Source: an uncultured virus (IMG/VR IMGVR_UViG_3300009443_000004) | Taxonomy: Duplodnaviria; Heunggongvirae; Uroviricota; Caudoviricetes | Direction: 5' to 3' (one strand) | IMG/VR virus record: IMGVR_UViG_3300009443_000004 | Location: 1 to 64,000 of that record | Length of the DNA stretch: 64,000 nt | In this document: positions 1-64,000 of the stretch, one piece after another | Layout: the number at the start of each line of letters is the position of its first letter | Numbering within the stretch: position 1 is the first letter of the stretch | The notes under the pieces: model-generated | The model's database searches: none | Seen by the model: only the letters and a program-made list of their open reading frames with translations | What the model was told of the DNA's origin: nothing | Position numbers and translations under genes: made by a program

Positions 1-2154
1 ATTATCTAAACCTAAAGCAGGATTGCTAGATATATGAGTAAAAGTCATTGGTTTCTCTGTAACAAAACTACTTGCTCCTTCCATATCAAGCATTTGATCT
101 AAAGCCCTATATGGTCTTTTATATAGTTGAGGTGCTCCTTTTGTTGCTTTTACTACTTTACTACCTCTTGATACAAAAGAAGGTATTACAGGTATAGCAG
201 CCATTGCATCAAACCCAGCAGCTAAATAATTACCTTCTTCAAGATTTTTATCTGCTGATTCTGCATATGCTGCCCATGCAACAGGATTAATCACATCATA
301 AGCCATATCAAAAACATTCCTGTTTTCTGCATTAATTGGAATTCTATCAGGTAAACCCTGACCTCTAACTAAATATCCAAGAGAAGTCATTGGACTTGCT
401 AAATAATCACCTGCTTTTTCATACCAAGCTGGTTCTTTATACTGTGATATGGTAGCTCCTTTTTGAGCTTTAGGTAATGCACCACCATATTGAGCCATTT
501 CAGGTTGATCAGAATTATTTACAGCTATTTCATTAAAATACATTTTCATTTTAGGCAATACTTCTTTTTTCTTTTCATCAAAAGTATTTTGAAGGTTTAT
601 CTTTTTTTCAGTATATCCCTCATTTAATTTATTTTTTACCCCACTATATATTACATCTAAAACTTTAGTGGCTATTTTCTTTTTACGTTTGTTTGTTCCA
701 TTGTAATCTTCTAATAAAGAATTATAATCAGAATACTTTTGTTTATCTTTTAAATCATTTTGACTACTATTAAATATAGTATTAAAAGTATCCATATCCA
801 TAGACGGTTCATATTCTGAATTTATTATATTGTTTATTATAAAATCATTATTACGTGAACCAGGTCTTGCGTAAGCTATTTCATCGTTAAGATCCCCTTG
901 CTCTCTTTTAAGTCTTTTGATACCATATTGTATTCTTTCCAACTCTGAATAACCTAGCTTATCTAAATGCATTCTTGCTGCACTTTCAGGGTTAAATCTT
1001 CTACTGCTTAACATTTTATTTAAATTACCTTCACCAAACTCACCCTTAGTGTTATCCCAAATATTGGCATTTTTAAGACTTTGTTCATTCTCAGATCGTA
1101 CAGAACTTATCTCCCAAGGTTTCATAGCCCAACTACCATATTTTTGTCCTTCTTGAGTAAAATAATCCTCACCAAATAAATTAGACAACCAATTTTTATA
1201 TCTTTTACCAGGTATTCTTTCCCAAGTATTTCCTTTATCTACTACTGTAAAGTCTTCTCCTTCTGGTTCAAACAATGGTGAATTCTCTGTATTATATGAA
1301 TGTGCATATTCATGAACTATAGTACCCTTTTCTTTATCAAAAGGTACTACATCACGGTCACCCATAATATAAGGATCTCTCTTGTCTGCTAACTGAATTA
1401 AATATGAGTACTGATCAAACTCAGGAAAATCTGGAGTGGAACCATCTGGATAATCAATATTAAAATTTTTCTGATACAAACCTCTAGCATTTCTATAGTC
1501 AAGTTCTTGACTACTAGAAAAAGGATAGATAAAAGGGGTTATGCCTCTCTTATAACCTTTGTTTGAACTGTGTGTAACAAAAGGCATCTTTACAGCAAAG
1601 TCTGGACCAGCTGCCGTAAAGTCAATTTGTGAATTTATTCTAGATGTTAATTCTTCATCAGATAAATTTTCTCCACTTATATTAAATATATTTTTTTTAT
1701 ATCTTTCTCTAAAAGCTGGTGTTGACAATTTATATAGAAGATCATCTTTTTGCTTTTGAGTATCTATCTTTTCATATTTGTCTTTAGCAAATTCAAAAAG
1801 CTTACCTTCATCATAACCCTTCCTAGTATTTATTTTACCTGTTCTATCATCTATTTCAAACTCTTCCTGAACTGTCTCATCACCATATTGAGCTTTAGGT
1901 ACTTCAAACACTTGATCACCTGGAAACTGATAGTTCATACCTGGCTGCATCATTTGACTATTACCTAAGTTATCTATACCTATAACTGGAAAGTCTACAT
2001 CCTCCATAGTTATATTGCCTGAGTCAATTATATTAAATGGATTATTTAAATCATCACTATAACGTTTATAACCTTCTACTGATATATATTGTGTTATATC
2101 TTGTAAAAACTCATTTGGTCCACCCGGCAATCCTATGCTTTTTTTCTTTCCCAT
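1..2154 (-). CDS. Partial virion cargo/ejection-like protein with HExxH (zincin-like) motif; runs off the window edge
   Basis: ATG at 2154 just after the muzzle gene stop (MGKKKSIGLPGGPNEFLQDITQY...). Spot-checked segments are open to base 1 and the ORF track lists no closed minus ORF here. HEYAH at 1300-1314, AQYG motifs; position after the tail stabilisation gene matches crAss cargo genes. Confidence 0.75.
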   Translation of the reverse strand, partial: MGKKKSIGLPGGPNEFLQDITQYISVEGYKRYSDDLNNPFNIIDSGNITMEDVDFPVIGIDNLGNSQMMQPGMNYQFPGDQVFEVPKAQYGDETVQEEFEIDDRTGKINTRKGYDEGKLFEFAKDKYEKIDTQKQKDDLLYKLSTPAFRERYKKNIFNISGENLSDEELTSRINSQIDFTAAGPDFAVKMPFVTHSSNKGYKRGITPFIYPFSSSQELDYRNARGLYQKNFNIDYPDGSTPDFPEFDQYSYLIQLADKRDPYIMGDRDVVPFDKEKGTIVHEYAHSYNTENSPLFEPEGEDFTVVDKGNTWERIPGKRYKNWLSNLFGEDYFTQEGQKYGSWAMKPWEISSVRSENEQSLKNANIWDNTKGEFGEGNLNKMLSSRRFNPESAARMHLDKLGYSELERIQYGIKRLKREQGDLNDEIAYARPGSRNNDFIINNIINSEYEPSMDMDTFNTIFNSSQNDLKDKQKYSDYNSLLEDYNGTNKRKKKIATKVLDVIYSGVKNKLNEGYTEKKINLQNTFDEKKKEVLPKMKMYFNEIAVNNSDQPEMAQYGGALPKAQKGATISQYKEPAWYEKAGDYLASPMTSLGYLVRGQGLPDRIPINAENRNVFDMAYDVINPVAWAAYAESADKNLEEGNYLAAGFDAMAAIPVIPSFVSRGSKVVKATKGAPQLYKRPYRALDQMLDMEGASSFVTEKPMTFTHISSNPALGLDN

Positions 2155-2155
2155 G

Positions 2156-5100
2156 TTATCTCTGTGATAATAATAATTTAGTATTCTCTAATCTTAATAG
2201 CATTTTTTTATTTCCTGATACTTGTCTTCTAAGTAAAACATGATTAGAATAATGTCTAAACTTTTTTCTTTGAGTTTCAGGTTTAAAGTAATTAAGATTT
2301 GTTTGGTTTAGTGGTCTAGTATACCCATTGCATTGAGTGTTAAAGACAGATTGCTCTGCATTAGTAAACTCACCTCTATCATTAGTAATATCCCAGAATT
2401 GGTTTATTCTAAATTTATGTTCTACTTTAGATGCTAACACTGTCATATCATTAGCAGTTACTATGGGGTATGTTAATTCACCCCATGGATTATTAAATGG
2501 CTGTGAAGTAATATTTAATAAACCTGATACCTGATCATTATTATAAATAATAGCTTTATCAAAGTTAAATAGTAAATCTTCATATTTATCACCACCACAC
2601 ATATTATACTCTGGCTCACCTTTGTATATATATGTTTCTAATTGATATTCTATACTTCTTATAGTATTTACTTGCTGACCAGTGTTGTTAATTAATTCTA
2701 CTTCCCAAGCATAATTATCACCATAATAATTTGCAAATAAATCACATCTAACATTATGTCTCCAAAATGACCCTACTTTATAGTTAGCTTGTACAAAATC
2801 AGCATAGTAGTAATTACATTCTGGCGGAGTTGGATCAACCCAATTAGGATCACCTATTAAACCTAATTCAGGAAATGTATCTGGACAAGTTCCAAGTGTA
2901 GTTGTTGTTGTGCCTACGGGTCCTGGAGGACAATCCTCACACTCTACCTTTCTACAAACAGGTGGATTTATATCATCACATGTTCCTGTAGCATCCGTAT
3001 AGAATCCATTAGTAGCATTAGGATATACTAGTGTATAGCCTGCTGGGCAATCACAACTAAATGGAATAGTACAAACTTGATTTGCTATTTGTTGTGCTGT
3101 AGCCTGCAATGATGCTGGAACACTTGCATTCATTATAAATTGATTTGGTCCAGGTGTTATTGGAGGACCTGGATTATAGTATGCATTAGCAGGACCTGCA
3201 CCAGCACCAACTGTTATTTGATCAATAATAGTTGCATTACCTGGACCATTTGCATTTGGACTTACAAACACAGACATCAACTCTTGGTTAACTGGGCCAC
3301 CTGCTCCAGGTATAACATTTGCACTTTGCAAAGAATTAAAACTTTGTGGAGTTAATATGTTGTTACCCGAAGTAATTGCATTACCATCTGTTACTACAAT
3401 TAAAATTTGTCTAAAGAAAGGATCAGCACTTCTTGCTGGATAATTAGCAGCATAAGCTGATCCAGCTTTATTATTAAGCTGTGTTAATCCATTGTTTCTT
3501 GCAAGTTGTGCATTGGTCTGACCACCTATACCATTTTGACTTGTCCAGTTATTTTGAAACCATGTTCTTGCTTGAGCTCCAGTAACAGCTCCTAACATAG
3601 ACTCTCCTGTACCAGTTGGATTTGCTTGAGCTGAACCAGTTGCCCAAGCTAAAAACCCTATCTGCATAGTATTTGCAGTTAATGCTGCTTGTATAGCAGG
3701 ATCATCTATAAAAGCCACCAACCATGTTAATTCTCCATCTGCTAAACTGTTTTGACCAGGGTTTGGATTACCTGTACTACCAGATGCATCTATAGCAATT
3801 ACAATATCTAATAAACAATTTTGTGGACCACCTGTAACTGTTGCAGGTATATCTTCTACTGTCACTGTTTGTGGCTCAGTAATATTTATAATGTTTTCAC
3901 ATTGACCTGTTGTAGAATTAAATGTATATCCTGGAGGGCAAATAGGTACTTCACTATCAATTGTTTTAGTAGTAAAGAAATGATTAATACTTGGTAATGC
4001 AAACTCAGGATGCCAGTCGTGGAATGATATCCATGCGTTAGCTTTAATGTCATAACTTATAGTCCAAGAACAATCATTAAAATAAATTGGATCACCTATA
4101 GCTACAGGTATATCCTTTACTTGCCAAGGTACATCAATCCTTACTGGTAAACTTAAATCATCAGAAAATGTTGCTTTATTAGCCCACTCAGATTTTAATG
4201 AAAAATCTTTCTTCATAAAATAGACTATATCATCATTAGGATCATACATAACTTGACAACCTACTCCTACTACAGGATTGTCAACCCATTCTGTACCTTC
4301 TGATTGTGGAAATTGTTTTATAAACCTTGATGGTAAATATTTATTAAACCACCATTTCATACCTTGATTAGATATAGCATTTAATCCTTTACCAGGTGTA
4401 AATTGGAATATCTTACCTTGAGCTTGAGAAATATAAAATAATCCAGCTGGTGTATTTATAATACCTCTCTGACTTTCCAATGATCCATATTCATTGCTTA
4501 AATCAGAATTAACTATATTCATTAACTTCTGTTTAAACAATGCCCCGTCTCCTACTGATACTAATGTATTTACATCTGTTTTTAATTGGAAAGATCCATC
4601 AAACATTTGAGGTGATTGATATGGAAAAAATATTACTGCCCCATTTTTATTAAATGGTTTTATAACTGAAACTATATTTTTAAAATCTTTATAGTTAGCA
4701 AATAAATATTGTCTCCAATAATCTTTTCTATCTTCTTCATTAGCTTGTAAAGAATAGATTAATCTCTTTGGGTAAGCTGTATAACAAGTTTCTGCAACCA
4801 AAGGGTTATAGTCTCTTGGTTGTATCTCAGCAAAGTTTGTGTTTTGTGTTATAAACTTTGATGGGCTAAGTGATTCATCATACTTATAAAAATTATCAAA
4901 CTTCTGTATCTCAGCATGAAATAAATCTCCTAAATCATTATATTCATATGTATCATAAAACCTTCTTTCTTTAGGTTCTTCCCAATCTCTATAAGCTATA
5001 TTAATTTCTGTCTCAACATAAAAATCATTTATACCATTCACATGAGTATACATGTATGCATGATTCATTGCAAAAGTATAATTTAAATTATCCGTATTAA

Positions 5101-8100
5101 AAAGAGTTAAAGGAAAAAAGTCCCATCCACAAGTAGCACCTCTATCTAAATAGTAATAGTCATTTGGTAAATCATTACTATTTGGATTAAATATACCACT
5201 TAAACCAAATGTAGATACCAACTCTGCTAATGATCCTAAATCATACTTTCTACTATTAACCCAATATCTTGGATAAGGAATATTATATCTTAAAAAATAA
5301 TCAAATGGATAACCATCATATTGCCCTATTAAAAAATCTGTAAATAAAGGCATTATACATTTCTCAGTATATCTACCAATAAATACATCACCACTAAATA
5401 CAGGTGAGCTGGTATACTTAAAGTCTACAGGATTTGTTTGATCAAGATTATTAACACAACCTCTCATTTGAACTTGCTTAATACCATCAAGTTGACCATA
5501 TTGATTATCCATATTAAATTTAAGTGCACCGTAAAGTGCAGATATATTTGATCCCCATGGACCTTCTGGATTTAATAATCTGTTTTCTACATCTAGCCAA
5601 TTGACTCCTGAAGCAGCATTTGTGTTAGATGGACAATATCCACCTAATGTAAATCTTGAATTATCTTGAACTGCATAAAGGCTAGAATCAATAGGATCTA
5701 CTGTAGATACTGCAACTGTGTTTGGTCTAAATAAATTATTTATTTTATATTGATTTTGATCAAATGTTTGAAATGATGAACCAATATAGTTTGCAGCTTC
5801 ATTTAAAGTTCTATATGTGGTATTTATTGAACCAGCACTAAAGTTACTATAAAATCCATGTGAGTTGTATTTTAAAGTGTGTTCTTCAAAACTAGTTAAA
5901 TTATAAATAAGATCAATAATTTCTTGTCCTCCAACAGCAATGTTTTTCTGTAGCATTGTAGTAGACATTGCTATTCTAAATACTCTTGATAAGTTTGACT
6001 CTGAGCTGTCTAAAGTAACACCTTGCTGAGCACCACCACCCATAAGACCCATACCATTCTGTGGCCCTTGTGTAGTTGCTTCAATATTGTCTATTGCTTG
6101 TTCTTCTAATCTATCTTTTAATGTATTATCAACACCTAGACCTTGTAATAAGTTATCTACTCCATCACCAAATAATTCTCCAAGAAAATTTAATATATTA
6201 AATGGTCCTCCACCAGAAGTTTGTGTATTAACATAATTATTAATTGCATCATGTGCACCAGTTTCTGCATCAGGACCTTTTTGATTATTAGTATTATTTT
6301 GCCCAGTATTATCTGTACCACCACCACTAGCATTAAAACTATCTGTTGAAGTACCACCACCACCTGGTGTAACTACTGTTGCAGTTAAAAATTCAGTGAT
6401 GTTAAGATTTTTAAATTTAAGCAACCATTCAGGAAATGCATTATTAATAGCCTGAGTAGGTAAAGCTTTAGTATCTGGTGTACCATTAATATTTCTAAAG
6501 GCATAACCAATACCTATAATAGCAGATAAATATGATGTAATATTTCTAAGTAGTTTTTGCTGTGGATGTTTTTCAGAAGGTATAAAACCACCTTGTGCTT
6601 TACCATTTATCTGACCATAGAATACAGTTTCATATGCATTTAAATATGGTTTAGTAAACATTAAATCAGGTGAGTGGAATGTAAATACATCTTCAGTAAA
6701 ACCACATAATGCATTGTACTCTTGAACTGATGCTTGTACACCAGGATCACATCCTTCTGTTCTTCTATGTGTAGTATGATATACATCACACCTTAAATCA
6801 TTATATGGGTAATTAGGATACAAACCTTGTGCATTACCTAATAAATTTTGATCAGCTGGTACATCATACTTACGCATGTTTTTAAACATACCTTTTGCAA
6901 GAACAGTTTTGTTTCCTAACCTTGAACCTCTTAATACTTCATAACCCTGAATATTTAAAATTGGTGTGCCATCATTATATAATGGTCTTTTTATATTTGA
7001 AAACTCCACCCCTAAAATACGTATACCACTATCATTATTATCAGATATAGTTAATAGAGGATCTATCATTTCACTAGGCATTTTGTGATGCCTAATAAAC
7101 TCACCACATAATTCAGCACTAGGATCAAACTCATTTGACCAAGTGTGTGAACTTGAATTCCAAATTTCTGGAGTTTTATCAGGATATCTTTCTGTTGATT
7201 CCCAATAACCCATTTGACCCCTAGCTATAATATTACTACCATCAGGCTGAGGTTCTATTGGTACAGCACCACCTGAAGCTGTATTATAAACTTTAAATAC
7301 TGGGTCACCTGCTGGATCTAATACATTAGTACCATATATAATTTCTCTTTCATTTTCATCTACCCCATTAGGCAAAGTATAATCCTGAGGACCTCTGCCT
7401 GGTATGTGATAGGATGAAGATCTTTCTCCAGTATTATATATCCATCTTATAAAAAAGGCATATTGCTCATCACGCATAAACCCAATCTTGTTGCCGGCAT
7501 TTATATAATAATCTTGAGTAACTTCATTTATAACCCAGTTTGTTCTAATGTTATTAGCCAAAGGCTGATAATTAAAATCAAACTGCTCAGTTGGTCCTTG
7601 TCTAATTAAATAATCATTTACCACATACATGGCTTCTGATTTTTCATACAAAGGAGATTGTCTAAATAAATCTTCAAATGAAATAGATATTAATGCTTGA
7701 TCAATATAATCTATATTAATACTAGCAACTTCAGTACTGTAGTTACCTATTCTTTTTGTATATATTTGACCTTGTTGTCTTATCAAAAGAACTAAATCAA
7801 AATAAAAATAATCTTTGTCTAAATTGCTTAATGCAATATCTAATGAACCACCACTACCTCTATGTGACCATAAAGTCTGGATATTAGATATACCTATATA
7901 GTCTGATATAACCTGATCATTTTCTGTATAAGCTATATAAGCTTGATATGCTCCATTTTATAAAGTACCTCCATCAGTAGCTTTTGTAAGTTGTAGACAT
8001 GGAGTATCAACTAAAGGATGTAACCTTATCTTTTCACAATCTAAAAAAGTTGTGTCCTCATATATAACACAAGGTTCACCATCAAGATCAGGTCCTGAAA

Positions 8101-8614
8101 CAAGTTCTTGAATATAAGGTACATTGTCAATATTCATTGAGCGTGATGGATTAAGACCATCATCCCAATATACTTGCCAGGTACAATCAAAATTTTCTTT
8201 TGCTGCCCCTGTAATTAAATGTTTCTTTTTAAAATTTAAACATGGGTCATTTACTATAACTTCATATTTACATTCACTATCATCAAATCTTCCTATCTCA
8301 CTACTAATACCATCAGTTGAATATACAACCCATTCATCTGCATATCTATGTATTGCACCTATAATTGTATAAGGTATTACTCCGCATTGTAAATTAGCTG
8401 GCTCATTACCAATAACACCTATGTCACCATCACTACTATTATTTGCAGCATTTATTGCATGATACCAAGAATTATTAGGCTCAAATGAGGGCGTAATATC
8501 CTTGTTCATTCCTTTTGAGAATGTGTTTGTTGAAACAGAGGAGCTATTTTTCCTTTGAGGTGCTTTCCTTTGTGTTGGTGCTTTTGATTTAGATGTTGCC
8601 TTCTTTTTTGCCAT
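2156..8614 (-). CDS. Tail stabilisation/muzzle protein (crAss Tstab-like), ~2150 codons, interrupted by one in-frame TAA at 7958-7960; carries a vWA insertion
   Basis: ORFs 7958..8620 and 2156..7786 share a frame and the intervening 57 codons are open (GGTL*NGAYQAYIAY...DLVLLIRQQG). N-terminal FSKGMNKD and C-terminal WTISYD..W.SFHDWHP motifs and synteny fit crAss stabilisation proteins. Confidence 0.8.
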
Positions 8615-8633
8615 TACCAATAAATGTTGTTAA

Positions 8634-9593
8634 TTAATTACAAGTTGATGTAGAAGTAGTTGATGAAGTACCATCACTACTAACAACAGCTGGACCGGCT
8701 AACCTTGGATTAACAGGAGCATAGCTTAAGAACATATTATAATAATTATGATATTGTGCTCTTCTATTAACCTCCCACATTTTTCTCATCTCTCTAAAGT
8801 CTGGTGTATTAACAAAACTCAAAGCATTATTTCTAGCAGCTCTTAATCTTTGTTCTACTAAACCTAATTGCTGAGAAACATTTTCTCCTTGCCAAACCAT
8901 ATTTTCTAATATTCTTTGTTTTAAAGCATATTCATAATATTCATTACAATATGGTTGATCCAATACTAATAAATCTCCATCAGCATTTTCCATAGAGCCC
9001 TGGTAACTTATATATACTTTCCCAGTTTTAAATGTAGTTATCAAAAATCCGTCTTTTATTTCTGCTATGTCTAATGCTTGAGCACCTAGACCAGGACAAA
9101 AACATGTTGGATCATTTACATTACTTATCCTCAATTGTGTCCAACTACTAAACTGTCTGTATTGACTAGGACCAACTCTTTGTACTAATTGATAGCTATC
9201 AGTATCATTACATGTTTTAATAACACAAACATCTTTACATGTGTCGTCTGTACTACATGGTGCTTTCTCTGAAGGTGCTGGTACATAAGGCACATCATTA
9301 AATGTTTCTACATGTGTTCCAGATGGCATAGAATTATTTACTGTATATGATCCACATCTAAATGCATAATTTATATATGCAAAATCCATAGGTAATTGTG
9401 CTTTACCATGTTCTACATCTATGACTGTTTGCTTTGTTCTATGTATTTTTAATCCTAAATCATAATTAACCCGTGTTGCAACTTTAATGAGTTGTTGAGG
9501 TTCTATCATGCCTTCTAATGCATAATTAGAAAAATCAATGGAAACATCTTCCATCAATTGACTGAATGTTCTATATTTATTTGATACTCCCAT
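8634..9593 (-). CDS. Tail tubular/ring protein (crAss Ttub-like)
   Basis: 319-aa ORF directly upstream of the stabilisation gene; synteny. Confidence 0.6.
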   Translation of the reverse strand: MGVSNKYRTFSQLMEDVSIDFSNYALEGMIEPQQLIKVATRVNYDLGLKIHRTKQTVIDVEHGKAQLPMDFAYINYAFRCGSYTVNNSMPSGTHVETFNDVPYVPAPSEKAPCSTDDTCKDVCVIKTCNDTDSYQLVQRVGPSQYRQFSSWTQLRISNVNDPTCFCPGLGAQALDIAEIKDGFLITTFKTGKVYISYQGSMENADGDLLVLDQPYCNEYYEYALKQRILENMVWQGENVSQQLGLVEQRLRAARNNALSFVNTPDFREMRKMWEVNRRAQYHNYYNMFLSYAPVNPRLAGPAVVSSDGTSSTTSTSTCN

Positions 9594-10267
9594 TATTGTC
9601 TATTTATATTACGTTTGTTGTCTGAATCCTCAGAAGGGATTTGCATTGTGCCCATCATAGTTTGAATAACTGATGCTTCTATTTCAGCAAATAATGCTTC
9701 TGGAATATAAATAGGTTGTTCATATCTTGGCGTACAGTCATCTTCAGTATCACAGTTCCATCTGGTTATATCAGAATTAAAAACTCCTTCTACTTTTAAT
9801 GCATCCCATGCAATATTAGGAGAATATATATAACCATCTAACCACCAGAAATATAATGTCTTATTATATCTAAAGCTTGTTGTCTTTGTCATTGATGTGT
9901 ATGTTCCAGGCTGAGTTGCCTGTAACTCTTGTGATCCATCTATAGAACTAATAGTACGGATCAATGGACCCCAGTAACCTTCTATCATATCAGGAAGTCT
10001 ATGTTTTGTACGTTTTATAGTACATCCACTTTGAATTCCACTACATCCTGCTTCAACTTTATCTACTTCTATTAATTCTACATAAGGTAATGTTTTCCAA
10101 ACAGAATTAAACTTCATTAGCTTGTTTGCATAGTCTTGCCTTCTCATTAAAACTTGAGCAAACTTTTCAACCAAACTATAAATATATCTATCTGTAATAA
10201 ATGCATCCTGTACCTCGGCTTTAACCTGACCTCTTATTCTTGATACTACTTCTGCTATTGTTGACAT
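9593..10267 (-). CDS. Putative tail ring protein
   Basis: 224-aa ORF coupled to its neighbour; synteny with crAss ring genes. Confidence 0.5.
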   Translation of the reverse strand: MSTIAEVVSRIRGQVKAEVQDAFITDRYIYSLVEKFAQVLMRRQDYANKLMKFNSVWKTLPYVELIEVDKVEAGCSGIQSGCTIKRTKHRLPDMIEGYWGPLIRTISSIDGSQELQATQPGTYTSMTKTTSFRYNKTLYFWWLDGYIYSPNIAWDALKVEGVFNSDITRWNCDTEDDCTPRYEQPIYIPEALFAEIEASVIQTMMGTMQIPSEDSDNKRNINRQ

Positions 10268-10272
10268 GTTAT

Positions 10273-10839
10273 TTATATTTCAAATTCATTATACTTTTTT
10301 AGAGCATGTTTGGTTTTTTCTGCTTGCTCATCATAAAGATGTGCTACTCTATATTTATTTTTCATAACCACATACTTTGTCCAATTTAAAGGGTAATGTT
10401 TAGCAACTGATCTTTTAAAATTTCTACAAGCTTTAAATCTCCATAAATCTCTATTCTTAAATCTATATTTTGCAGACCAGTTTGTATAAAATATTTTACC
10501 TATATTACCATCCGTTTCCCAATTTTTATTCTGTAAGACCTTGCCATATTTTTTTGACAGAGCATAATCAGTATTAACAGATTGTGAATTAGGACATGTT
10601 CCAATAAACAAATACCCCAATGAATCTGGTAATTCTACTCCGTCTCTATTAGATATTGCTGCCTTCCATAAATTTTCATTATATGTTTTAATTATTAACT
10701 TTAATTTCTTATTATCTATCTCAGAGTATAAAGGTTTCTTATCTTTAAACTCTCTATATGTTTCTTCATTTAATATACCTAATCTTTTTTGCCTATATCT
10801 TGGAGCATTTAAATTAGGTTTTTTAAAATTATTTATCAT
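10273..10839 (-). CDS. IHF/HU-like basic DNA-binding protein
   Basis: Basic 188 aa, GVELPDSLGYLFI motif; IHF-like genes sit at this position in crAss-like phages. Confidence 0.5.
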   Translation of the reverse strand: MINNFKKPNLNAPRYRQKRLGILNEETYREFKDKKPLYSEIDNKKLKLIIKTYNENLWKAAISNRDGVELPDSLGYLFIGTCPNSQSVNTDYALSKKYGKVLQNKNWETDGNIGKIFYTNWSAKYRFKNRDLWRFKACRNFKRSVAKHYPLNWTKYVVMKNKYRVAHLYDEQAEKTKHALKKYNEFEI

Positions 10840-10860
10840 ACGGTTACATTTATAATTTAC

Positions 10861-10898
10861 AAAAAAAACCCCACTTAATGAAATTAAAAGTGGAGTCT
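10861..10898 (-). terminator. Intrinsic terminator
   Basis: CCACTT/AAGTGG stem followed by a T-run on the minus strand. Confidence 0.6.
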
Positions 10899-12122
10899 TT
10901 ACAAAGCTTGGTAGGTTAATTCACATATATTTCCCATTGTAGGATGTTGAATCTCTAATTTACCTGATCTCCTATTACCTACATATTTATTACTATAGTG
11001 ATAATAATCAGTCTTACCTAAACTAGGAAGAGTCTTTTCTATGAACCCGGCTGTCTCATTAGAAGTCATATATTCCACCTTCCTATCTGTATGTATATGA
11101 CCTTTAAACAGTGTTCTATTAATAGTAGTACCCCATTCTCTTGGATACTCTGTAGCATATATTAGAGGATTGTTTTTACTTCTTTTATCTCCATGCTCAA
11201 ATGCATTAAAATTATTATGCCATACATGAACTTTTCTTTCTTCATACTTAGTATCCCAAGTTATTTCATCACTATCAATTGATTTAGATAGTGCATGAAC
11301 TAAATGAAAAGATGATAACCTATCATGATTACCTGGTACATATACTACTACTAAATCTTTACAAAATGCTTTTATATAATTGATAGCCCAATGCATAGCA
11401 TCAAATGCTTGCACATAAGCCTCTGTAGCTGTCATACAGTTGTCTAAACCTGTTCCGCTAGTAGTAGTGCCCTCAAAGGTATCCATGTTGATTAAATCAC
11501 CTCCTACAACAAAGTACATTCTTTCCATATAATGCACTGGTGCAGCCTTACCTATCAAATATTTAATGGTATCTTCAAAATCTTTATCTATTGTATCATT
11601 ACCTTCTTTACCAAAATGTATATCCTGTAATGATATAACACCACATACAGGATCCAAATTATTACGTGATTTTAAATTAAACTTTGGAAGCTTGTGTTTT
11701 TTAGGTTCCCAAACATCCAATAAATTTTTAAAAAGATTTTCTTCTTGATCTTTTAGTTTAGTAACCAATGCAGATACTCTCCAGTGATCACCCATTTGTT
11801 TATTCCAATACTGTGATAACTTCCACTTATCTGTATCAATTTTAAGTAGTTGTATAATTTCTTCTGCACTTTTAGGTTCATGATCAAATGTACCTGATAT
11901 CTTTCCTTCTCCTTTATCTAAATCTATTGATTCTACAAGCTGTGAGTTATCAGCAGCTTTATGAAAGAACTTACTTCTTTTTCTATCTTTTTTTCTTTCA
12001 TGTAATACTTCCTTTTTAATTCTTATATAATCATCTTCATCCATGTCACAACGTTCAGCAGATATACTACTATTCTTTTTCCATTTCAGTGAGTTGATTA
12101 CTTTCTGTTTTAGAATGTCCAT
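10899..12122 (-). CDS. Calcineurin-like metallophosphoesterase
   Basis: Motifs DIH, GDLIN, GNHD, HGD, GHIH. Confidence 0.85.
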   Translation of the reverse strand: MDILKQKVINSLKWKKNSSISAERCDMDEDDYIRIKKEVLHERKKDRKRSKFFHKAADNSQLVESIDLDKGEGKISGTFDHEPKSAEEIIQLLKIDTDKWKLSQYWNKQMGDHWRVSALVTKLKDQEENLFKNLLDVWEPKKHKLPKFNLKSRNNLDPVCGVISLQDIHFGKEGNDTIDKDFEDTIKYLIGKAAPVHYMERMYFVVGGDLINMDTFEGTTTSGTGLDNCMTATEAYVQAFDAMHWAINYIKAFCKDLVVVYVPGNHDRLSSFHLVHALSKSIDSDEITWDTKYEERKVHVWHNNFNAFEHGDKRSKNNPLIYATEYPREWGTTINRTLFKGHIHTDRKVEYMTSNETAGFIEKTLPSLGKTDYYHYSNKYVGNRRSGKLEIQHPTMGNICELTYQAL

Positions 12123-12150
12123 ATGCTAATTTATTTTTGTATAAAGATAT

Positions 12151-12186
12151 AAAAAAAAAAGAGACTGGGGTAATACCCAGCCTCTC
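12151..12186 (-). terminator. Intrinsic terminator
   Basis: Minus strand GAGAGGCTGGG-TATTAC-CCCAGTCTC followed by T10. Confidence 0.75.
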
Positions 12187-12234
12187 CCAACGTTTGCAGT
12201 AGAAAACCAACAAACCACTACAGTTGTTTTTTTG

Positions 12235-12795
12235 TTATACAGCCAGTGTAGAAAATAATATTTCTATTGGTTTACATCCTGACCCTATGCTACTATCTAC
12301 TACTTTAACTTTATAAGCAGTACTAGCTACTAAATTTGTTATAGTGTAATTTGTAATTGTTGTTACAATAGGTGTGCTATTTGCTAATGTCCATCCTGTT
12401 GGAGCAACCTGAGTATCATAATAAATATTAATACCCGTGCTGTTAGCCCATATACCGTTCCATAATATGTTAGCTGTTGAACTTGTAACTTCACCAGCAA
12501 ATACATTATATGGATCATGTGCCACATCTTCTGAAGTACAAGTACCTAATCCGTTTGCAAATATTAATGCAAACTTTTGAATTATAGCATCAAGTCTATC
12601 ACCAGATTTAATCATTATTTGTGCACTTGGATCACCTATCTGAAAAGTAGTACCACAATAACTTACACATGCTGCACACTGAATGTCATCACATCTTTCA
12701 CTTCCTATACTACAATCAGTGTAAGAACATGGATTAGTTAATGCTGTGTCAGCACAGCTACATTTACTACTACATTTTGTACAATTACATGCCAT
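12235..12795 (-). CDS. Cys-rich structural protein with C-terminal fibronectin type III-like domain
   Basis: YTITNLVASTAYKVKV FN3 signature; Cys-rich N-terminus. Confidence 0.6.
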   Translation of the reverse strand: MACNCTKCSSKCSCADTALTNPCSYTDCSIGSERCDDIQCAACVSYCGTTFQIGDPSAQIMIKSGDRLDAIIQKFALIFANGLGTCTSEDVAHDPYNVFAGEVTSSTANILWNGIWANSTGINIYYDTQVAPTGWTLANSTPIVTTITNYTITNLVASTAYKVKVVDSSIGSGCKPIEILFSTLAV

Positions 12796-12810
12796 TTCTT
12801 TTATTTTTTA

Positions 12811-15054
12811 TTATGAACAACCTGCTATTATCTCAGAAGAAATCACTGATGGATCAGAACTTAAATTCCAATTTCCTCCAGTCTGTATTGATAATTCTTT
12901 CCAAGGGAATATTTGTGTCCCATTTATGTTTCCGCTCATACCAGCTCCTGATCCGCAAACAAAGTATTTTACTCCATTAGTATTTGCATCAGCAATCATT
13001 TGTTGTATTCCTGACCATACAGGTGGTACAAAGCTATCATATTGACCTCCTGGTAAATTATCAGTTATTATAATCACATATTTAGCAACATTAGCTCTAA
13101 GTACTCCAGATAAATTTGAAGATCCAACTATCAATTGAGCTGCATAATCTGTTGGCTCAGGAACGTTCATACCTTGTCCAAGATTTACACATGTTCCATC
13201 TACACCACCATCAAGTTTATTTAATTGAGTAGTAAAGCTTGTTCCATTATTTGTAGCAAACTGTTGCCAAGAAGTAATATATTGATATGTTCCTGATGGA
13301 CTAGCAGATATTACTTTTTGTGCAGAAGGTAAACCTGAATAATCTGCACATCCACTATATACTGGTTGTGGTTGTAGATACTCATCTGCAGTAACTAACG
13401 CTAATCTATAATCATTTGCACCTGATGCGGTATCTATAGTATTTACTAAACTTGAAACACCAGCTTTAATAGCACTAATTTGACCGCCCATAGAGCTTGT
13501 GTAGTCTATTATAAATGCTACATCCATCCCATCTGTACATGGAGCACTTGCAGTAGTAGTAGTAAATAATGTGTCAATACAATTTGTATTAGTTTGACCA
13601 TCTATTTCTATATCTATTTCTACTTTGTATTCTGTGCTTGCAGCTAATCCAGTTACTGGCTGCGTTATTGAAACTCCAGGATTATTAACTGTATAAGTTT
13701 GTGTTGTAACGCCAGTTGAAACATTTACTACTCTTATTGTATAAGTAGCTGTTGTTCCTAATGCGTTTGAAATATTTATTGATGCTTCTGTTTGTGTCAC
13801 TGCCGTTATTAATACTGAAGTTGGACAAGGAATAATCCCTGTTATTGTTGAACCAATTCTATCCTCACATGTGTTAGTACCATCTGTTACTGAAAAATCA
13901 ATTAAAATAGATAAATCTCCAAATGTATTTAATGTTGGAATAGCAAAGTTAAATCCTCCTGGAGAACTTTGTAATGCAGGTACATCTACTGTAGCAGTAA
14001 CTGATACATTATCATCATCAGTAATAGTGATCACACTAGCACCCACTGAACTGTTAAAAGTTCCTGGAATACTTGAAGCATTAAAGTCAAAATTAATTGA
14101 TGCAATTATGCCTGCTGCATTTAACGTAGAAGTTGCTGTATATGCAAAAGTTACTGAATCACATCCTGAAGGACAACAGTTATCTTGTATTGCTGAAATA
14201 GCACTATACATATCATCTATTACTACCCAAGCATTTTGCATGGATTGTGCTAATGTAGATGGAGCATTATTCCAACCTGTAAAACTTCCATAAGAAGTAT
14301 TAGGTAAAGTTAATGATGCTGACGTTCCTTGTATTGTTGTTTGTGATATTGCTGAATTAATAGCAGCTGGTAATCCTACTGCTGTCTCTAAAGCACAAAA
14401 TCTAGCTTCAAGGGCTAGAAGTAATACAGAAACATCTGTCAAGTTTCCTACATTAATTATACAAGTTGGTATAACTTGTTTCTCTGCAACTACACCAGAA
14501 CATGGTAAAACACATGCTTCTAAAGTAGATATTCTAGTATCATAACTAGTAAGAGTTGTATTTATAAGTTGAATACTTTGTAGGTTAGTACATACCTGTT
14601 GAGCTATTAGAGTAGCAAACTCATCCAAACGTAGTTCAGTAACAGGATTTCCATTAGCATCATTGTATTGTAAACAAGCAGGTAACACCATCATTGGTAG
14701 ATTACTTTCTACTTGTGATTCTGAACTCAACCTAGATGTTGGTTGAGGCACTTGACCTGTACCAGTATTATCACATATTTGAGTAACCATTGCCTGTAAA
14801 ACAGGAACTAATGTAGTAGGTGTAGTACCTTGTATATTAAGACATGTCAAATCTAATCCTGATAAATTTGGATTAGCATCAACACCATTGGTAATCATAT
14901 CACATACCTTTGTAGCTAATTTTGCTGTTACGTCACTAATAGAATCACCATTGCATAAATCTATGCAGCTGATATCTGGCCCTTGCCATATAACGCAATT
15001 AGATGATATATTATTACATCCGTTTGTTGTGGCACTTGAATTTGTTGGAATCAT
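12811..15054 (-). CDS. Cys-rich structural protein with FN3-like and C-terminal vWA domains
   Basis: VTGLAASTEYKV (FN3); DVAFIIDYTSSMG and IIITD (vWA). Confidence 0.65.
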   Translation of the reverse strand: MIPTNSSATTNGCNNISSNCVIWQGPDISCIDLCNGDSISDVTAKLATKVCDMITNGVDANPNLSGLDLTCLNIQGTTPTTLVPVLQAMVTQICDNTGTGQVPQPTSRLSSESQVESNLPMMVLPACLQYNDANGNPVTELRLDEFATLIAQQVCTNLQSIQLINTTLTSYDTRISTLEACVLPCSGVVAEKQVIPTCIINVGNLTDVSVLLLALEARFCALETAVGLPAAINSAISQTTIQGTSASLTLPNTSYGSFTGWNNAPSTLAQSMQNAWVVIDDMYSAISAIQDNCCPSGCDSVTFAYTATSTLNAAGIIASINFDFNASSIPGTFNSSVGASVITITDDDNVSVTATVDVPALQSSPGGFNFAIPTLNTFGDLSILIDFSVTDGTNTCEDRIGSTITGIIPCPTSVLITAVTQTEASINISNALGTTATYTIRVVNVSTGVTTQTYTVNNPGVSITQPVTGLAASTEYKVEIDIEIDGQTNTNCIDTLFTTTTASAPCTDGMDVAFIIDYTSSMGGQISAIKAGVSSLVNTIDTASGANDYRLALVTADEYLQPQPVYSGCADYSGLPSAQKVISASPSGTYQYITSWQQFATNNGTSFTTQLNKLDGGVDGTCVNLGQGMNVPEPTDYAAQLIVGSSNLSGVLRANVAKYVIIITDNLPGGQYDSFVPPVWSGIQQMIADANTNGVKYFVCGSGAGMSGNINGTQIFPWKELSIQTGGNWNLSSDPSVISSEIIAGCS

Positions 15055-15185
15055 AGATACTTATTTTTTACTCTAATGCAATGTCTGGTTATAAACTATA
15101 CATTAATAATATACAAAAAATTTTAAAACCAAACAAACAATGCTCGGTTTTAAAATTTTTAAATAAGTAAATATGTAAGGAAGTA

Positions 15186-15446
15186 TTAGGCTACTACTTC
15201 TGCATTTTCTTCTACTTCAGATAATGTACCGTCTTCTAAACTAATATTAACAGATCCATATTTATCCTCCAATGCAGTTGTAGTATCTTTCCATTCTGCT
15301 TGAAGCTCAGTATGTCTTGCACACAATGTATTTTTTACTAATTCAGCATTACCTATATTCATCAACAACGTGTTGATTTTTTGTTGAAGATCTTTTACAT
15401 CTTCTAGCTCTTTCTTAGTGAGCTTTTTTGCTTTTGATTTTGCCAT
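15186..15446 (-). CDS. Small coiled-coil hypothetical protein (tail-fibre region)
   Basis: 86-aa ORF preceded by TATCTTTG. Confidence 0.6.
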   Translation of the reverse strand: MAKSKAKKLTKKELEDVKDLQQKINTLLMNIGNAELVKNTLCARHTELQAEWKDTTTALEDKYGSVNISLEDGTLSEVEENAEVVA

Positions 15447-15498
15447 TTGACTTTGGTTTTAAATATATTAATATAATTCAAAGATAATTAAATTTTAT

Positions 15499-16020
15499 TT
15501 ATTTCCAAGGAAGATCTTCAATTATTTTTACATCAGGAAATAATTCATCCTCAATCATTTGTGAAAGGTGCTTTAAATAACCCTCTCTTATATTCTTTTT
15601 CAAAAAAGCAATTACTTCTGATTTAGTTAATTGATTATAGTCTTTTAATAAAATTGGATCTTCAACATCTTTAGGTATGATAAATGATCCACTAACAATG
15701 TAATTTCCAGGCTTAATATCTTTCTTTAAACTTTTTGGAATAACTAATGTACCCTTGTAATCAAAGAACACTTCCAATAATATATTATTTTTATTAGCAA
15801 TAAACTTTGTTATCTCAATACTATATCTAATAAATGGCTTTTCAATTTTTTTAGCAAAAGGTTTTTCAATAACTTTAGTAACTTTAGGTTTTCTCTTAAT
15901 TGCTTTCTTTAACACAGGTTTCTTTACTTCAGGTTTCTTTGCCACAAGTTTTTTAACAGCTGGTTTTTTACTAACCACTTTTTTCTTAACCACTTTGTTT
16001 TTTACCTTTTTCTTTGCCAT
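15499..16020 (-). CDS. Hypothetical protein with Lys-rich N-terminus
   Basis: 173-aa ORF with KKxV/KKP repeats. Confidence 0.6.
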   Translation of the reverse strand: MAKKKVKNKVVKKKVVSKKPAVKKLVAKKPEVKKPVLKKAIKRKPKVTKVIEKPFAKKIEKPFIRYSIEITKFIANKNNILLEVFFDYKGTLVIPKSLKKDIKPGNYIVSGSFIIPKDVEDPILLKDYNQLTKSEVIAFLKKNIREGYLKHLSQMIEDELFPDVKIIEDLPWK

Positions 16021-16039
16021 TGTTTATTGATTTAATCTA

Positions 16040-16465
16040 TTATTTCCTACATAGAGCCGTAGCAGATACTTGACTTGAACTATCTATTTGTATCCAGTAC
16101 CCATTACCTATTTTACAATATCCCTCAGATAAACCTGTTGAACAACCTGAATTACTATATACATAATCTCCTGTAGTTGGAAAAGCACTACTACCATCAT
16201 GATAGTATGTTTGATTTACTGTTCCAGAACATGCAAGAGCTTCAGTACTTGCTACTGCAGTACTACTATACATCGTACATGTACCTGCAGATGCCCCATA
16301 AAAATCACTCATCTGAATAGCACCAGATGCAACACCTGCTAAATTTCTAAAACTAGTTTGACCTAAACTAGAATTAGCATTCTGTGCTAAACCAAGTTCT
16401 ACGTTAATAGATCTGTTAGTAGATGTACCACCTATAGACATTGTTCCACTACTTGCTAAGGCCAT
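16040..16465 (-). CDS. Tail-fibre-associated small protein
   Basis: MALASSG..SI..ELG...MSDFYG N-terminus, a type often found after phage fibre genes. Confidence 0.55.
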   Translation of the reverse strand: MALASSGTMSIGGTSTNRSINVELGLAQNANSSLGQTSFRNLAGVASGAIQMSDFYGASAGTCTMYSSTAVASTEALACSGTVNQTYYHDGSSAFPTTGDYVYSNSGCSTGLSEGYCKIGNGYWIQIDSSSQVSATALCRK

Positions 16466-19400
16466 CTAATTGTAATTTAAGTTCATCTATTTGTTTCTGT
16501 TGGTCTTTTACTGCTTCTATAAGATACCCTACTAGGTTACCGTATGCTACAGATTTCATGCCATCCTCTTTCTCATTAGTCATTACTAATTCAGGTGCAA
16601 CTTTTTCTATTTCTTGTGCAATAACACCAGAACCAGCCTTACCATCTTTAGTGTATGAGACACCTCTCATATCTAAAACTTTAGAACCATCTAAAGTTTC
16701 TATATTATCTTTTAATCTTTCATCAGAGAATGCAGTAATATTACCAGTAGCAGTAAAGGTTCCATTATCCGCATCAAAAGTAAATCTTGTTGCATTACCA
16801 CTATTCCCATCTCTTATCTTAAAGTCTTCACCATTGTTTATATCCATAAACATATCAGTGCCACTAAAGAACATTTCTACATCATCACCAGTTCCAAAAC
16901 GTAATATATCATTATCAGCTAAATCAATGACTCCTCTAACATTCAGTGTACTGAGAACAGTCCAGTTTGTAACTGAGGTATTATCCCTATTCATAAATGG
17001 CAAATCTGCCAATGCAAAAGCTCTTGTTTCACCACTACCAGAAGAATCTAAACCAATCATTACTAAATCATCAATTTCTGCTTCTCCACTACCACCAGGA
17101 CAATCTGCTATAATACCACTACTACCATAGTCTACATTTAAAGTAACTCCTCCACTACTTCCACCACCTGCTAATCCACTACCGGCAGTTACTCCTGTAA
17201 TGTCTCCTACATTAGTTGTATAACCAGCTCCGTTAGTTAATTGATTATTATTAGTAATAGTACAGTTCAATGTTACAGTACCGCTTGTACCACCCCCACT
17301 CATTCCTGTTCCTGCAGTTACTCCTGTAATATCTCCTAAATTATTAGTAAAAGGAAGATTACTCATAGTTGTTTCAAACACATTACCAACAGAATTTGCA
17401 ATAAGTAAAAAATCTCCTGTTCCAACTGCACCAGAAGCAGTTGGTGCTGCTTTTATTATACTATCACTTCCTAAATAATCAACACTAAGAGTAGGTGTAC
17501 CTGATGTACCTCCCCCTGATAAACCTGCTCCTGCACTAACACCGACTATATCTCCAGTAGCTCCTAAATTAACAGCTGTTACTCTACCATAATCATCAAG
17601 AGTGATTGTATCAATTTTAGTACTGTTAGATGTAGAGCCGTAACTTCCAGCTCCTGCTCCCCCAGTAGCCATGTTTAACGTAACACTTCCAGATGTCCCA
17701 CCACCAGATAAATTTGTACCAGCTACAACAGCTGTAATATCACCTTGTGGAATATTTGGAAAAGAAGCTAAGTTTCCGTCACCTCTTACATACTGTGCAG
17801 AATCTCCTGCCATTGTAATAGCAAGAGTACCTGATGAAGTTACTGCTGAACCTACTTCAAACGCATTTCCTCCATGAGATATACCTACGCTTGTAACTGT
17901 ACCTGTTGTTGAACTTGTACCTGCTCCTATAAAGGCTCTAATAGCAGAAGGACTACTACAGTATCTTGTATAATTGTCTGTACTGTTATTAACCCTAAAA
18001 GCAATTGCTCCAGATATAGTACTTTGATTTGTATAATTAGCTCTAAGCAATCTAACATTAAGATCTGCAGATGAATCTCTATAAGCAATAGTAGAAGCTG
18101 TTGCAGCAGTTGTTGCGTTAGATGTTACTGTAAATGTACTATTGCCACTTTGATTTGCAGTTGCACTCATTGAACCGCTTAATCCATTACCACTTGTAGC
18201 ACCATTAATTTGACCATTACCAACAGATGGTATAGAAGATGATGTTATAAATCCAGCATCATTGCTAAATATACTTAACCCTATTTCGTTAGCTGCTTTT
18301 CTACGTTCTGCACCAGAATCTAAAACTATAAATTCATCAGTTCCAACCATAGTTTGAGTCATGTCAACAAGCTCTGATAAATCTAAAGTAATTGTACCTG
18401 ATGTTGTAAATGAACCATCTAATCCAGTTCCAGTTCCTACAGATGTTACAGTTCCTTGTGGATTACTAAATGATGTAGTTAAAGTACCACCATCTTGTTG
18501 TGTAAGTGTTAGTGTTATTGTAGAAGAACCTGAATCACTAAATTCAGTAATCATGTTATCATATGCAGAATTAGATTCCGCAGAACCACCACCACTCCAA
18601 GTAACTGCACCACTAACAGTTAAAGCATTTGATGATGTATTAAATGTCAGACCACTATCACTTGTAATATTTGATGCACTGTTCCATACTGCAATTCTAC
18701 CAGATGAACCACTACCTGTTACATTACCAACTTGGGTATTGTCTATCTTTTGCCAAGCATCTGTTACTTGATCAGAGAATACTGCCCAATCTCCAACTTT
18801 CCAGTCTGTGATGCCATCTAAATTTGTATTACCAGCAACTGAAACTATGTAGTATTCTCCTACTGTTCCTGATCCACCTGTTAATGTTGGTGTGTTTGTA
18901 TTTGCGTTCCATACTCCATCATACTTTAAAACTCCTGTTACAGCTGTATCAATAGCTGTTTGAATTTGTGCCCCAGTTGCTAATTTAGTTGATGAAGAAC
19001 TTACCGTCCCTGTGTTTGGTGTTAATTGTACAGATGTAGTACCACTCGTAGTTAGTGTGTTTGTATTACCTGAACTAATTAAATTTACTTGTCCTGTTGC
19101 ACCTGTTGTTACTGCTGTTACTCTTCCATATGCATCTACTGTAATATTATCTATCTTATTGCTATTTGATGTAGAACCGTAAGTTCCAGAGCCTATACCA
19201 CCAGTTGCCATGTTGATAGTAATTGTTTCATCAATACCTTGATTAGTTGTAAAAGTACCACCAGTAGTTAAATTTGTACCTGCTTCTATAGTTATAGCTG
19301 CATTGTTTACTGTAGGTAAAGATGCAGAAGTTATATAATTAGCAGTGTTAGAAAATATACTGTTACCTATTTCACCTGCAGCTTTTCTACGTTCTGCCCC

Positions 19401-20804
19401 TGAATCTAATACTATAAACTCGTCTGTAGGAGTCATACCCGCTGTCATGTCTGTAAATTCAGATAAATCTAAACTAAGTGAAGTAGCTCCTGCATCTAAA
19501 CCAGCACTTAATGTAATTTCAGTTAGATCTAATGAAACAGTAAACGTTGAAGTTCCAGATTGATTAGCTGTAAATGAAGCACTGCCGTCAAGACCTGTGC
19601 TTGTTCCCATGTTAAGTGTTCCATTATTAACTGTAGGTATAGTTGGAAAAGTAGTTAATATACCTTCTCCGTTTATATAATCTGTAGAAGCACCTGTAAA
19701 TTCTAAATCAAATGTTCCGCTTGTTGTAATTGTTTGTGTAGATCCTTCACTTATTGTAATAGCATCACCATCAATCATTGTAGTTACACTTGTAACAGTA
19801 CCTTGCGGTACACCTGCAACAGCAGTATCAACATATGTTTTTGTAGCTGCATCTTGAGCAGAGGTAGGATTTACTACATCTGTTATTTTACAGTTTACAT
19901 CTAAAGCACTTGCGTTGTTGATTCTTAATATACTATCTGTTGCGTCATCAACTGTAAATAAACTAACATTTGTAGTTCCTTGAAAAACAATCCCTTCTCC
20001 TGGGTCATTAATATTAAGTTGATTAACCCCTGTTATATTATAATTACTACCTGTAATACCGCCATTAGCATTTGTTAATCCATCTATACCTGCATCTGCA
20101 CCTATTTTACCACTAAAACTTTTAACTCCAGCTATACTTTGATTACCTGTAGTTCTTACAACTGTACTATCTACTTGAATAGTTCCTGTTGCTGTTATTG
20201 TACCACCTGTAATACCGTTTGAAGTAGCTATAGAAGTAACACCTGAGCTTGTAACATATCTACCATCTAAATCCACAGTTAAAGATGATAGTCCTCCATT
20301 TCTAGTTGCTGTTAAAATACCATTATTAGTAGTATTGAAACTTAATCCTGTAACATAATAGTTATCATTATTATCTGTAGAATTTATAGTAATTGTATCA
20401 CCACTTCTAGATGTAGTAGTTCCACCTGTTCCAGTAATAGTTAATGTATCATTATTACTATTTGCTGTAGCTGTACCACTTTGTGTAGCAATATTTTTAT
20501 ATATAGCTTGGCTTGAACCTTTATCAGAGTTTGTTAAAGTAATAGTACCAGAAGAAGTAACTGTACCACTACCACTTAGTCCTGATGAACCTTGTACTGT
20601 AACTGAAGTTACTGTACCAAGATTACCTGTAGCACCAATATCATTAAGTATCTGAGCTTTTGTTCTATATTTAAGAACTCCACCATCCCATACCATAATA
20701 CCTGTATAAGTACTATTATCAGCTGTAATACTACTAACTGATAATGTACCAGTTATTTCACTGTTTCCTGTTACAGATAAGCCTGATATAAATTGTATAG
20801 CCAT
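16449..20804 (-). CDS. Tail fibre protein with C-terminal intramolecular chaperone (peptidase S74)
   Basis: Gly/Thr/Ser-rich GTVTSV and GDITGV repeats; SDERLKDNI...GVIAQEIEKVAPELV S74 signature. Confidence 0.9.
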   Translation of the reverse strand: MAIQFISGLSVTGNSEITGTLSVSSITADNSTYTGIMVWDGGVLKYRTKAQILNDIGATGNLGTVTSVTVQGSSGLSGSGTVTSSGTITLTNSDKGSSQAIYKNIATQSGTATANSNNDTLTITGTGGTTTSRSGDTITINSTDNNDNYYVTGLSFNTTNNGILTATRNGGLSSLTVDLDGRYVTSSGVTSIATSNGITGGTITATGTIQVDSTVVRTTGNQSIAGVKSFSGKIGADAGIDGLTNANGGITGSNYNITGVNQLNINDPGEGIVFQGTTNVSLFTVDDATDSILRINNASALDVNCKITDVVNPTSAQDAATKTYVDTAVAGVPQGTVTSVTTMIDGDAITISEGSTQTITTSGTFDLEFTGASTDYINGEGILTTFPTIPTVNNGTLNMGTSTGLDGSASFTANQSGTSTFTVSLDLTEITLSAGLDAGATSLSLDLSEFTDMTAGMTPTDEFIVLDSGAERRKAAGEIGNSIFSNTANYITSASLPTVNNAAITIEAGTNLTTGGTFTTNQGIDETITINMATGGIGSGTYGSTSNSNKIDNITVDAYGRVTAVTTGATGQVNLISSGNTNTLTTSGTTSVQLTPNTGTVSSSSTKLATGAQIQTAIDTAVTGVLKYDGVWNANTNTPTLTGGSGTVGEYYIVSVAGNTNLDGITDWKVGDWAVFSDQVTDAWQKIDNTQVGNVTGSGSSGRIAVWNSASNITSDSGLTFNTSSNALTVSGAVTWSGGGSAESNSAYDNMITEFSDSGSSTITLTLTQQDGGTLTTSFSNPQGTVTSVGTGTGLDGSFTTSGTITLDLSELVDMTQTMVGTDEFIVLDSGAERRKAANEIGLSIFSNDAGFITSSSIPSVGNGQINGATSGNGLSGSMSATANQSGNSTFTVTSNATTAATASTIAYRDSSADLNVRLLRANYTNQSTISGAIAFRVNNSTDNYTRYCSSPSAIRAFIGAGTSSTTGTVTSVGISHGGNAFEVGSAVTSSGTLAITMAGDSAQYVRGDGNLASFPNIPQGDITAVVAGTNLSGGGTSGSVTLNMATGGAGAGSYGSTSNSTKIDTITLDDYGRVTAVNLGATGDIVGVSAGAGLSGGGTSGTPTLSVDYLGSDSIIKAAPTASGAVGTGDFLLIANSVGNVFETTMSNLPFTNNLGDITGVTAGTGMSGGGTSGTVTLNCTITNNNQLTNGAGYTTNVGDITGVTAGSGLAGGGSSGGVTLNVDYGSSGIIADCPGGSGEAEIDDLVMIGLDSSGSGETRAFALADLPFMNRDNTSVTNWTVLSTLNVRGVIDLADNDILRFGTGDDVEMFFSGTDMFMDINNGEDFKIRDGNSGNATRFTFDADNGTFTATGNITAFSDERLKDNIETLDGSKVLDMRGVSYTKDGKAGSGVIAQEIEKVAPELVMTNEKEDGMKSVAYGNLVGYLIEAVKDQQKQIDELKLQLDGLSK

Positions 20805-20834
20805 GTTCTTTTTTTTGCTAAGATACTAAATTTA

Positions 20835-20877
20835 AAAAAAAGGGAAAAGCTTAAATTGATATATCTAAGCTTTCCCC
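20835..20877 (-). terminator. Intrinsic terminator
   Basis: GGGAAAGCTTA/TAAGCTTTTCCC stem plus T-run. Confidence 0.6.
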
Positions 20878-20893
20878 AATTTAATAATTGTTA

Positions 20894-23317
20894 TTATACT
20901 ACCTTCATTATTATAAATTTCAGGCTATTTGCAGTAATATTATTTGTCCAACTAAAATCAACATTACCACTAGTAGTGTTATATTCTGTTTGAACTTTTA
21001 CTTCAAAACCACCTGCATTGTATACTTGCGTAATAAATGGTCCTGTACCCAACCCGTGTGTTCCTGCTGTTACTGTAAAAGAACTAGTTGCCGTTGCTGG
21101 TCCACTAGCCACATAAGTTCTTTTTTCAAGATGAACTTTTAAAGTAGCTGGTGATACAAACAACTGTTGTCCTGCTGTACCCGCATCTACTTCTGATTGA
21201 GTTGCTGTTTCAGCTACACCTCGTGCACCATAAGTTGAATCAGGTAACGTTCTTGTAGAATTAGCTGTAATAACACCATCAGTCATTGTTAATGTATCAA
21301 TTACATCAACACCTGAAGTATCTATATCTGAGTCAGTACCAATAATTTTATTAAATGTACTTGCTAACTGAGCATCACTAATACCACCTGCTTTAATTGT
21401 AATAAAACCATTAACTGTTCCAGCAAAAGAAGCATTACTAAATCCAGCAACACCTTTTTCAGTTGCCCCATCTGTTGCACCTACACCAGCAATATTTTGA
21501 TCTTGAATTACTACCGTATAGTCACTTAATGAAGGTGAAGAACTTCCTGCTATATCTGAATTTGCAAATATTAAGTCTCCTACTTCAAGTGATTCTGTAA
21601 AGAAGGTTCCGTCTTGTGTTACAACATAAAAGTCACCTTGTGTTAATGCCACATTGTTTGCTCCTGTTAATACAGGATTGTTTGTTGATGCATTATATCC
21701 ACCTTGGAATACACCTACTCCAGCTACTGCAGATTGCATTTGTGCTAAATTAACAGCATCTGTTCCAGCTGTACCAGTTGCAAGGCCAGTAATTTTATTA
21801 TTTCCTAACGCTATATTATTATTTGGTACACCTAATACGTCAAGTGGTATATCAACTATAGCAGCCTTTTTAACAGCTCCTGCTGCACTATCATCACCAA
21901 TTAAAATTAGATCATCTGCCTCTGCAAAGCCTGACATTCCACCAGCATCACCAATAATACCTGTTGCAGAATAATCTACTGCAAGTGATCCTGTACTTGT
22001 TATAGTACCACCTGTAAGACCTAAACCACTTCCTACACTTGTTACACCATCTACTGGTAAAGTAGCAAGTGTTAAGTTACCTAAGATTACTTGTGAGGCA
22101 GTACCTGCTCCAGCAATGTTTATATTTCCATCTGCTATAAGAGGTGAATTTGTAATTGTAAGAGCATTACCAGTTTCTGTAATACCAACACTTGTTAATC
22201 CTGTGTTTGTATCTGTAGCCCATGCTGGAAGACCATTACTATCTACTTTTAATACTTTACCTGTTGATCCTATAGCTATTTTAGCTAATGTTGATGTACC
22301 AGAAGCATATAGTAAGTCTCCTGCTGTATAACTAGTTAATCCAGTACCACCATTATCTACGTCTAATGTACCTGACATTGTCATAGTACCACTAGAAGTA
22401 ATTGGAGAGTTATTAAAGGACATTCCAGTACTACCACCACTTACACCTACTGAAGTTACAGAACCTGCACCCGCATTAATATAAGTTGCTACTTGAGATA
22501 AGTTTGCAAATTTAGCATTGCTATCTGAAGCATCAGAAAATATTACTTTATCAGTTCCTGCTAATGTAACAGATGTTCCATCTGCTGCCGCTAATACAAC
22601 GTTATCTGTACCTGCATAATCTACTGCTAATGTTCCTGAAGAAACAATTGTACCACCTGTTAAACCAGCTCCAGTTCCTATAGAAGTAACTGTACCGTCT
22701 TTACCAAAACCAGGCATATTAGAAATAAGTGATTTTCTTAATGTATTACTATCACTTACATCTGAGAACCAAACATAATCAGTTCCTACTGGATCTGCAG
22801 CAGTTAATACTTCAATTGCATTATCTGTACCTACAGTATCAATATTAACTGTTGGTGTTGTAGAAGGAGAACCTGTAATTGTTATACCAGTTCCTCCTGT
22901 TAAAGAAGTAACTGTACCAACATTATTTGTAGCATTTGTTGTAACTGTAAGAGTATTTGATGATCTGGTTACGGTTAAGGATGCTGATGCTGTACCATTA
23001 CCTTGTATTATTACATTATCAGCTACACCATCGTTATCTATTAATTGGATGCCTGCTGTTCCATTAGCACCACCTACACCAAATAGTTCATAAGTTGTAT
23101 TAGAATCTGATCCAGTTGTAAAATCTACCCATGCTCCATTTGCACGGAGTCTCATTTTGTCTGTGCTAGAATTGTAATAAATCTGACCATCTCCTAGCAA
23201 GCTAGCACCAGTTGGATCTGCAGTTTCATTTTGAATTCTGGCGTTCTTGAACGTACCCTGGTTGATAAGCGTGATATGCCCATCAACTTGAATACCTGCT
23301 AAAAATTGTATTGCCAT
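20894..23317 (-). CDS. Tail fibre protein
   Basis: GTVTS repeats, ITGLATGT..TDAVN motif, MAIQF N-terminus shared with the adjacent fibre. Confidence 0.8.
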   Translation of the reverse strand: MAIQFLAGIQVDGHITLINQGTFKNARIQNETADPTGASLLGDGQIYYNSSTDKMRLRANGAWVDFTTGSDSNTTYELFGVGGANGTAGIQLIDNDGVADNVIIQGNGTASASLTVTRSSNTLTVTTNATNNVGTVTSLTGGTGITITGSPSTTPTVNIDTVGTDNAIEVLTAADPVGTDYVWFSDVSDSNTLRKSLISNMPGFGKDGTVTSIGTGAGLTGGTIVSSGTLAVDYAGTDNVVLAAADGTSVTLAGTDKVIFSDASDSNAKFANLSQVATYINAGAGSVTSVGVSGGSTGMSFNNSPITSSGTMTMSGTLDVDNGGTGLTSYTAGDLLYASGTSTLAKIAIGSTGKVLKVDSNGLPAWATDTNTGLTSVGITETGNALTITNSPLIADGNINIAGAGTASQVILGNLTLATLPVDGVTSVGSGLGLTGGTITSTGSLAVDYSATGIIGDAGGMSGFAEADDLILIGDDSAAGAVKKAAIVDIPLDVLGVPNNNIALGNNKITGLATGTAGTDAVNLAQMQSAVAGVGVFQGGYNASTNNPVLTGANNVALTQGDFYVVTQDGTFFTESLEVGDLIFANSDIAGSSSPSLSDYTVVIQDQNIAGVGATDGATEKGVAGFSNASFAGTVNGFITIKAGGISDAQLASTFNKIIGTDSDIDTSGVDVIDTLTMTDGVITANSTRTLPDSTYGARGVAETATQSEVDAGTAGQQLFVSPATLKVHLEKRTYVASGPATATSSFTVTAGTHGLGTGPFITQVYNAGGFEVKVQTEYNTTSGNVDFSWTNNITANSLKFIIMKVV

Positions 23318-23362
23318 TTTATTTATTTTTAATTGTTATTATTATTGTTTAATTGTTATTTT

Positions 23363-23902
23363 TTAATTTAAAAAAGCACACCCTGCAAATGAATTACTAA
23401 ATGATACTCTTATTTGGTTAGTAGATAAATAATCTATATCACCTATCACTACATTATTATCTAAGTCAGCTATTGTTACTGATGGATACTCCCCTAAATT
23501 ATGTGTTATTGTCCATACCGCAGCAGCTATCTCAAAACACTGTACAAACGTTGCTTCATTTGCAAGTATATCTGCTAAATCTAATACTGTACATACATTA
23601 GTAGGAACAGCCGGACAAGATACACTTGCCTTTACATTTATTTTTGCCAATGGCTCAACAAATACACCTTTATCTTCTGTTGCAACAACAACCTTATCTG
23701 ATTTTTTATCTAACCAATCACATAATTCTTTTTGTAATACTGCATTAGCAAAATCAGTATAACAACATGCTTCAATACCAAACTTAACTTCTTTAAAGTT
23801 TGCATATGCTTGGTTAGCAAAAGTCTGTTCTACTCTTATTCTTTTTTCAAGAGCCACATGCTTTACTTGATTTGCATTTGATATTTCTCTAGGTTTACCC
23901 AT
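23363..23902 (-). CDS. Putative tail/fibre attachment protein
   Basis: C-terminal WTITHNLGEYPSVT motif seen in fibre-associated proteins. Confidence 0.55.
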   Translation of the reverse strand: MGKPREISNANQVKHVALEKRIRVEQTFANQAYANFKEVKFGIEACCYTDFANAVLQKELCDWLDKKSDKVVVATEDKGVFVEPLAKINVKASVSCPAVPTNVCTVLDLADILANEATFVQCFEIAAAVWTITHNLGEYPSVTIADLDNNVVIGDIDYLSTNQIRVSFSNSFAGCAFLN

Positions 23903-24083
23903 TTTTTAAATTCACTATTTGTTGTTTAGCAAGTTCTAAAGATAAATTTCTACTACCCTCTGTAGCTTGTTGTTTAGCTTTAGATGAGTTTTTACATCCT
24001 TTGCAAATTACATTTCCATTTTCATCATGTGTCTTTTGACATCCACACGTAAATTTTTTTCCACATACTGAACAGTTATTCAT
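23895..24083 (-). CDS. Small Zn-finger-like protein
   Basis: CxxC..CGC..CxxC. Confidence 0.55.
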   Translation of the reverse strand: MNNCSVCGKKFTCGCQKTHDENGNVICKGCKNSSKAKQQATEGSRNLSLELAKQQIVNLKNG

Positions 24084-24095
24084 AATTCTTTGGTT

Positions 24096-24677
24096 TTATA
24101 CGTAATACATTCCTCTCTTTGCTGATCCACAATTTCCAGTTGGACAAGTAATCTTATTTAATCTGGCTTTTGCATAATTATATATTTGCATAGCTTGAGT
24201 TGTAGATTGACAATATTCTGCATTTGAAACGGCAGCATCAATCATTGTTTTTATATAACTCATTTCAGCTAATAATTCTTGTTTCTCAGAATCAGGTTGA
24301 CAGGGTTGTACATCTAGATCACACAATACTTCATAGTATTGTCCAAGTAATTGTGTAACTCTTAGATGATTGTATTCTACGTATACCTTTGAATTAGGTG
24401 ATACACTGTATCTTATGATATATATACCATCAGGTATATTTTCTTGTTTTGTACCACAATCCGTGGTTTGCAAAGCAAGTGTACATGCCGTTAAACACAT
24501 GTCAAAATCTTTATCAACCTTAATTAAAACAGGTACAGAATAGCCAGGTAAAGTAATTAATAACTCTTCACAATCAACTGCTAAATCCTTTGAATATTGA
24601 CTTGTATCTTTTATGCAAAGTAAATTACAGTTAGATACTGTAGGTATTTCTAAACTTAATATATGTCTGTCTGCCAT
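24096..24677 (-). CDS. Cys-rich structural protein (tail hub-like)
   Basis: IPDGIYIIRYSV motif; position in the structural block. Confidence 0.45.
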   Translation of the reverse strand: MADRHILSLEIPTVSNCNLLCIKDTSQYSKDLAVDCEELLITLPGYSVPVLIKVDKDFDMCLTACTLALQTTDCGTKQENIPDGIYIIRYSVSPNSKVYVEYNHLRVTQLLGQYYEVLCDLDVQPCQPDSEKQELLAEMSYIKTMIDAAVSNAEYCQSTTQAMQIYNYAKARLNKITCPTGNCGSAKRGMYYV

Positions 24678-24743
24678 TTTGTATTCTATTAATAAATGAT
24701 ACTATATAGATAATATACAAAAAAAATAGAACATATAAAAAAT

Positions 24744-24772
24744 AAAAGAGCAGGAGATTTCTCCCCTGCTCT
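24744..24772 (-). terminator. Intrinsic terminator
   Basis: AGAGCAGG/CCTGCTCT stem plus T-run. Confidence 0.7.
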
Positions 24773-24798
24773 AATATCTTGGTTGATAATTTTAATTA

Positions 24799-26271
24799 TT
24801 ACCAAACAGCATTTTGCTCAATAGGTAAGTTATTCCCATTGTCTTTAGCCCATGCTTGTAATCCTTCAAGGAAATCCTCCATAGCATTTTGTGCTGCTGT
24901 ATCACTACATTTAACATAGATCTTATACTGATACTGGTCATTATCAAACACTCCTGATGGATTGTTGAATCTTGGCACAGAATGTTGTACGTAATAAGCT
25001 CTGTATGTTGATGTTCTATCAACTGCAGCTAAAAGCTCATCAGATAATTCAATCTCTCTGATTCTAGCACTATCAGCATTTCCTTGGTTATAAGGAGACT
25101 GACGGTATCTCTCAGACATAATTAATTCTCTAATTACTTCTTCACCTTGTGTTTGTTGCATTGAACCTGGTGTAGCTGAAGCAACACCACAGTCATTACA
25201 TGGATTACCTGTTTCATCTAATAAAGATACAATGATCTCTACAGGCTCAGCATTGAAATGATCTCTAGTGTCAAAAGAACAGTTACCAAATACAGTGTCA
25301 ACGTATGCACCTTTGAATTCTACACATGCAGAAACCTTAGTAGCTCCGTTTGGATCTGTTGAAGCAACATATGTTCCATCAACTACTTCAGCAATACTAT
25401 AAACTGCTTGAGTAGATACGCCACCTGTAGTAGTTGTTACAATAACACCACCTTCAGAAACTGAATCTACTAAAATAGCACCATCTGTACCACCAGCTAC
25501 AACTAATACATCTCCAACTGCATAACCTGATCCTGCAGTAGCAATAGAGTAAGTAGCAATAGCATCACTAACACCTAAACTTACAATGTTAATAGTTGCA
25601 CCTGAACCTGTAGAACTACCAGAAGTAGCTTGAGTTGATACTGTATAACCATTACCACCAGCTGATAATGTACTAGCATCAACACCGTCTACATCAGCTT
25701 CAGCAACAAATGGTTTGATAAGTGGATCACCTAAAGCCATTTTAGCCATATTAGCAATGATTAAAGCCGGGTCAATATATTCTTGCCCTTCAACACAACA
25801 TACATTTGCTGAGTCAGCAATTGCATATGCATTGTGATTTAAAAATCTAAGTGCAGGAGAACCTTTTACATCAATTCTCATAAACTGTGTTTTACCACAA
25901 GGAGCACAATCAGATGCTAAACATAATTTAGCAGTTGCTTGTGATGCAGTAAGACAGTTTGCTGCCCACATTCTAGTAAGATATCTTGGGTTAATCCCTT
26001 TAGATTTTACTGATTCTTTGTAACCCCCATGTCCTGGGTTGTTACCAATTGTATCTTTAGTATAAAATGAACCTTGTACAATGTACGCTAGTTCACCAGC
26101 AGTTAATGCAGCTGGAGCAGCAGCACCACCTGGGATAGCAACTGACTTCCAGTCACTTCCACCAACTAATGCTAATTCACCAGCAGCTAAAGCACTAGTA
26201 GCAGTACCTGCTGTTTGCTCTACTGAAGACACAACAAACGTTTTATTAAACGCATGATTAAAATAAGCCAT
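24799..26271 (-). CDS. Putative auxiliary capsid/structural protein
   Basis: 490 aa, followed by a terminator, three genes downstream of MCP; internal GSGY repeat insert. Confidence 0.55.
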   Translation of the reverse strand: MAYFNHAFNKTFVVSSVEQTAGTATSALAAGELALVGGSDWKSVAIPGGAAAPAALTAGELAYIVQGSFYTKDTIGNNPGHGGYKESVKSKGINPRYLTRMWAANCLTASQATAKLCLASDCAPCGKTQFMRIDVKGSPALRFLNHNAYAIADSANVCCVEGQEYIDPALIIANMAKMALGDPLIKPFVAEADVDGVDASTLSAGGNGYTVSTQATSGSSTGSGATINIVSLGVSDAIATYSIATAGSGYAVGDVLVVAGGTDGAILVDSVSEGGVIVTTTTGGVSTQAVYSIAEVVDGTYVASTDPNGATKVSACVEFKGAYVDTVFGNCSFDTRDHFNAEPVEIIVSLLDETGNPCNDCGVASATPGSMQQTQGEEVIRELIMSERYRQSPYNQGNADSARIREIELSDELLAAVDRTSTYRAYYVQHSVPRFNNPSGVFDNDQYQYKIYVKCSDTAAQNAMEDFLEGLQAWAKDNGNNLPIEQNAVW

Positions 26272-26398
26272 AATTTGTTGTTTTGTGTGAGGACCATTAC
26301 CCTCACTGGTTATAAAAAAAGATTTAAACAGTTTACTCTGCTTGTAACATCAGTGTTACTATAATAATATAATGATTTTCTATCAGATAAACAATATA

Positions 26399-27100
26399 TT
26401 AATTATTTCTTTCAGCAGCCTGCAATCCTCTTTGTTGCTGATACATATTTTCTATATCACCTGCAATCAATGCTGCAGTATCATCAAGGATTACTTCTAC
26501 TAAATCATCTTTAAACTCACATATAACATTATTCAAGCTAATATTACCAGTGTATGGATCTGTACAGCCTTGTACTTGTATCAATGTAGGTTGTCTATAA
26601 TAAGTTAATACAGGATTTACTATATCAAAATTTCTTTTGTATATTCTTATCTTGTTATCAAGCATAGTACAAAAAGTTTCTCCCCATTCAAAATCTGGAT
26701 TCTTTAGGGGATCTCTCATAATTAAATTAACATTAGCTTCTTCAGCTAAATATACAGTCATTGATCTTGGAGTACAACAGTCATCTTTTGCCTGTGTAGT
26801 AACTTTCTTAAATTCTAAATAAGTTTCCTCAGGAAAATTGTCTGTCTCAAAATAATCTGGAAAAACATTACCTGTAAGGGATAATTCAATTAGGAGAGGT
26901 TGCAAGTCATCCACTCTTCTTTTGGATAACTCATCACCTTCCTGATACATATTTCCCCCATGTAAGTTTCTTCTACACCACTCAACTTGTGATTTGTTAA
27001 AAGCCTCAACAAACTGCCAACATTCTATATTATCATAGTCTTGGCTATCAAGCTTATTCAGCCTTTGCTTAAGTTTTATAAGTAATGTATTATTTTCCAT
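26399..27100 (-). CDS. Putative tail ring/neck protein
   Basis: 233 aa; LNKLDS, FNKSQ and YYRQP motifs; synteny. Confidence 0.55.
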   Translation of the reverse strand: MENNTLLIKLKQRLNKLDSQDYDNIECWQFVEAFNKSQVEWCRRNLHGGNMYQEGDELSKRRVDDLQPLLIELSLTGNVFPDYFETDNFPEETYLEFKKVTTQAKDDCCTPRSMTVYLAEEANVNLIMRDPLKNPDFEWGETFCTMLDNKIRIYKRNFDIVNPVLTYYRQPTLIQVQGCTDPYTGNISLNNVICEFKDDLVEVILDDTAALIAGDIENMYQQQRGLQAAERNN

Positions 27101-27112
27101 TTTTAATTATTT

Positions 27113-28129
27113 TTAAGCATTCCAATATGGTTCAACTTTATCCATTAGAGATAATAAACTTTCTTCATTTTTAGGATCCATTAAAAAATCTAAACATTCA
27201 GACGGTCTTTTACCCATTCTAATACCACTATCCATTGGCTCAATCCATCCCCCTGCTTTAGTCAGTAAGAATCTATAAAATAAACAGTCTTTAACAAGTG
27301 CTCTTATTTTTATTTCCTCCATACTTAATGTAGAAACATCTAAAAAGTTTTGTGCTGCTTTTTTCTTATTACCTTCAGATCCATGACCTTGAATATAGTC
27401 ATCCATATTTTCATACATAACATCATTAGGAGTAGACTTACTATACTGTGTGCTATTTGAATCACAGATTTTAGCTACATACATAAGCTTTGTTGCATTG
27501 CCATCATACATTTTTTGTAATTCTACTAATGCTCTATTTCTTATTTTACTAAGTTCAGTTCTAGTAGTTAACGTTTCTTCTAACGTATCTAAATAAAACT
27601 TAACTCCTTTAGAGTTTACTTTAGCATCTTTTAATGACTTTGCTACTATAGAAAAGCCACCTGCTTTAATGGCATATAGTTTAATTCTATCATATGGATC
27701 TAATTCTGGATCTAAGAATACTGGATCATTACCACATCTTAAACTAATCTTGTCCCAAAATTTATCATTATTAGGACTCATAATAGTTAAGTTGTTCCAA
27801 AAATCTTTGTCTTCTGGATCAACTACATTAGCTGCAAGAGATGCTTCTAATTCTGCAACTACAGTTCTAATTTCTTTAATCTTTGCTTTTTTCTCCTTAG
27901 GTGCTAACATTTTTACTTCAGGTGCAAATTCATTTAAACCAGTAACATATCTTTTTACTCCATTCATCTCTAGACATGCTAATGATTCTTCATGGTATAC
28001 TCCATCATGTAATGCCAATCCATATTGTTCCAATCCCATATTTTCTTTATTAGGATTAAAAAATGGACGCACTGCAACAGATTGTTTTTTTTCCTGCTGA
28101 TACTTTTCTACAATAGTGTACTCACTCAT
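27113..28129 (-). CDS. Conserved crAss-like protein downstream of MCP
   Basis: 338-aa ORF; synteny. Confidence 0.55.
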   Translation of the reverse strand: MSEYTIVEKYQQEKKQSVAVRPFFNPNKENMGLEQYGLALHDGVYHEESLACLEMNGVKRYVTGLNEFAPEVKMLAPKEKKAKIKEIRTVVAELEASLAANVVDPEDKDFWNNLTIMSPNNDKFWDKISLRCGNDPVFLDPELDPYDRIKLYAIKAGGFSIVAKSLKDAKVNSKGVKFYLDTLEETLTTRTELSKIRNRALVELQKMYDGNATKLMYVAKICDSNSTQYSKSTPNDVMYENMDDYIQGHGSEGNKKKAAQNFLDVSTLSMEEIKIRALVKDCLFYRFLLTKAGGWIEPMDSGIRMGKRPSECLDFLMDPKNEESLLSLMDKVEPYWNA

Positions 28130-28244
28130 TTTTTTTGGTTTTAAATTAATAATTATTATTCACAGTCAAAAGTACATAATTATGTACATTTATTATTACT
28201 AATTTCTAAAGCAAGGTTTTACCCTTGCTAAAGTTTTTTGACTT

Positions 28245-28439
28245 TTAAACAACTATTTTCAAAGCTCCTGTAGTGTGATATATATCACCTTTTGCTAAAC
28301 CTGCAGCTATTGCTGCTGCATTATCTGCATGGTCTCTAGCTAAGATGTCTTTACCAACAGCTTTAGAAGCAAGTATTTTTGAAACACTTGAATTTGAAAA
28401 CTCATATGTTTTATTTTGTCTTTTAATATCTAGTGCCAT
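28245..28439 (-). CDS. Small virion protein (possible head fibre/decoration)
   Basis: ADNAAAIAAGLAKGDIYHT motif typical of short fibres. Confidence 0.5.
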   Translation of the reverse strand: MALDIKRQNKTYEFSNSSVSKILASKAVGKDILARDHADNAAAIAAGLAKGDIYHTTGALKIVV

Positions 28440-28467
28440 GATTAGTTATATTTTAAAGGTTAAAAAT

Positions 28468-28500
28468 AAAAAGGGAGGAGGTATTAGCCCCTCCCCTTTA
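28468..28500 (-). terminator. Intrinsic terminator after MCP
   Basis: AAGGGGAGG/CCTCCCTT stem plus T-run. Confidence 0.7.
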
Positions 28501-28510
28501 ATTATAGTTC

Positions 28511-30130
28511 TTAGAATGAGCCTCCTGTTACAGGGTTTCTCATTACAATTTTAAGAACTTTGGTTGGATCCTTAACCCATATAGCCGGCATGGTCTGAGT
28601 CATATATACTCTATATCCATTAAACTGACCAGTAGAAGCAAATCCTTGAGTTCTTCCCATGTAGTCCATAGTACCATTTTGGTAGAACCACTTAAGTTGA
28701 TTATCCCAAGAAAGTTTCAACAAGTGAATGTTGTCATTTCCTTCATCAGTTACATCAAAGATAATAAAGCTGTATGAACTTAGAGGTCTACCATCAATTA
28801 ATGGATTCTCTATATCATTTGTGTTTAAGTTATCAAATGCTGGATTCAATACAAACTTAACGTTAGCTAAGAATGGAATAGTAAAGCTTGTGTAAGCAAA
28901 ACCATAATCTAAATCCATACCAGAACCTTTAACAGCTCCAATATCAGTTGCATTTTGTACTAAACCTGAACCATACACTTCATCAGCAATTGCTTTGTTG
29001 ATTAGTTGCATACCACCAATACCTGTTTGTACAACAAGTGATCTTTGTGGGTCTGGCCCTTTAAATTCAACTTTACCTTGGTAGAAGTTATAAAGTTCAG
29101 ACTTAAACATGTCAAGAGTAAATGATGACTTGTTATATACTCTTTTGAAAGAGTTATCTAACTGTGACCATAAACCTACAGATAATCTAATATCATCCGG
29201 TCCGTCTTGCTTAATTCTACCACCTTTACCCCACATTAGGTAAGTTTCAATATCCGTAGCAATTTTAGATAAATGTGCTGCTTCCATATTTGTAATGAAA
29301 GTTCTTGTAAGAGTTCCGTTTTCAAACGCTTCTCTTGCACCTGCTTTACCCATGTTAGCTACTAGTCCTTCAATACTAGGTACTGATGGATTGTTTGGAT
29401 CATTGTCAAAGTTTCTCCAAATCTCAGTTACTGGTACAGTACCATCAGCATTCAAACCACCTTTGATCATAAGATCAGCACGGCTTGAAATAGAATAGTG
29501 TACGTGTGCTTCTGCTCCTCCTACAAAGTTGTAGAATTCACGGAATCCAGATCCTGTTTCAATGTCAGAAAATCTTTCACCATATTCACCTCTTGCAGAA
29601 CCTTTTCTAAAGAATTTTGTTCCTTTAGCTAGATACTTATTATCTAAGACTGCTGCATTGTTGTTGTTAACTAATTGAACAGTGTAAACATATCCATCAC
29701 CTGCAGGGATAATATCATCTGCTGTAATGTAAAGTTCAAGTCCATTATACTTATCATAAGTAATAATGTCACCATGTCCAAAAGTTCTTTTGTTGATCTT
29801 GATCTTAAATAGAGTTCCATCTACACCTTTAGCATCATTTGCTGGTTCAATGTCTGCCACTATGTAAGGAAGATCTTGTGCAATAGGAGTTTGCCACTTG
29901 TACTCACCTCTAGCATTATCCACCATGATTGTATTCTTTCCACCAAAAGAAGCCATTTGATATAAAGGCATTTCTACCTTTTGGGTCATTGCCCATAAAT
30001 CAATTGGTCCCATATCCATAGGCTCGGAGTTACCAAGCATTTGGGTAAGGTGATAAGAATCAACATGAGAACTAGCTTTGTAGCTTGTATCACGTAGGAA
30101 AATCCCATTATTTAAAACTGGAGTTGCCAT
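28511..30130 (-). CDS. Major capsid protein
   Basis: 539 aa between scaffold-like gene and terminator; order terminase-portal-gene77-like-MCP as in crAss-like phages. Confidence 0.85.
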   Translation of the reverse strand: MATPVLNNGIFLRDTSYKASSHVDSYHLTQMLGNSEPMDMGPIDLWAMTQKVEMPLYQMASFGGKNTIMVDNARGEYKWQTPIAQDLPYIVADIEPANDAKGVDGTLFKIKINKRTFGHGDIITYDKYNGLELYITADDIIPAGDGYVYTVQLVNNNNAAVLDNKYLAKGTKFFRKGSARGEYGERFSDIETGSGFREFYNFVGGAEAHVHYSISSRADLMIKGGLNADGTVPVTEIWRNFDNDPNNPSVPSIEGLVANMGKAGAREAFENGTLTRTFITNMEAAHLSKIATDIETYLMWGKGGRIKQDGPDDIRLSVGLWSQLDNSFKRVYNKSSFTLDMFKSELYNFYQGKVEFKGPDPQRSLVVQTGIGGMQLINKAIADEVYGSGLVQNATDIGAVKGSGMDLDYGFAYTSFTIPFLANVKFVLNPAFDNLNTNDIENPLIDGRPLSSYSFIIFDVTDEGNDNIHLLKLSWDNQLKWFYQNGTMDYMGRTQGFASTGQFNGYRVYMTQTMPAIWVKDPTKVLKIVMRNPVTGGSF

Positions 30131-30181
30131 AATTTTGATTGTTTTTGATTAATAATTATTGTTTATATATTTAATACTTGA

Positions 30182-31486
30182 TTAAATTCTTTTAAAAATG
30201 TTGTTAGCTCTTGGTATTTTTCTTTTAGCAGTTCTTTTAGCAGTTGGTTCTTTATCCTTAACTCCTAAAGATGTAGACCCTCCACTATTAGATTGTTCTG
30301 TTTTAAGTTTTCTTACCGTTTTCTCTATAGTTTTTTGAGCACCCTTATCCATTATTTTTGCTTTGTATCCTTCTGGATCTTGTAGCAACCATAATGCTTC
30401 AGATATCAAACCATAGTTTGGCTCAACAAATTGATACTTTTCAAGGAGATGTCCAAGTAAGTTAGTATTCTTACCACTAACTGATGGATAAGCGGGTTGT
30501 ACCAAACCATTATAAAGCATAGCTTGTGTCTTCTTATCTATCTTAACATCATTTATAGAACCCCCTTTCAAAGTCTCATATACGTTTTTCATATATTGCT
30601 GTGATGCTTGTTCTTGTTGTTTCTTTTTAAGCTCTTGTTCTTCTAGCTTTCTTGCAACAACCTTTTCTTGCATCTTATCTAATTTTGGTTTAAACTTCAT
30701 TGCTTGTTGTTCAAGCTTACCTAAGTCTTTCCAAATTTCTATTTCCTCAGCAATTTCTTCAGTAGTACCATATCCTGTTGCAGATAAATACTCTGTGATA
30801 ATTCTTTCTTGATCATTTGACTTCTTAACATCTAATGATCTATTTTCTTCTACTTGTGATAACGTAGCAAACATTCCTTTTAAATCTTGACCACCATCTG
30901 CTACATAACGTGCAGCAATTTGTAATTCTTGTGGTAAGCTTTCAAAAAACTTTTTAGGAGTTTCTCTTCTTACTTCATTAGCTTTTTCTTCTAAGTTAGC
31001 TTGAATTAATTCTTCCCAGTCTTTAGCAGAATAATCTTCTAATTCTTTGTCATCATCAAAAGGAACAATCTTATCTTCTTTAATAAGCTTACTAAATACA
31101 TCACTTATTCCAGAAATCTTTTTCCTTCCTCTTTTTTCTATTTTCTCTTCTTCAGAGTCTTCTTCATCAATACTGCTGATTACATCATCAATATTAACTT
31201 CTTCTTTAACTTCCTCAGCTTTTACTTCTGGTTCAGCTACTTCTTTTTCTGTGCTAGATTCTTCTTTAGAATCAGCTTTTACATTTAAATCATCTTTGTC
31301 ATCTACATCTGGATCAGCAAAAGACATGTCTGTTTTTGACCCTGTACCTGAAAAAATGTTCTTGTTTGGTTTTTCTTCCTGTGGCAAAGTAACATCAGCT
31401 GCACTAGGTGCTGCATCAAAGATCTCATCTAAGTTTATGTCTAATGTTTCTACTTTACTATTCACAGATTCAGTTTTAGTACTCAT
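30182..31486 (-). CDS. Scaffold-like protein (crAss gene 77-like)
   Basis: Acidic N-terminus, coiled coil, lies between portal and MCP. Confidence 0.65.
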   Translation of the reverse strand: MSTKTESVNSKVETLDINLDEIFDAAPSAADVTLPQEEKPNKNIFSGTGSKTDMSFADPDVDDKDDLNVKADSKEESSTEKEVAEPEVKAEEVKEEVNIDDVISSIDEEDSEEEKIEKRGRKKISGISDVFSKLIKEDKIVPFDDDKELEDYSAKDWEELIQANLEEKANEVRRETPKKFFESLPQELQIAARYVADGGQDLKGMFATLSQVEENRSLDVKKSNDQERIITEYLSATGYGTTEEIAEEIEIWKDLGKLEQQAMKFKPKLDKMQEKVVARKLEEQELKKKQQEQASQQYMKNVYETLKGGSINDVKIDKKTQAMLYNGLVQPAYPSVSGKNTNLLGHLLEKYQFVEPNYGLISEALWLLQDPEGYKAKIMDKGAQKTIEKTVRKLKTEQSNSGGSTSLGVKDKEPTAKRTAKRKIPRANNIFKRI

Positions 31487-31606
31487 AATATTTGTTGGTT
31501 TTAATATTAGTAATCTCTATACATATATAATATAAGAATAATCTTTCTAATTAAACTTATATAATTTGAAATAAATTAAAAGTTTTTAGCAGTATATAGC
31601 TAACAC

Positions 31607-34366
31607 TTATTTTTTATCTTTATTTTCTTTGGATTTAGGAGCATCATACTTGTTTTTATTTTCTCTAGCTATGTCCAATTTTGTCTGTGCAATCTCTTTC
31701 TGAGCATTTATTTTTTGTCTTTCAACATCTAATCTACTATTCTCCATAGTCATCTTAGTAGTGTTTTTCTCTCTCTCCATGCTAAGTTGTTGATTGTATC
31801 TTGTAGACTCTTTAATTTCTTCCATAGCATCCTGATAATCAGACTGTTTGTTTTCATTAATGTCTACCATTGAACCGTATCCAGCAGATTTTATTTCAGC
31901 TAACAGTATATTGTTTTGTCTGTCTTTCTCATTTTCATCTATTTCAACTTGAAGTTTCATTTGTTCTTCTTGTTGCTTAGCTTGAATTTGTTGCTGTTGC
32001 ATTTGCTGTTGTTGTTGCATATCTTGCTGACGTTGCATTTGTTGTCTGTTTTCAGAATCTTTTAAGATATCTGTTACTTCAGCAATTGAATCTGCTTTTA
32101 CAATGTTACCTAATTCAAAGATACTTGCACCTGTAGTATTATTTGTAAGAGCCATCTGCTTAAGATTTTCTAGAATAGCTCTGTGATTTGTTTTTGTTGT
32201 AGCAAAAATATTAAAATCTCTTAGTAATAAATCTGTACCATTAATTGTAAAATTAACCTTTTCTGCTTCAGAAGATATATATGATAATCTAACACTTGGG
32301 TTAGTACTATAGTAATATTGTGCTAAATCAGTTCTCATCTGATGTACTCTTGGCATCAACTGGTCTGAATGCTGTACAAAATACATCTCTGTTTGAGCGT
32401 AAGACTGTTGCATAGCTTGTACTACCCCTGTTGCCGTTTGAGCTGATACAGCCCCTCCTAGACGTTGTGGATTAACCCCTATTGCATCAAAGCATTGTTG
32501 CTTAAAATAATTAGCAAGTTGAATTCTAGACATTAATCTACTAGTCTGCTCCATGTTTAGAGTTTGATAGTGATTAAAGTTAGTAGCATTCTCAGTATTA
32601 GTAATAGATGTATCAAGAGGTAACATTTGAAAATCTTTCATTGCTACCCATGCTTTTGAATAATTATTTTTTCCCCAATCCTCACCCATTGAGTGACGTG
32701 GTAAAGCATTTTGATCAAACATAATTACTGTTCCTAATTCATCTATTAGAATGTCAGCAATTTGGTTATTAACCATATTGTATCCAACTTGATATGCTTT
32801 CATTAAATCTACCAATGAAGTAGATCTAGTATTTCTATCAGAAAATACTCTCCCTTCTACAGGAAGTTTACATCCATAAAGTGTATTGTTACCTTTAAAT
32901 TGAAAAGGTAATCTTCCAGGTTTAGTTCTATTAATACCTACATATATTGGGTTTATATTATCTCCCATTGTAGATCTCCACATTGCTGGTAAGTTTGGTC
33001 CTACTTTAACACCACCCCATACTTCATTGATCCATATCCAATCTATATGTTCTCCTTGTAATAAATTTTCTTTTGTTCTGTTCTTAAATATAGAGGTATC
33101 ATATACAGCTTTTTCTGTAATTTTAAAAGTCTCATCAATGATCTCTTGAGTTACACTACCATTTAATTCTATCTTAGTTAAATGACCAACTCTCCTCTGT
33201 GTCTTCCAATAAATTGTAGATACTCTCATTAAGTTACCTTCATCTAAAGGTGTCATGTCTTCTGAGTTATCTAATATCTCACTTAAAATATCACCACCTA
33301 CTCCAGGATTATTCCAATAGTTACTTGTATATTGTCTATACGCTAAACCTGGCATATTAGTATTCCACTCATGTGATCTAGTTGCATCATAGTATGCACC
33401 ATCATTTTGATAGCCATTTACTTGATACTGTGCAGATCTTGCAGGATATATTTTTTGTAAAGATTTTAATTGCTTCTCATCCATTAAATAACCGTATCTG
33501 TCAATAACATCTGACACAGTCATTAAGTCCATCTTACCTACATAGTTAGAATCAGAAATGTATCTCTGATCTGGAGATTTTTGATAGAAAGTTAAAACTG
33601 GATTCCATAGCTCTACATCATAATCATCTTCCAACATTCTAAAATGCCAAAATTCTCTATCTGATATAAGCATATCACGGAAGCCTCTTTCTTCAAGTTC
33701 TTGCATATGAAATCTTTCTTCATCTACTGCAAGTTGGTGTGATGCCCATTCTTCAACCATACTTCTATAATCCTTAGAAAAGAAGTCTTCTATTTCTGGT
33801 AAAGATTTTAATCCCTCTGGTGATAATTGTTGTTGTGCTTCTTCAGATCCTGGGTCCATACCCATCTCAATCATTTTCATTACTAGATTTGCCTCAGCCT
33901 CTGCTAATAATGATTCTTCAATCTGTAATCTTTTTTGCTCTAACATCTCATTATAAGATGTATCATCAACAGCTCTAAATTGCACTTTAGAATATCTCTT
34001 TGCAAATTCACCTGTCAATACATTAATTACATTAGGTATGATAGGATAAAATTTTAATTCAAGTGCTGAATCATTCTCAGCTGTAAGAGTATCCATTAAG
34101 TCTTTGTAGTCATTATCTGGTTCAACTATGTAATCAGATTTATCTATAACTCCTTTTGCTAACTTATAATTCTTTAATAATCTTCTTGAATTAATACGTA
34201 AAAATTCTATACCTTGTAACTCTAACCAATCTAGATTCCAAGCCGCCCAATCATCAGTCTTTTTTGAGTAAGGTAAAAACTGTGTTGGTTGTGTTAAGCT
34301 AGAAAATGTTGGCCCGCTTTCAGCTTTGGCCCCATTTTTCATTTGCATTGCATTTAATACTCTCAT
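31607..34366 (-). CDS. Portal protein
   Basis: 919 aa; FYPIIPNVINVLTGE, GVNPQRLG, Gln-rich C-terminal barrel; follows terminase. Confidence 0.9.
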   Translation of the reverse strand: MRVLNAMQMKNGAKAESGPTFSSLTQPTQFLPYSKKTDDWAAWNLDWLELQGIEFLRINSRRLLKNYKLAKGVIDKSDYIVEPDNDYKDLMDTLTAENDSALELKFYPIIPNVINVLTGEFAKRYSKVQFRAVDDTSYNEMLEQKRLQIEESLLAEAEANLVMKMIEMGMDPGSEEAQQQLSPEGLKSLPEIEDFFSKDYRSMVEEWASHQLAVDEERFHMQELEERGFRDMLISDREFWHFRMLEDDYDVELWNPVLTFYQKSPDQRYISDSNYVGKMDLMTVSDVIDRYGYLMDEKQLKSLQKIYPARSAQYQVNGYQNDGAYYDATRSHEWNTNMPGLAYRQYTSNYWNNPGVGGDILSEILDNSEDMTPLDEGNLMRVSTIYWKTQRRVGHLTKIELNGSVTQEIIDETFKITEKAVYDTSIFKNRTKENLLQGEHIDWIWINEVWGGVKVGPNLPAMWRSTMGDNINPIYVGINRTKPGRLPFQFKGNNTLYGCKLPVEGRVFSDRNTRSTSLVDLMKAYQVGYNMVNNQIADILIDELGTVIMFDQNALPRHSMGEDWGKNNYSKAWVAMKDFQMLPLDTSITNTENATNFNHYQTLNMEQTSRLMSRIQLANYFKQQCFDAIGVNPQRLGGAVSAQTATGVVQAMQQSYAQTEMYFVQHSDQLMPRVHQMRTDLAQYYYSTNPSVRLSYISSEAEKVNFTINGTDLLLRDFNIFATTKTNHRAILENLKQMALTNNTTGASIFELGNIVKADSIAEVTDILKDSENRQQMQRQQDMQQQQQMQQQQIQAKQQEEQMKLQVEIDENEKDRQNNILLAEIKSAGYGSMVDINENKQSDYQDAMEEIKESTRYNQQLSMEREKNTTKMTMENSRLDVERQKINAQKEIAQTKLDIARENKNKYDAPKSKENKDKK

Positions 34367-34381
34367 CTAGATTATTTTTGG

Positions 34382-36574
34382 CTATTTAATATTTTTAAAA
34401 CCAGACCTTCTTATTTTCTGACCACCTAATGTTCTCCTACGGCCTATATTTTTAAACGCACTGGTATACTTTAATTTACTTATTTTTTCTGAATTTACCA
34501 AAGAATCACCTTCTGATTCACGCCTTTTGGCATAACCTCTATTAGATTGTTGTATTTTGACAAAAGCAACCAACGCTCCAAACGTAACTAACCTATCCAC
34601 GTTAAGACCTGGATAATATGCTAACATTTCTTTTATAAGCATTGGATCTGGTATTCTTTCAACACCTAATGTTTGTGACATAACATTACCTTCATCATCT
34701 AATTTTTCATCTATTGCTTCTCTTATAAATTCTATAGCATAAGAAATTAAATGGCTCTTAAATAACGTTCCTGTATTTTTCCAACCGTATTCTTGATATA
34801 CTGTTCTGTTAGATCCTAAATCTTTTAAGAAAAGTATTTGTTGCTTTGGCACTAAATATCTTTGTTTTTTTCTTGCTATCATATGTTGAATAAATAATGA
34901 TATATTATTCTCAACAATAGTCCAAGCATTATACCACTCTATAATTAATTCAAGTCTTTCATGTGTTTTATTAATATCATCAAACCTTCCACACCAAGCA
35001 GCTACTATCTTATCTCCTTCTACAAATACCTCAGTATCACCTGATACGGTTGTTCTAGTTACCTCAGTAGCATTTTTATATATGAATATACTACACAAAG
35101 AATCAGATGTAGTTGTTTTACCTTCTGATACAGGGTCAATAGAACCATAGTATTGGCCAAATTCCGGACGTTTACTAGCAGGTCTTTCCCACACTACTAT
35201 AGTTCCAGTTTTATCTGTCATTTTTTTATTTACGGGGAATTCAGTAATTGGTGCCTTGTTAGTTCTTTTAGCCACTATACCTTCTTGATCTCTATCTAAT
35301 TCAATTAGCTCATATGCATATTCTTTTTCTTCTATCTTTTTCATTTGTTTAGATAAAATACCTTGTGGAAATACAGAAGCTTTTCTATATGCAAATGCTT
35401 CTGCTATGTTTAAAGGTTTCTGAGATATTCTTAATTGATATTGTTCAGGTCCTAATTCTGCTTTCCATCTTTCTCTTTCTCTTACAATAGCCTCTATAGC
35501 TTCCTCAATTTGTGAATTACCCCAGCTATCAATGTATGGTGGCATTGACCATTGCTCAGGAATAAATAATCCAGCCATTCCTATAGTGCCTTCTGCATCT
35601 ATAAGGTTAGTTTCTACTGCATATATATCATTGGCAGTAGGATTCATTATCATTTCTTTTAATGGGTTACATTGTTCTAAATCACCCACAGATCCTGCAG
35701 CAATAAACATACCTGTTGTCATCATACCTGAAGACATTGCAGGACGCAAGTACTCATACGTTTGCATCATCTTAGGGGCAATACCTGCTTCCTCATGAAA
35801 GAAATAAGTAGTAGGTCCACCTACACCAGATGTAGCATTCTTTTCAAATGATGCACCTTGTATCTTTGACTTTAATCCTCTAGATGTTTTTCTATTACCT
35901 ACTTTAACTTCTATTTGCTGTTGCCATAAAAGAACTTTCTCAGGATTACTTGGCCTATACCAAGCTGTATGTTCATTAAGAAAAGTTTTATATTCATCTA
36001 AAAACTTCCAAGAACCTTTATCATTTATATAATCTTTTAATGATGCACCAATCTTACATGTACTACCTTCTTCAAACCAATAGGTATTTATAATCTTTCC
36101 CATATGAAAATATGAAGAAGCTATCTGACGTTTTTTAAGTATAGCTGAATGCTGATTGTTTAACTCTGCAAGTATTTCATACAATGCCATGTGATATTGT
36201 GCATCACGTACTTTGGCAAACCCATATTTTTTTTCTTCTTTATCAAAGATTGGTAAAAAATTTAACCACATATAATAGTCTCTGGTAAGATACCAAATCT
36301 TATTATTATTTTTATATATTACCCCTTCTCTACATTTATTTTTTTGGTCATCCCAGTATGCCATAAAATCCTTTGATCTAAAAGGAGAACTACAATACAA
36401 ACCTTCTTTATTAAATCTCCTTGCTTCAGCATTAAATATTAAACTTGTTTCATCAAATTCATACTTGCCAGGTTCTTTAAATATCTCAAAAATAAACTCA
36501 TGAAAATCTTCATCATTAGAAAATTCTGTAGATGTCCAATTATCATTTTCATATGTAGGTATAATCCTACTCAT
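34382..36574 (-). CDS. terL: Terminase large subunit
   Basis: LKKRQIASS (Walker A-like), FFHEEAG (Walker B), GSIDPV...DS nuclease motif. Confidence 0.9.
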   Translation of the reverse strand: MSRIIPTYENDNWTSTEFSNDEDFHEFIFEIFKEPGKYEFDETSLIFNAEARRFNKEGLYCSSPFRSKDFMAYWDDQKNKCREGVIYKNNNKIWYLTRDYYMWLNFLPIFDKEEKKYGFAKVRDAQYHMALYEILAELNNQHSAILKKRQIASSYFHMGKIINTYWFEEGSTCKIGASLKDYINDKGSWKFLDEYKTFLNEHTAWYRPSNPEKVLLWQQQIEVKVGNRKTSRGLKSKIQGASFEKNATSGVGGPTTYFFHEEAGIAPKMMQTYEYLRPAMSSGMMTTGMFIAAGSVGDLEQCNPLKEMIMNPTANDIYAVETNLIDAEGTIGMAGLFIPEQWSMPPYIDSWGNSQIEEAIEAIVRERERWKAELGPEQYQLRISQKPLNIAEAFAYRKASVFPQGILSKQMKKIEEKEYAYELIELDRDQEGIVAKRTNKAPITEFPVNKKMTDKTGTIVVWERPASKRPEFGQYYGSIDPVSEGKTTTSDSLCSIFIYKNATEVTRTTVSGDTEVFVEGDKIVAAWCGRFDDINKTHERLELIIEWYNAWTIVENNISLFIQHMIARKKQRYLVPKQQILFLKDLGSNRTVYQEYGWKNTGTLFKSHLISYAIEFIREAIDEKLDDEGNVMSQTLGVERIPDPMLIKEMLAYYPGLNVDRLVTFGALVAFVKIQQSNRGYAKRRESEGDSLVNSEKISKLKYTSAFKNIGRRRTLGGQKIRRSGFKNIK

Positions 36575-36845
36575 CTCTTATGATGGCATATACATCACCA
36601 AACTGTAACAACAAATGCTCTTCACCATTATGAGGCATTGGTGTTGGCATAGCATGATCTGCATAATGCACTACATCTCCTATTTGTATTTCTTCTACTT
36701 GATCTCCTTTACCTACAACAACCCCTTGAAATGTCTTTTTCTGAGCCATTTCTGGTAAATATAATCCTGATGCTGTCTTAGTCTCAGGTTTAATTTCTTT
36801 AATTAACAGTTTTTTTCCAACTGGTATAATTACTTTGTTTTTCAT
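36567..36845 (-). CDS. groES: Co-chaperonin GroES-like
   Basis: IIPVGKKLLI..ETKTASGLYLP..GVVVGKG..GDVV. Confidence 0.9.
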   Translation of the reverse strand: MKNKVIIPVGKKLLIKEIKPETKTASGLYLPEMAQKKTFQGVVVGKGDQVEEIQIGDVVHYADHAMPTPMPHNGEEHLLLQFGDVYAIIRDE

Positions 36846-36864
36846 TTAATTAAATTTTATTGAT

Positions 36865-37383
36865 TTATAATTGATCATATGCCAATCCTGCACCACCACG
36901 CACAGAACTCTCTTGTTCTTGTTGCATGTCTGTATATGCACCTTTGTATGATTGTCTAATTTGTTCAAACTTTGCAGCAGCATTTATCATAGAGTTCATA
37001 TTACCGTCTCTACCATGCTCAATAGGGGTTACCTCCATATACTGTGCTAATCTGTCTAACATGGCTTTAATGCCTACGTATGCCCTATATGTAGGAGTTT
37101 CATACATCTTCTTGCACATATCTAATGCATATCTTATTTTACCATCTTCAGGAGATTCTTCTAATCCTATTTCTTCTATTATAATATCTTCCTTCTCATG
37201 TTCAGGCAAATTAAAAAACGGATTTAAATCAGGGTTAGGGCAAGACATATAAAAAATATATTGATATACCTGCATATTAGTATCAGGATATTCCGTCATT
37301 ATATTTTTTAAAAATGGTAATGAGTAACAATGTTCTGTTAATACTAATTTACTATTCTGTATATCAAATAATTTTACTATCAT
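36865..37383 (-). CDS. Conserved hypothetical protein (possible terminase small subunit)
   Basis: 172 aa near terL; function inferred from position only. Confidence 0.4.
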   Translation of the reverse strand: MIVKLFDIQNSKLVLTEHCYSLPFLKNIMTEYPDTNMQVYQYIFYMSCPNPDLNPFFNLPEHEKEDIIIEEIGLEESPEDGKIRYALDMCKKMYETPTYRAYVGIKAMLDRLAQYMEVTPIEHGRDGNMNSMINAAAKFEQIRQSYKGAYTDMQQEQESSVRGGAGLAYDQL

Positions 37384-37634
37384 GCTTTTTTAGGTTTAGT
37401 TATTTCTTTCTTTAATTGATCATATGCCACTACAAGTATAATTGGTTTGCTTTGTCCAAACAATAATACTTCAGTATGTGTATTTTGAAACTTATCTGTT
37501 GCTACATGAAAGTATTCTTTAAACCATACTACTTTATCTAGATCTATACATATTTTTGTTTCTTCAAATCTAAAGTCTGTAGGTACTTTTGACTTTAATG
37601 ATTGTATTTCTACTGCTGCTATATATTCTTTCAT
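37380..37634 (-). CDS. Hypothetical protein
   Basis: 84-aa coupled ORF. Confidence 0.6.
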   Translation of the reverse strand: MKEYIAAVEIQSLKSKVPTDFRFEETKICIDLDKVVWFKEYFHVATDKFQNTHTEVLLFGQSKPIILVVAYDQLKKEITKPKKA

Positions 37635-38446
37635 TATTGATTATCTTTTAGCCACATTATTAAAGATCTAACTTCATCTTTTAAATATGGTAATTCATAC
37701 ATTTTTATTGTATCTAATACTGGTTCACCATCAACATGTTCATTGATTGGATATCCATTTTTATCCTCACCTACTTGTTTAAACTTAACATGTTGTATAA
37801 TTAGTTTTCCAATCTTTAATTTAGGGTTATGCTTCTTAATAATATACGCATAAATACTCAATTGTAAGTTATAATGATTAAGGTTACAATCATCTAAATG
37901 ATTTACAGGCCTAAACATTTTATTAGTTATTCCTTCCCAATTAGTGAATCCTTTATCTTTAATTTCTTTATTTGTTTTGTAATCAGTTATGTTTATATAA
38001 CCATTTACAACTTCCACTAAATCAGCTTGACCACAAATAGCAGCAGACTTAAGATATACTAAATGTTCTGGATATACTCCTTCTTCTAATTTCTGCTCTG
38101 GTGCAATTTTTACTCCAGAGGTATCTACCAATGGTTTTATAATAGGCACTTCTGTTCCATACTTTTGAATTGTTTCAAACTCAAGTATATCTGCTTCTCT
38201 TTGATTATGATAAAAATTACCTAGCTTGATTGCTCTATCTGTCTCCCCATCCCATGCAGCTATTATTTCTTTGGGTGTCATACCATACCATTTTGATCTT
38301 TTGTTCTTAGATGATTTAACTGCCTGACCATCTCTGTCAAACTTGGGTTTAAATTTTCCAACTAAAGAAGTAACACTTAACCAATCTATTTTATCTTGAT
38401 CAATGCTTTCATATACGTGTCCTTCTTCTTTAAATAATATTGCCAT
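37634..38446 (-). CDS. PD-(D/E)XK nuclease
   Basis: SVTS, GQADLV, ITDYKT, YNLQLSIY motifs. Confidence 0.85.
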   Translation of the reverse strand: MAILFKEEGHVYESIDQDKIDWLSVTSLVGKFKPKFDRDGQAVKSSKNKRSKWYGMTPKEIIAAWDGETDRAIKLGNFYHNQREADILEFETIQKYGTEVPIIKPLVDTSGVKIAPEQKLEEGVYPEHLVYLKSAAICGQADLVEVVNGYINITDYKTNKEIKDKGFTNWEGITNKMFRPVNHLDDCNLNHYNLQLSIYAYIIKKHNPKLKIGKLIIQHVKFKQVGEDKNGYPINEHVDGEPVLDTIKMYELPYLKDEVRSLIMWLKDNQ

Positions 38447-38637
38447 TAGTCTGTAATATTAGTAGTCCACATATTCCCATAAGGCATAGGTGTATGCACT
38501 TCCTGTTCAGGTACATGAACGTTATAGATTATTGTTTTAGCAGGCTCCAACAATGTTATTGCTTCTTCTGCAGTTATTTGTTCTTCAGCTAGTAGTTCAC
38601 CTACTATTTGAGCTTTAGTTAGTTTGTCCATTTTCAA
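38446..38637 (-). CDS. Hypothetical protein
   Basis: Short ORF in operon. Confidence 0.5.
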   Translation of the reverse strand: MKMDKLTKAQIVGELLAEEQITAEEAITLLEPAKTIIYNVHVPEQEVHTPMPYGNMWTTNITD

Positions 38638-38944
38638 TTTGTTTATTAATTAATTCTTCTTGCTCTTCTGATGTTATTGCATGCCATTTTCCCTTTGGAC
38701 AATCAGAAGATAATGATCTTACTTTAAATGCTAAACTACACCCACAATCTGAACAACAAGGTTGTGTTCCAGGTGCCATACATTTATCACCTCCTGCGTC
38801 AAATAAAATACAATTTAAACATGTCTGGAATCTTTTATCAGCTATTGCTTCAATATGCTCTTTCTTAAATATATTGTTTTTAATACCTTCTGCAATTTTA
38901 TCTGCATTTTTAAAAACATCTAAATACTTTTTCCAGTTAGCCAT
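38615..38944 (-). CDS. Cys-rich Zn-binding hypothetical protein
   Basis: CxxC...CCxxCGC...CPKGKW. Confidence 0.65.
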   Translation of the reverse strand: MANWKKYLDVFKNADKIAEGIKNNIFKKEHIEAIADKRFQTCLNCILFDAGGDKCMAPGTQPCCSDCGCSLAFKVRSLSSDCPKGKWHAITSEEQEELINKQIENGQTN

Positions 38945-39293
38945 TTTTTTTAAAATTTTCTTTTTTTAGCATATCATCATGGATTTGTTTCATTGCACTT
39001 TCCATCTGCTCAATATTGGTTTTTATATCCTCACTTTTTGCATAACCATTGTAAGTTCTTTTAGCAATATTACCTAATAGACTTTTATTCTTTTTTATTG
39101 CCTTGTTTAACTTAGATTTTCTTAACTCAAATGTTCCTAATCCCTCTACATAAACTCTTGGGAAACTTAAATCAGAAAGTTTTCTTCTTAACTTTGCATA
39201 ATAAAAAGTTATAAAATCTTCTACTACTTGAGGATGTACTTCAACTTCCTCAGCTATATTCTTTCTAAACTCCTTGTGTGACTTGGGATGCAT
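38937..39293 (-). CDS. IHF/HU-like protein
   Basis: VYVEGLGTFELR signature. Confidence 0.7.
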   Translation of the reverse strand: MHPKSHKEFRKNIAEEVEVHPQVVEDFITFYYAKLRRKLSDLSFPRVYVEGLGTFELRKSKLNKAIKKNKSLLGNIAKRTYNGYAKSEDIKTNIEQMESAMKQIHDDMLKKENFKKNG

Positions 39294-39645
39294 TGCCTAA
39301 AATTTTATAATCAAGTAATACTAATCCTTCTGTCTGAATATTAATAGCTGGTTTAATGGTAATTGTTTTTTTATTATTCCCTTTTTTACTAAGCAAACCT
39401 TTTCTTTCTGCCTTTGTTATTGCATTTCTAGCAGACTGAGGACTCTTAAAAATATTCATATTAACTAATGTTAAACAAAACTTAGTTAATTCAATACTTG
39501 GAGTTTTAGATAGTTCACATAAAAACTTTAAATCAGAATTAGTTACTAATATATCATTAAAGAAACAATAAGTAAGTATCTGATACTTTATTGATTCATC
39601 AATATTAACTTTTAATTTTAAATCTACTTTTTTTACTATTGCCAT
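39265..39645 (-). CDS. Hypothetical protein (possible winged HTH)
   Basis: 126 aa; SPQSARNAITKAERKGLL. Confidence 0.5.
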   Translation of the reverse strand: MAIVKKVDLKLKVNIDESIKYQILTYCFFNDILVTNSDLKFLCELSKTPSIELTKFCLTLVNMNIFKSPQSARNAITKAERKGLLSKKGNNKKTITIKPAINIQTEGLVLLDYKILGNASQVTQGV

Positions 39646-39646
39646 T

Positions 39647-40570
39647 TTATAAACTCATTATCATATCAACCATATCTGGATGTGGATATATATCTGACTT
39701 ACCTGTTCTCACATTACCGTGAGTTAATAAACCTCTTACCTTTCCATAATATGCATCCTCTTGAAAATCAAAACCTTTAGATGGACCATATTTCTTGATA
39801 TATTGTTTTAAACCTAATCTTATATCTACACCATCTCTTTCACCTACCCACTTGATCCACTTTTCTGTGGCTTTGATTTGTTCTTCTGTGTAGTTATGCC
39901 AGTGTAGTTTATCCTTAAAATGTTCAGGTAGCTCACATACTTGTTCTTCCTGACATACTGAACCTACATATGTTTTCATTGTTTTACTATCTAAGTATCC
40001 CATGTTACATATTTCAATTCCTACTGAATGCCTGTTCATATATCCTGATCCAGTCTTACCTAAATGAAATCCTTGTGCTCCTGTAGGAAATGCTTGTACC
40101 ATGACACCATTATATTCATCATTACCATTCCTGTGATTGATACCTCCTAATACAAATTCAGTTGCAATGCGTCCCCTGCTATCTCTTCCCCAGTGATCAA
40201 TGCATCTATAAGGATTAGCATTACCTGCAGTATGATGTAAAAAGATATAATGATTACTAACGGGTCCTTCTACATATTCCCCTTTAGGTAAATAATGCTT
40301 ATGTATAATTTGATCATAAGGTGTCTCAAACATTTGACCTTGTGTATCAGTATCTTCATCTATTGCTATGGTTAACGCACTTGGTAACTGTAATAAAAGA
40401 GTCCATGTCTCTGCACCTACTATACCATCAGCAGATAAATTATGCATAAGTTGAAACCTTATAACATGTTTTTCTGTTTGTCTTCCAAATATTCCGTCAG
40501 GTTTAATTAAAAGATTTTGTTGTAATGTCTTTACTTCTTGGCCTCTATCACCTTTTTTTAGCATCTTCAT
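39647..40570 (-). CDS. Endolysin: peptidoglycan-binding domain plus N-acetylmuramoyl-L-alanine amidase
   Basis: LKKGDRG..DGIFG..DGIVG PG-binding repeat; LHHTAG, SVGIEIC, TH..KSD amidase_2 motifs. Confidence 0.88.
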   Translation of the reverse strand: MKMLKKGDRGQEVKTLQQNLLIKPDGIFGRQTEKHVIRFQLMHNLSADGIVGAETWTLLLQLPSALTIAIDEDTDTQGQMFETPYDQIIHKHYLPKGEYVEGPVSNHYIFLHHTAGNANPYRCIDHWGRDSRGRIATEFVLGGINHRNGNDEYNGVMVQAFPTGAQGFHLGKTGSGYMNRHSVGIEICNMGYLDSKTMKTYVGSVCQEEQVCELPEHFKDKLHWHNYTEEQIKATEKWIKWVGERDGVDIRLGLKQYIKKYGPSKGFDFQEDAYYGKVRGLLTHGNVRTGKSDIYPHPDMVDMIMSL

Positions 40571-40572
40571 AA

Positions 40573-40866
40573 TTACTCTGCACCTGCTGCCGCTTTTTCC
40601 ATAGCTTCTTTAAAAGCTTTCTCATCTTCACTAGCCTCTCCTGCATTATCTTGTTGTGCTGCGGTTTGTGCCATAAACATTTGAGCTTGCAGTCTTTCAG
40701 CTCTTGCTTTGTCAATAGTAGCTAATAAATCCTCATATTCTGCTTGAACAGTAAGATGTGGAATATTATCTTTATAAAACTGTGTGATTTCTTCTCTACG
40801 CTTAGTAAGTTCTTCTTTACTTAGCTGAGGATCCTTGTTAGGATCTAAATTTTTTACGTCTGCCAT
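40573..40866 (-). CDS. Hypothetical coiled-coil protein
   Basis: 97 aa preceded by TATGTTTG. Confidence 0.6.
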   Translation of the reverse strand: MADVKNLDPNKDPQLSKEELTKRREEITQFYKDNIPHLTVQAEYEDLLATIDKARAERLQAQMFMAQTAAQQDNAGEASEDEKAFKEAMEKAAAGAE

Positions 40867-40944
40867 TTTATTTGGTTTTAAAAATTAAACATATATGCAA
40901 ACATACATAAATAGTTTAACTTAAAAAAGTTTAATGGCTTTTTT

Positions 40945-41199
40945 TTATTCCGTTGGAGGAAATAACGGATTATTTTCTAGTAAAGTAATCATTTCTACTA
41001 CATCCGATTTGATATATGTTTTAAAATTGACGGCATAGTTTTCTACTGGCCAATTATCATCAGTAATAGTGTCACTGGCTGGTGTAATAAAAGGGGAACT
41101 ATTACCTACCAGTTTATAGAACGTATATATTTGAGGATCACAGCATGGATCCTGTACTTGTTTAGTAAAACCTAATTCTATTAAATCTGCTTCTGTCAT
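40945..41199 (-). CDS. Hypothetical protein
   Basis: 84-aa ORF. Confidence 0.55.
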   Translation of the reverse strand: MTEADLIELGFTKQVQDPCCDPQIYTFYKLVGNSSPFITPASDTITDDNWPVENYAVNFKTYIKSDVVEMITLLENNPLFPPTE

Positions 41200-41202
41200 A
41201 AT

Positions 41203-41493
41203 CTACCATTTTACTTTGTCTGCCCAATATGCTGCACTCATTTTACCTTTAGCTATATTTTTACCATGTCTAGCTTTAAAGCTCTTACGTCTAGCCTTTT
41301 GCTTTGCTGACTCACCGGCTTTAGGCTTACCTGCTGTCTTTACACCCTGTTGACCAAATCTAATTGTCTTTACTTTATCTCCCACCTTAGCTACCACTAC
41401 GTGAGACTTCTTTGGGTGTGACGGAGTACGTTTAGGTTTATTATAACCTGATACCCCTGCTTTTGTTAGTCTACTATCTTTCTTTGCTGCCAT
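41203..41493 (-). CDS. Small basic protein of a family common in aquatic phages
   Basis: KTIRFGQQG...RRKSFKARH..SAAYWADKVKW. Confidence 0.7.
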   Translation of the reverse strand: MAAKKDSRLTKAGVSGYNKPKRTPSHPKKSHVVVAKVGDKVKTIRFGQQGVKTAGKPKAGESAKQKARRKSFKARHGKNIAKGKMSAAYWADKVKW

Positions 41494-41735
41494 TATCTTT
41501 TCTTTCCTTTATGCAATCCGTGAGATGCGTGTTGTTTACCTTTTTTAGTTGCAGCACGCTTCTTTTTATTAGCTGCAGCTAGCTTAGCCTTACCCTTTTT
41601 AGTGCTCTTTAACTTATCAATAGTTTTCTTTGGTGCATATACCTCACCTGTTTCAGAACTTTTCTTTCCTGATGCAGTTGTCCATTTCTGTTTGGTCCAT
41701 CTAGTAAGACTTTTTTGTTGTTTTGTTTTTGCCAT
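41493..41735 (-). CDS. Small basic protein (C-terminal half of DUF5872-like family)
   Basis: QKSLTRWTKQKWTT..YAPKK. Confidence 0.6.
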   Translation of the reverse strand: MAKTKQQKSLTRWTKQKWTTASGKKSSETGEVYAPKKTIDKLKSTKKGKAKLAAANKKKRAATKKGKQHASHGLHKGKKR

Positions 41736-41746
41736 TATCTTGCAAA

Positions 41747-41944
41747 TTACTTTTTACTTTTATATCCGCCTCCGTTTGCTTTATACCTTTTTGCAAGCAT
41801 TTGAGCTTTACGTGCTGACCACTGTCCCGGTGCTCCTCCTTTACCTCCAGCCTTGATGGAATTAAATAACCTTTTACGCATTCCCGGTTTAGTATAGTTT
41901 CCAGAACTATTTACTGTGCTTTTCTTTTTTTTCTTTACTGCCAT
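41747..41944 (-). CDS. Small basic protein (N-terminal half of DUF5872-like family)
   Basis: YTKP..GGKGGAPGQWSARKAQMLAKRYKANGGGY. Confidence 0.65.
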   Translation of the reverse strand: MAVKKKKKSTVNSSGNYTKPGMRKRLFNSIKAGGKGGAPGQWSARKAQMLAKRYKANGGGYKSKK

Positions 41945-41946
41945 AA

Positions 41947-42267
41947 CTAATTATTTATACATTCTGGATACGCCCTATTCATTATGTCTCTAATTTTAGC
42001 ACACCTTTCATACTCTTCAATTTCTATATAGTACGCTAACATATTTTCAAATTCGGTTAGTTCAGGACCATTGTCAGGATCAAACGCCAGTACGGCCTCA
42101 TGACCCTTCTTAAACTTCTTAATCATTAACTCTTCAAATGTTATCTGATTAGTTAATACTAGAAAAGAGTTCTCATATGCTGTCTCAAGTAGTATTGCAT
42201 CTAATTGCATTTGTTCTATTTCACTCAGCCCGTGATCTTCTCCATTATTGTCATCCCATTGTCCCAT
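41947..42267 (-). CDS. Hypothetical protein with C-terminal UVR (UvrB/C) motif
   Basis: EEYERCAKIRD. Confidence 0.6.
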   Translation of the reverse strand: MGQWDDNNGEDHGLSEIEQMQLDAILLETAYENSFLVLTNQITFEELMIKKFKKGHEAVLAFDPDNGPELTEFENMLAYYIEIEEYERCAKIRDIMNRAYPECINN

Positions 42268-42436
42268 ATTCTATTATTTAAGTTACACTGCGTCTATAAG
42301 AACAATATACTAAATTCCCCCAACCTATAAAAACTTTTGACTCAGAACATAGCCCCCACCTGATTAAAAAAATTTTATATCCCCCCACCGGTCCTGGCAA
42401 AATTATGTATTTGGCATAGGTGAGACCCTATATAAA

Positions 42437-42458
42437 ACTGCTCCCCGCCTAATGTTTG
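42437..42458 (+). promoter_or_regulatory. Phage promoter-like motif copy 1 (variant)
   Basis: ACTGCTCCCCGCC-TAATG-TTTG, upstream of the first plus-strand gene. Confidence 0.5.
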
Positions 42459-42517
42459 TGGTTGGGTCACCCCCCGTAATTATCCACACTTAATTAATTA
42501 ACTTAATACTTTTACAA

Positions 42518-42847
42518 ATGGTTTACTTTAGAAAACTAAACATCAATGAGTCTACTGGCTCAGCAACAATCATTGTGAGCTCTGCTCCAATGTCACAGAA
42601 ACAAACTACACTTGCTGGTTTGTCTGTGGGAACAAGAACTCAAGGAAACATCTCCTTTGGTGTTCTTTCACTAATAGACCCTGAAACTAATCAGGTGATG
42701 CGTAGTGACCACCCTACAATCAAACAGCTTGGAGCTAAGTTGAATGTAGGTGATGAGCTACCTAACTTCAAACTGTCTGACCAAAAGGTTGTCAACCTAC
42801 AGACTGGTGAGGAGAATGAGAACCTCTTCTGGGTTGAACAAGCCTAG
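42518..42847 (+). CDS. Early hypothetical protein, paralog A
   Basis: About 70% identical to 43404..43742 by manual alignment. Confidence 0.85.
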   Translation: MVYFRKLNINESTGSATIIVSSAPMSQKQTTLAGLSVGTRTQGNISFGVLSLIDPETNQVMRSDHPTIKQLGAKLNVGDELPNFKLSDQKVVNLQTGEENENLFWVEQA

Positions 42848-42856
42848 ATGAAGTAC

Positions 42857-42889
42857 AGGGGTGTGTGTAACAGCACACCTCTTTTTTTT
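42857..42889 (+). terminator. Intrinsic terminator
   Basis: GGTGTG-TGTAACAG-CACACC followed by a T-run. Confidence 0.8.
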
Positions 42890-42921
42890 AACTAAAAGCT
42901 GGAGAGCGTACTCACTAAATT

Positions 42922-43140
42922 ATGGAAAACAGATTGTACAAAATGCATCACAAGATAAAACTACAACTTGATGCTATCTGCCAAGAGGCAGGAGATATGA
43001 ATGTAGAAGAGTTTATGAAAGTGTATGAATCACTTAAACAAAAGGCTACTAAACCTAAACTAACAGGCATTGACCGTAGATTTCAAGAAGATATGATTGA
43101 TGCAGAGTTTAGTGAGATGGATATGATGGATGAATGGTAG
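42922..43140 (+). CDS. Hypothetical protein
   Basis: 72 aa followed by a terminator. Confidence 0.6.
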   Translation: MENRLYKMHHKIKLQLDAICQEAGDMNVEEFMKVYESLKQKATKPKLTGIDRRFQEDMIDAEFSEMDMMDEW

Positions 43141-43146
43141 TAAATA

Positions 43147-43175
43147 AAGGTGTGTGTAAAAGCACATCTTTTTTT
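43147..43175 (+). terminator. Intrinsic terminator
   Basis: AAGGTGTG-TGTAAAAG-CACATCTT plus T-run. Confidence 0.75.
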
Positions 43176-43180
43176 AAACA

Positions 43181-43202
43181 ACTGCTCCCTTCCCATAATA
43201 TG
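43181..43202 (+). promoter_or_regulatory. Phage promoter-like motif copy 2
   Basis: ACTGCTCCCTTCC-CATAA-TATG. Confidence 0.65.
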
Positions 43203-43297
43203 TACTGGGAATGCATCCTGGGGAAGCAAGGCCTGCGGAGGCTACTGCTTAATACACCTACCAGAGGAGGTTCTACGGATGCACCAGTACTTTTTTT
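43202..43297 (+). ncRNA. Candidate small structured ncRNA (three-way junction)
   Basis: GTACTGG/CCAGTAC and TGCATCC/GGATGCA closing stems, two inner hairpins, promoter motif upstream and T7 downstream. Confidence 0.6.
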
Positions 43298-43346
43298 ACT
43301 TTAACTGCTACTGCTCATACAATCTTATACCATCCATATAACTTTC

Positions 43347-43368
43347 ACTGCTCCCTTCCTTTCTTATG
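43347..43368 (+). promoter_or_regulatory. Phage promoter-like motif copy 3
   Basis: ACTGCTCCCTTCC-TTTCT-TATG. Confidence 0.65.
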
Positions 43369-43403
43369 CAAATATTTATTAATCATTAATTATAATTAAA
43401 ATT

Positions 43404-43742
43404 ATGGAAACAAATTCAGTTTATTTTAGAAAGCTCAATATCAATGAGTCAACAGGAAGTGCAACTATTATTGCATCAGATGTACCATTGATACAAAAAG
43501 CTACTACATTAGCAGGCGTTAATGTAGCAACAAGAACACAGAACAACATCACATTTGGCGTATTAAGCCTAATAGATCCAGAGACTGGACAAGTAATGCG
43601 TTCTGATCATCCAGTCATCAAACAGTTAAGTGCTAAACTTAATAGAGGTGATGAGATGAAAGGCTTCAAGCTATCTGATAATCCTGTGTTAAACCTAACA
43701 ACAGGAGAAGAATCAGGTATGTTTTGGATAGAAGCAGTGTAA
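43404..43742 (+). CDS. Early hypothetical protein, paralog B
   Basis: Paralog of 42518..42847. Confidence 0.85.
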   Translation: METNSVYFRKLNINESTGSATIIASDVPLIQKATTLAGVNVATRTQNNITFGVLSLIDPETGQVMRSDHPVIKQLSAKLNRGDEMKGFKLSDNPVLNLTTGEESGMFWIEAV

Positions 43743-43765
43743 ACCTGCAGTAAAAGGTAAAAACT

Positions 43766-43809
43766 CTACAGATCTGGTGTAACAACCAGGTTTGTAGTTG
43801 TTTTTTTTA
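43766..43809 (+). terminator. Intrinsic terminator
   Basis: CTACAGATCTGG-TGTAACAA-CCAGGTTTGTAG followed by a T-run. Confidence 0.75.
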
Positions 43810-43902
43810 TTTAAATGTGTATAGCATTATAAATGTGAGGTCTCATACCCACAATATACCACCTTTTACCACTATCATAACTATCATAGCACATTAATAT
43901 AT

Positions 43903-44095
43903 TAATATAGCTAACATAAGAGCATAAACATTAAATTGGGTATGGTACGGAGATTGACAATTGATTTGCAAGTCATGCGTCCACGTTTATCATCACTCTT
44001 ATGCTAGCTTATATTACAAGAGTAACTATTACACTCAACAATACTACATGGGTAATGTCTGTCTCTTCCTCTATAGGATAATAGACATAGTACCC
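43903..44095. other. Intergenic multi-hairpin structured element
   Basis: ~20-bp inverted repeat 43903-43922/43996-44016 and a second hairpin 44050-44095. Confidence 0.5.
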
Positions 44096-44135
44096 GGAAT
44101 CTTATTAATCAAATGTCTAAATTAAATAAACAATT

Positions 44136-44327
44136 ATGAAAATTTCATCAGTAAAGGTTTTAAGATCAGCAGCTGGATATTACATAGGTCGTACAGAGAA
44201 TGGTATGCCTTATGATAGACAGTCACGTTATCATAAAACTAAGCAAGAAGCAGAACACACATTAAAAGTAATCAAACATAACCAGGAGAGAGAATATATA
44301 TCGTATTGTAATCTCCATAATAATTAA
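44136..44327 (+). CDS. Hypothetical protein
   Basis: VLRSAAGYYIG..PYDRQSRY, a small phage protein motif. Confidence 0.7.
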   Translation: MKISSVKVLRSAAGYYIGRTENGMPYDRQSRYHKTKQEAEHTLKVIKHNQEREYISYCNLHNN

Positions 44328-44331
44328 TCTT

Positions 44332-44763
44332 ATGAAATATATATCAATATTCTTTCTCTTAGTATCTATAATGAGCTGTGAAAAAGAGCCTCTTGAAATA
44401 GTAGAGGTACAACAACCGCCTGTTGATACACTCACAGTGTATGCTGTGAATGTGGAATCATATGTATGGGATAGTGTTAATAATACTACAATCATAAATT
44501 ATAAGTATTATGCATGGGATAGCTTTGATATGCCAGTATATATGCTAGCATGGTTTGCAACAAACCCACCAACTGATACACAAAGTGATTGGTTAGAGTG
44601 GGCTATGGACACATCAAATACAAATCCGGATTACTTTATATATACTACATCAAATTACTATATGAGTCTATATGATGTATCATATTGGAATGGAGACTAT
44701 GAGTATAATCAGTTAGACTTATCAGATCTAATAATCAACGGTGATTCAATCGTACCATTATAA
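44332..44763 (+). CDS. Putative lipoprotein
   Basis: MKYISIFFLLVSIMS-C-EKE signal peptide II/lipobox. Confidence 0.7.
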   Translation: MKYISIFFLLVSIMSCEKEPLEIVEVQQPPVDTLTVYAVNVESYVWDSVNNTTIINYKYYAWDSFDMPVYMLAWFATNPPTDTQSDWLEWAMDTSNTNPDYFIYTTSNYYMSLYDVSYWNGDYEYNQLDLSDLIINGDSIVPL

Positions 44764-44798
44764 AAACAAATTAATTAATCAATAAACAATTAGAAATT

Positions 44799-45128
44799 AT
44801 GAAACATTTATTCAGGTCATTATTAAAATTATTATTCGTAGTAGTACTACCTATATTATTTATAGTAGGAGCATACATGATACTAACCATGTATGAGACA
44901 TCCGCAGTTATACTTATAACTTTACTGTTAGTAGGCATAGCAATAGTAGCTAACTCTGTTGTGTATTTAGTCTTTATGTCCAAGGTAAGAATGTTACCTA
45001 AAGCATCTATAGAAATAGTACCAATATTTGGATTTGCATTTGGTGTAGATCCTCATCACAAGATTGATGAAATCTCTTGGTTGATGCTATTACCGTTTGT
45101 ATCAATAGAATTTACATCAAAAAAGTGA
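44799..45128 (+). CDS. Membrane protein
   Basis: Two long hydrophobic segments. Confidence 0.65.
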   Translation: MKHLFRSLLKLLFVVVLPILFIVGAYMILTMYETSAVILITLLLVGIAIVANSVVYLVFMSKVRMLPKASIEIVPIFGFAFGVDPHHKIDEISWLMLLPFVSIEFTSKK

Positions 45129-45291
45129 ACCACAGTTCATACAAACAGTACCAGTAGTTAGTTATATATAATATATACTACTGTAGTTAGGCCTTGTAGA
45201 ATAAAATAATGAGTGGTGGGCAAAATGGATAGTAATAATACCTTTTATATAATTGTTTAGGGTTGCGTTACTATCCATACTTGTTACTCTA

Positions 45292-45313
45292 ACTGCTCCC
45301 TTCCTCACTTATG
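45292..45313 (+). promoter_or_regulatory. Phage promoter-like motif copy 4
   Basis: ACTGCTCCCTTCC-TCACT-TATG. Confidence 0.65.
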
Positions 45314-45346
45314 GAATAAATTAAATAATAATCAATTAAAATAATC

Positions 45347-45874
45347 ATGGCAAATCAATTTAAGATCAATGAGATCATAGTAAATAACATATTAAAAAAT
45401 GTTTTAATACCAAACACACCGTGTAATAATGAACATATATTCAATATTATAATGAGAGAGTTACCAGATCATGCTAAAGAGATTATATTACATCTAAGTT
45501 TATCTAAAGATGAGTATAATACTGTTAGTATAGGTGATTTTGTAACATTAGAACCATTAAGTTACCACCCAGGATCAGAGTTTGAATGGGATATACTTGA
45601 AGATATGGGCCTAAGCCCAGGTAATGGAAGAGTATATGGTAAAGTCACAGGTGATTCATCATGGGGTAATGATAAGTTTAACCCATTTTATAGCTCTATC
45701 AAAGTAGATTTATTCTATCATGATAAACAAAAGAAGCTAAAAACATATGATCATCAAGTAAATCCATTAGATTTGACCAAGGTTAATGAGTCTGATATAA
45801 AATATTTTGATATATTAGATACAGACGTAGTTATAAATCAAGAGGAATTATTTCCAGAAGATAAAACAGATTAA
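45347..45874 (+). CDS. Hypothetical protein
   Basis: 175-aa ORF. Confidence 0.7.
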   Translation: MANQFKINEIIVNNILKNVLIPNTPCNNEHIFNIIMRELPDHAKEIILHLSLSKDEYNTVSIGDFVTLEPLSYHPGSEFEWDILEDMGLSPGNGRVYGKVTGDSSWGNDKFNPFYSSIKVDLFYHDKQKKLKTYDHQVNPLDLTKVNESDIKYFDILDTDVVINQEELFPEDKTD

Positions 45875-45875
45875 A

Positions 45876-46088
45876 ATGGCAGATATATCAATGGAGTTAC
45901 TACAAAGTGAACAAAAAGCATGGCGTGCATTAGATAATGCATTAAACCGTGTAGATGGAAAGAATATGTCTTTTGGGAGATATATGAATAATAAGTATAA
46001 TATGGGTAATGACACACTTGCTAATGAAGAAAGTGAGTCTTTGGCCGTACTTATACTATTAAAGGACCATGTCAAAGAAATCAGATAG
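45876..46088 (+). CDS. Hypothetical protein
   Basis: 70-aa ORF in operon. Confidence 0.6.
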   Translation: MADISMELLQSEQKAWRALDNALNRVDGKNMSFGRYMNNKYNMGNDTLANEESESLAVLILLKDHVKEIR

Positions 46089-46320
46089 ATTTGGCATAGT
46101 TAAGTATAAAGTCTTGTCAGATCCCAATTTATCTATTCAAGCAAAAGGGTTATATAGTCTCATAGCATGTTATGCAGATAAAAACCGTGAAGCATATCCG
46201 TCTGCTTCAACACTTGCTGACTCAATGGATGTATCACAAAGATATGTCTTTAAGCTCTTAAAAGAGTTGAGACAGCATAATTACATAAAAAGAGTAAAAG
46301 GCAAACTAGTTATTATTTAA
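46069..46320 (+). CDS. Helix-turn-helix protein (HTH_36-like)
   Basis: LSIQAKGLY..AYPSASTLAD..VS.R.V.K.LKEL. Confidence 0.75.
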   Translation: MSKKSDRFGIVKYKVLSDPNLSIQAKGLYSLIACYADKNREAYPSASTLADSMDVSQRYVFKLLKELRQHNYIKRVKGKLVII

Positions 46321-46419
46321 GTGATAGCTATATAAGTGCAGTTTATTTTTGAATTTAACTAATAATTTCTTATAATTAGTGAGCCAAGGTAAGTTATATT
46401 TATATCTTTGTTAATAGAT

Positions 46420-46686
46420 ATGATAGTACAACTACCCAATGGCCGTATAATTGAGTGCTCAGTAGAGCAATACCTCTCGTTAACTGATGATGAGGTAAAA
46501 GATCTTAATGGCTTAAGTTCAGCATACACAAAAGAAGTGGTTAATCCCTTTTATAATGCTTTCTCAGGTAAAACAGTAGTAGTAGACTATGAACTAGAGT
46601 TCATAGATGAAAATGAACCTGCATTAGATGAGATAGAAGCATATGAAAAGCTTGATGACCCATATTTTCATTCAGATGACGTGTAG
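46420..46686 (+). CDS. Hypothetical protein
   Basis: MIVQLPNGRII; ATG 10 nt after TATCTTTG. Confidence 0.65.
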   Translation: MIVQLPNGRIIECSVEQYLSLTDDEVKDLNGLSSAYTKEVVNPFYNAFSGKTVVVDYELEFIDENEPALDEIEAYEKLDDPYFHSDDV

Positions 46687-46727
46687 TCATCACAAAATCA
46701 ATTATTAATTTTTTAAAATCAAAAAAA

Positions 46728-47345
46728 ATGCAAAGCAAAGTCAATGTATGTGCAGATGACATGGGTAATGTTATCAATCAATCAAAAAACAATTCAGAGT
46801 ATGGTTATGTAAGACTGCAACAAGTTAGAGTTACATTTGGTAACAATGGCTGGGTTAAAAAGTCTAATGTATCAACGTTACTACAGGGTAAGGTAGAAGA
46901 CTTACAATCCCTAAACTTTAAAGCAGGTGATGAAATAGCTGGTAAGATTGTTATCAAAGAACAATTAGATCCATTTAATTCTAATGATCCTGAAAGAGAT
47001 TATAAATATGCAGGTGATACTGGTATAGTATGCTGTGTTGATGGTCAACCTATATATAGGAAAGCAATGTTTACAGCTGATACAACAGCTCAAGACGTGC
47101 TAATAGCTCACACTAATGGGCAAGACATCAAAGATGCTAATGGTACTAGCAGTGCAAAATCTAATTCTATAAGTGTACCTGCAGCTAGTGTAGAAGAAGC
47201 ATTTGATATTAAAACAGAAGGTTTTGATAATTCTACAGTAGATGATGTAGATGATTTAGAAGAAAGCAATGATACTGAGACAGAAGAAGTTACTGATAAA
47301 GTAGAAGAACTTGTAGAAGAAGAGGCTGAAACCTTTGAACTATAA
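46728..47345 (+). CDS. Hypothetical protein with acidic tail (possible ssDNA-binding protein)
   Basis: Beta-rich N-terminus, acidic C-terminus ending FEL. Confidence 0.45.
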   Translation: MQSKVNVCADDMGNVINQSKNNSEYGYVRLQQVRVTFGNNGWVKKSNVSTLLQGKVEDLQSLNFKAGDEIAGKIVIKEQLDPFNSNDPERDYKYAGDTGIVCCVDGQPIYRKAMFTADTTAQDVLIAHTNGQDIKDANGTSSAKSNSISVPAASVEEAFDIKTEGFDNSTVDDVDDLEESNDTETEEVTDKVEELVEEEAETFEL

Positions 47346-47376
47346 GAGTAGTTATTAATAATTTGTTTGGTTAAAA

Positions 47377-47415
47377 GGGGTTGTGTAAGTTTTTTAAGTA
47401 ATTCTTATACAACCC
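47377..47415 (+). terminator. Hairpin/terminator
   Basis: GGGTTGTGTAAG/CTTATACAACCC. Confidence 0.5.
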
Positions 47416-47427
47416 TAATTAACTTTA

Positions 47428-47449
47428 ACTACTCCCTTCCTCAAATATG
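47428..47449 (+). promoter_or_regulatory. Phage promoter-like motif copy 5
   Basis: ACTACTCCCTTCC-TCAAA-TATG. Confidence 0.6.
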
Positions 47450-47487
47450 AGGACAACCTTTTACTAATCAATAACAACTAAACAATT

Positions 47488-48024
47488 ATGCTATCTCAGG
47501 AACAATTAGAACAACTTCAACAACAACAACAACTAGACAATCTTTCCAGAAGGGAAGAACGTTACAGCTACTTTGGTATATTAGCTGAATATCAGCTTCA
47601 TCCGCCATCATTAGTAAACTCTTTAAGTTACACCAAGCTAAATCCGTATCAACATTTTTTGTTTAAACGTGTACTTCATGGCCTTAAGGTTTATAAACCT
47701 GAAGAAGTTAGGAAGCTACATTGGGACAAGAAACGTAGAATAACTAAGGTTTGGAAACGTGGACAGAGAGAGATAAATGCTTGGAAGCAAACTATTTGTA
47801 ATAAGCGTGTAAATGCTTATCTTAGCAATACATTCAAGCATTCTCCATTAGCACAGTATATTGCAAATATACCAGCTAGTGAAGTATTAGATGATTACAC
47901 TAACACTATGAGTTTCAAAGAGTTAGGTATGACTTATGAGGATGTAATATTAAAATTTATGTCTTTGGGATTACTCCCTAAAAACTATTTAGAACTAAAA
48001 AATGAGCATCAAAAAAGTGTCTAA
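47488..48024 (+). CDS. Hypothetical protein
   Basis: 178-aa ORF. Confidence 0.7.
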   Translation: MLSQEQLEQLQQQQQLDNLSRREERYSYFGILAEYQLHPPSLVNSLSYTKLNPYQHFLFKRVLHGLKVYKPEEVRKLHWDKKRRITKVWKRGQREINAWKQTICNKRVNAYLSNTFKHSPLAQYIANIPASEVLDDYTNTMSFKELGMTYEDVILKFMSLGLLPKNYLELKNEHQKSV

Positions 48025-48271
48025 AAAAATGTCTAAATTAAATACTGCCTATTCTAAAAAGCGTAGGCAGTATTTAACGGACAAACCAATGTGTCATGCA
48101 AAGATCCATAAGTGTTCTTTGCAGGCTACTGATGTACATCATAAACATGGACGTGGCGTATACTACTTGGATACATCTACATGGTTACCAGTTTGCAGAA
48201 ACTGTCACATGTGGATAGAAGAACACCCAGCTGAAGCCTATGAATTAGGTTTCTCAGGCTCAAGATCATAA
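48002..48271 (+). CDS. Small HNH-like endonuclease
   Basis: C..C..ATDVHH..GR...LPVCRNCH. Confidence 0.7.
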   Translation: MSIKKVSKKMSKLNTAYSKKRRQYLTDKPMCHAKIHKCSLQATDVHHKHGRGVYYLDTSTWLPVCRNCHMWIEEHPAEAYELGFSGSRS

Positions 48272-48277
48272 CTTTAT

Positions 48278-48354
48278 GGTCCTATAGCTCAACTGGATAG
48301 AGCAACAGCCTTCTAAGCTGTAGGTTCTAGGTTCAAATCCTAGTGGGATCACCA
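48278..48354 (+). tRNA. tRNA-Arg(TCT)
   Basis: Cloverleaf, anticodon loop CTTCTAA, GTTCAAATC T-loop, encoded CCA. Confidence 0.93.
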
Positions 48355-48443
48355 GGCCGGATGATGGAATTGGTAGACATGACAGACTTAAAATCTGTTG
48401 AACTGGATAGTTCGTGTGGGTTCAAGTCCCACTCCGGCTACCA
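48355..48443 (+). tRNA. tRNA-Leu(TAA)
   Basis: GGCCGGA/TCCGGCT acceptor, loop CTTAAAA, long variable arm, CCA. Confidence 0.93.
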
Positions 48444-48517
48444 GGACTCTTAGCTCAGTTGGTCAGAGCACTCCGCTCATAACGGATAGGTCATAGGTTC
48501 AAGTCCTATAGGGTCCA
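48444..48517 (+). tRNA. tRNA with CAT anticodon (Ile2 or Met)
   Basis: GGACTCT/AGGGTCC acceptor, loop CTCATAA; ends ACCT rather than ACCA. Confidence 0.88.
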
Positions 48518-48533
48518 CCTTAAATGTAACATT

Positions 48534-48629
48534 ATGAAAAACAAATTAATTAGAATACTAACCTGGACATTAGTTCTGGCAACAACAATTATTATATGGC
48601 AAAAAATATTCAGTTGGATTACTCTGTAA
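48534..48629 (+). CDS. Small membrane peptide (31 aa)
   Basis: MKNKLIRILTWTLVLATTIIIWQKIFSWITL; below the ORF-track size cutoff. Confidence 0.4.
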   Translation: MKNKLIRILTWTLVLATTIIIWQKIFSWITL

Positions 48630-49726
48630 ATAATAGACATGTAGTTCAACTAGAAGCATTAAATATAGCAGCTCAGCATAAAAGATGTGGTCTGGGCATT
48701 TCTATGGGTGTTGGTAAAACACGTATAGCTATACAACACCTTCAAAGGAACTTTAATCCTTTTGTACAGGCTTTAGTAGTAATACCTAAACATTCAGTAT
48801 CTCAATCATGGATAGATGAATTAGGTAAGATGAAAGTTGAAAAGTTAGTTAAGCATATAACGTTTACTACTTATCTATCATTAAAAAAACACAATCCAAA
48901 TGACTATGATATAGTTTATTTAGATGAGTGTCACTCATTACTACCAGGTCATGAAATATTCTTATCACAGTTTCAAGGTAAAATATTAGGTTTAACAGGT
49001 ACACCACCAAGAGATAAGAAGTCTGTAAAAGGCATGCTTGTAAACAAGTATTGTCCAATCAGATATACCTTTGATGTAGATGATGCAACAGAAAGTAATA
49101 TACTTAATGATTATAAGATAATTATACATGAGTTAGAGCTATCTGGTTTGCCTACATTGAAAAAGAAAAATAAAAATGGTGGGCACTGGTTTACTAATGA
49201 GAAGAAAGATTATGATTATTGTAATGGTAGAGTGGCAGAGGCACAGTCTCCTAAACAAATGCAATTTGCAAGGATCATGAGAATGAGAGCTTTGATGGAT
49301 TATCCAACTAAAGAATCATATGTAAAATCTATGGTTAAGAATATAGAGGATAAGTGTATAGTATTTGCTAATACACAAAAGCAGGCAGACCGTATCAGTA
49401 AGCATAGTTATCATTCAGGTAACCCTAAGTCAGAAGAAAATTTAGAATTATTTTCAGATGGAAGGATACACACTCTATCATGTGTGTTACAGTTATCAGA
49501 AGGTGTTACAATACCAAGGTTAAAACAAGGTATTATTATGCATGCATATGGTAATGAAAAGAAAACAGCACAAAGGATAGGTAGATTACTTAGATTAAAT
49601 CCAACTGAGACAGCAATATGTCATATATTGTGTTACAAAAATACTCAAGATGTAAACTGGGTGTCATCTGCACTTAAATCCTTTGATCAATCTAAAATTA
49701 AACGTTATAACCCTTTAAACAGATAA
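48596..49726 (+). CDS. Superfamily 2 (DExH) helicase
   Basis: MGVGKT, DECH, GLTGT, QRIGR. Confidence 0.9.
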   Translation: MAKNIQLDYSVNNRHVVQLEALNIAAQHKRCGLGISMGVGKTRIAIQHLQRNFNPFVQALVVIPKHSVSQSWIDELGKMKVEKLVKHITFTTYLSLKKHNPNDYDIVYLDECHSLLPGHEIFLSQFQGKILGLTGTPPRDKKSVKGMLVNKYCPIRYTFDVDDATESNILNDYKIIIHELELSGLPTLKKKNKNGGHWFTNEKKDYDYCNGRVAEAQSPKQMQFARIMRMRALMDYPTKESYVKSMVKNIEDKCIVFANTQKQADRISKHSYHSGNPKSEENLELFSDGRIHTLSCVLQLSEGVTIPRLKQGIIMHAYGNEKKTAQRIGRLLRLNPTETAICHILCYKNTQDVNWVSSALKSFDQSKIKRYNPLNR

Positions 49727-49730
49727 AATT

Positions 49731-49970
49731 ATGGGAAGAATGAAAGAGCTCTTTATTGAGCAACAAGAAGAATTAGAGTACCGTGGTACGCATGATGCAA
49801 TGATACACGGACTATCAAGAAAAGCAATTGAAGAGTATATAGATACCCATGATGAAACTCCATGCCCAAACTGTGGTGACCCAGCATTAATCAGAAATGA
49901 ATCTAATGCTAAGTGCACAGAGTGTGCTCAGGAGTTTGTTTATGTTGGAGATGCCTTAAGATTTTTGTGA
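49731..49970 (+). CDS. Zn-ribbon hypothetical protein
   Basis: CPNC...CTEC. Confidence 0.65.
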   Translation: MGRMKELFIEQQEELEYRGTHDAMIHGLSRKAIEEYIDTHDETPCPNCGDPALIRNESNAKCTECAQEFVYVGDALRFL

Positions 49971-50218
49971 TGAGTGAAATAGATTTAATAACAGACTCAG
50001 GAGAAACTGTATGTATACAGTATTCTTATGATCCAGGAGAACCAGACCAATGGTATGATTCTAATGGAGATCCTGGAACACCTGGATATGGGCCATCTGT
50101 AGAGGTACATCACGTATGGTATATTACTAAAGATAGAGTGGGTAACCTTGTATCTGTAGACGTGCAAGATTTATTAGAAGAAGACTTTGAAGAAAGAATA
50201 TTAGAAACACATGAATAA
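49970..50218 (+). CDS. Hypothetical protein
   Basis: Likely start MSEIDL coupled to the upstream stop. Confidence 0.6.
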   Translation: MSEIDLITDSGETVCIQYSYDPGEPDQWYDSNGDPGTPGYGPSVEVHHVWYITKDRVGNLVSVDVQDLLEEDFEERILETHE

Positions 50219-50351
50219 TATAATTATAAAGGATATAATTAATCTATTAGATAATGTAGATACTTTACCAGGTTCCTCAAGAAGGAACTTGGAAGTAGCT
50301 ATTGAGATATTAGAAGCACAACTAAAAAAAAATACAAATGAAAGATCTTAA
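50211..50351 (+). CDS. Small hypothetical protein (46 aa)
   Basis: Fills the gap and overlaps neighbours in coupled fashion. Confidence 0.45.
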   Translation: MNNIIIKDIINLLDNVDTLPGSSRRNLEVAIEILEAQLKKNTNERS

Positions 50352-50493
50352 AAAAATACATGATGGATTAAAGCATCATAACCAAGGTAGAACACGTGAA
50401 AAGATGGAACAAACCTACAAAATTATAGAATATGTAGCCTGGATGTTTGTTATAGGTATTGCAGTACTAATTGTACATAACTTAATAAAATGA
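50338..50493 (+). CDS. Small membrane protein (51 aa)
   Basis: MKDLKKIHDG...VAWMFVIGIAVLIV; ATGA overlap with the next gene. Confidence 0.5.
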   Translation: MKDLKKIHDGLKHHNQGRTREKMEQTYKIIEYVAWMFVIGIAVLIVHNLIK

Positions 50494-50873
50494 AAGATCA
50501 GTTATTTATAGAAGGTACAGTAAAAGATGGAAAGTTACATTTTCCTATAAAAGCATTCAAGAATAAATATGAAGGCTTCTTCAAGGACCATAAGGATGGT
50601 GCAAGAGTAGAGATATTTATTGGTATACAAGATGGTAAAGGTAGTAATCCACAGTTAGCTAGAGTACACGCAATGATACGTGAGATAGCAAATGAACTTG
50701 GTTATACCTTTGAAGAGGTAAAGTTACAAGTAAAAAGAAAAGCAGGCTTATGCTTTATGAAAAACAATAAAGAATATTGTAAATCATTTGCTAAGTGTGA
50801 TAAAGAAGAATTGAATCTTGCTATACAAGCAGCTTTAGAAATAGGTGACTTTGCAGGTATGCAATTAAGATGA
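50490..50873 (+). CDS. NinB-like/hypothetical protein
   Basis: QLARVHAMIREIA..LGYTFEEVK motif. Confidence 0.5.
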   Translation: MKDQLFIEGTVKDGKLHFPIKAFKNKYEGFFKDHKDGARVEIFIGIQDGKGSNPQLARVHAMIREIANELGYTFEEVKLQVKRKAGLCFMKNNKEYCKSFAKCDKEELNLAIQAALEIGDFAGMQLR

Positions 50874-51287
50874 TTTCATTTCATCTAGCTTAACAGCTAA
50901 TTTTTGTAGCATCTCCGTTGGGTTGTTAGTCTCTTCTTTAAGATCAGACACAACTTTAGCAAAGTCATTTTCAGTTACTTTAAGGTCTTCATACTGTTCA
51001 AGCCCTTGCTCTTTTGCAAAAGCCTTGAATATATTAATGATAGAATATAAAGTATATAGTTCACTCTCAATTGGAGTAAACTGTCTATTTTTGAGCTTGG
51101 CTTTTTCAGGCTCCATAATTGTTTCATTGAAGTCTTGTATAAGTATACCAAATTTGCTAGCATCTGGATAGAATTCAAGAAGGTATCTACCATATATTGC
51201 TTGTAGTCCTGAGATAAAAGCAGGATTAATATCTGCTACTAAGTTTTTAGTAGTATCATAAGTGATGAATTGTTTTTTATCTGACAT
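50865..51287 (-). CDS. Hypothetical protein, counter-oriented
   Basis: 140 aa with its own TATCTTTG at 51307-51314. Confidence 0.7.
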   Translation of the reverse strand: MSDKKQFITYDTTKNLVADINPAFISGLQAIYGRYLLEFYPDASKFGILIQDFNETIMEPEKAKLKNRQFTPIESELYTLYSIINIFKAFAKEQGLEQYEDLKVTENDFAKVVSDLKEETNNPTEMLQKLAVKLDEMKSS

Positions 51288-51331
51288 AGTAACTGTATTA
51301 ATTAATCAAAGATACAAAAAAGAAATAGAAT

Positions 51332-52021
51332 ATGAATAATAACTTAATAGAAATTGACATAGAACAATTAAGAAATGATGTCAATAATAAATTAGAAGAT
51401 TCAGGATGGGCACCTATGCTCTCACCATTTATAAATGGACTTGAGTTTGATATGATCATGAATAAACTAGTAGAATGTGTAAATGCAGAGAAAAGATTTA
51501 CACCAAGATTTAAAGATATATTTAATGCATTCTTAGAATGTCCATATGATGAACTTAAATGTATAATCATAGGGCAAGATCCATATCCTCAGCTTGGAGT
51601 TGCAGATGGTATAGCTTTTAGCTGTAGCAGAAAAGGTAAAGCAGAAAAGTCTTTACAATACATAAACAAAGCAATTGGTACAGACCACACTGATCTAAGG
51701 TGTTGGGCTAACCAGGGTGTATTATTAATTAATACAGCTTTTACAGTAGAGATAAATTCTATAGGGTCACATTATTCTATATGGAAACCATTTACAGAAT
51801 ACTTGTTTGAAAATATAAATAGACACAATAAACAAGTACCATCTATATTAATGGGTAAGAAAGCAGAAGCATGGCAACTACTATTAGATAGACAAAAAAT
51901 ATTTAAGGTAGCACACCCGGCATCAGCTGCATATAGAGGTGGTGAATGGGACTGTAAAGATGTCTTTAACAAAGTTAATACAGAACTAGAAAATCAAGAT
52001 AAACCTTGCATAGATTGGTAA
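51332..52021 (+). CDS. ung: Uracil-DNA glycosylase (family 1)
   Basis: GQDPY, ADGIAFS, QGVLLIN, HPAS. Confidence 0.95.
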   Translation: MNNNLIEIDIEQLRNDVNNKLEDSGWAPMLSPFINGLEFDMIMNKLVECVNAEKRFTPRFKDIFNAFLECPYDELKCIIIGQDPYPQLGVADGIAFSCSRKGKAEKSLQYINKAIGTDHTDLRCWANQGVLLINTAFTVEINSIGSHYSIWKPFTEYLFENINRHNKQVPSILMGKKAEAWQLLLDRQKIFKVAHPASAAYRGGEWDCKDVFNKVNTELENQDKPCIDW

Positions 52022-52058
52022 ATTTTACTATCTTTGATAACCTTTAATTATAATATAA

Positions 52059-52574
52059 ATGTCTGATAATCAAGAACTTAACCAGAAGAAACAAATTTCA
52101 GAATTTAAGAAGTCTTTTTATTTAAGTCATGGGATTAAATTGTATATTTACACCCCTCAAGATCAAAACAAAAAGATCCCATTAGGTATATTTCATGACA
52201 GTGCTTTACTTGCATTACATGAAAATCATCCTAAGTTTCAGAGTATCAAAACTCTACAACACAGGACTAGATTGAGGGAGTTTCTTGTATACGTTCAAGT
52301 TATGTCATACTTGGCTCATAAAGAAGGGCATACTAAAACAAGTATAGGTAGATTTTTAAAACGCAATCATGCAACCATCATTAATTCATGTAAAATGATT
52401 GAGAATGGATTTTTTACTAATGATGAATCTGTAATGAATGCATATAATAACACTTTAATAAAAATAAAAGAATATGTGGGAACTATTTCAGAAAATACTG
52501 ATGATGAAGATAACACCAAACCAAGCCCTAATACTGTTTGGGATGAAGCAAGGCGTATCCTTACCAAATGTTAA
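52059..52574 (+). CDS. Protein with DnaA C-terminal (domain IV)-like HTH
   Basis: SIGRFLKRNHATIINSCK resembles IG..F.RDH.TV..A. Confidence 0.6.
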   Translation: MSDNQELNQKKQISEFKKSFYLSHGIKLYIYTPQDQNKKIPLGIFHDSALLALHENHPKFQSIKTLQHRTRLREFLVYVQVMSYLAHKEGHTKTSIGRFLKRNHATIINSCKMIENGFFTNDESVMNAYNNTLIKIKEYVGTISENTDDEDNTKPSPNTVWDEARRILTKC

Positions 52575-53064
52575 GTCTGAAGATAAAGAAAAGTTAATTG
52601 AAAAAGGTTTATTAATAAAAGAAGAAAACCAATATAAAATGACTGCTGAAGCTAAAGCATTTTGTGCTAGGCTTGATAACTATTTTGTTAAAGCAAAGAA
52701 AAAAACTGATATACAACTCATGGGTAAGGACTTTAATGATAAGATCCACACATACAGAGAGATATTTCCAGCAAGGAAACTACCAAGCGGTAAGCCAGCT
52801 AGAAATAATATCAAAGCTTTAGGAGAAAACTTTAGATGGTTTTTTGAAACATATGACTATGGTTGGGATGAGATAATCAAAGCAACTAAGATGTATGTCA
52901 ATGAATATAGAGATACAGAATATATGTATATGCAGACAAGTCAATACTTTATATCAAAGCAAGACAAGCATAGGGTTAAACACTCTACATTAGCTGACTA
53001 TTGTGATATGATTATTGATGGGGTAGAAACAGAAAAAGAACACTTTAAAGAAAACGTTGTATGA
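52474..53064 (+). CDS. Putative replication initiator/helicase-associated protein
   Basis: 196 aa directly upstream of DnaB; function from position only. Confidence 0.5.
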   Translation: MWELFQKILMMKITPNQALILFGMKQGVSLPNVKSEDKEKLIEKGLLIKEENQYKMTAEAKAFCARLDNYFVKAKKKTDIQLMGKDFNDKIHTYREIFPARKLPSGKPARNNIKALGENFRWFFETYDYGWDEIIKATKMYVNEYRDTEYMYMQTSQYFISKQDKHRVKHSTLADYCDMIIDGVETEKEHFKENVV

Positions 53065-54014
53065 AAAATAAACCATCATGGATTGGGCAATATGCTGCAT
53101 TTAATGATGCACTTAAATATATGTATGCTAGGTCAACAGGAGAAGAGAAATCAATCTATACTCCGTGGCCTAAGTTTAATGATGCTGCCACTGATGGTAT
53201 AGAATGGAATACTTTGACAGTAATTGGTGGTAGACCTGGTTCAGGTAAGACACTGATTAAGGATCAAATCATTAGAGAATCATTTGCTTTAAATCCAAAT
53301 GATAAGTTTAGAGTATTAGAATTTCAGTTTGAGATGGTAGGCAGAACCTCAGCTATCAGAGAATTTAGTTCTATAACTGGTAAAACATACAAAGAATTAT
53401 GTAGTGCAGGATCAATATTAAATACAGATACATTAAATAAATGCCATTTATATGCTAAAGAAAGAGTAAAGCACCCGGTTGATATAATTAGTACACCTAT
53501 GACTGTTAATCAGATGCGTGAGCAAATTGATCAGTATATGACACAGCATAAAGGAGTAAATACAATGATAACACTTGATCATACAATGTTAGTCAAGAGA
53601 GCACCATACCAGAATAACACATTAGATATGTTATTTGAGTTAGGTGAATTCTTTACACAGTGTAAGAGAGATTATCCTTGTTTGTTTATTGCTTTATCAC
53701 AACTAAATAGGAACATAGATAATCCGGACAGGGCTATAGATGGTAAGTATGGTAACTATATACTTGAGTCAGATATATTTGGCTCAGATGCAATGCTACA
53801 GCATGCAGATATGTTAATAGGTATCAACCGCCCAGCTAAACAAAAGATTAGATATTATGGACCAGATAGATATATAATAGAAAATGATAGAACATTGGTT
53901 TTACATTTTCTTAAAGCAAGAAATGGTGATGCACGTATGTCATTTTTCAAAGCTAAGTTTGAACAAATGCAAATAGAAGAAATGGCAACACCTCAACAAC
54001 AAGAACGCAGATGA
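53061..54014 (+). CDS. dnaB: DnaB-like replicative helicase
   Basis: GGRPGSGKT, FEM, LDH, LSQLNR, KARNG. Confidence 0.92.
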   Translation: MKNKPSWIGQYAAFNDALKYMYARSTGEEKSIYTPWPKFNDAATDGIEWNTLTVIGGRPGSGKTLIKDQIIRESFALNPNDKFRVLEFQFEMVGRTSAIREFSSITGKTYKELCSAGSILNTDTLNKCHLYAKERVKHPVDIISTPMTVNQMREQIDQYMTQHKGVNTMITLDHTMLVKRAPYQNNTLDMLFELGEFFTQCKRDYPCLFIALSQLNRNIDNPDRAIDGKYGNYILESDIFGSDAMLQHADMLIGINRPAKQKIRYYGPDRYIIENDRTLVLHFLKARNGDARMSFFKAKFEQMQIEEMATPQQQERR

Positions 54015-54565
54015 TAAATACTAAAAACTTAAATAACAAAAAAAAGATGGGACTAACACCGCAAGAAAGAAAGCAGAAGGTTGCATCACTAAGAGAAGAG
54101 CATGAAGATTACTTTCAGACAGAAGGAAAGATTAATGCATTATACATACCTAAGATGGCTTACAGGCCAACTGGAAAGGATGAGCTACATGTAAGCTTTT
54201 TTCCAAGTGAATTTGAAAAAGGAGAAGATATATATACAGAATTTGTATCTATAGATTATGATACAGAAGATCCAAAAAGGACACTATATTATCATAAACA
54301 TAATCCACACTGGCAGGAAGAGTATGAAATCATAACAAGTAATTCAGGATTTCAGAGACACATTATACCTGTTAGTGAACTAAAGGTTATAAATGATGTA
54401 ACAAATAGGGGTAAAGCTATAATAGATTTTGCAAATCCAGATTTGCCTAATCCAGATGAAAGCACTGACACTGCTCCCCTCCTCTCCAATGCAGAGCTGA
54501 TAAACGCATTATCAGAAATAAATGCAACATTAAATAAATTAATTAACGTAATTCAAAAAAAGTAA
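54011..54565 (+). CDS. Hypothetical protein
   Basis: 184-aa ORF. Confidence 0.7.
   Translation: MINTKNLNNKKKMGLTPQERKQKVASLREEHEDYFQTEGKINALYIPKMAYRPTGKDELHVSFFPSEFEKGEDIYTEFVSIDYDTEDPKRTLYYHKHNPHWQEEYEIITSNSGFQRHIIPVSELKVINDVTNRGKAIIDFANPDLPNPDESTDTAPLLSNAELINALSEINATLNKLINVIQKK
54470..54491 (+). promoter_or_regulatory. Phage promoter-like motif copy 6 (intragenic)
   Basis: ACTGCTCCCCTCC-TCTCC-AATG, ~75 nt upstream of the Sak4-like gene. Confidence 0.5.
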
Positions 54566-54566
54566 T

Positions 54567-55250
54567 ATGGCAAACAGCGTATTAGTAATTGCTGACTCAG
54601 GTACAGGAAAGTCTACCTCAATCAGAACATTAAATCCTAAAGAGACTTTCATTATAAACATTGCTAACAAACCATTACCGTTCCAGGGATGGAAAAGCAA
54701 ATACACACAAATTAGTAAAGATAACCCAAAAGGTAATCTGACATCAGCTTCATCAAGTGCAGGAATAATAAAAGCAATAAAGCATGTAGATGAAAAAATG
54801 AGCCATATCAAAACATTAGTAGTAGATGATTGGCAGTATATGAGTTCTTTTGAATATTTTGACAGAGCTAATGAGAAAGGTTATGATAAATTCACTCAGA
54901 TTGCAGCTAACTTAGCAATGGTTGCAAAACTTCCTAAAGACTTGAGAGAAGATTTGACTATCATTTTCTTAACTCACTCAGAAGATTCAACTGATATAAA
55001 TGGAAATAGAAAAGTTAAAGCAAAAACTATTGGCAAAATGATTGACAATACACTAACTTTAGAAGGACTATTCTCTATAGTATTATTTGGTAAAGTAAAT
55101 AAAAATGATGATGGTGAACTTGAATATGGTTTTGAAACTCAAAACAATGGAGAGAACACATGTAAATCACCTATGGGTATGTTTGAGGATAAGTTTATTC
55201 CAAATGACCTACAATTTGTAAAAGATTGTATTGAAAAATATAATCAATAA
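54567..55250 (+). CDS. AAA_24/Sak4-like P-loop ATPase (recombination)
   Basis: ADSGTGKST, LVVDD, TCKSPMGMF. Confidence 0.8.
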   Translation: MANSVLVIADSGTGKSTSIRTLNPKETFIINIANKPLPFQGWKSKYTQISKDNPKGNLTSASSSAGIIKAIKHVDEKMSHIKTLVVDDWQYMSSFEYFDRANEKGYDKFTQIAANLAMVAKLPKDLREDLTIIFLTHSEDSTDINGNRKVKAKTIGKMIDNTLTLEGLFSIVLFGKVNKNDDGELEYGFETQNNGENTCKSPMGMFEDKFIPNDLQFVKDCIEKYNQ

Positions 55251-55275
55251 TTAATAATTAATAAAAAAGTAAATT

Positions 55276-55947
55276 ATGTTAAGTACTAAAGACATGTCTG
55301 CCGGATCAGGTAGCATCAAACCAGTTATTGGAGTGGGTAACCACAAAATCAAAATCAATTCTATTACATTTGACCAAACACCTTATGATTCAGATGCATA
55401 TAATATTACATTACATGTAGAGTCTGAGCCTGTTACTGGAGAATTTAATGGTTTCTTAAAAGATATGAATAATCCTAATGGTGAGCGTTATGCAGGCCAA
55501 GTAGGTAGAGTTAGATTCTCACCATATCCATTTAAAGATGCAACATTAGCAAATGGTAATGAGATTAGCCGTGATACTGAAGTATTAAAAGCTATGGTAT
55601 TTTTATCTGAAGTAGTAGGTAAAAGAAATGAGCTTGATGCTATTGAGGCAAATACAATTGAAGACTTTATGGTTAAGGCTGCTAATGTATGTTCTGAAAC
55701 AGGATATATCAATGCTTGCTTAGGTGCACGTGAGTGGGAAAACAAAGAAGGTTATGTAAATAATGACTTGTTTTTACCTAAGAGAAGTAAAGATGGTATG
55801 CCATTAGAAGAGTTAGATAAAGAAAGCTCTAACCTATTAACATTTGATAGAAATAATACAAATCATTTTAGACCTTATTTAAAGAAAGAAACAACAGCTT
55901 CAAATTTTGAGCCTGCAACAGCTTCTGGAAGTGACTTTGATCTGTAA
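55276..55947 (+). CDS. Putative single-stranded DNA-binding protein
   Basis: Follows the Sak4-like gene; C-terminus SDFDL. Confidence 0.5.
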   Translation: MLSTKDMSAGSGSIKPVIGVGNHKIKINSITFDQTPYDSDAYNITLHVESEPVTGEFNGFLKDMNNPNGERYAGQVGRVRFSPYPFKDATLANGNEISRDTEVLKAMVFLSEVVGKRNELDAIEANTIEDFMVKAANVCSETGYINACLGAREWENKEGYVNNDLFLPKRSKDGMPLEELDKESSNLLTFDRNNTNHFRPYLKKETTASNFEPATASGSDFDL

Positions 55948-55960
55948 TATAAAACCAAAA

Positions 55961-55997
55961 GAGTGGGCTCAGTATAATGCTGGGCCCATATCTTTTT
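55961..55997 (+). terminator. Intrinsic terminator
   Basis: TGGGCTCAG/CTGGGCCCA stem plus T-run. Confidence 0.7.
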
Positions 55998-56011
55998 AAT
56001 ATATTTGGATT

Positions 56012-56989
56012 ATGTTCAGCACTAAAAATTTAATATTAGAAGAAACAGACGTACCAAGTTACTGGGTGTTTCAGTATTATCTAGACTTACCTGAACAGCT
56101 AACAGGTCAAGACATTAAGATTAATTCAATATTTAATCCTAATGACAAGACTCCAAGCTTTTGCATATACGTGGATAAAACCATAATGCAATATAAGTTT
56201 AAAGACTTTTCTACAGGTATTGGAGGTAACAAGTCAGACTTAATTAGACACATGTTTAAGTTGGGTTATCCTCAGGCTACAAGAAGAATAATAGAAGATT
56301 ACAATAAGTATATACAGGAAAATGGTAAAGTCAGTGTTGAGTTTGTGCCTCAGGCTAAATGGGAGATTGACTTTATAAAGTATAGAAAATGGAATCAGGA
56401 TGATGCTAATTACTGGCTATCATATAGAATAGGCAAAACATTATTAGATCAGTATAATGTAAAGCCAATAGAATATTTTAATATGATTAAGCAAGATGCA
56501 TTGGAAATAGAATCTTTAAAGATTGGAAGCAAACATTGCTATGGTTACTTTGATAGAAATGGTGAAGTATATAAAATATATCAGCCTCATAGTAAAAAGC
56601 ATAAGTTTCATAAAGTAAAGAACTATATCCAGGGCATAGATCAGCTGCAGTATAAAGAACCTTACTTGGTGATTTGCTCATCTCTTAAAGATGCAATGTG
56701 TTTAAAAGGTATGGGTTATAACCTAGAAGTTATTAGTCCAGACTCTGAGAACACTATGATTAAACCCCATATCATAGCAAATCTTAAGAAAAAGTACAAA
56801 AGTATAATAACGTTGTTTGATAATGATGATGCAGGTAAACATGCAGTTAAAAGATATGCAGATGCATATAATATAAATGGATGTACACCAACTATATGCA
56901 AAGACATATCAGATGCTATGGTAGAAATAGGATTTGATAAGACACATGCTATGCTAAAACCATTATTAAAAACAACATTAAATAAATAA
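56012..56989 (+). CDS. dnaG: DNA primase (TOPRIM)
   Basis: D.TPSF..FKDFSTG, SSLKDAM, FDNDDAG, KDISD. Confidence 0.88.
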   Translation: MFSTKNLILEETDVPSYWVFQYYLDLPEQLTGQDIKINSIFNPNDKTPSFCIYVDKTIMQYKFKDFSTGIGGNKSDLIRHMFKLGYPQATRRIIEDYNKYIQENGKVSVEFVPQAKWEIDFIKYRKWNQDDANYWLSYRIGKTLLDQYNVKPIEYFNMIKQDALEIESLKIGSKHCYGYFDRNGEVYKIYQPHSKKHKFHKVKNYIQGIDQLQYKEPYLVICSSLKDAMCLKGMGYNLEVISPDSENTMIKPHIIANLKKKYKSIITLFDNDDAGKHAVKRYADAYNINGCTPTICKDISDAMVEIGFDKTHAMLKPLLKTTLNK

Positions 56990-56991
56990 TT

Positions 56992-57396
56992 ATGACAAAA
57001 ATAAGATGGTGGATACCAGGCAATGTTCCCTCAAGTAAAAACGGTAGGCGTTGGACAGGTAAATATTTTATTGCTAGCAAAGCTGTAATGAATTATAGAA
57101 AGGCTACCAAAGATATATATGCTAAGTATGCTGAGGATTTTAAAGCTGAAGTTGCTAAGAATGATCTACCTGTTAAAGTATCATTTGAGTTTATAAGAGG
57201 CAGCCGTCATAAGTTTGATTATATTAATCCTGCACAGACAGTACAAGATGATATGGTTAAACACGGATGGATTGAAGATGATAATGCTGAGTTTATTATA
57301 CCAGCATTTGAACAATATTCTTATGATAAAAAAAACCCCGGTGTATGGATAGAATTAATTGAAAATGGCAAAGAAGAGAATAATAACAATAGATGA
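56992..57396 (+). CDS. RusA-like Holliday junction resolvase
   Basis: VPSSKN, FDYIN..QD.M....IEDDN. Confidence 0.75.
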   Translation: MTKIRWWIPGNVPSSKNGRRWTGKYFIASKAVMNYRKATKDIYAKYAEDFKAEVAKNDLPVKVSFEFIRGSRHKFDYINPAQTVQDDMVKHGWIEDDNAEFIIPAFEQYSYDKKNPGVWIELIENGKEENNNNR

Positions 57397-57673
57397 GTTT
57401 TTTACATATAAAGAAATGTTTTCAGGATTACTTGAAGATAGAGCTTTAGCTTGTGAAATATATAATAATGCAAACTATAAAGACAAAGACATTATAGATA
57501 AGCTTATGGCTAAAGCATTGCTATTTAAAGATCGTGTAGATTTTTGTATAGCAGTAGAGTATAGCTTTGAGATAGGGTCTTTTAATACAAATAGAGTTTA
57601 TGCATATATAGAAAAAAGCAAAGCAGATAAAGTTTATATGGACATACTTAGAAAAATAAAAGATAATGATTAA
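57365..57673 (+). CDS. Hypothetical protein (MoxR module member)
   Basis: EMFSG..EDRALACEI motif. Confidence 0.65.
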   Translation: MAKKRIITIDEFFTYKEMFSGLLEDRALACEIYNNANYKDKDIIDKLMAKALLFKDRVDFCIAVEYSFEIGSFNTNRVYAYIEKSKADKVYMDILRKIKDND

Positions 57674-58829
57674 CATACAAGATCAGGTTGCTAGGACAAC
57701 CAAAAGTTTAATATTTGCAGAGCCCTTTTACGGGCTCTTTTTAATTGGTATCAATAAAAAGTATAGCATGCAACTGCCTACTGCAGGAGTAAGCAAACAT
57801 AATATTGGATGTCAATTGACTATAAACCCTGAGTTTTATAATAACCTTAGTGAAGATCATAGATTTGGTTTAATTAAGCATGAGCTATTGCATATTGCAT
57901 TTGGTCATCTTATAACTAGAAGTCTATATTCAGATCATAAATTATTTAATATAGCTGCAGATTTAGAAATCAACCAGTACATACTGGAAAGTAAACTACC
58001 TGAAGGTGGTTTATTACTATCAAGTTTTCCTGAGATAAATTTACCTAGGAAGGCTGGTACGGATAAATACTATGAATTACTTGAACAGGCACACCAAGAT
58101 GGTACTTCACCTTCTTTAGATAATCTTATGGATCAGATGAATGGTGAGTCACAATATTGTCATGGTACATGGGATGATTTTGATTCATTACCTGAAGCTG
58201 ATAAAAAACTAATGCAAAAACAAATTGAGCATCAGTTAAAAGAATCTGCTGAGCAAACAGTAAAGAAACAAGGTAATATACCGGGTGAGTTAGCTGAGCT
58301 TATACATAGGCTGATGCATATAGAACCTCCTAAGTTTGATTGGAAAGCTTATCTAAGAAGATTTGCAGGTAACTCTAGTGTAGTTTATACAAAGAAGCTG
58401 AGACGTAAGTATAATAAACGTTATGCAGCTAACCCAGGTCTTAAGATTAAATTTAAGAATCATATACTTGTTGGTGTTGACACAAGCGGATCTGTAAACA
58501 ATGATGAGCTAAAGGAATTCTTTAGTGAACTTACGCATATGCATAAGACAGGTCATAAGATTACAGTAGCTCAATGTGATACTAAACTAAATAGTGTAAA
58601 AGAGTTTAATCCAAGAAAGGATTGGGAAATACATGGTCGTGGTGGAACAAGCTTCCAACCAGTAATAGACTACTATAATGAAAACAAAGGGCAATATACA
58701 GCTCTTATATATTTAACAGATGGTGAAGCATATGCTCCAGAGAACTGCCCTAATAATACTTTATGGGTTCATAGTTCTAACTGCAGTATAAATGAAGTGT
58801 TACCAGGACAGAAAATTCAACTTAATTAA
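57666..58829 (+). CDS. Metallopeptidase plus vWA domain protein (DUF2201-like)
   Basis: HELLH, NIAADLEIN, VDTSGS, GRGGT, YLTDG. Confidence 0.9.
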   Translation: MINIQDQVARTTKSLIFAEPFYGLFLIGINKKYSMQLPTAGVSKHNIGCQLTINPEFYNNLSEDHRFGLIKHELLHIAFGHLITRSLYSDHKLFNIAADLEINQYILESKLPEGGLLLSSFPEINLPRKAGTDKYYELLEQAHQDGTSPSLDNLMDQMNGESQYCHGTWDDFDSLPEADKKLMQKQIEHQLKESAEQTVKKQGNIPGELAELIHRLMHIEPPKFDWKAYLRRFAGNSSVVYTKKLRRKYNKRYAANPGLKIKFKNHILVGVDTSGSVNNDELKEFFSELTHMHKTGHKITVAQCDTKLNSVKEFNPRKDWEIHGRGGTSFQPVIDYYNENKGQYTALIYLTDGEAYAPENCPNNTLWVHSSNCSINEVLPGQKIQLN

Positions 58830-58838
58830 TAAAAGAAA

Positions 58839-60107
58839 ATGGCACAAGTAAATTTAAATGTAACAGAACTAAAAGGATTTGTAAATCACATTATATCTAA
58901 TAACAGATATCTTCAAGATAATGGTAAAGGACCAGTATCAGTGGAAGTTGTGGGTGAATCAGGTATAGGTAAAACTTCTACAATAGTAGAGCTGGCTAAA
59001 GAAAATGATTTAGCATTTGTAAAATTAAACTTAGCACAGATTGAGGAGCTAGGTGATCTTGTAGGTTTCCCTGTAAGACAGTTTCAGATGTATAAAGAAA
59101 AGAAAATAGCAGTAAAGAATAATGACATTGCTATGGTTACAGCAGCACAAAGAGCTGCAGGTGCTAGTCTAGCTAACTTAAATCAAACTGTAACCAAGAA
59201 AGTTGGTCAATGGGTTGATGAACTTGCTGTACAAGAATATCTTAAACAAGGATATAAAATTACTGGTAAAAATAGAATGTCTTATTGTGCACCTGAATGG
59301 ATAGCTGATGCTAAAGAAGGTGGTATACTATTATTAGATGACTGGAATAGAGCTGACACAAGATTTATTCAAGCAGTTATGGAATTGATAGATAGACAGT
59401 CTTATATATCTTGGACACTACCTAAGAACTGGCATATTATATTAACAGCTAACCCGGATAATGGTGACTATATGGTTAACAGTGTAGATAGTGCACAGAA
59501 GACTAGATATGTTACAGCTAATCTTAAGTTTGATGTAAATGTATGGGCTCAGTGGGCAGAAGGTGCAGGTATAGATAGTAGATGTATTAACTTTTTATTA
59601 CTTCATCCTGAATTAGTAACGCAAGAGACTAATGCTAGATCTATAACAACATTCTTTAACTCTATATCAAGCTTTGAATCTTTTGAAGATAACCTCAGCA
59701 TGATTCAGATGATTGGTGAGGGTAGTGTTGGAGATGCATTTGCTTCTATGTTTACTACATTCATTAATAATAAGCTAGATAAACTGGTTACACCTAAAGA
59801 TTTATTGACACATGATGGAGAACAATATATCTTTAATGAGTTAAGATCTTGTATAGGTAAAGATGATACATATCGTGCAGATATTGCATCAACATTAGCT
59901 ACAAGACTTGGTAATTATGCTGTAGTATATTCACAGGATAATACTATTAACCAGAAAGTAACTGATAGGTTGAAGGCTTTATGTACTAAAGATTATTTTA
60001 CTAATGATCTTAAGTATTTAATTGTACGTACCATCTTTAATGGTAATAAAAAGAAGTTTAACAAATTGATGATGATCCCAGAGATTGTCCAAATGACAAT
60101 GAAATAA
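58839..60107 (+). CDS. MoxR-like AAA+ ATPase
   Basis: GESGIGKT, LLLDDWNRA, LTANP, D.AQKTR. Confidence 0.88.
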   Translation: MAQVNLNVTELKGFVNHIISNNRYLQDNGKGPVSVEVVGESGIGKTSTIVELAKENDLAFVKLNLAQIEELGDLVGFPVRQFQMYKEKKIAVKNNDIAMVTAAQRAAGASLANLNQTVTKKVGQWVDELAVQEYLKQGYKITGKNRMSYCAPEWIADAKEGGILLLDDWNRADTRFIQAVMELIDRQSYISWTLPKNWHIILTANPDNGDYMVNSVDSAQKTRYVTANLKFDVNVWAQWAEGAGIDSRCINFLLLHPELVTQETNARSITTFFNSISSFESFEDNLSMIQMIGEGSVGDAFASMFTTFINNKLDKLVTPKDLLTHDGEQYIFNELRSCIGKDDTYRADIASTLATRLGNYAVVYSQDNTINQKVTDRLKALCTKDYFTNDLKYLIVRTIFNGNKKKFNKLMMIPEIVQMTMK

Positions 60108-60108
60108 A

Positions 60109-61140
60109 ATGGCAAATAAATCAGTATATCAAAATTTTGATACTGATGCTTTAGTATACTTTGGACTAGAGACTGACCCTACATATGGGTTAGTTTCTAG
60201 TACAGGTATTAATAAAGTATTATGTACTCAAGATCAGACAACATATGAAAAGATAAACACTATACTATTGGAACCTACAGAGGATGACCAAACTTTTAGA
60301 ACTAAAAAGAAAGCTTTTATACTACCTAGATGTAATGTATCACAAGATAGATTAAAGGCTGCTCTTAAAGAGCATGGTATAACTGTAACAAATGATTATG
60401 AATTAGCAGATCTAATTATAGGTCATGAGGAAATAACTACTCATAAATTAAGTAATGCAGAAAATATTCCTACTACAATAATGATGAATAAGATATGGAA
60501 TTATGAAACTACAAAAGGAGATGTTAATAAACTTGGTGTTCTTAAAAAAATTGCTGATTCAGGCCTAGAATGTATTATTACAGCCAAGGTTACTGATACA
60601 GTAAGATACTATGATATAGACGTAGAAGAAAGCCTATATGATAACTGGATAATTACTGGTATGGCTTTGAATCTGGCTCATATAATTGATACTACAGATG
60701 TTAGTGTTATTGATCCTGAGACAGTACTTCATGCGTCTGCTACTAAAATGACTCTTGATGAACAGCTTCTTAATGATCTTAAGACTCAGTTAAATTCATA
60801 TGGTGATGATAAAGCTTTGGCTCTTAAAATCATTCCTACTATTGACTATAAGAAAAACTATCATTTATTGTGGCAGTTTGCACAAGACTGTAATAGTATA
60901 ACATATGCAGATAATAGAGATAAAGATTTGCAGTATTGGCTAGATGTATCAAACTTTAATGATTTTTACCGTAAGAGTGCACAAGACATGATATTATGGT
61001 TAGAGGAGCAAGATAAGCTTGATAAAGTAACATTTAAGTATCTTGAGCCTATAGTAAGAAGAGAAATAAGCATTCACAATAGAGACCTTTATACGTTTCA
61101 AGTGGCTGTTAAAAAAGAGTATCAAAAATATTTAAAATAA
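60109..61140 (+). CDS. Hypothetical protein (paralogous to the next gene)
   Basis: 343 aa; motifs shared with 61145..62314. Confidence 0.7.
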   Translation: MANKSVYQNFDTDALVYFGLETDPTYGLVSSTGINKVLCTQDQTTYEKINTILLEPTEDDQTFRTKKKAFILPRCNVSQDRLKAALKEHGITVTNDYELADLIIGHEEITTHKLSNAENIPTTIMMNKIWNYETTKGDVNKLGVLKKIADSGLECIITAKVTDTVRYYDIDVEESLYDNWIITGMALNLAHIIDTTDVSVIDPETVLHASATKMTLDEQLLNDLKTQLNSYGDDKALALKIIPTIDYKKNYHLLWQFAQDCNSITYADNRDKDLQYWLDVSNFNDFYRKSAQDMILWLEEQDKLDKVTFKYLEPIVRREISIHNRDLYTFQVAVKKEYQKYLK

Positions 61141-61144
61141 AATT

Positions 61145-62314
61145 ATGAAAAAAAGATTTAAATTAGAATTTAATATGTATCCTGAAGGTACTGGTAATTG
61201 GGATAAAAATCAGTTATCAGGTGTGGCTGTAAAATGGAGTGAACAGGAATGTCAATATTTATATAGCAATTATAAGTATCAAATTGAAGAAGAAGACTTT
61301 AAATTGTTAGGATTGCCTATACCTGATAATGTAGACAATATAGATTTACAAGACAAAAAGATATATAGGTTTCCTAAATTAACTCTACCTAGACAAAAGG
61401 TAGATTTATTAAAGGAAAGATATAACTGCAAGGTTATTAGAGATAATACAAAAGCAGACATATCTATTGTATCCTTAAAATTATTTGATACTCTTTTTGA
61501 AAGAACATGGAATAAATCTATAGCATATAGTGATGCCTATAAGATAATTAAGCATATGAAAGACTTTGATTGGTTTACTGATGAAGCTTTAGATGTACTT
61601 AGAGGTTTTCTTAGTAATGCTACTCCTGCATGTATGATTGAATTTCGTCTGAACCAAGGTTATTATAGTATCAATCATAAAAGTAAAAATATAAGAGAAC
61701 AGATGTATGATGATCTAGTTAAATGGATGAAAAAAGAAGAGCTCAATGATTATGATAGTGGATTTGATTGGATCTTACCAAAGAAAAACTATGTAGCTTT
61801 TAATAATTTATTAAGCTCTTCTAGTCAACTAGTTCTAGATTCATCAATATCAGCTATAATTGATTCTGAGCTAGCCGTAATTGAAAATGATAAGTATGAT
61901 GACATTGAAAAGATGATAACTAGTACAGATATAGATAATAGATCTTTAGCTGTGGAGATGTTGGCTAACTGTAACATAGAAAAATCATTTGATGTGGTAT
62001 CAGGTTTATATTTTTGGCATTATGATTGGTTCAAAAATACTAATAACTGGAATTCAGTCAATGTCAAAGCAATGCGTACTAGATTAAAACATTATGAAGG
62101 TAATCATAACAGTAATGGTATATGGTCATTTAATAGTTATCTGAATACATTAATGAATGATAGAAAATTAACAAGGTTTGCAGTAGACAGAACAAGAGAA
62201 AAACTCATGAATACTCTAATGGACCCTATGGTTGGTAAAAGTGCTCAAGTATTTAAAGTTGACTTAGAAAATTTGTATATTGCAGATAAATTAGAAAAAA
62301 TGATAAATGAATAG
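61145..62314 (+). CDS. Hypothetical protein (paralogous to the previous gene)
   Basis: 389 aa. Confidence 0.7.
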   Translation: MKKRFKLEFNMYPEGTGNWDKNQLSGVAVKWSEQECQYLYSNYKYQIEEEDFKLLGLPIPDNVDNIDLQDKKIYRFPKLTLPRQKVDLLKERYNCKVIRDNTKADISIVSLKLFDTLFERTWNKSIAYSDAYKIIKHMKDFDWFTDEALDVLRGFLSNATPACMIEFRLNQGYYSINHKSKNIREQMYDDLVKWMKKEELNDYDSGFDWILPKKNYVAFNNLLSSSSQLVLDSSISAIIDSELAVIENDKYDDIEKMITSTDIDNRSLAVEMLANCNIEKSFDVVSGLYFWHYDWFKNTNNWNSVNVKAMRTRLKHYEGNHNSNGIWSFNSYLNTLMNDRKLTRFAVDRTREKLMNTLMDPMVGKSAQVFKVDLENLYIADKLEKMINE

Positions 62315-63302
62315 AAATTATCAAAAAGAAGAGGAGTTTTATGCAGATAAAGAATTCTGCTTTAGCTACTCTTCTTTAAATAAATTATTATTTTCACCGT
62401 CCCTGTTCTACAAGGACTATATATTAAAAGATAGAGAGGTAAGAACGGATAAACATTTAGTAGAAGGCAAGCTTTTACATTGTTTGTTATTTGAGCCTGA
62501 AAATTTTGAGAGCAAGTTTAACCTTATGCCTGGTAAAATCCCAACAGATTCTGTAAAAAGAGTGCTGAAAGATTTAACACTTCATACAGATGCGGAAACA
62601 CTTGCAGATTGTGAAGACTTTGTTATACTAGACTCGTTAAAGTCAGTCAATCTATATCAGTCTTTGAAAGCTGATGAAGCTAGACTTGCTAAAGTAAGAA
62701 CTGATGACAATGAGTCTTATTGGAAATTCTTAAATAATACTAACAAAGATACAATTGATCAAATGACATTAGATAGGTCAAATGATCAGGTTGATATATT
62801 AAAGGATAAGAAAGATGTAATGGCATTGTTTAGCAATGAGTCAACAGACTTTGAGTTAGATGATTATGAAACACATGCAGAACAATACTTAAGCTGTAAG
62901 TTAAAAGGGATGCCTTTTGGTTTACATGGTTATATAGATTTCTATAGCATAGATCATAAAGAAAAGAGCATTGTTATATCAGACTTAAAGACAACCGGAA
63001 AGACTATATCTGATTTTAAAGAGACTGTTGACTTTTATAACTACTGGTTACAGGCAGCTATATATTGTAAGTTAGTTTGGGACTCTATGGATTCTATAGA
63101 GAACCGTGATGATTATACTATAGAATTTAAATTTGTTGTTATAGACAAATATAACCAAGCTTATGTGTTTGATGTAACTCAGGATACATTAAGTGGATGG
63201 GCGGAAGGATTAGGTGGTGTTTTAAAAGCAGCAGATTACCATTATAAAGAAAGAAACTATGTTTTACCCTATGAATTCTTAGTAAATAAGGTTAACTTAT
63301 AG
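62307..63302 (+). CDS. PD-(D/E)XK exonuclease (RecB/Cas4-like)
   Basis: SYSSL, G..H, GYID, SDLKT, YWLQAAIY. Confidence 0.85.
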   Translation: MNRNYQKEEEFYADKEFCFSYSSLNKLLFSPSLFYKDYILKDREVRTDKHLVEGKLLHCLLFEPENFESKFNLMPGKIPTDSVKRVLKDLTLHTDAETLADCEDFVILDSLKSVNLYQSLKADEARLAKVRTDDNESYWKFLNNTNKDTIDQMTLDRSNDQVDILKDKKDVMALFSNESTDFELDDYETHAEQYLSCKLKGMPFGLHGYIDFYSIDHKEKSIVISDLKTTGKTISDFKETVDFYNYWLQAAIYCKLVWDSMDSIENRDDYTIEFKFVVIDKYNQAYVFDVTQDTLSGWAEGLGGVLKAADYHYKERNYVLPYEFLVNKVNL

Positions 63303-63303
63303 T

Positions 63304-63891
63304 ATGGGAGTATACACAGATTATTTTCAAAAGAGTAAGGTCTTTCTATATCCATTATTGGAGTTAAGGAAAGGCTTAACACATGTTCCAAAGCAAACTT
63401 ATTCTGCTTGGGAGGATGTGTACTCTGTTGAAGATAGAATGTTTTTATGTTTATATAAAACTCCACTGAATGAAAGCTTTCAGAAATTTATTACTGAAAA
63501 TATACATTCAAATAAATATTATGATCAGCACATAGAACTTGCTGAGGGTAAACATTTATTTGTTTTTGACTTTAGTTCGCTTAAGTTTGATTATGATAAC
63601 TTTATTAAAGGCAGTTATTCAAAATATTCTGTTGATAGTAAAGTTAAAATACTAGATTTCTTTGGTAATGATGATAAAGTATCAGAATATATACATTCAT
63701 TTTTATCACCAGAGGATTCACATGAAGAGTATGCTAAATTTTTAGATGTTAGTGTAGAATCACTAGTAGATGTGTATGAAGTATGCACACCTCCAGATCT
63801 AGAAAAGGAGACTCTTATAGATAATAATTATCTATTAGTTAGGTTATTAGAAGATACTTGTATATCTTTGAACCAAATAAAATCAAAATAA
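63304..63891 (+). CDS. Hypothetical protein
   Basis: 195-aa ORF. Confidence 0.7.
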   Translation: MGVYTDYFQKSKVFLYPLLELRKGLTHVPKQTYSAWEDVYSVEDRMFLCLYKTPLNESFQKFITENIHSNKYYDQHIELAEGKHLFVFDFSSLKFDYDNFIKGSYSKYSVDSKVKILDFFGNDDKVSEYIHSFLSPEDSHEEYAKFLDVSVESLVDVYEVCTPPDLEKETLIDNNYLLVRLLEDTCISLNQIKSK

Positions 63892-63895
63892 AATT

Positions 63896-64000
63896 ATGGC
63901 AACAATAGGACAGAACATGATGTTAGTTAACTCTAGCTTCAGAAATGCAAAATCCTTTACAATGATACCTGTGAGTTTAGACTCACCATATACAGAAGCT
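63896..64000 (+). CDS. Partial hypothetical protein (runs off the window)
   Basis: MATIGQNMMLVNSSF... preceded by TATCTTTG at 63863-63870. Confidence 0.65.
   Translation, partial: MATIGQNMMLVNSSFRNAKSFTMIPVSLDSPYTEA

What the first reader, a model, noticed from the sequence alone, without database searches (positions are those of the whole stretch)
43181..43297. Candidate novel phage small RNA: ~90-nt three-way junction with its own promoter and U-tract
Seen: 43202-43290 is ~55% GC by hand count in an AT-rich genome and folds end to end. GTACTGG(43202-08) pairs with CCAGTAC(43284-90) and TGCATCC(43212-18) with GGATGCA(43277-83). Inside are two arms, AAGCA..GCCT-GCGG-AGGC..TGCTT and ACCT-N8-AGGT. 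The 5' end is exactly the G of the TATG in the repeated promoter-like motif, a terminator lies just upstream and T7 follows the 3' end. It is the only motif copy not followed by a credible protein gene. Inference: a discrete early ncRNA (decoy, anti-defence or regulatory). I do not recognise a tRNA, SRP or hammerhead core in it.
Basis: partly seen in the sequence, partly recalled or inferred. Interest (0 to 1): 0.8.

Follow-up and report, generated by a model that had tools for sequence, protein, structure and literature searches.

The report
New folded RNA of crAss-like phages
A virus of bacteria carries an optional, roughly 90-letter RNA gene whose Y-shaped fold with touching loops is kept by matched mutations in very distantly related viruses; it fits no catalogued RNA family and probably acts on something in the host early in infection, though that job is untested.

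Summary
The element at 43202-43290 is real: 55% GC against 33%, folding z -4.3, no Rfam match. Pattern scans found it in 44 IMG/VR contigs and 42 metagenome contigs, giving 39 distinct cores. Compensatory changes confirm the closing stems and long arm (88.5% of cells paired vs 76.7% shuffled) and reveal a loop-loop pair (C-G in 36, G-C in 3, mismatch in 0 of 39). The overlapping frame is open in only 13 of 35 homologues. The phage is crAss-like. The RNA is an accessory cassette: deleted in a near-identical relative, undetected in 30 close relatives (mostly fragments; two near-complete), yet present in phages with 25-26% terminase identity, with no constant neighbour gene. Promoter and 3' end are inferred; expression is not shown. 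Best reading (0.4): a stable early RNA that binds a conserved host component by shape. Rivals: new ribozyme, cis leader, small-molecule aptamer. It may be among Fremin 2023's candidates, whose alignments I could not read.

The parts
43147..43175 (+). Terminator-like hairpin (9 bp) plus T7 ending the upstream unit; near-copy of 42857-42882
   Evidence: (family D4)
43181..43202 (+). Repeated phage-specific motif (ACTGCTCCCTTC ... TATG), putative early promoter; function inferred
   Evidence: 6 copies of the 8-mer vs 0.60 expected; 5 same-strand vs 0 opposite-strand copies of the 12-mer in 18 kb, 12-mer chosen post hoc
43202..43290 (+). The structured RNA (89 nt). P0 43202-08/43284-90; 3-nt bulge 43209-11; P1a 43212-18/43277-83; internal loop 43219-21/43275-76
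   Evidence: GAA at the bulge columns in 19 of 36
43222..43274 (+). Conserved core: P1b 43222-25/43271-74; P2 43226-34/43239-48 with bulge 43244; loop L2 43235-38; junction 43249-56 (UUAAU..A invariant); P3 43257-59/43265-67; loop L3 43260-64; junction 43268-70 (variable, 2-4 nt)
   Evidence: anchored pair counts over 39 distinct cores; pair list
43237..43262 (+). Loop-loop (kissing) pairs G43237-C43262 and G43238-C43261
   Evidence: first pair C-G in 36, G-C in 3, mismatch in 0 of 39; second pair invariant; L354 separates this swap from the P2 closing-pair swap
43291..43297 (+). T7 directly after the closing stem; putative 3' end and right boundary of the cassette
   Evidence: cassette absent between the two T runs in L009
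43347..43368 (+). Next copy of the motif, ahead of the 112-aa ORF 43404-43742, so the downstream gene has its own start signal
43150..43341 (+). 63-codon ORF overlapping the RNA: rejected as a conserved gene
   Evidence: frame open across the RNA in 13 of 35 homologues; no Pfam or PHROG hit

Best explanation
A free-standing, stable early RNA of crAss-like phages. SHOWN: a conserved fold with a long variable closing helix, a three-way junction, an invariant UUAAU..A strand and a two-pair contact between its two loops; it is an optional cassette placed among small early genes and exchanged between phages. INFERRED: it is transcribed from the repeated early motif (probably by the virion RNA polymerase), ends at the U-tract, is protected at both ends by the closing helix, and folds into a compact pseudoknotted domain whose invariant face binds a conserved HOST component (an RNA-binding or anti-phage defence protein or RNP), titrating or inhibiting it in trans. 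The target is inferred to be the host's because the core is almost unchanged between phages whose own terminases share 25-26% and whose start signals differ.
For: Structure: 88.5% of cells paired vs 76.7 +/- 0.7 shuffled and 32.5-47.5% slid, 25 of 32 pairs with double changes; 56 compensatory events on a tree vs none in 4660 of 4938 control column pairs; kiss 39 of 39 paired. Plus strand: 85 G-U vs 21 A-C cells. Not coding. No constant neighbour gene among the 39 loci examined, output partly cut. Behind each phage's own repeated motif in G000 (5 copies), L336 (12), L339 (6), L338 (3), each with 0 on the other strand. Terminator-like end in 21 of 36 vs 61 of 288. Accessory and exchanged: absent in L009; 0 of 30 relatives with terminase 76-100% identical, including 2 records at least 90% complete; present at terminase identity 56-67% and 25-26%; L014 and L015 share 98.6-99.8% flanks but only 45 of 53 core bases, while L015 equals L042 at 53 of 53. 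crAss-like phage with a DFDID giant protein in the MCP-identical record G006. Precedent for phage RNA mimics: pseudo-ToxI (PMC3475682, abstract).
Against: No partner, target or activity identified; nothing here tests binding. No discrete transcript shown. 15 of 36 homologues lack a terminator-like end by my test, and no convincing repeated motif was found upstream in L337 (1 copy) or L335 (weak). Most relatives without it are fragments. In phi14:2 early transcripts had no detectable common upstream motif (10.1101/2020.03.07.982082, passages), so the promoter reading is unproven. P3 never varies, so covariation cannot support it. All members were found with patterns drawn from the core, which inflates apparent invariance. 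The host is uncertain: terminase hits are Bacteroidota phages but the best capsid hit (28.6%) is a phage recorded on Leptolyngbya.
Confidence: 0.4

Rival explanations
1. A new class of small self-cleaving ribozyme that processes early transcripts. The topology (long hairpin, 7-8-nt invariant junction strand, short hairpin, loop-loop contact) recalls a type III hammerhead (recalled).
For: Invariant junction bases and a kissing contact; no fixed neighbour gene; an earlier unchecked note reports a twister-like remnant in a crAss-like early leader.
Against: No Rfam ribozyme model matches even at E up to 10; the hammerhead core motifs (recalled) are absent and the second junction strand is variable (12 different sequences in 39); a long closing helix would keep products together; no circularly permuted form appeared among the non-member hits scored.
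Confidence: 0.17
2. A cis-acting leader module (5' stabiliser, pause or antitermination element like HK022 put RNA, recalled) at the head of longer early transcripts.
For: It starts at the presumed start site; 15 of 36 lack a terminator-like end; in L099, L354 and L359 the core is one arm of a larger multi-hairpin RNA; an earlier unchecked note reads a similar element in another phage as a long leader.
Against: In the window the next gene has its own motif copy and L009 keeps that gene and motif without the RNA; downstream genes are unrelated from phage to phage; U-rich tract directly after the stem in 18 of 36 vs 30 of 288.
Confidence: 0.15
3. A riboswitch-like aptamer without an expression platform that binds a small molecule (for example a nucleotide immune signal) and acts as an RNA sponge.
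For: Same overall plan as the purine aptamer: three-way junction of two hairpins, closing stem, L2-L3 contact (PMC2847212, passages); protein sponges for such signals are known in phages (listing).
Against: The strand that carries the ligand-pairing pyrimidine in purine aptamers is variable here; no Rfam riboswitch match; no RNA sponge of this kind turned up in my searches.
Confidence: 0.1
4. A mimic of the 23S rRNA sarcin-ricin loop that decoys a ribosome-attacking enzyme or a translation factor.
For: The common allele shares 10 consecutive bases with E. coli 23S rRNA at position 2657 of rrlA; that this is the sarcin-ricin loop is recalled.
Against: A match of 10 or more to the rRNAs arises in 154 of 1000 shuffles; 3 of 39 cores, the window's among them, change the first G of GAGA to C together with the partner loop; the base after AGG is free; the bulged-G strand (recalled) is absent.
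Confidence: 0.05
5. A base-pairing antisense RNA, a small protein gene, or a DNA-level foldback/terminator without RNA function.
For: The U-tract makes it look like a large terminator; a 63-codon frame overlaps it.
Against: Frame open in 13 of 35; G-U far exceeds A-C on the plus strand; a tertiary contact is conserved; no second match of the RNA body in its own genome.
Confidence: 0.08

Closest known systems
Early intergenic non-coding RNAs of crAss-like Cellulophaga phage phi14:2 (10.1101/2020.03.07.982082, passages read)
   Same: crAss-like phage, early region, non-coding, function unknown
   Different: Those are long and shown to be transcribed; this one is about 90 nt, defined by covariation, with no sequence match in the phage collection
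Purine riboswitch aptamer (PMC2847212, passages read)
   Same: Three-way junction of a closing stem and two hairpins with an L2-L3 contact
   Different: Hairpins of 9 and 3 bp, no first junction strand, no conserved J3/1 pyrimidine, no expression platform or linked metabolic gene, no Rfam match
Pseudo-ToxI of phage PhiTE (PMC3475682, abstract read) and other phage RNA mimics
   Same: Phage non-coding RNA that could act in trans on a host protein; spread by recombination
   Different: Single copy, not a repeat array; no host RNA that it copies was found
Hammerhead ribozyme, type III (recalled)
   Same: Junction topology and loop-loop contact
   Different: Catalytic core bases absent; no Rfam match
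Candidate structured RNAs of IMG/VR (Fremin 2023, PMC10690425)
   Same: Same source collection and type of evidence; the family could be one of the 8495 unnamed candidates
   Different: Could not be checked: the alignment files were unreadable

Membership tests
Any Rfam 15 family (tRNA, SRP, ribozymes, riboswitches, antitoxin RNAs, pRNA) | Match to a covariance model at gathering score, or any match over the element at E up to 10 | tested here: not met
   window; homologues; weak sub-threshold hits lay elsewhere or on the other strand
tRNA / tmRNA | Cloverleaf found by ARAGORN | tested here: not met
   only three tRNAs at 48278-48519
Purine riboswitch | Three-way junction of closing stem and two hairpins | tested here: met
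Purine riboswitch | L2-L3 loop-loop pairing | tested here: met
   two pairs, one covarying, 39 of 39 paired
Purine riboswitch | Conserved ligand-pairing pyrimidine in J3/1 | tested here: not met
   J3/1 has 12 different sequences in 39 cores
Purine riboswitch | 5' UTR position with expression platform before purine-related genes | tested here: not met
   unrelated small early genes follow
Hammerhead ribozyme | Core CUGANGA and GAAA strands (recalled) | tested here: not met
   junction strands are UUAAU..A and a variable 2-4 nt
Self-cleaving ribozymes in general | Site-specific self-cleavage | not testable with these tools
   needs in vitro transcription
Type III antitoxin mimics (pseudo-ToxI) | Tandem repeats resembling a host antitoxin | tested here: not met
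   one copy per genome (the weak second hit in G025 has broken stems)
Type III antitoxin mimics (pseudo-ToxI) | Neutralises a host toxin | not testable with these tools
   host unknown
Sarcin-ricin loop mimic | Invariant GAGA tetraloop with bulged-G motif (recalled) | tested here: not met
   CAGA in 3 of 39 including the window; 10-nt match has 154 of 1000 chance rate
phi29-type packaging RNA (recalled) | Present in every phage of the group, being essential | tested here: not met
   0 of 2 near-complete close relatives carry it; deleted in L009 at this site
Discrete promoter-to-terminator small RNA gene | Mapped 5' and 3' ends in infected cells | tested here: inconclusive
   one 151-nt depth-2 contig at 43159-43309 in 1 of 4 RNA runs laid; contigs cannot show ends or strand
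crAss-like phage (host genome of the element) | Crassvirus-type capsid protein and giant protein with DFDxD | tested here: met
   PF23898 at E 2.9e-30; DFDID in an ORF of at least 3367 aa of G006, whose capsid protein is 100% identical; the window's own record lacks that part

The most novel reading that the evidence does not exclude
A horizontally traded family of phage RNA aptamers: a riboswitch-like pseudoknotted junction with no expression platform, made at the start of infection to soak up a nucleotide immune signal or to jam a conserved anti-phage protein, that is, an RNA counterpart of phage sponge proteins; the other structured RNAs that occupy the same slot in relatives would be further members of such an RNA arsenal.
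Probability: 0.15. Interest if true: 0.9.

Novelty: new variant of a known kind. Interest (0 to 1): 0.62.

Why it matters
Early non-coding RNAs of crAss-like phages are known to exist but have no assigned function. This family gives a short, well-bounded RNA with a structure model, natural compensatory alleles of its tertiary contact, and natural plus/minus phage pairs, so cleavage, ligand binding and protein partners can be tested directly with synthetic RNA even without a cultured host. Near-identical cores in phages with 25% terminase identity point to a conserved host target; finding it would add a phage RNA effector class or, under the ribozyme rival, a new catalytic fold.

Tried and rejected
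First collection pattern had a gap set too long and found 0; uninformative. Blastn against 50,697 phage records: no match for the window, 3 short chance matches for the L042 allele. Prokaryote genomes: 1 pattern hit, not a member. Search for P3 variants: 0 of 11 new loci were members. Second hit in G025 (25.8 bits) rejected, stems broken. RNA-seq: 11 runs listed as RNA or possibly RNA held 0.04-0.15 of the words; I laid 4; one contig covered the element, three covered the downstream gene or spacer; depth 2-3, no ends, DNA not excluded: no evidence either way. Sigma-70 scan: 10 sites vs 7.7 expected, none at the element. A 96-nt z-score scan at step 40 did not list the element among its top 16 of 150 windows (windows were out of register with it; terminator hairpins ranked highest), and the inner 60 nt alone fold no better than shuffles (z -0.16): thermodynamics alone does not single out the core. 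My first junction register (A43225 with U43249, used) was replaced after new alleles showed A-U 35, U-A 3, A-A 1 for 43225-43271. Upstream-repeat test stopped after 31 of 36 loci and was mixed; one search stopped too and was redone. Complementarity of the 5' strand to the promoter motif was considered and dropped, since motifs differ between carriers while the strand does not. Paper searches for the sequence motifs and for such an RNA found no description; a Crassvirales review had no passage on non-coding RNA or promoters (PMC10136315). PMC3258123 and PMC12926258 (passages) added only background.

Full report
OBSERVATION. 43202-43290 is 55.1% GC against a window mean of 32.7% and folds end to end at -38.3 kcal/mol, z -4.28, 0 of 200 shuffles as stable. 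A 9-bp hairpin with T7 precedes it, T7 follows it, and it begins 20 nt after a motif that occurs 6 times vs 0.60 expected. The other early copies of the motif precede protein ORFs. Rfam and ARAGORN find only three tRNAs in the window and nothing over the element at E up to 10.

THE PHAGE. The capsid protein matches Pfam Crass_capsid at E 2.9e-30; terminase hits are gut crAss-like and Flavobacterium phages at about 25%; the best capsid hit is a phage recorded on Leptolyngbya at 28.6%, then Cellulophaga phi17:2 and phi4:1 at 25%. G006, whose capsid protein is 100% identical, has an ORF of at least 3367 aa with DFDID, the motif of the crAss-like virion RNA polymerase (10.1101/2020.03.07.982082, passages). 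The element lies just after the strand switch, among small rightward genes. A Bacteroidota host is an inference.

THE FAMILY. Pattern scans of IMG/VR gave 28 members of 40 hits, 38 of 43, the same 38 contigs with a pattern leaving P3 free, 0 members among 11 new hits with another and 6 members among 7 new hits with the junction strand free: 44 contigs, a number of them near-identical to the window. Metagenomes gave 42 members of 44 hits by inspection; prokaryote genomes 0 of 1. That is 39 distinct cores. All were found through core patterns, so invariance is biased upward.

STRUCTURE. On 35 sequences 88.5% of cells pair vs 76.7 +/- 0.7 in shuffles and 32.5-47.5% when partners are slid; 25 of 32 pairs have double changes. 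On a tree there are 56 compensatory events over these pairs, while 4660 of 4938 control column pairs have none; the tree comes from the same alignment, so this is a rough control. The model: closing helix P0, a 3-nt bulge, P1a, an optional internal loop, P1b (4 bp), P2 (9 bp, one bulge) with a GYSG loop, an 8-nt strand with invariant UUAAU..A, P3 (CCU/AGG) with loop ACSAG, and a variable 2-4-nt strand. The new feature is a loop-loop contact: G43237-C43262 is C-G in 36 cores, G-C in 3 and mismatched in none; the G-C form falls at two places on the tree (window lineage and L372), though shared origin by recombination is not excluded; L354 has the window's closing pair but the common kiss, so the two swaps are separable. 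Because GG cannot pair with itself, the contact is between L2 and L3, within or between molecules. P3 never varies and rests on plausibility alone. G-U cells outnumber A-C 85 to 21, favouring the plus strand. In L099, L354 and L359 the core is one arm of a larger RNA with extra hairpins.

NOT A PROTEIN GENE. The frame of ORF 43150-43341 is open across the RNA in 13 of 35 homologues and shifts where the short junction strand changes length; no Pfam or PHROG hit.

AN EXCHANGED CASSETTE. L009, 96.6% identical downstream, lacks exactly the stretch between the two T runs. The model finds 0 of 5 and 0 of 16 other relatives (the 8 hits of 24 were known carriers) and 0 of 30 records picked from 80 terminase relatives, two of them at least 90% complete, the rest fragments. 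Carriers have terminases 56-67% (4 records) or 25-26% (4 records) identical to the window's. L014 and L015 share 98.6-99.8% of their flanks but 45 of 53 core bases, and L015's core equals L042's at 53 of 53. Neighbour genes differ from phage to phage (output partly cut). In 4 of 6 genomes examined the RNA follows that phage's own repeated same-strand motif, different in each; L335 gave a weak motif and L337 none; motifs were chosen post hoc. A U-rich tract or hairpin terminator follows in 21 of 36 vs 61 of 288 random positions.

EXPRESSION. Of 4 marine or seawater RNA runs laid, one has a 151-nt, depth-2 contig at 43159-43309, which starts before the motif; contigs show neither ends nor strand, and DNA is not excluded. 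Transcription is therefore not shown.

MECHANISM. Shown: fold, tertiary contact, non-coding status, patchy distribution and exchange. Inferred: early transcription from the motif, termination at the U-tract, stability from the closing helix, and action in trans on a conserved host component (0.4), because the core is constant where phage proteins and start signals are not, and the downstream gene does without it. Rivals: new self-cleaving ribozyme (0.17), cis leader (0.15), small-molecule aptamer (0.10), antisense/coding/DNA-only (0.08), sarcin-ricin mimic (0.05; the 10-nt 23S match has a chance rate of 154 in 1000 and is broken in the window's allele).

COMPARISON AND NOVELTY. It is built like a purine aptamer (PMC2847212, passages) or a type III hammerhead (recalled) but fails their defining sequence tests; it sits where phi14:2 has unexplained early non-coding RNAs; phage RNA mimics have a precedent in pseudo-ToxI (PMC3475682, abstract). 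Searches found no description. Fremin 2023 (PMC10690425; abstract and part 1 of 5 of the text; tables searched) lists 8495 unnamed IMG/VR candidates whose alignment files I could not read, so prior automatic detection cannot be excluded. An earlier unchecked note on a genome holding the L042 allele describes an array of separately terminated early units with a shared signal, which agrees but is not independent support.

VERDICT. A real, apparently uncatalogued family of pseudoknotted three-way-junction RNAs carried as an exchangeable early cassette by crAss-like and other aquatic-type phages; function untested. Interest 0.62.

Noticed in passing
L016:2771-2870; L028:2678-2810; L011 and L013:2786-2890: Relatives carry different structured elements in the same slot between the two paralogous genes: a four-way junction plus terminator (z -3.5), a multi-arm fold (z -4.1), and a stem plus terminator (z about -3); none in Rfam.
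   Followed up: partly
L099, L354, L359, L372 around the core: A longer subtype: the core is flanked by a 5' hairpin and a 3' hairpin, the latter with a shared AUGUAC loop in three of the four, and in three an outer helix closes the whole.
   Followed up: partly
window 42518-42847 and 43404-43742: Two paralogous unknown genes (109 and 112 aa) open the early region; no Pfam or PHROG hit; widespread in relatives.
   Followed up: no
L011, L013, L016, just after the first early gene: The promoter-like motif forms the 3' arm of a terminator-like hairpin in these relatives, hinting at a hairpin-linked start signal.
   Followed up: no
L337:1650-1900 (also L058, L140): A further shared non-coding stretch follows the RNA in this lineage; it folded no better than shuffles in the two pieces tried.
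   Followed up: partly
L014, L015, L016, about 2630-2720: A shared non-coding element beginning ACTTGTACCACTTAC with a variable inner hairpin; z +0.85 in L014.
   Followed up: partly
window 48278-48519: Three adjacent tRNA genes: Arg(UCU), Leu(UAA), Met(CAU).
   Followed up: no
L338:7081-10648 (G028): A cluster of over 20 tRNA genes with a weak tmRNA-model hit, 1.3 kb from the RNA on the other strand.
   Followed up: no
L336, L338, L339 early regions: Other copies of each phage's repeated motif are also not followed by an ORF, so more small RNAs may sit there.
   Followed up: no
window 43743-44135: A strong terminator (43766-43807) followed by about 330 nt without a credible gene.
   Followed up: no
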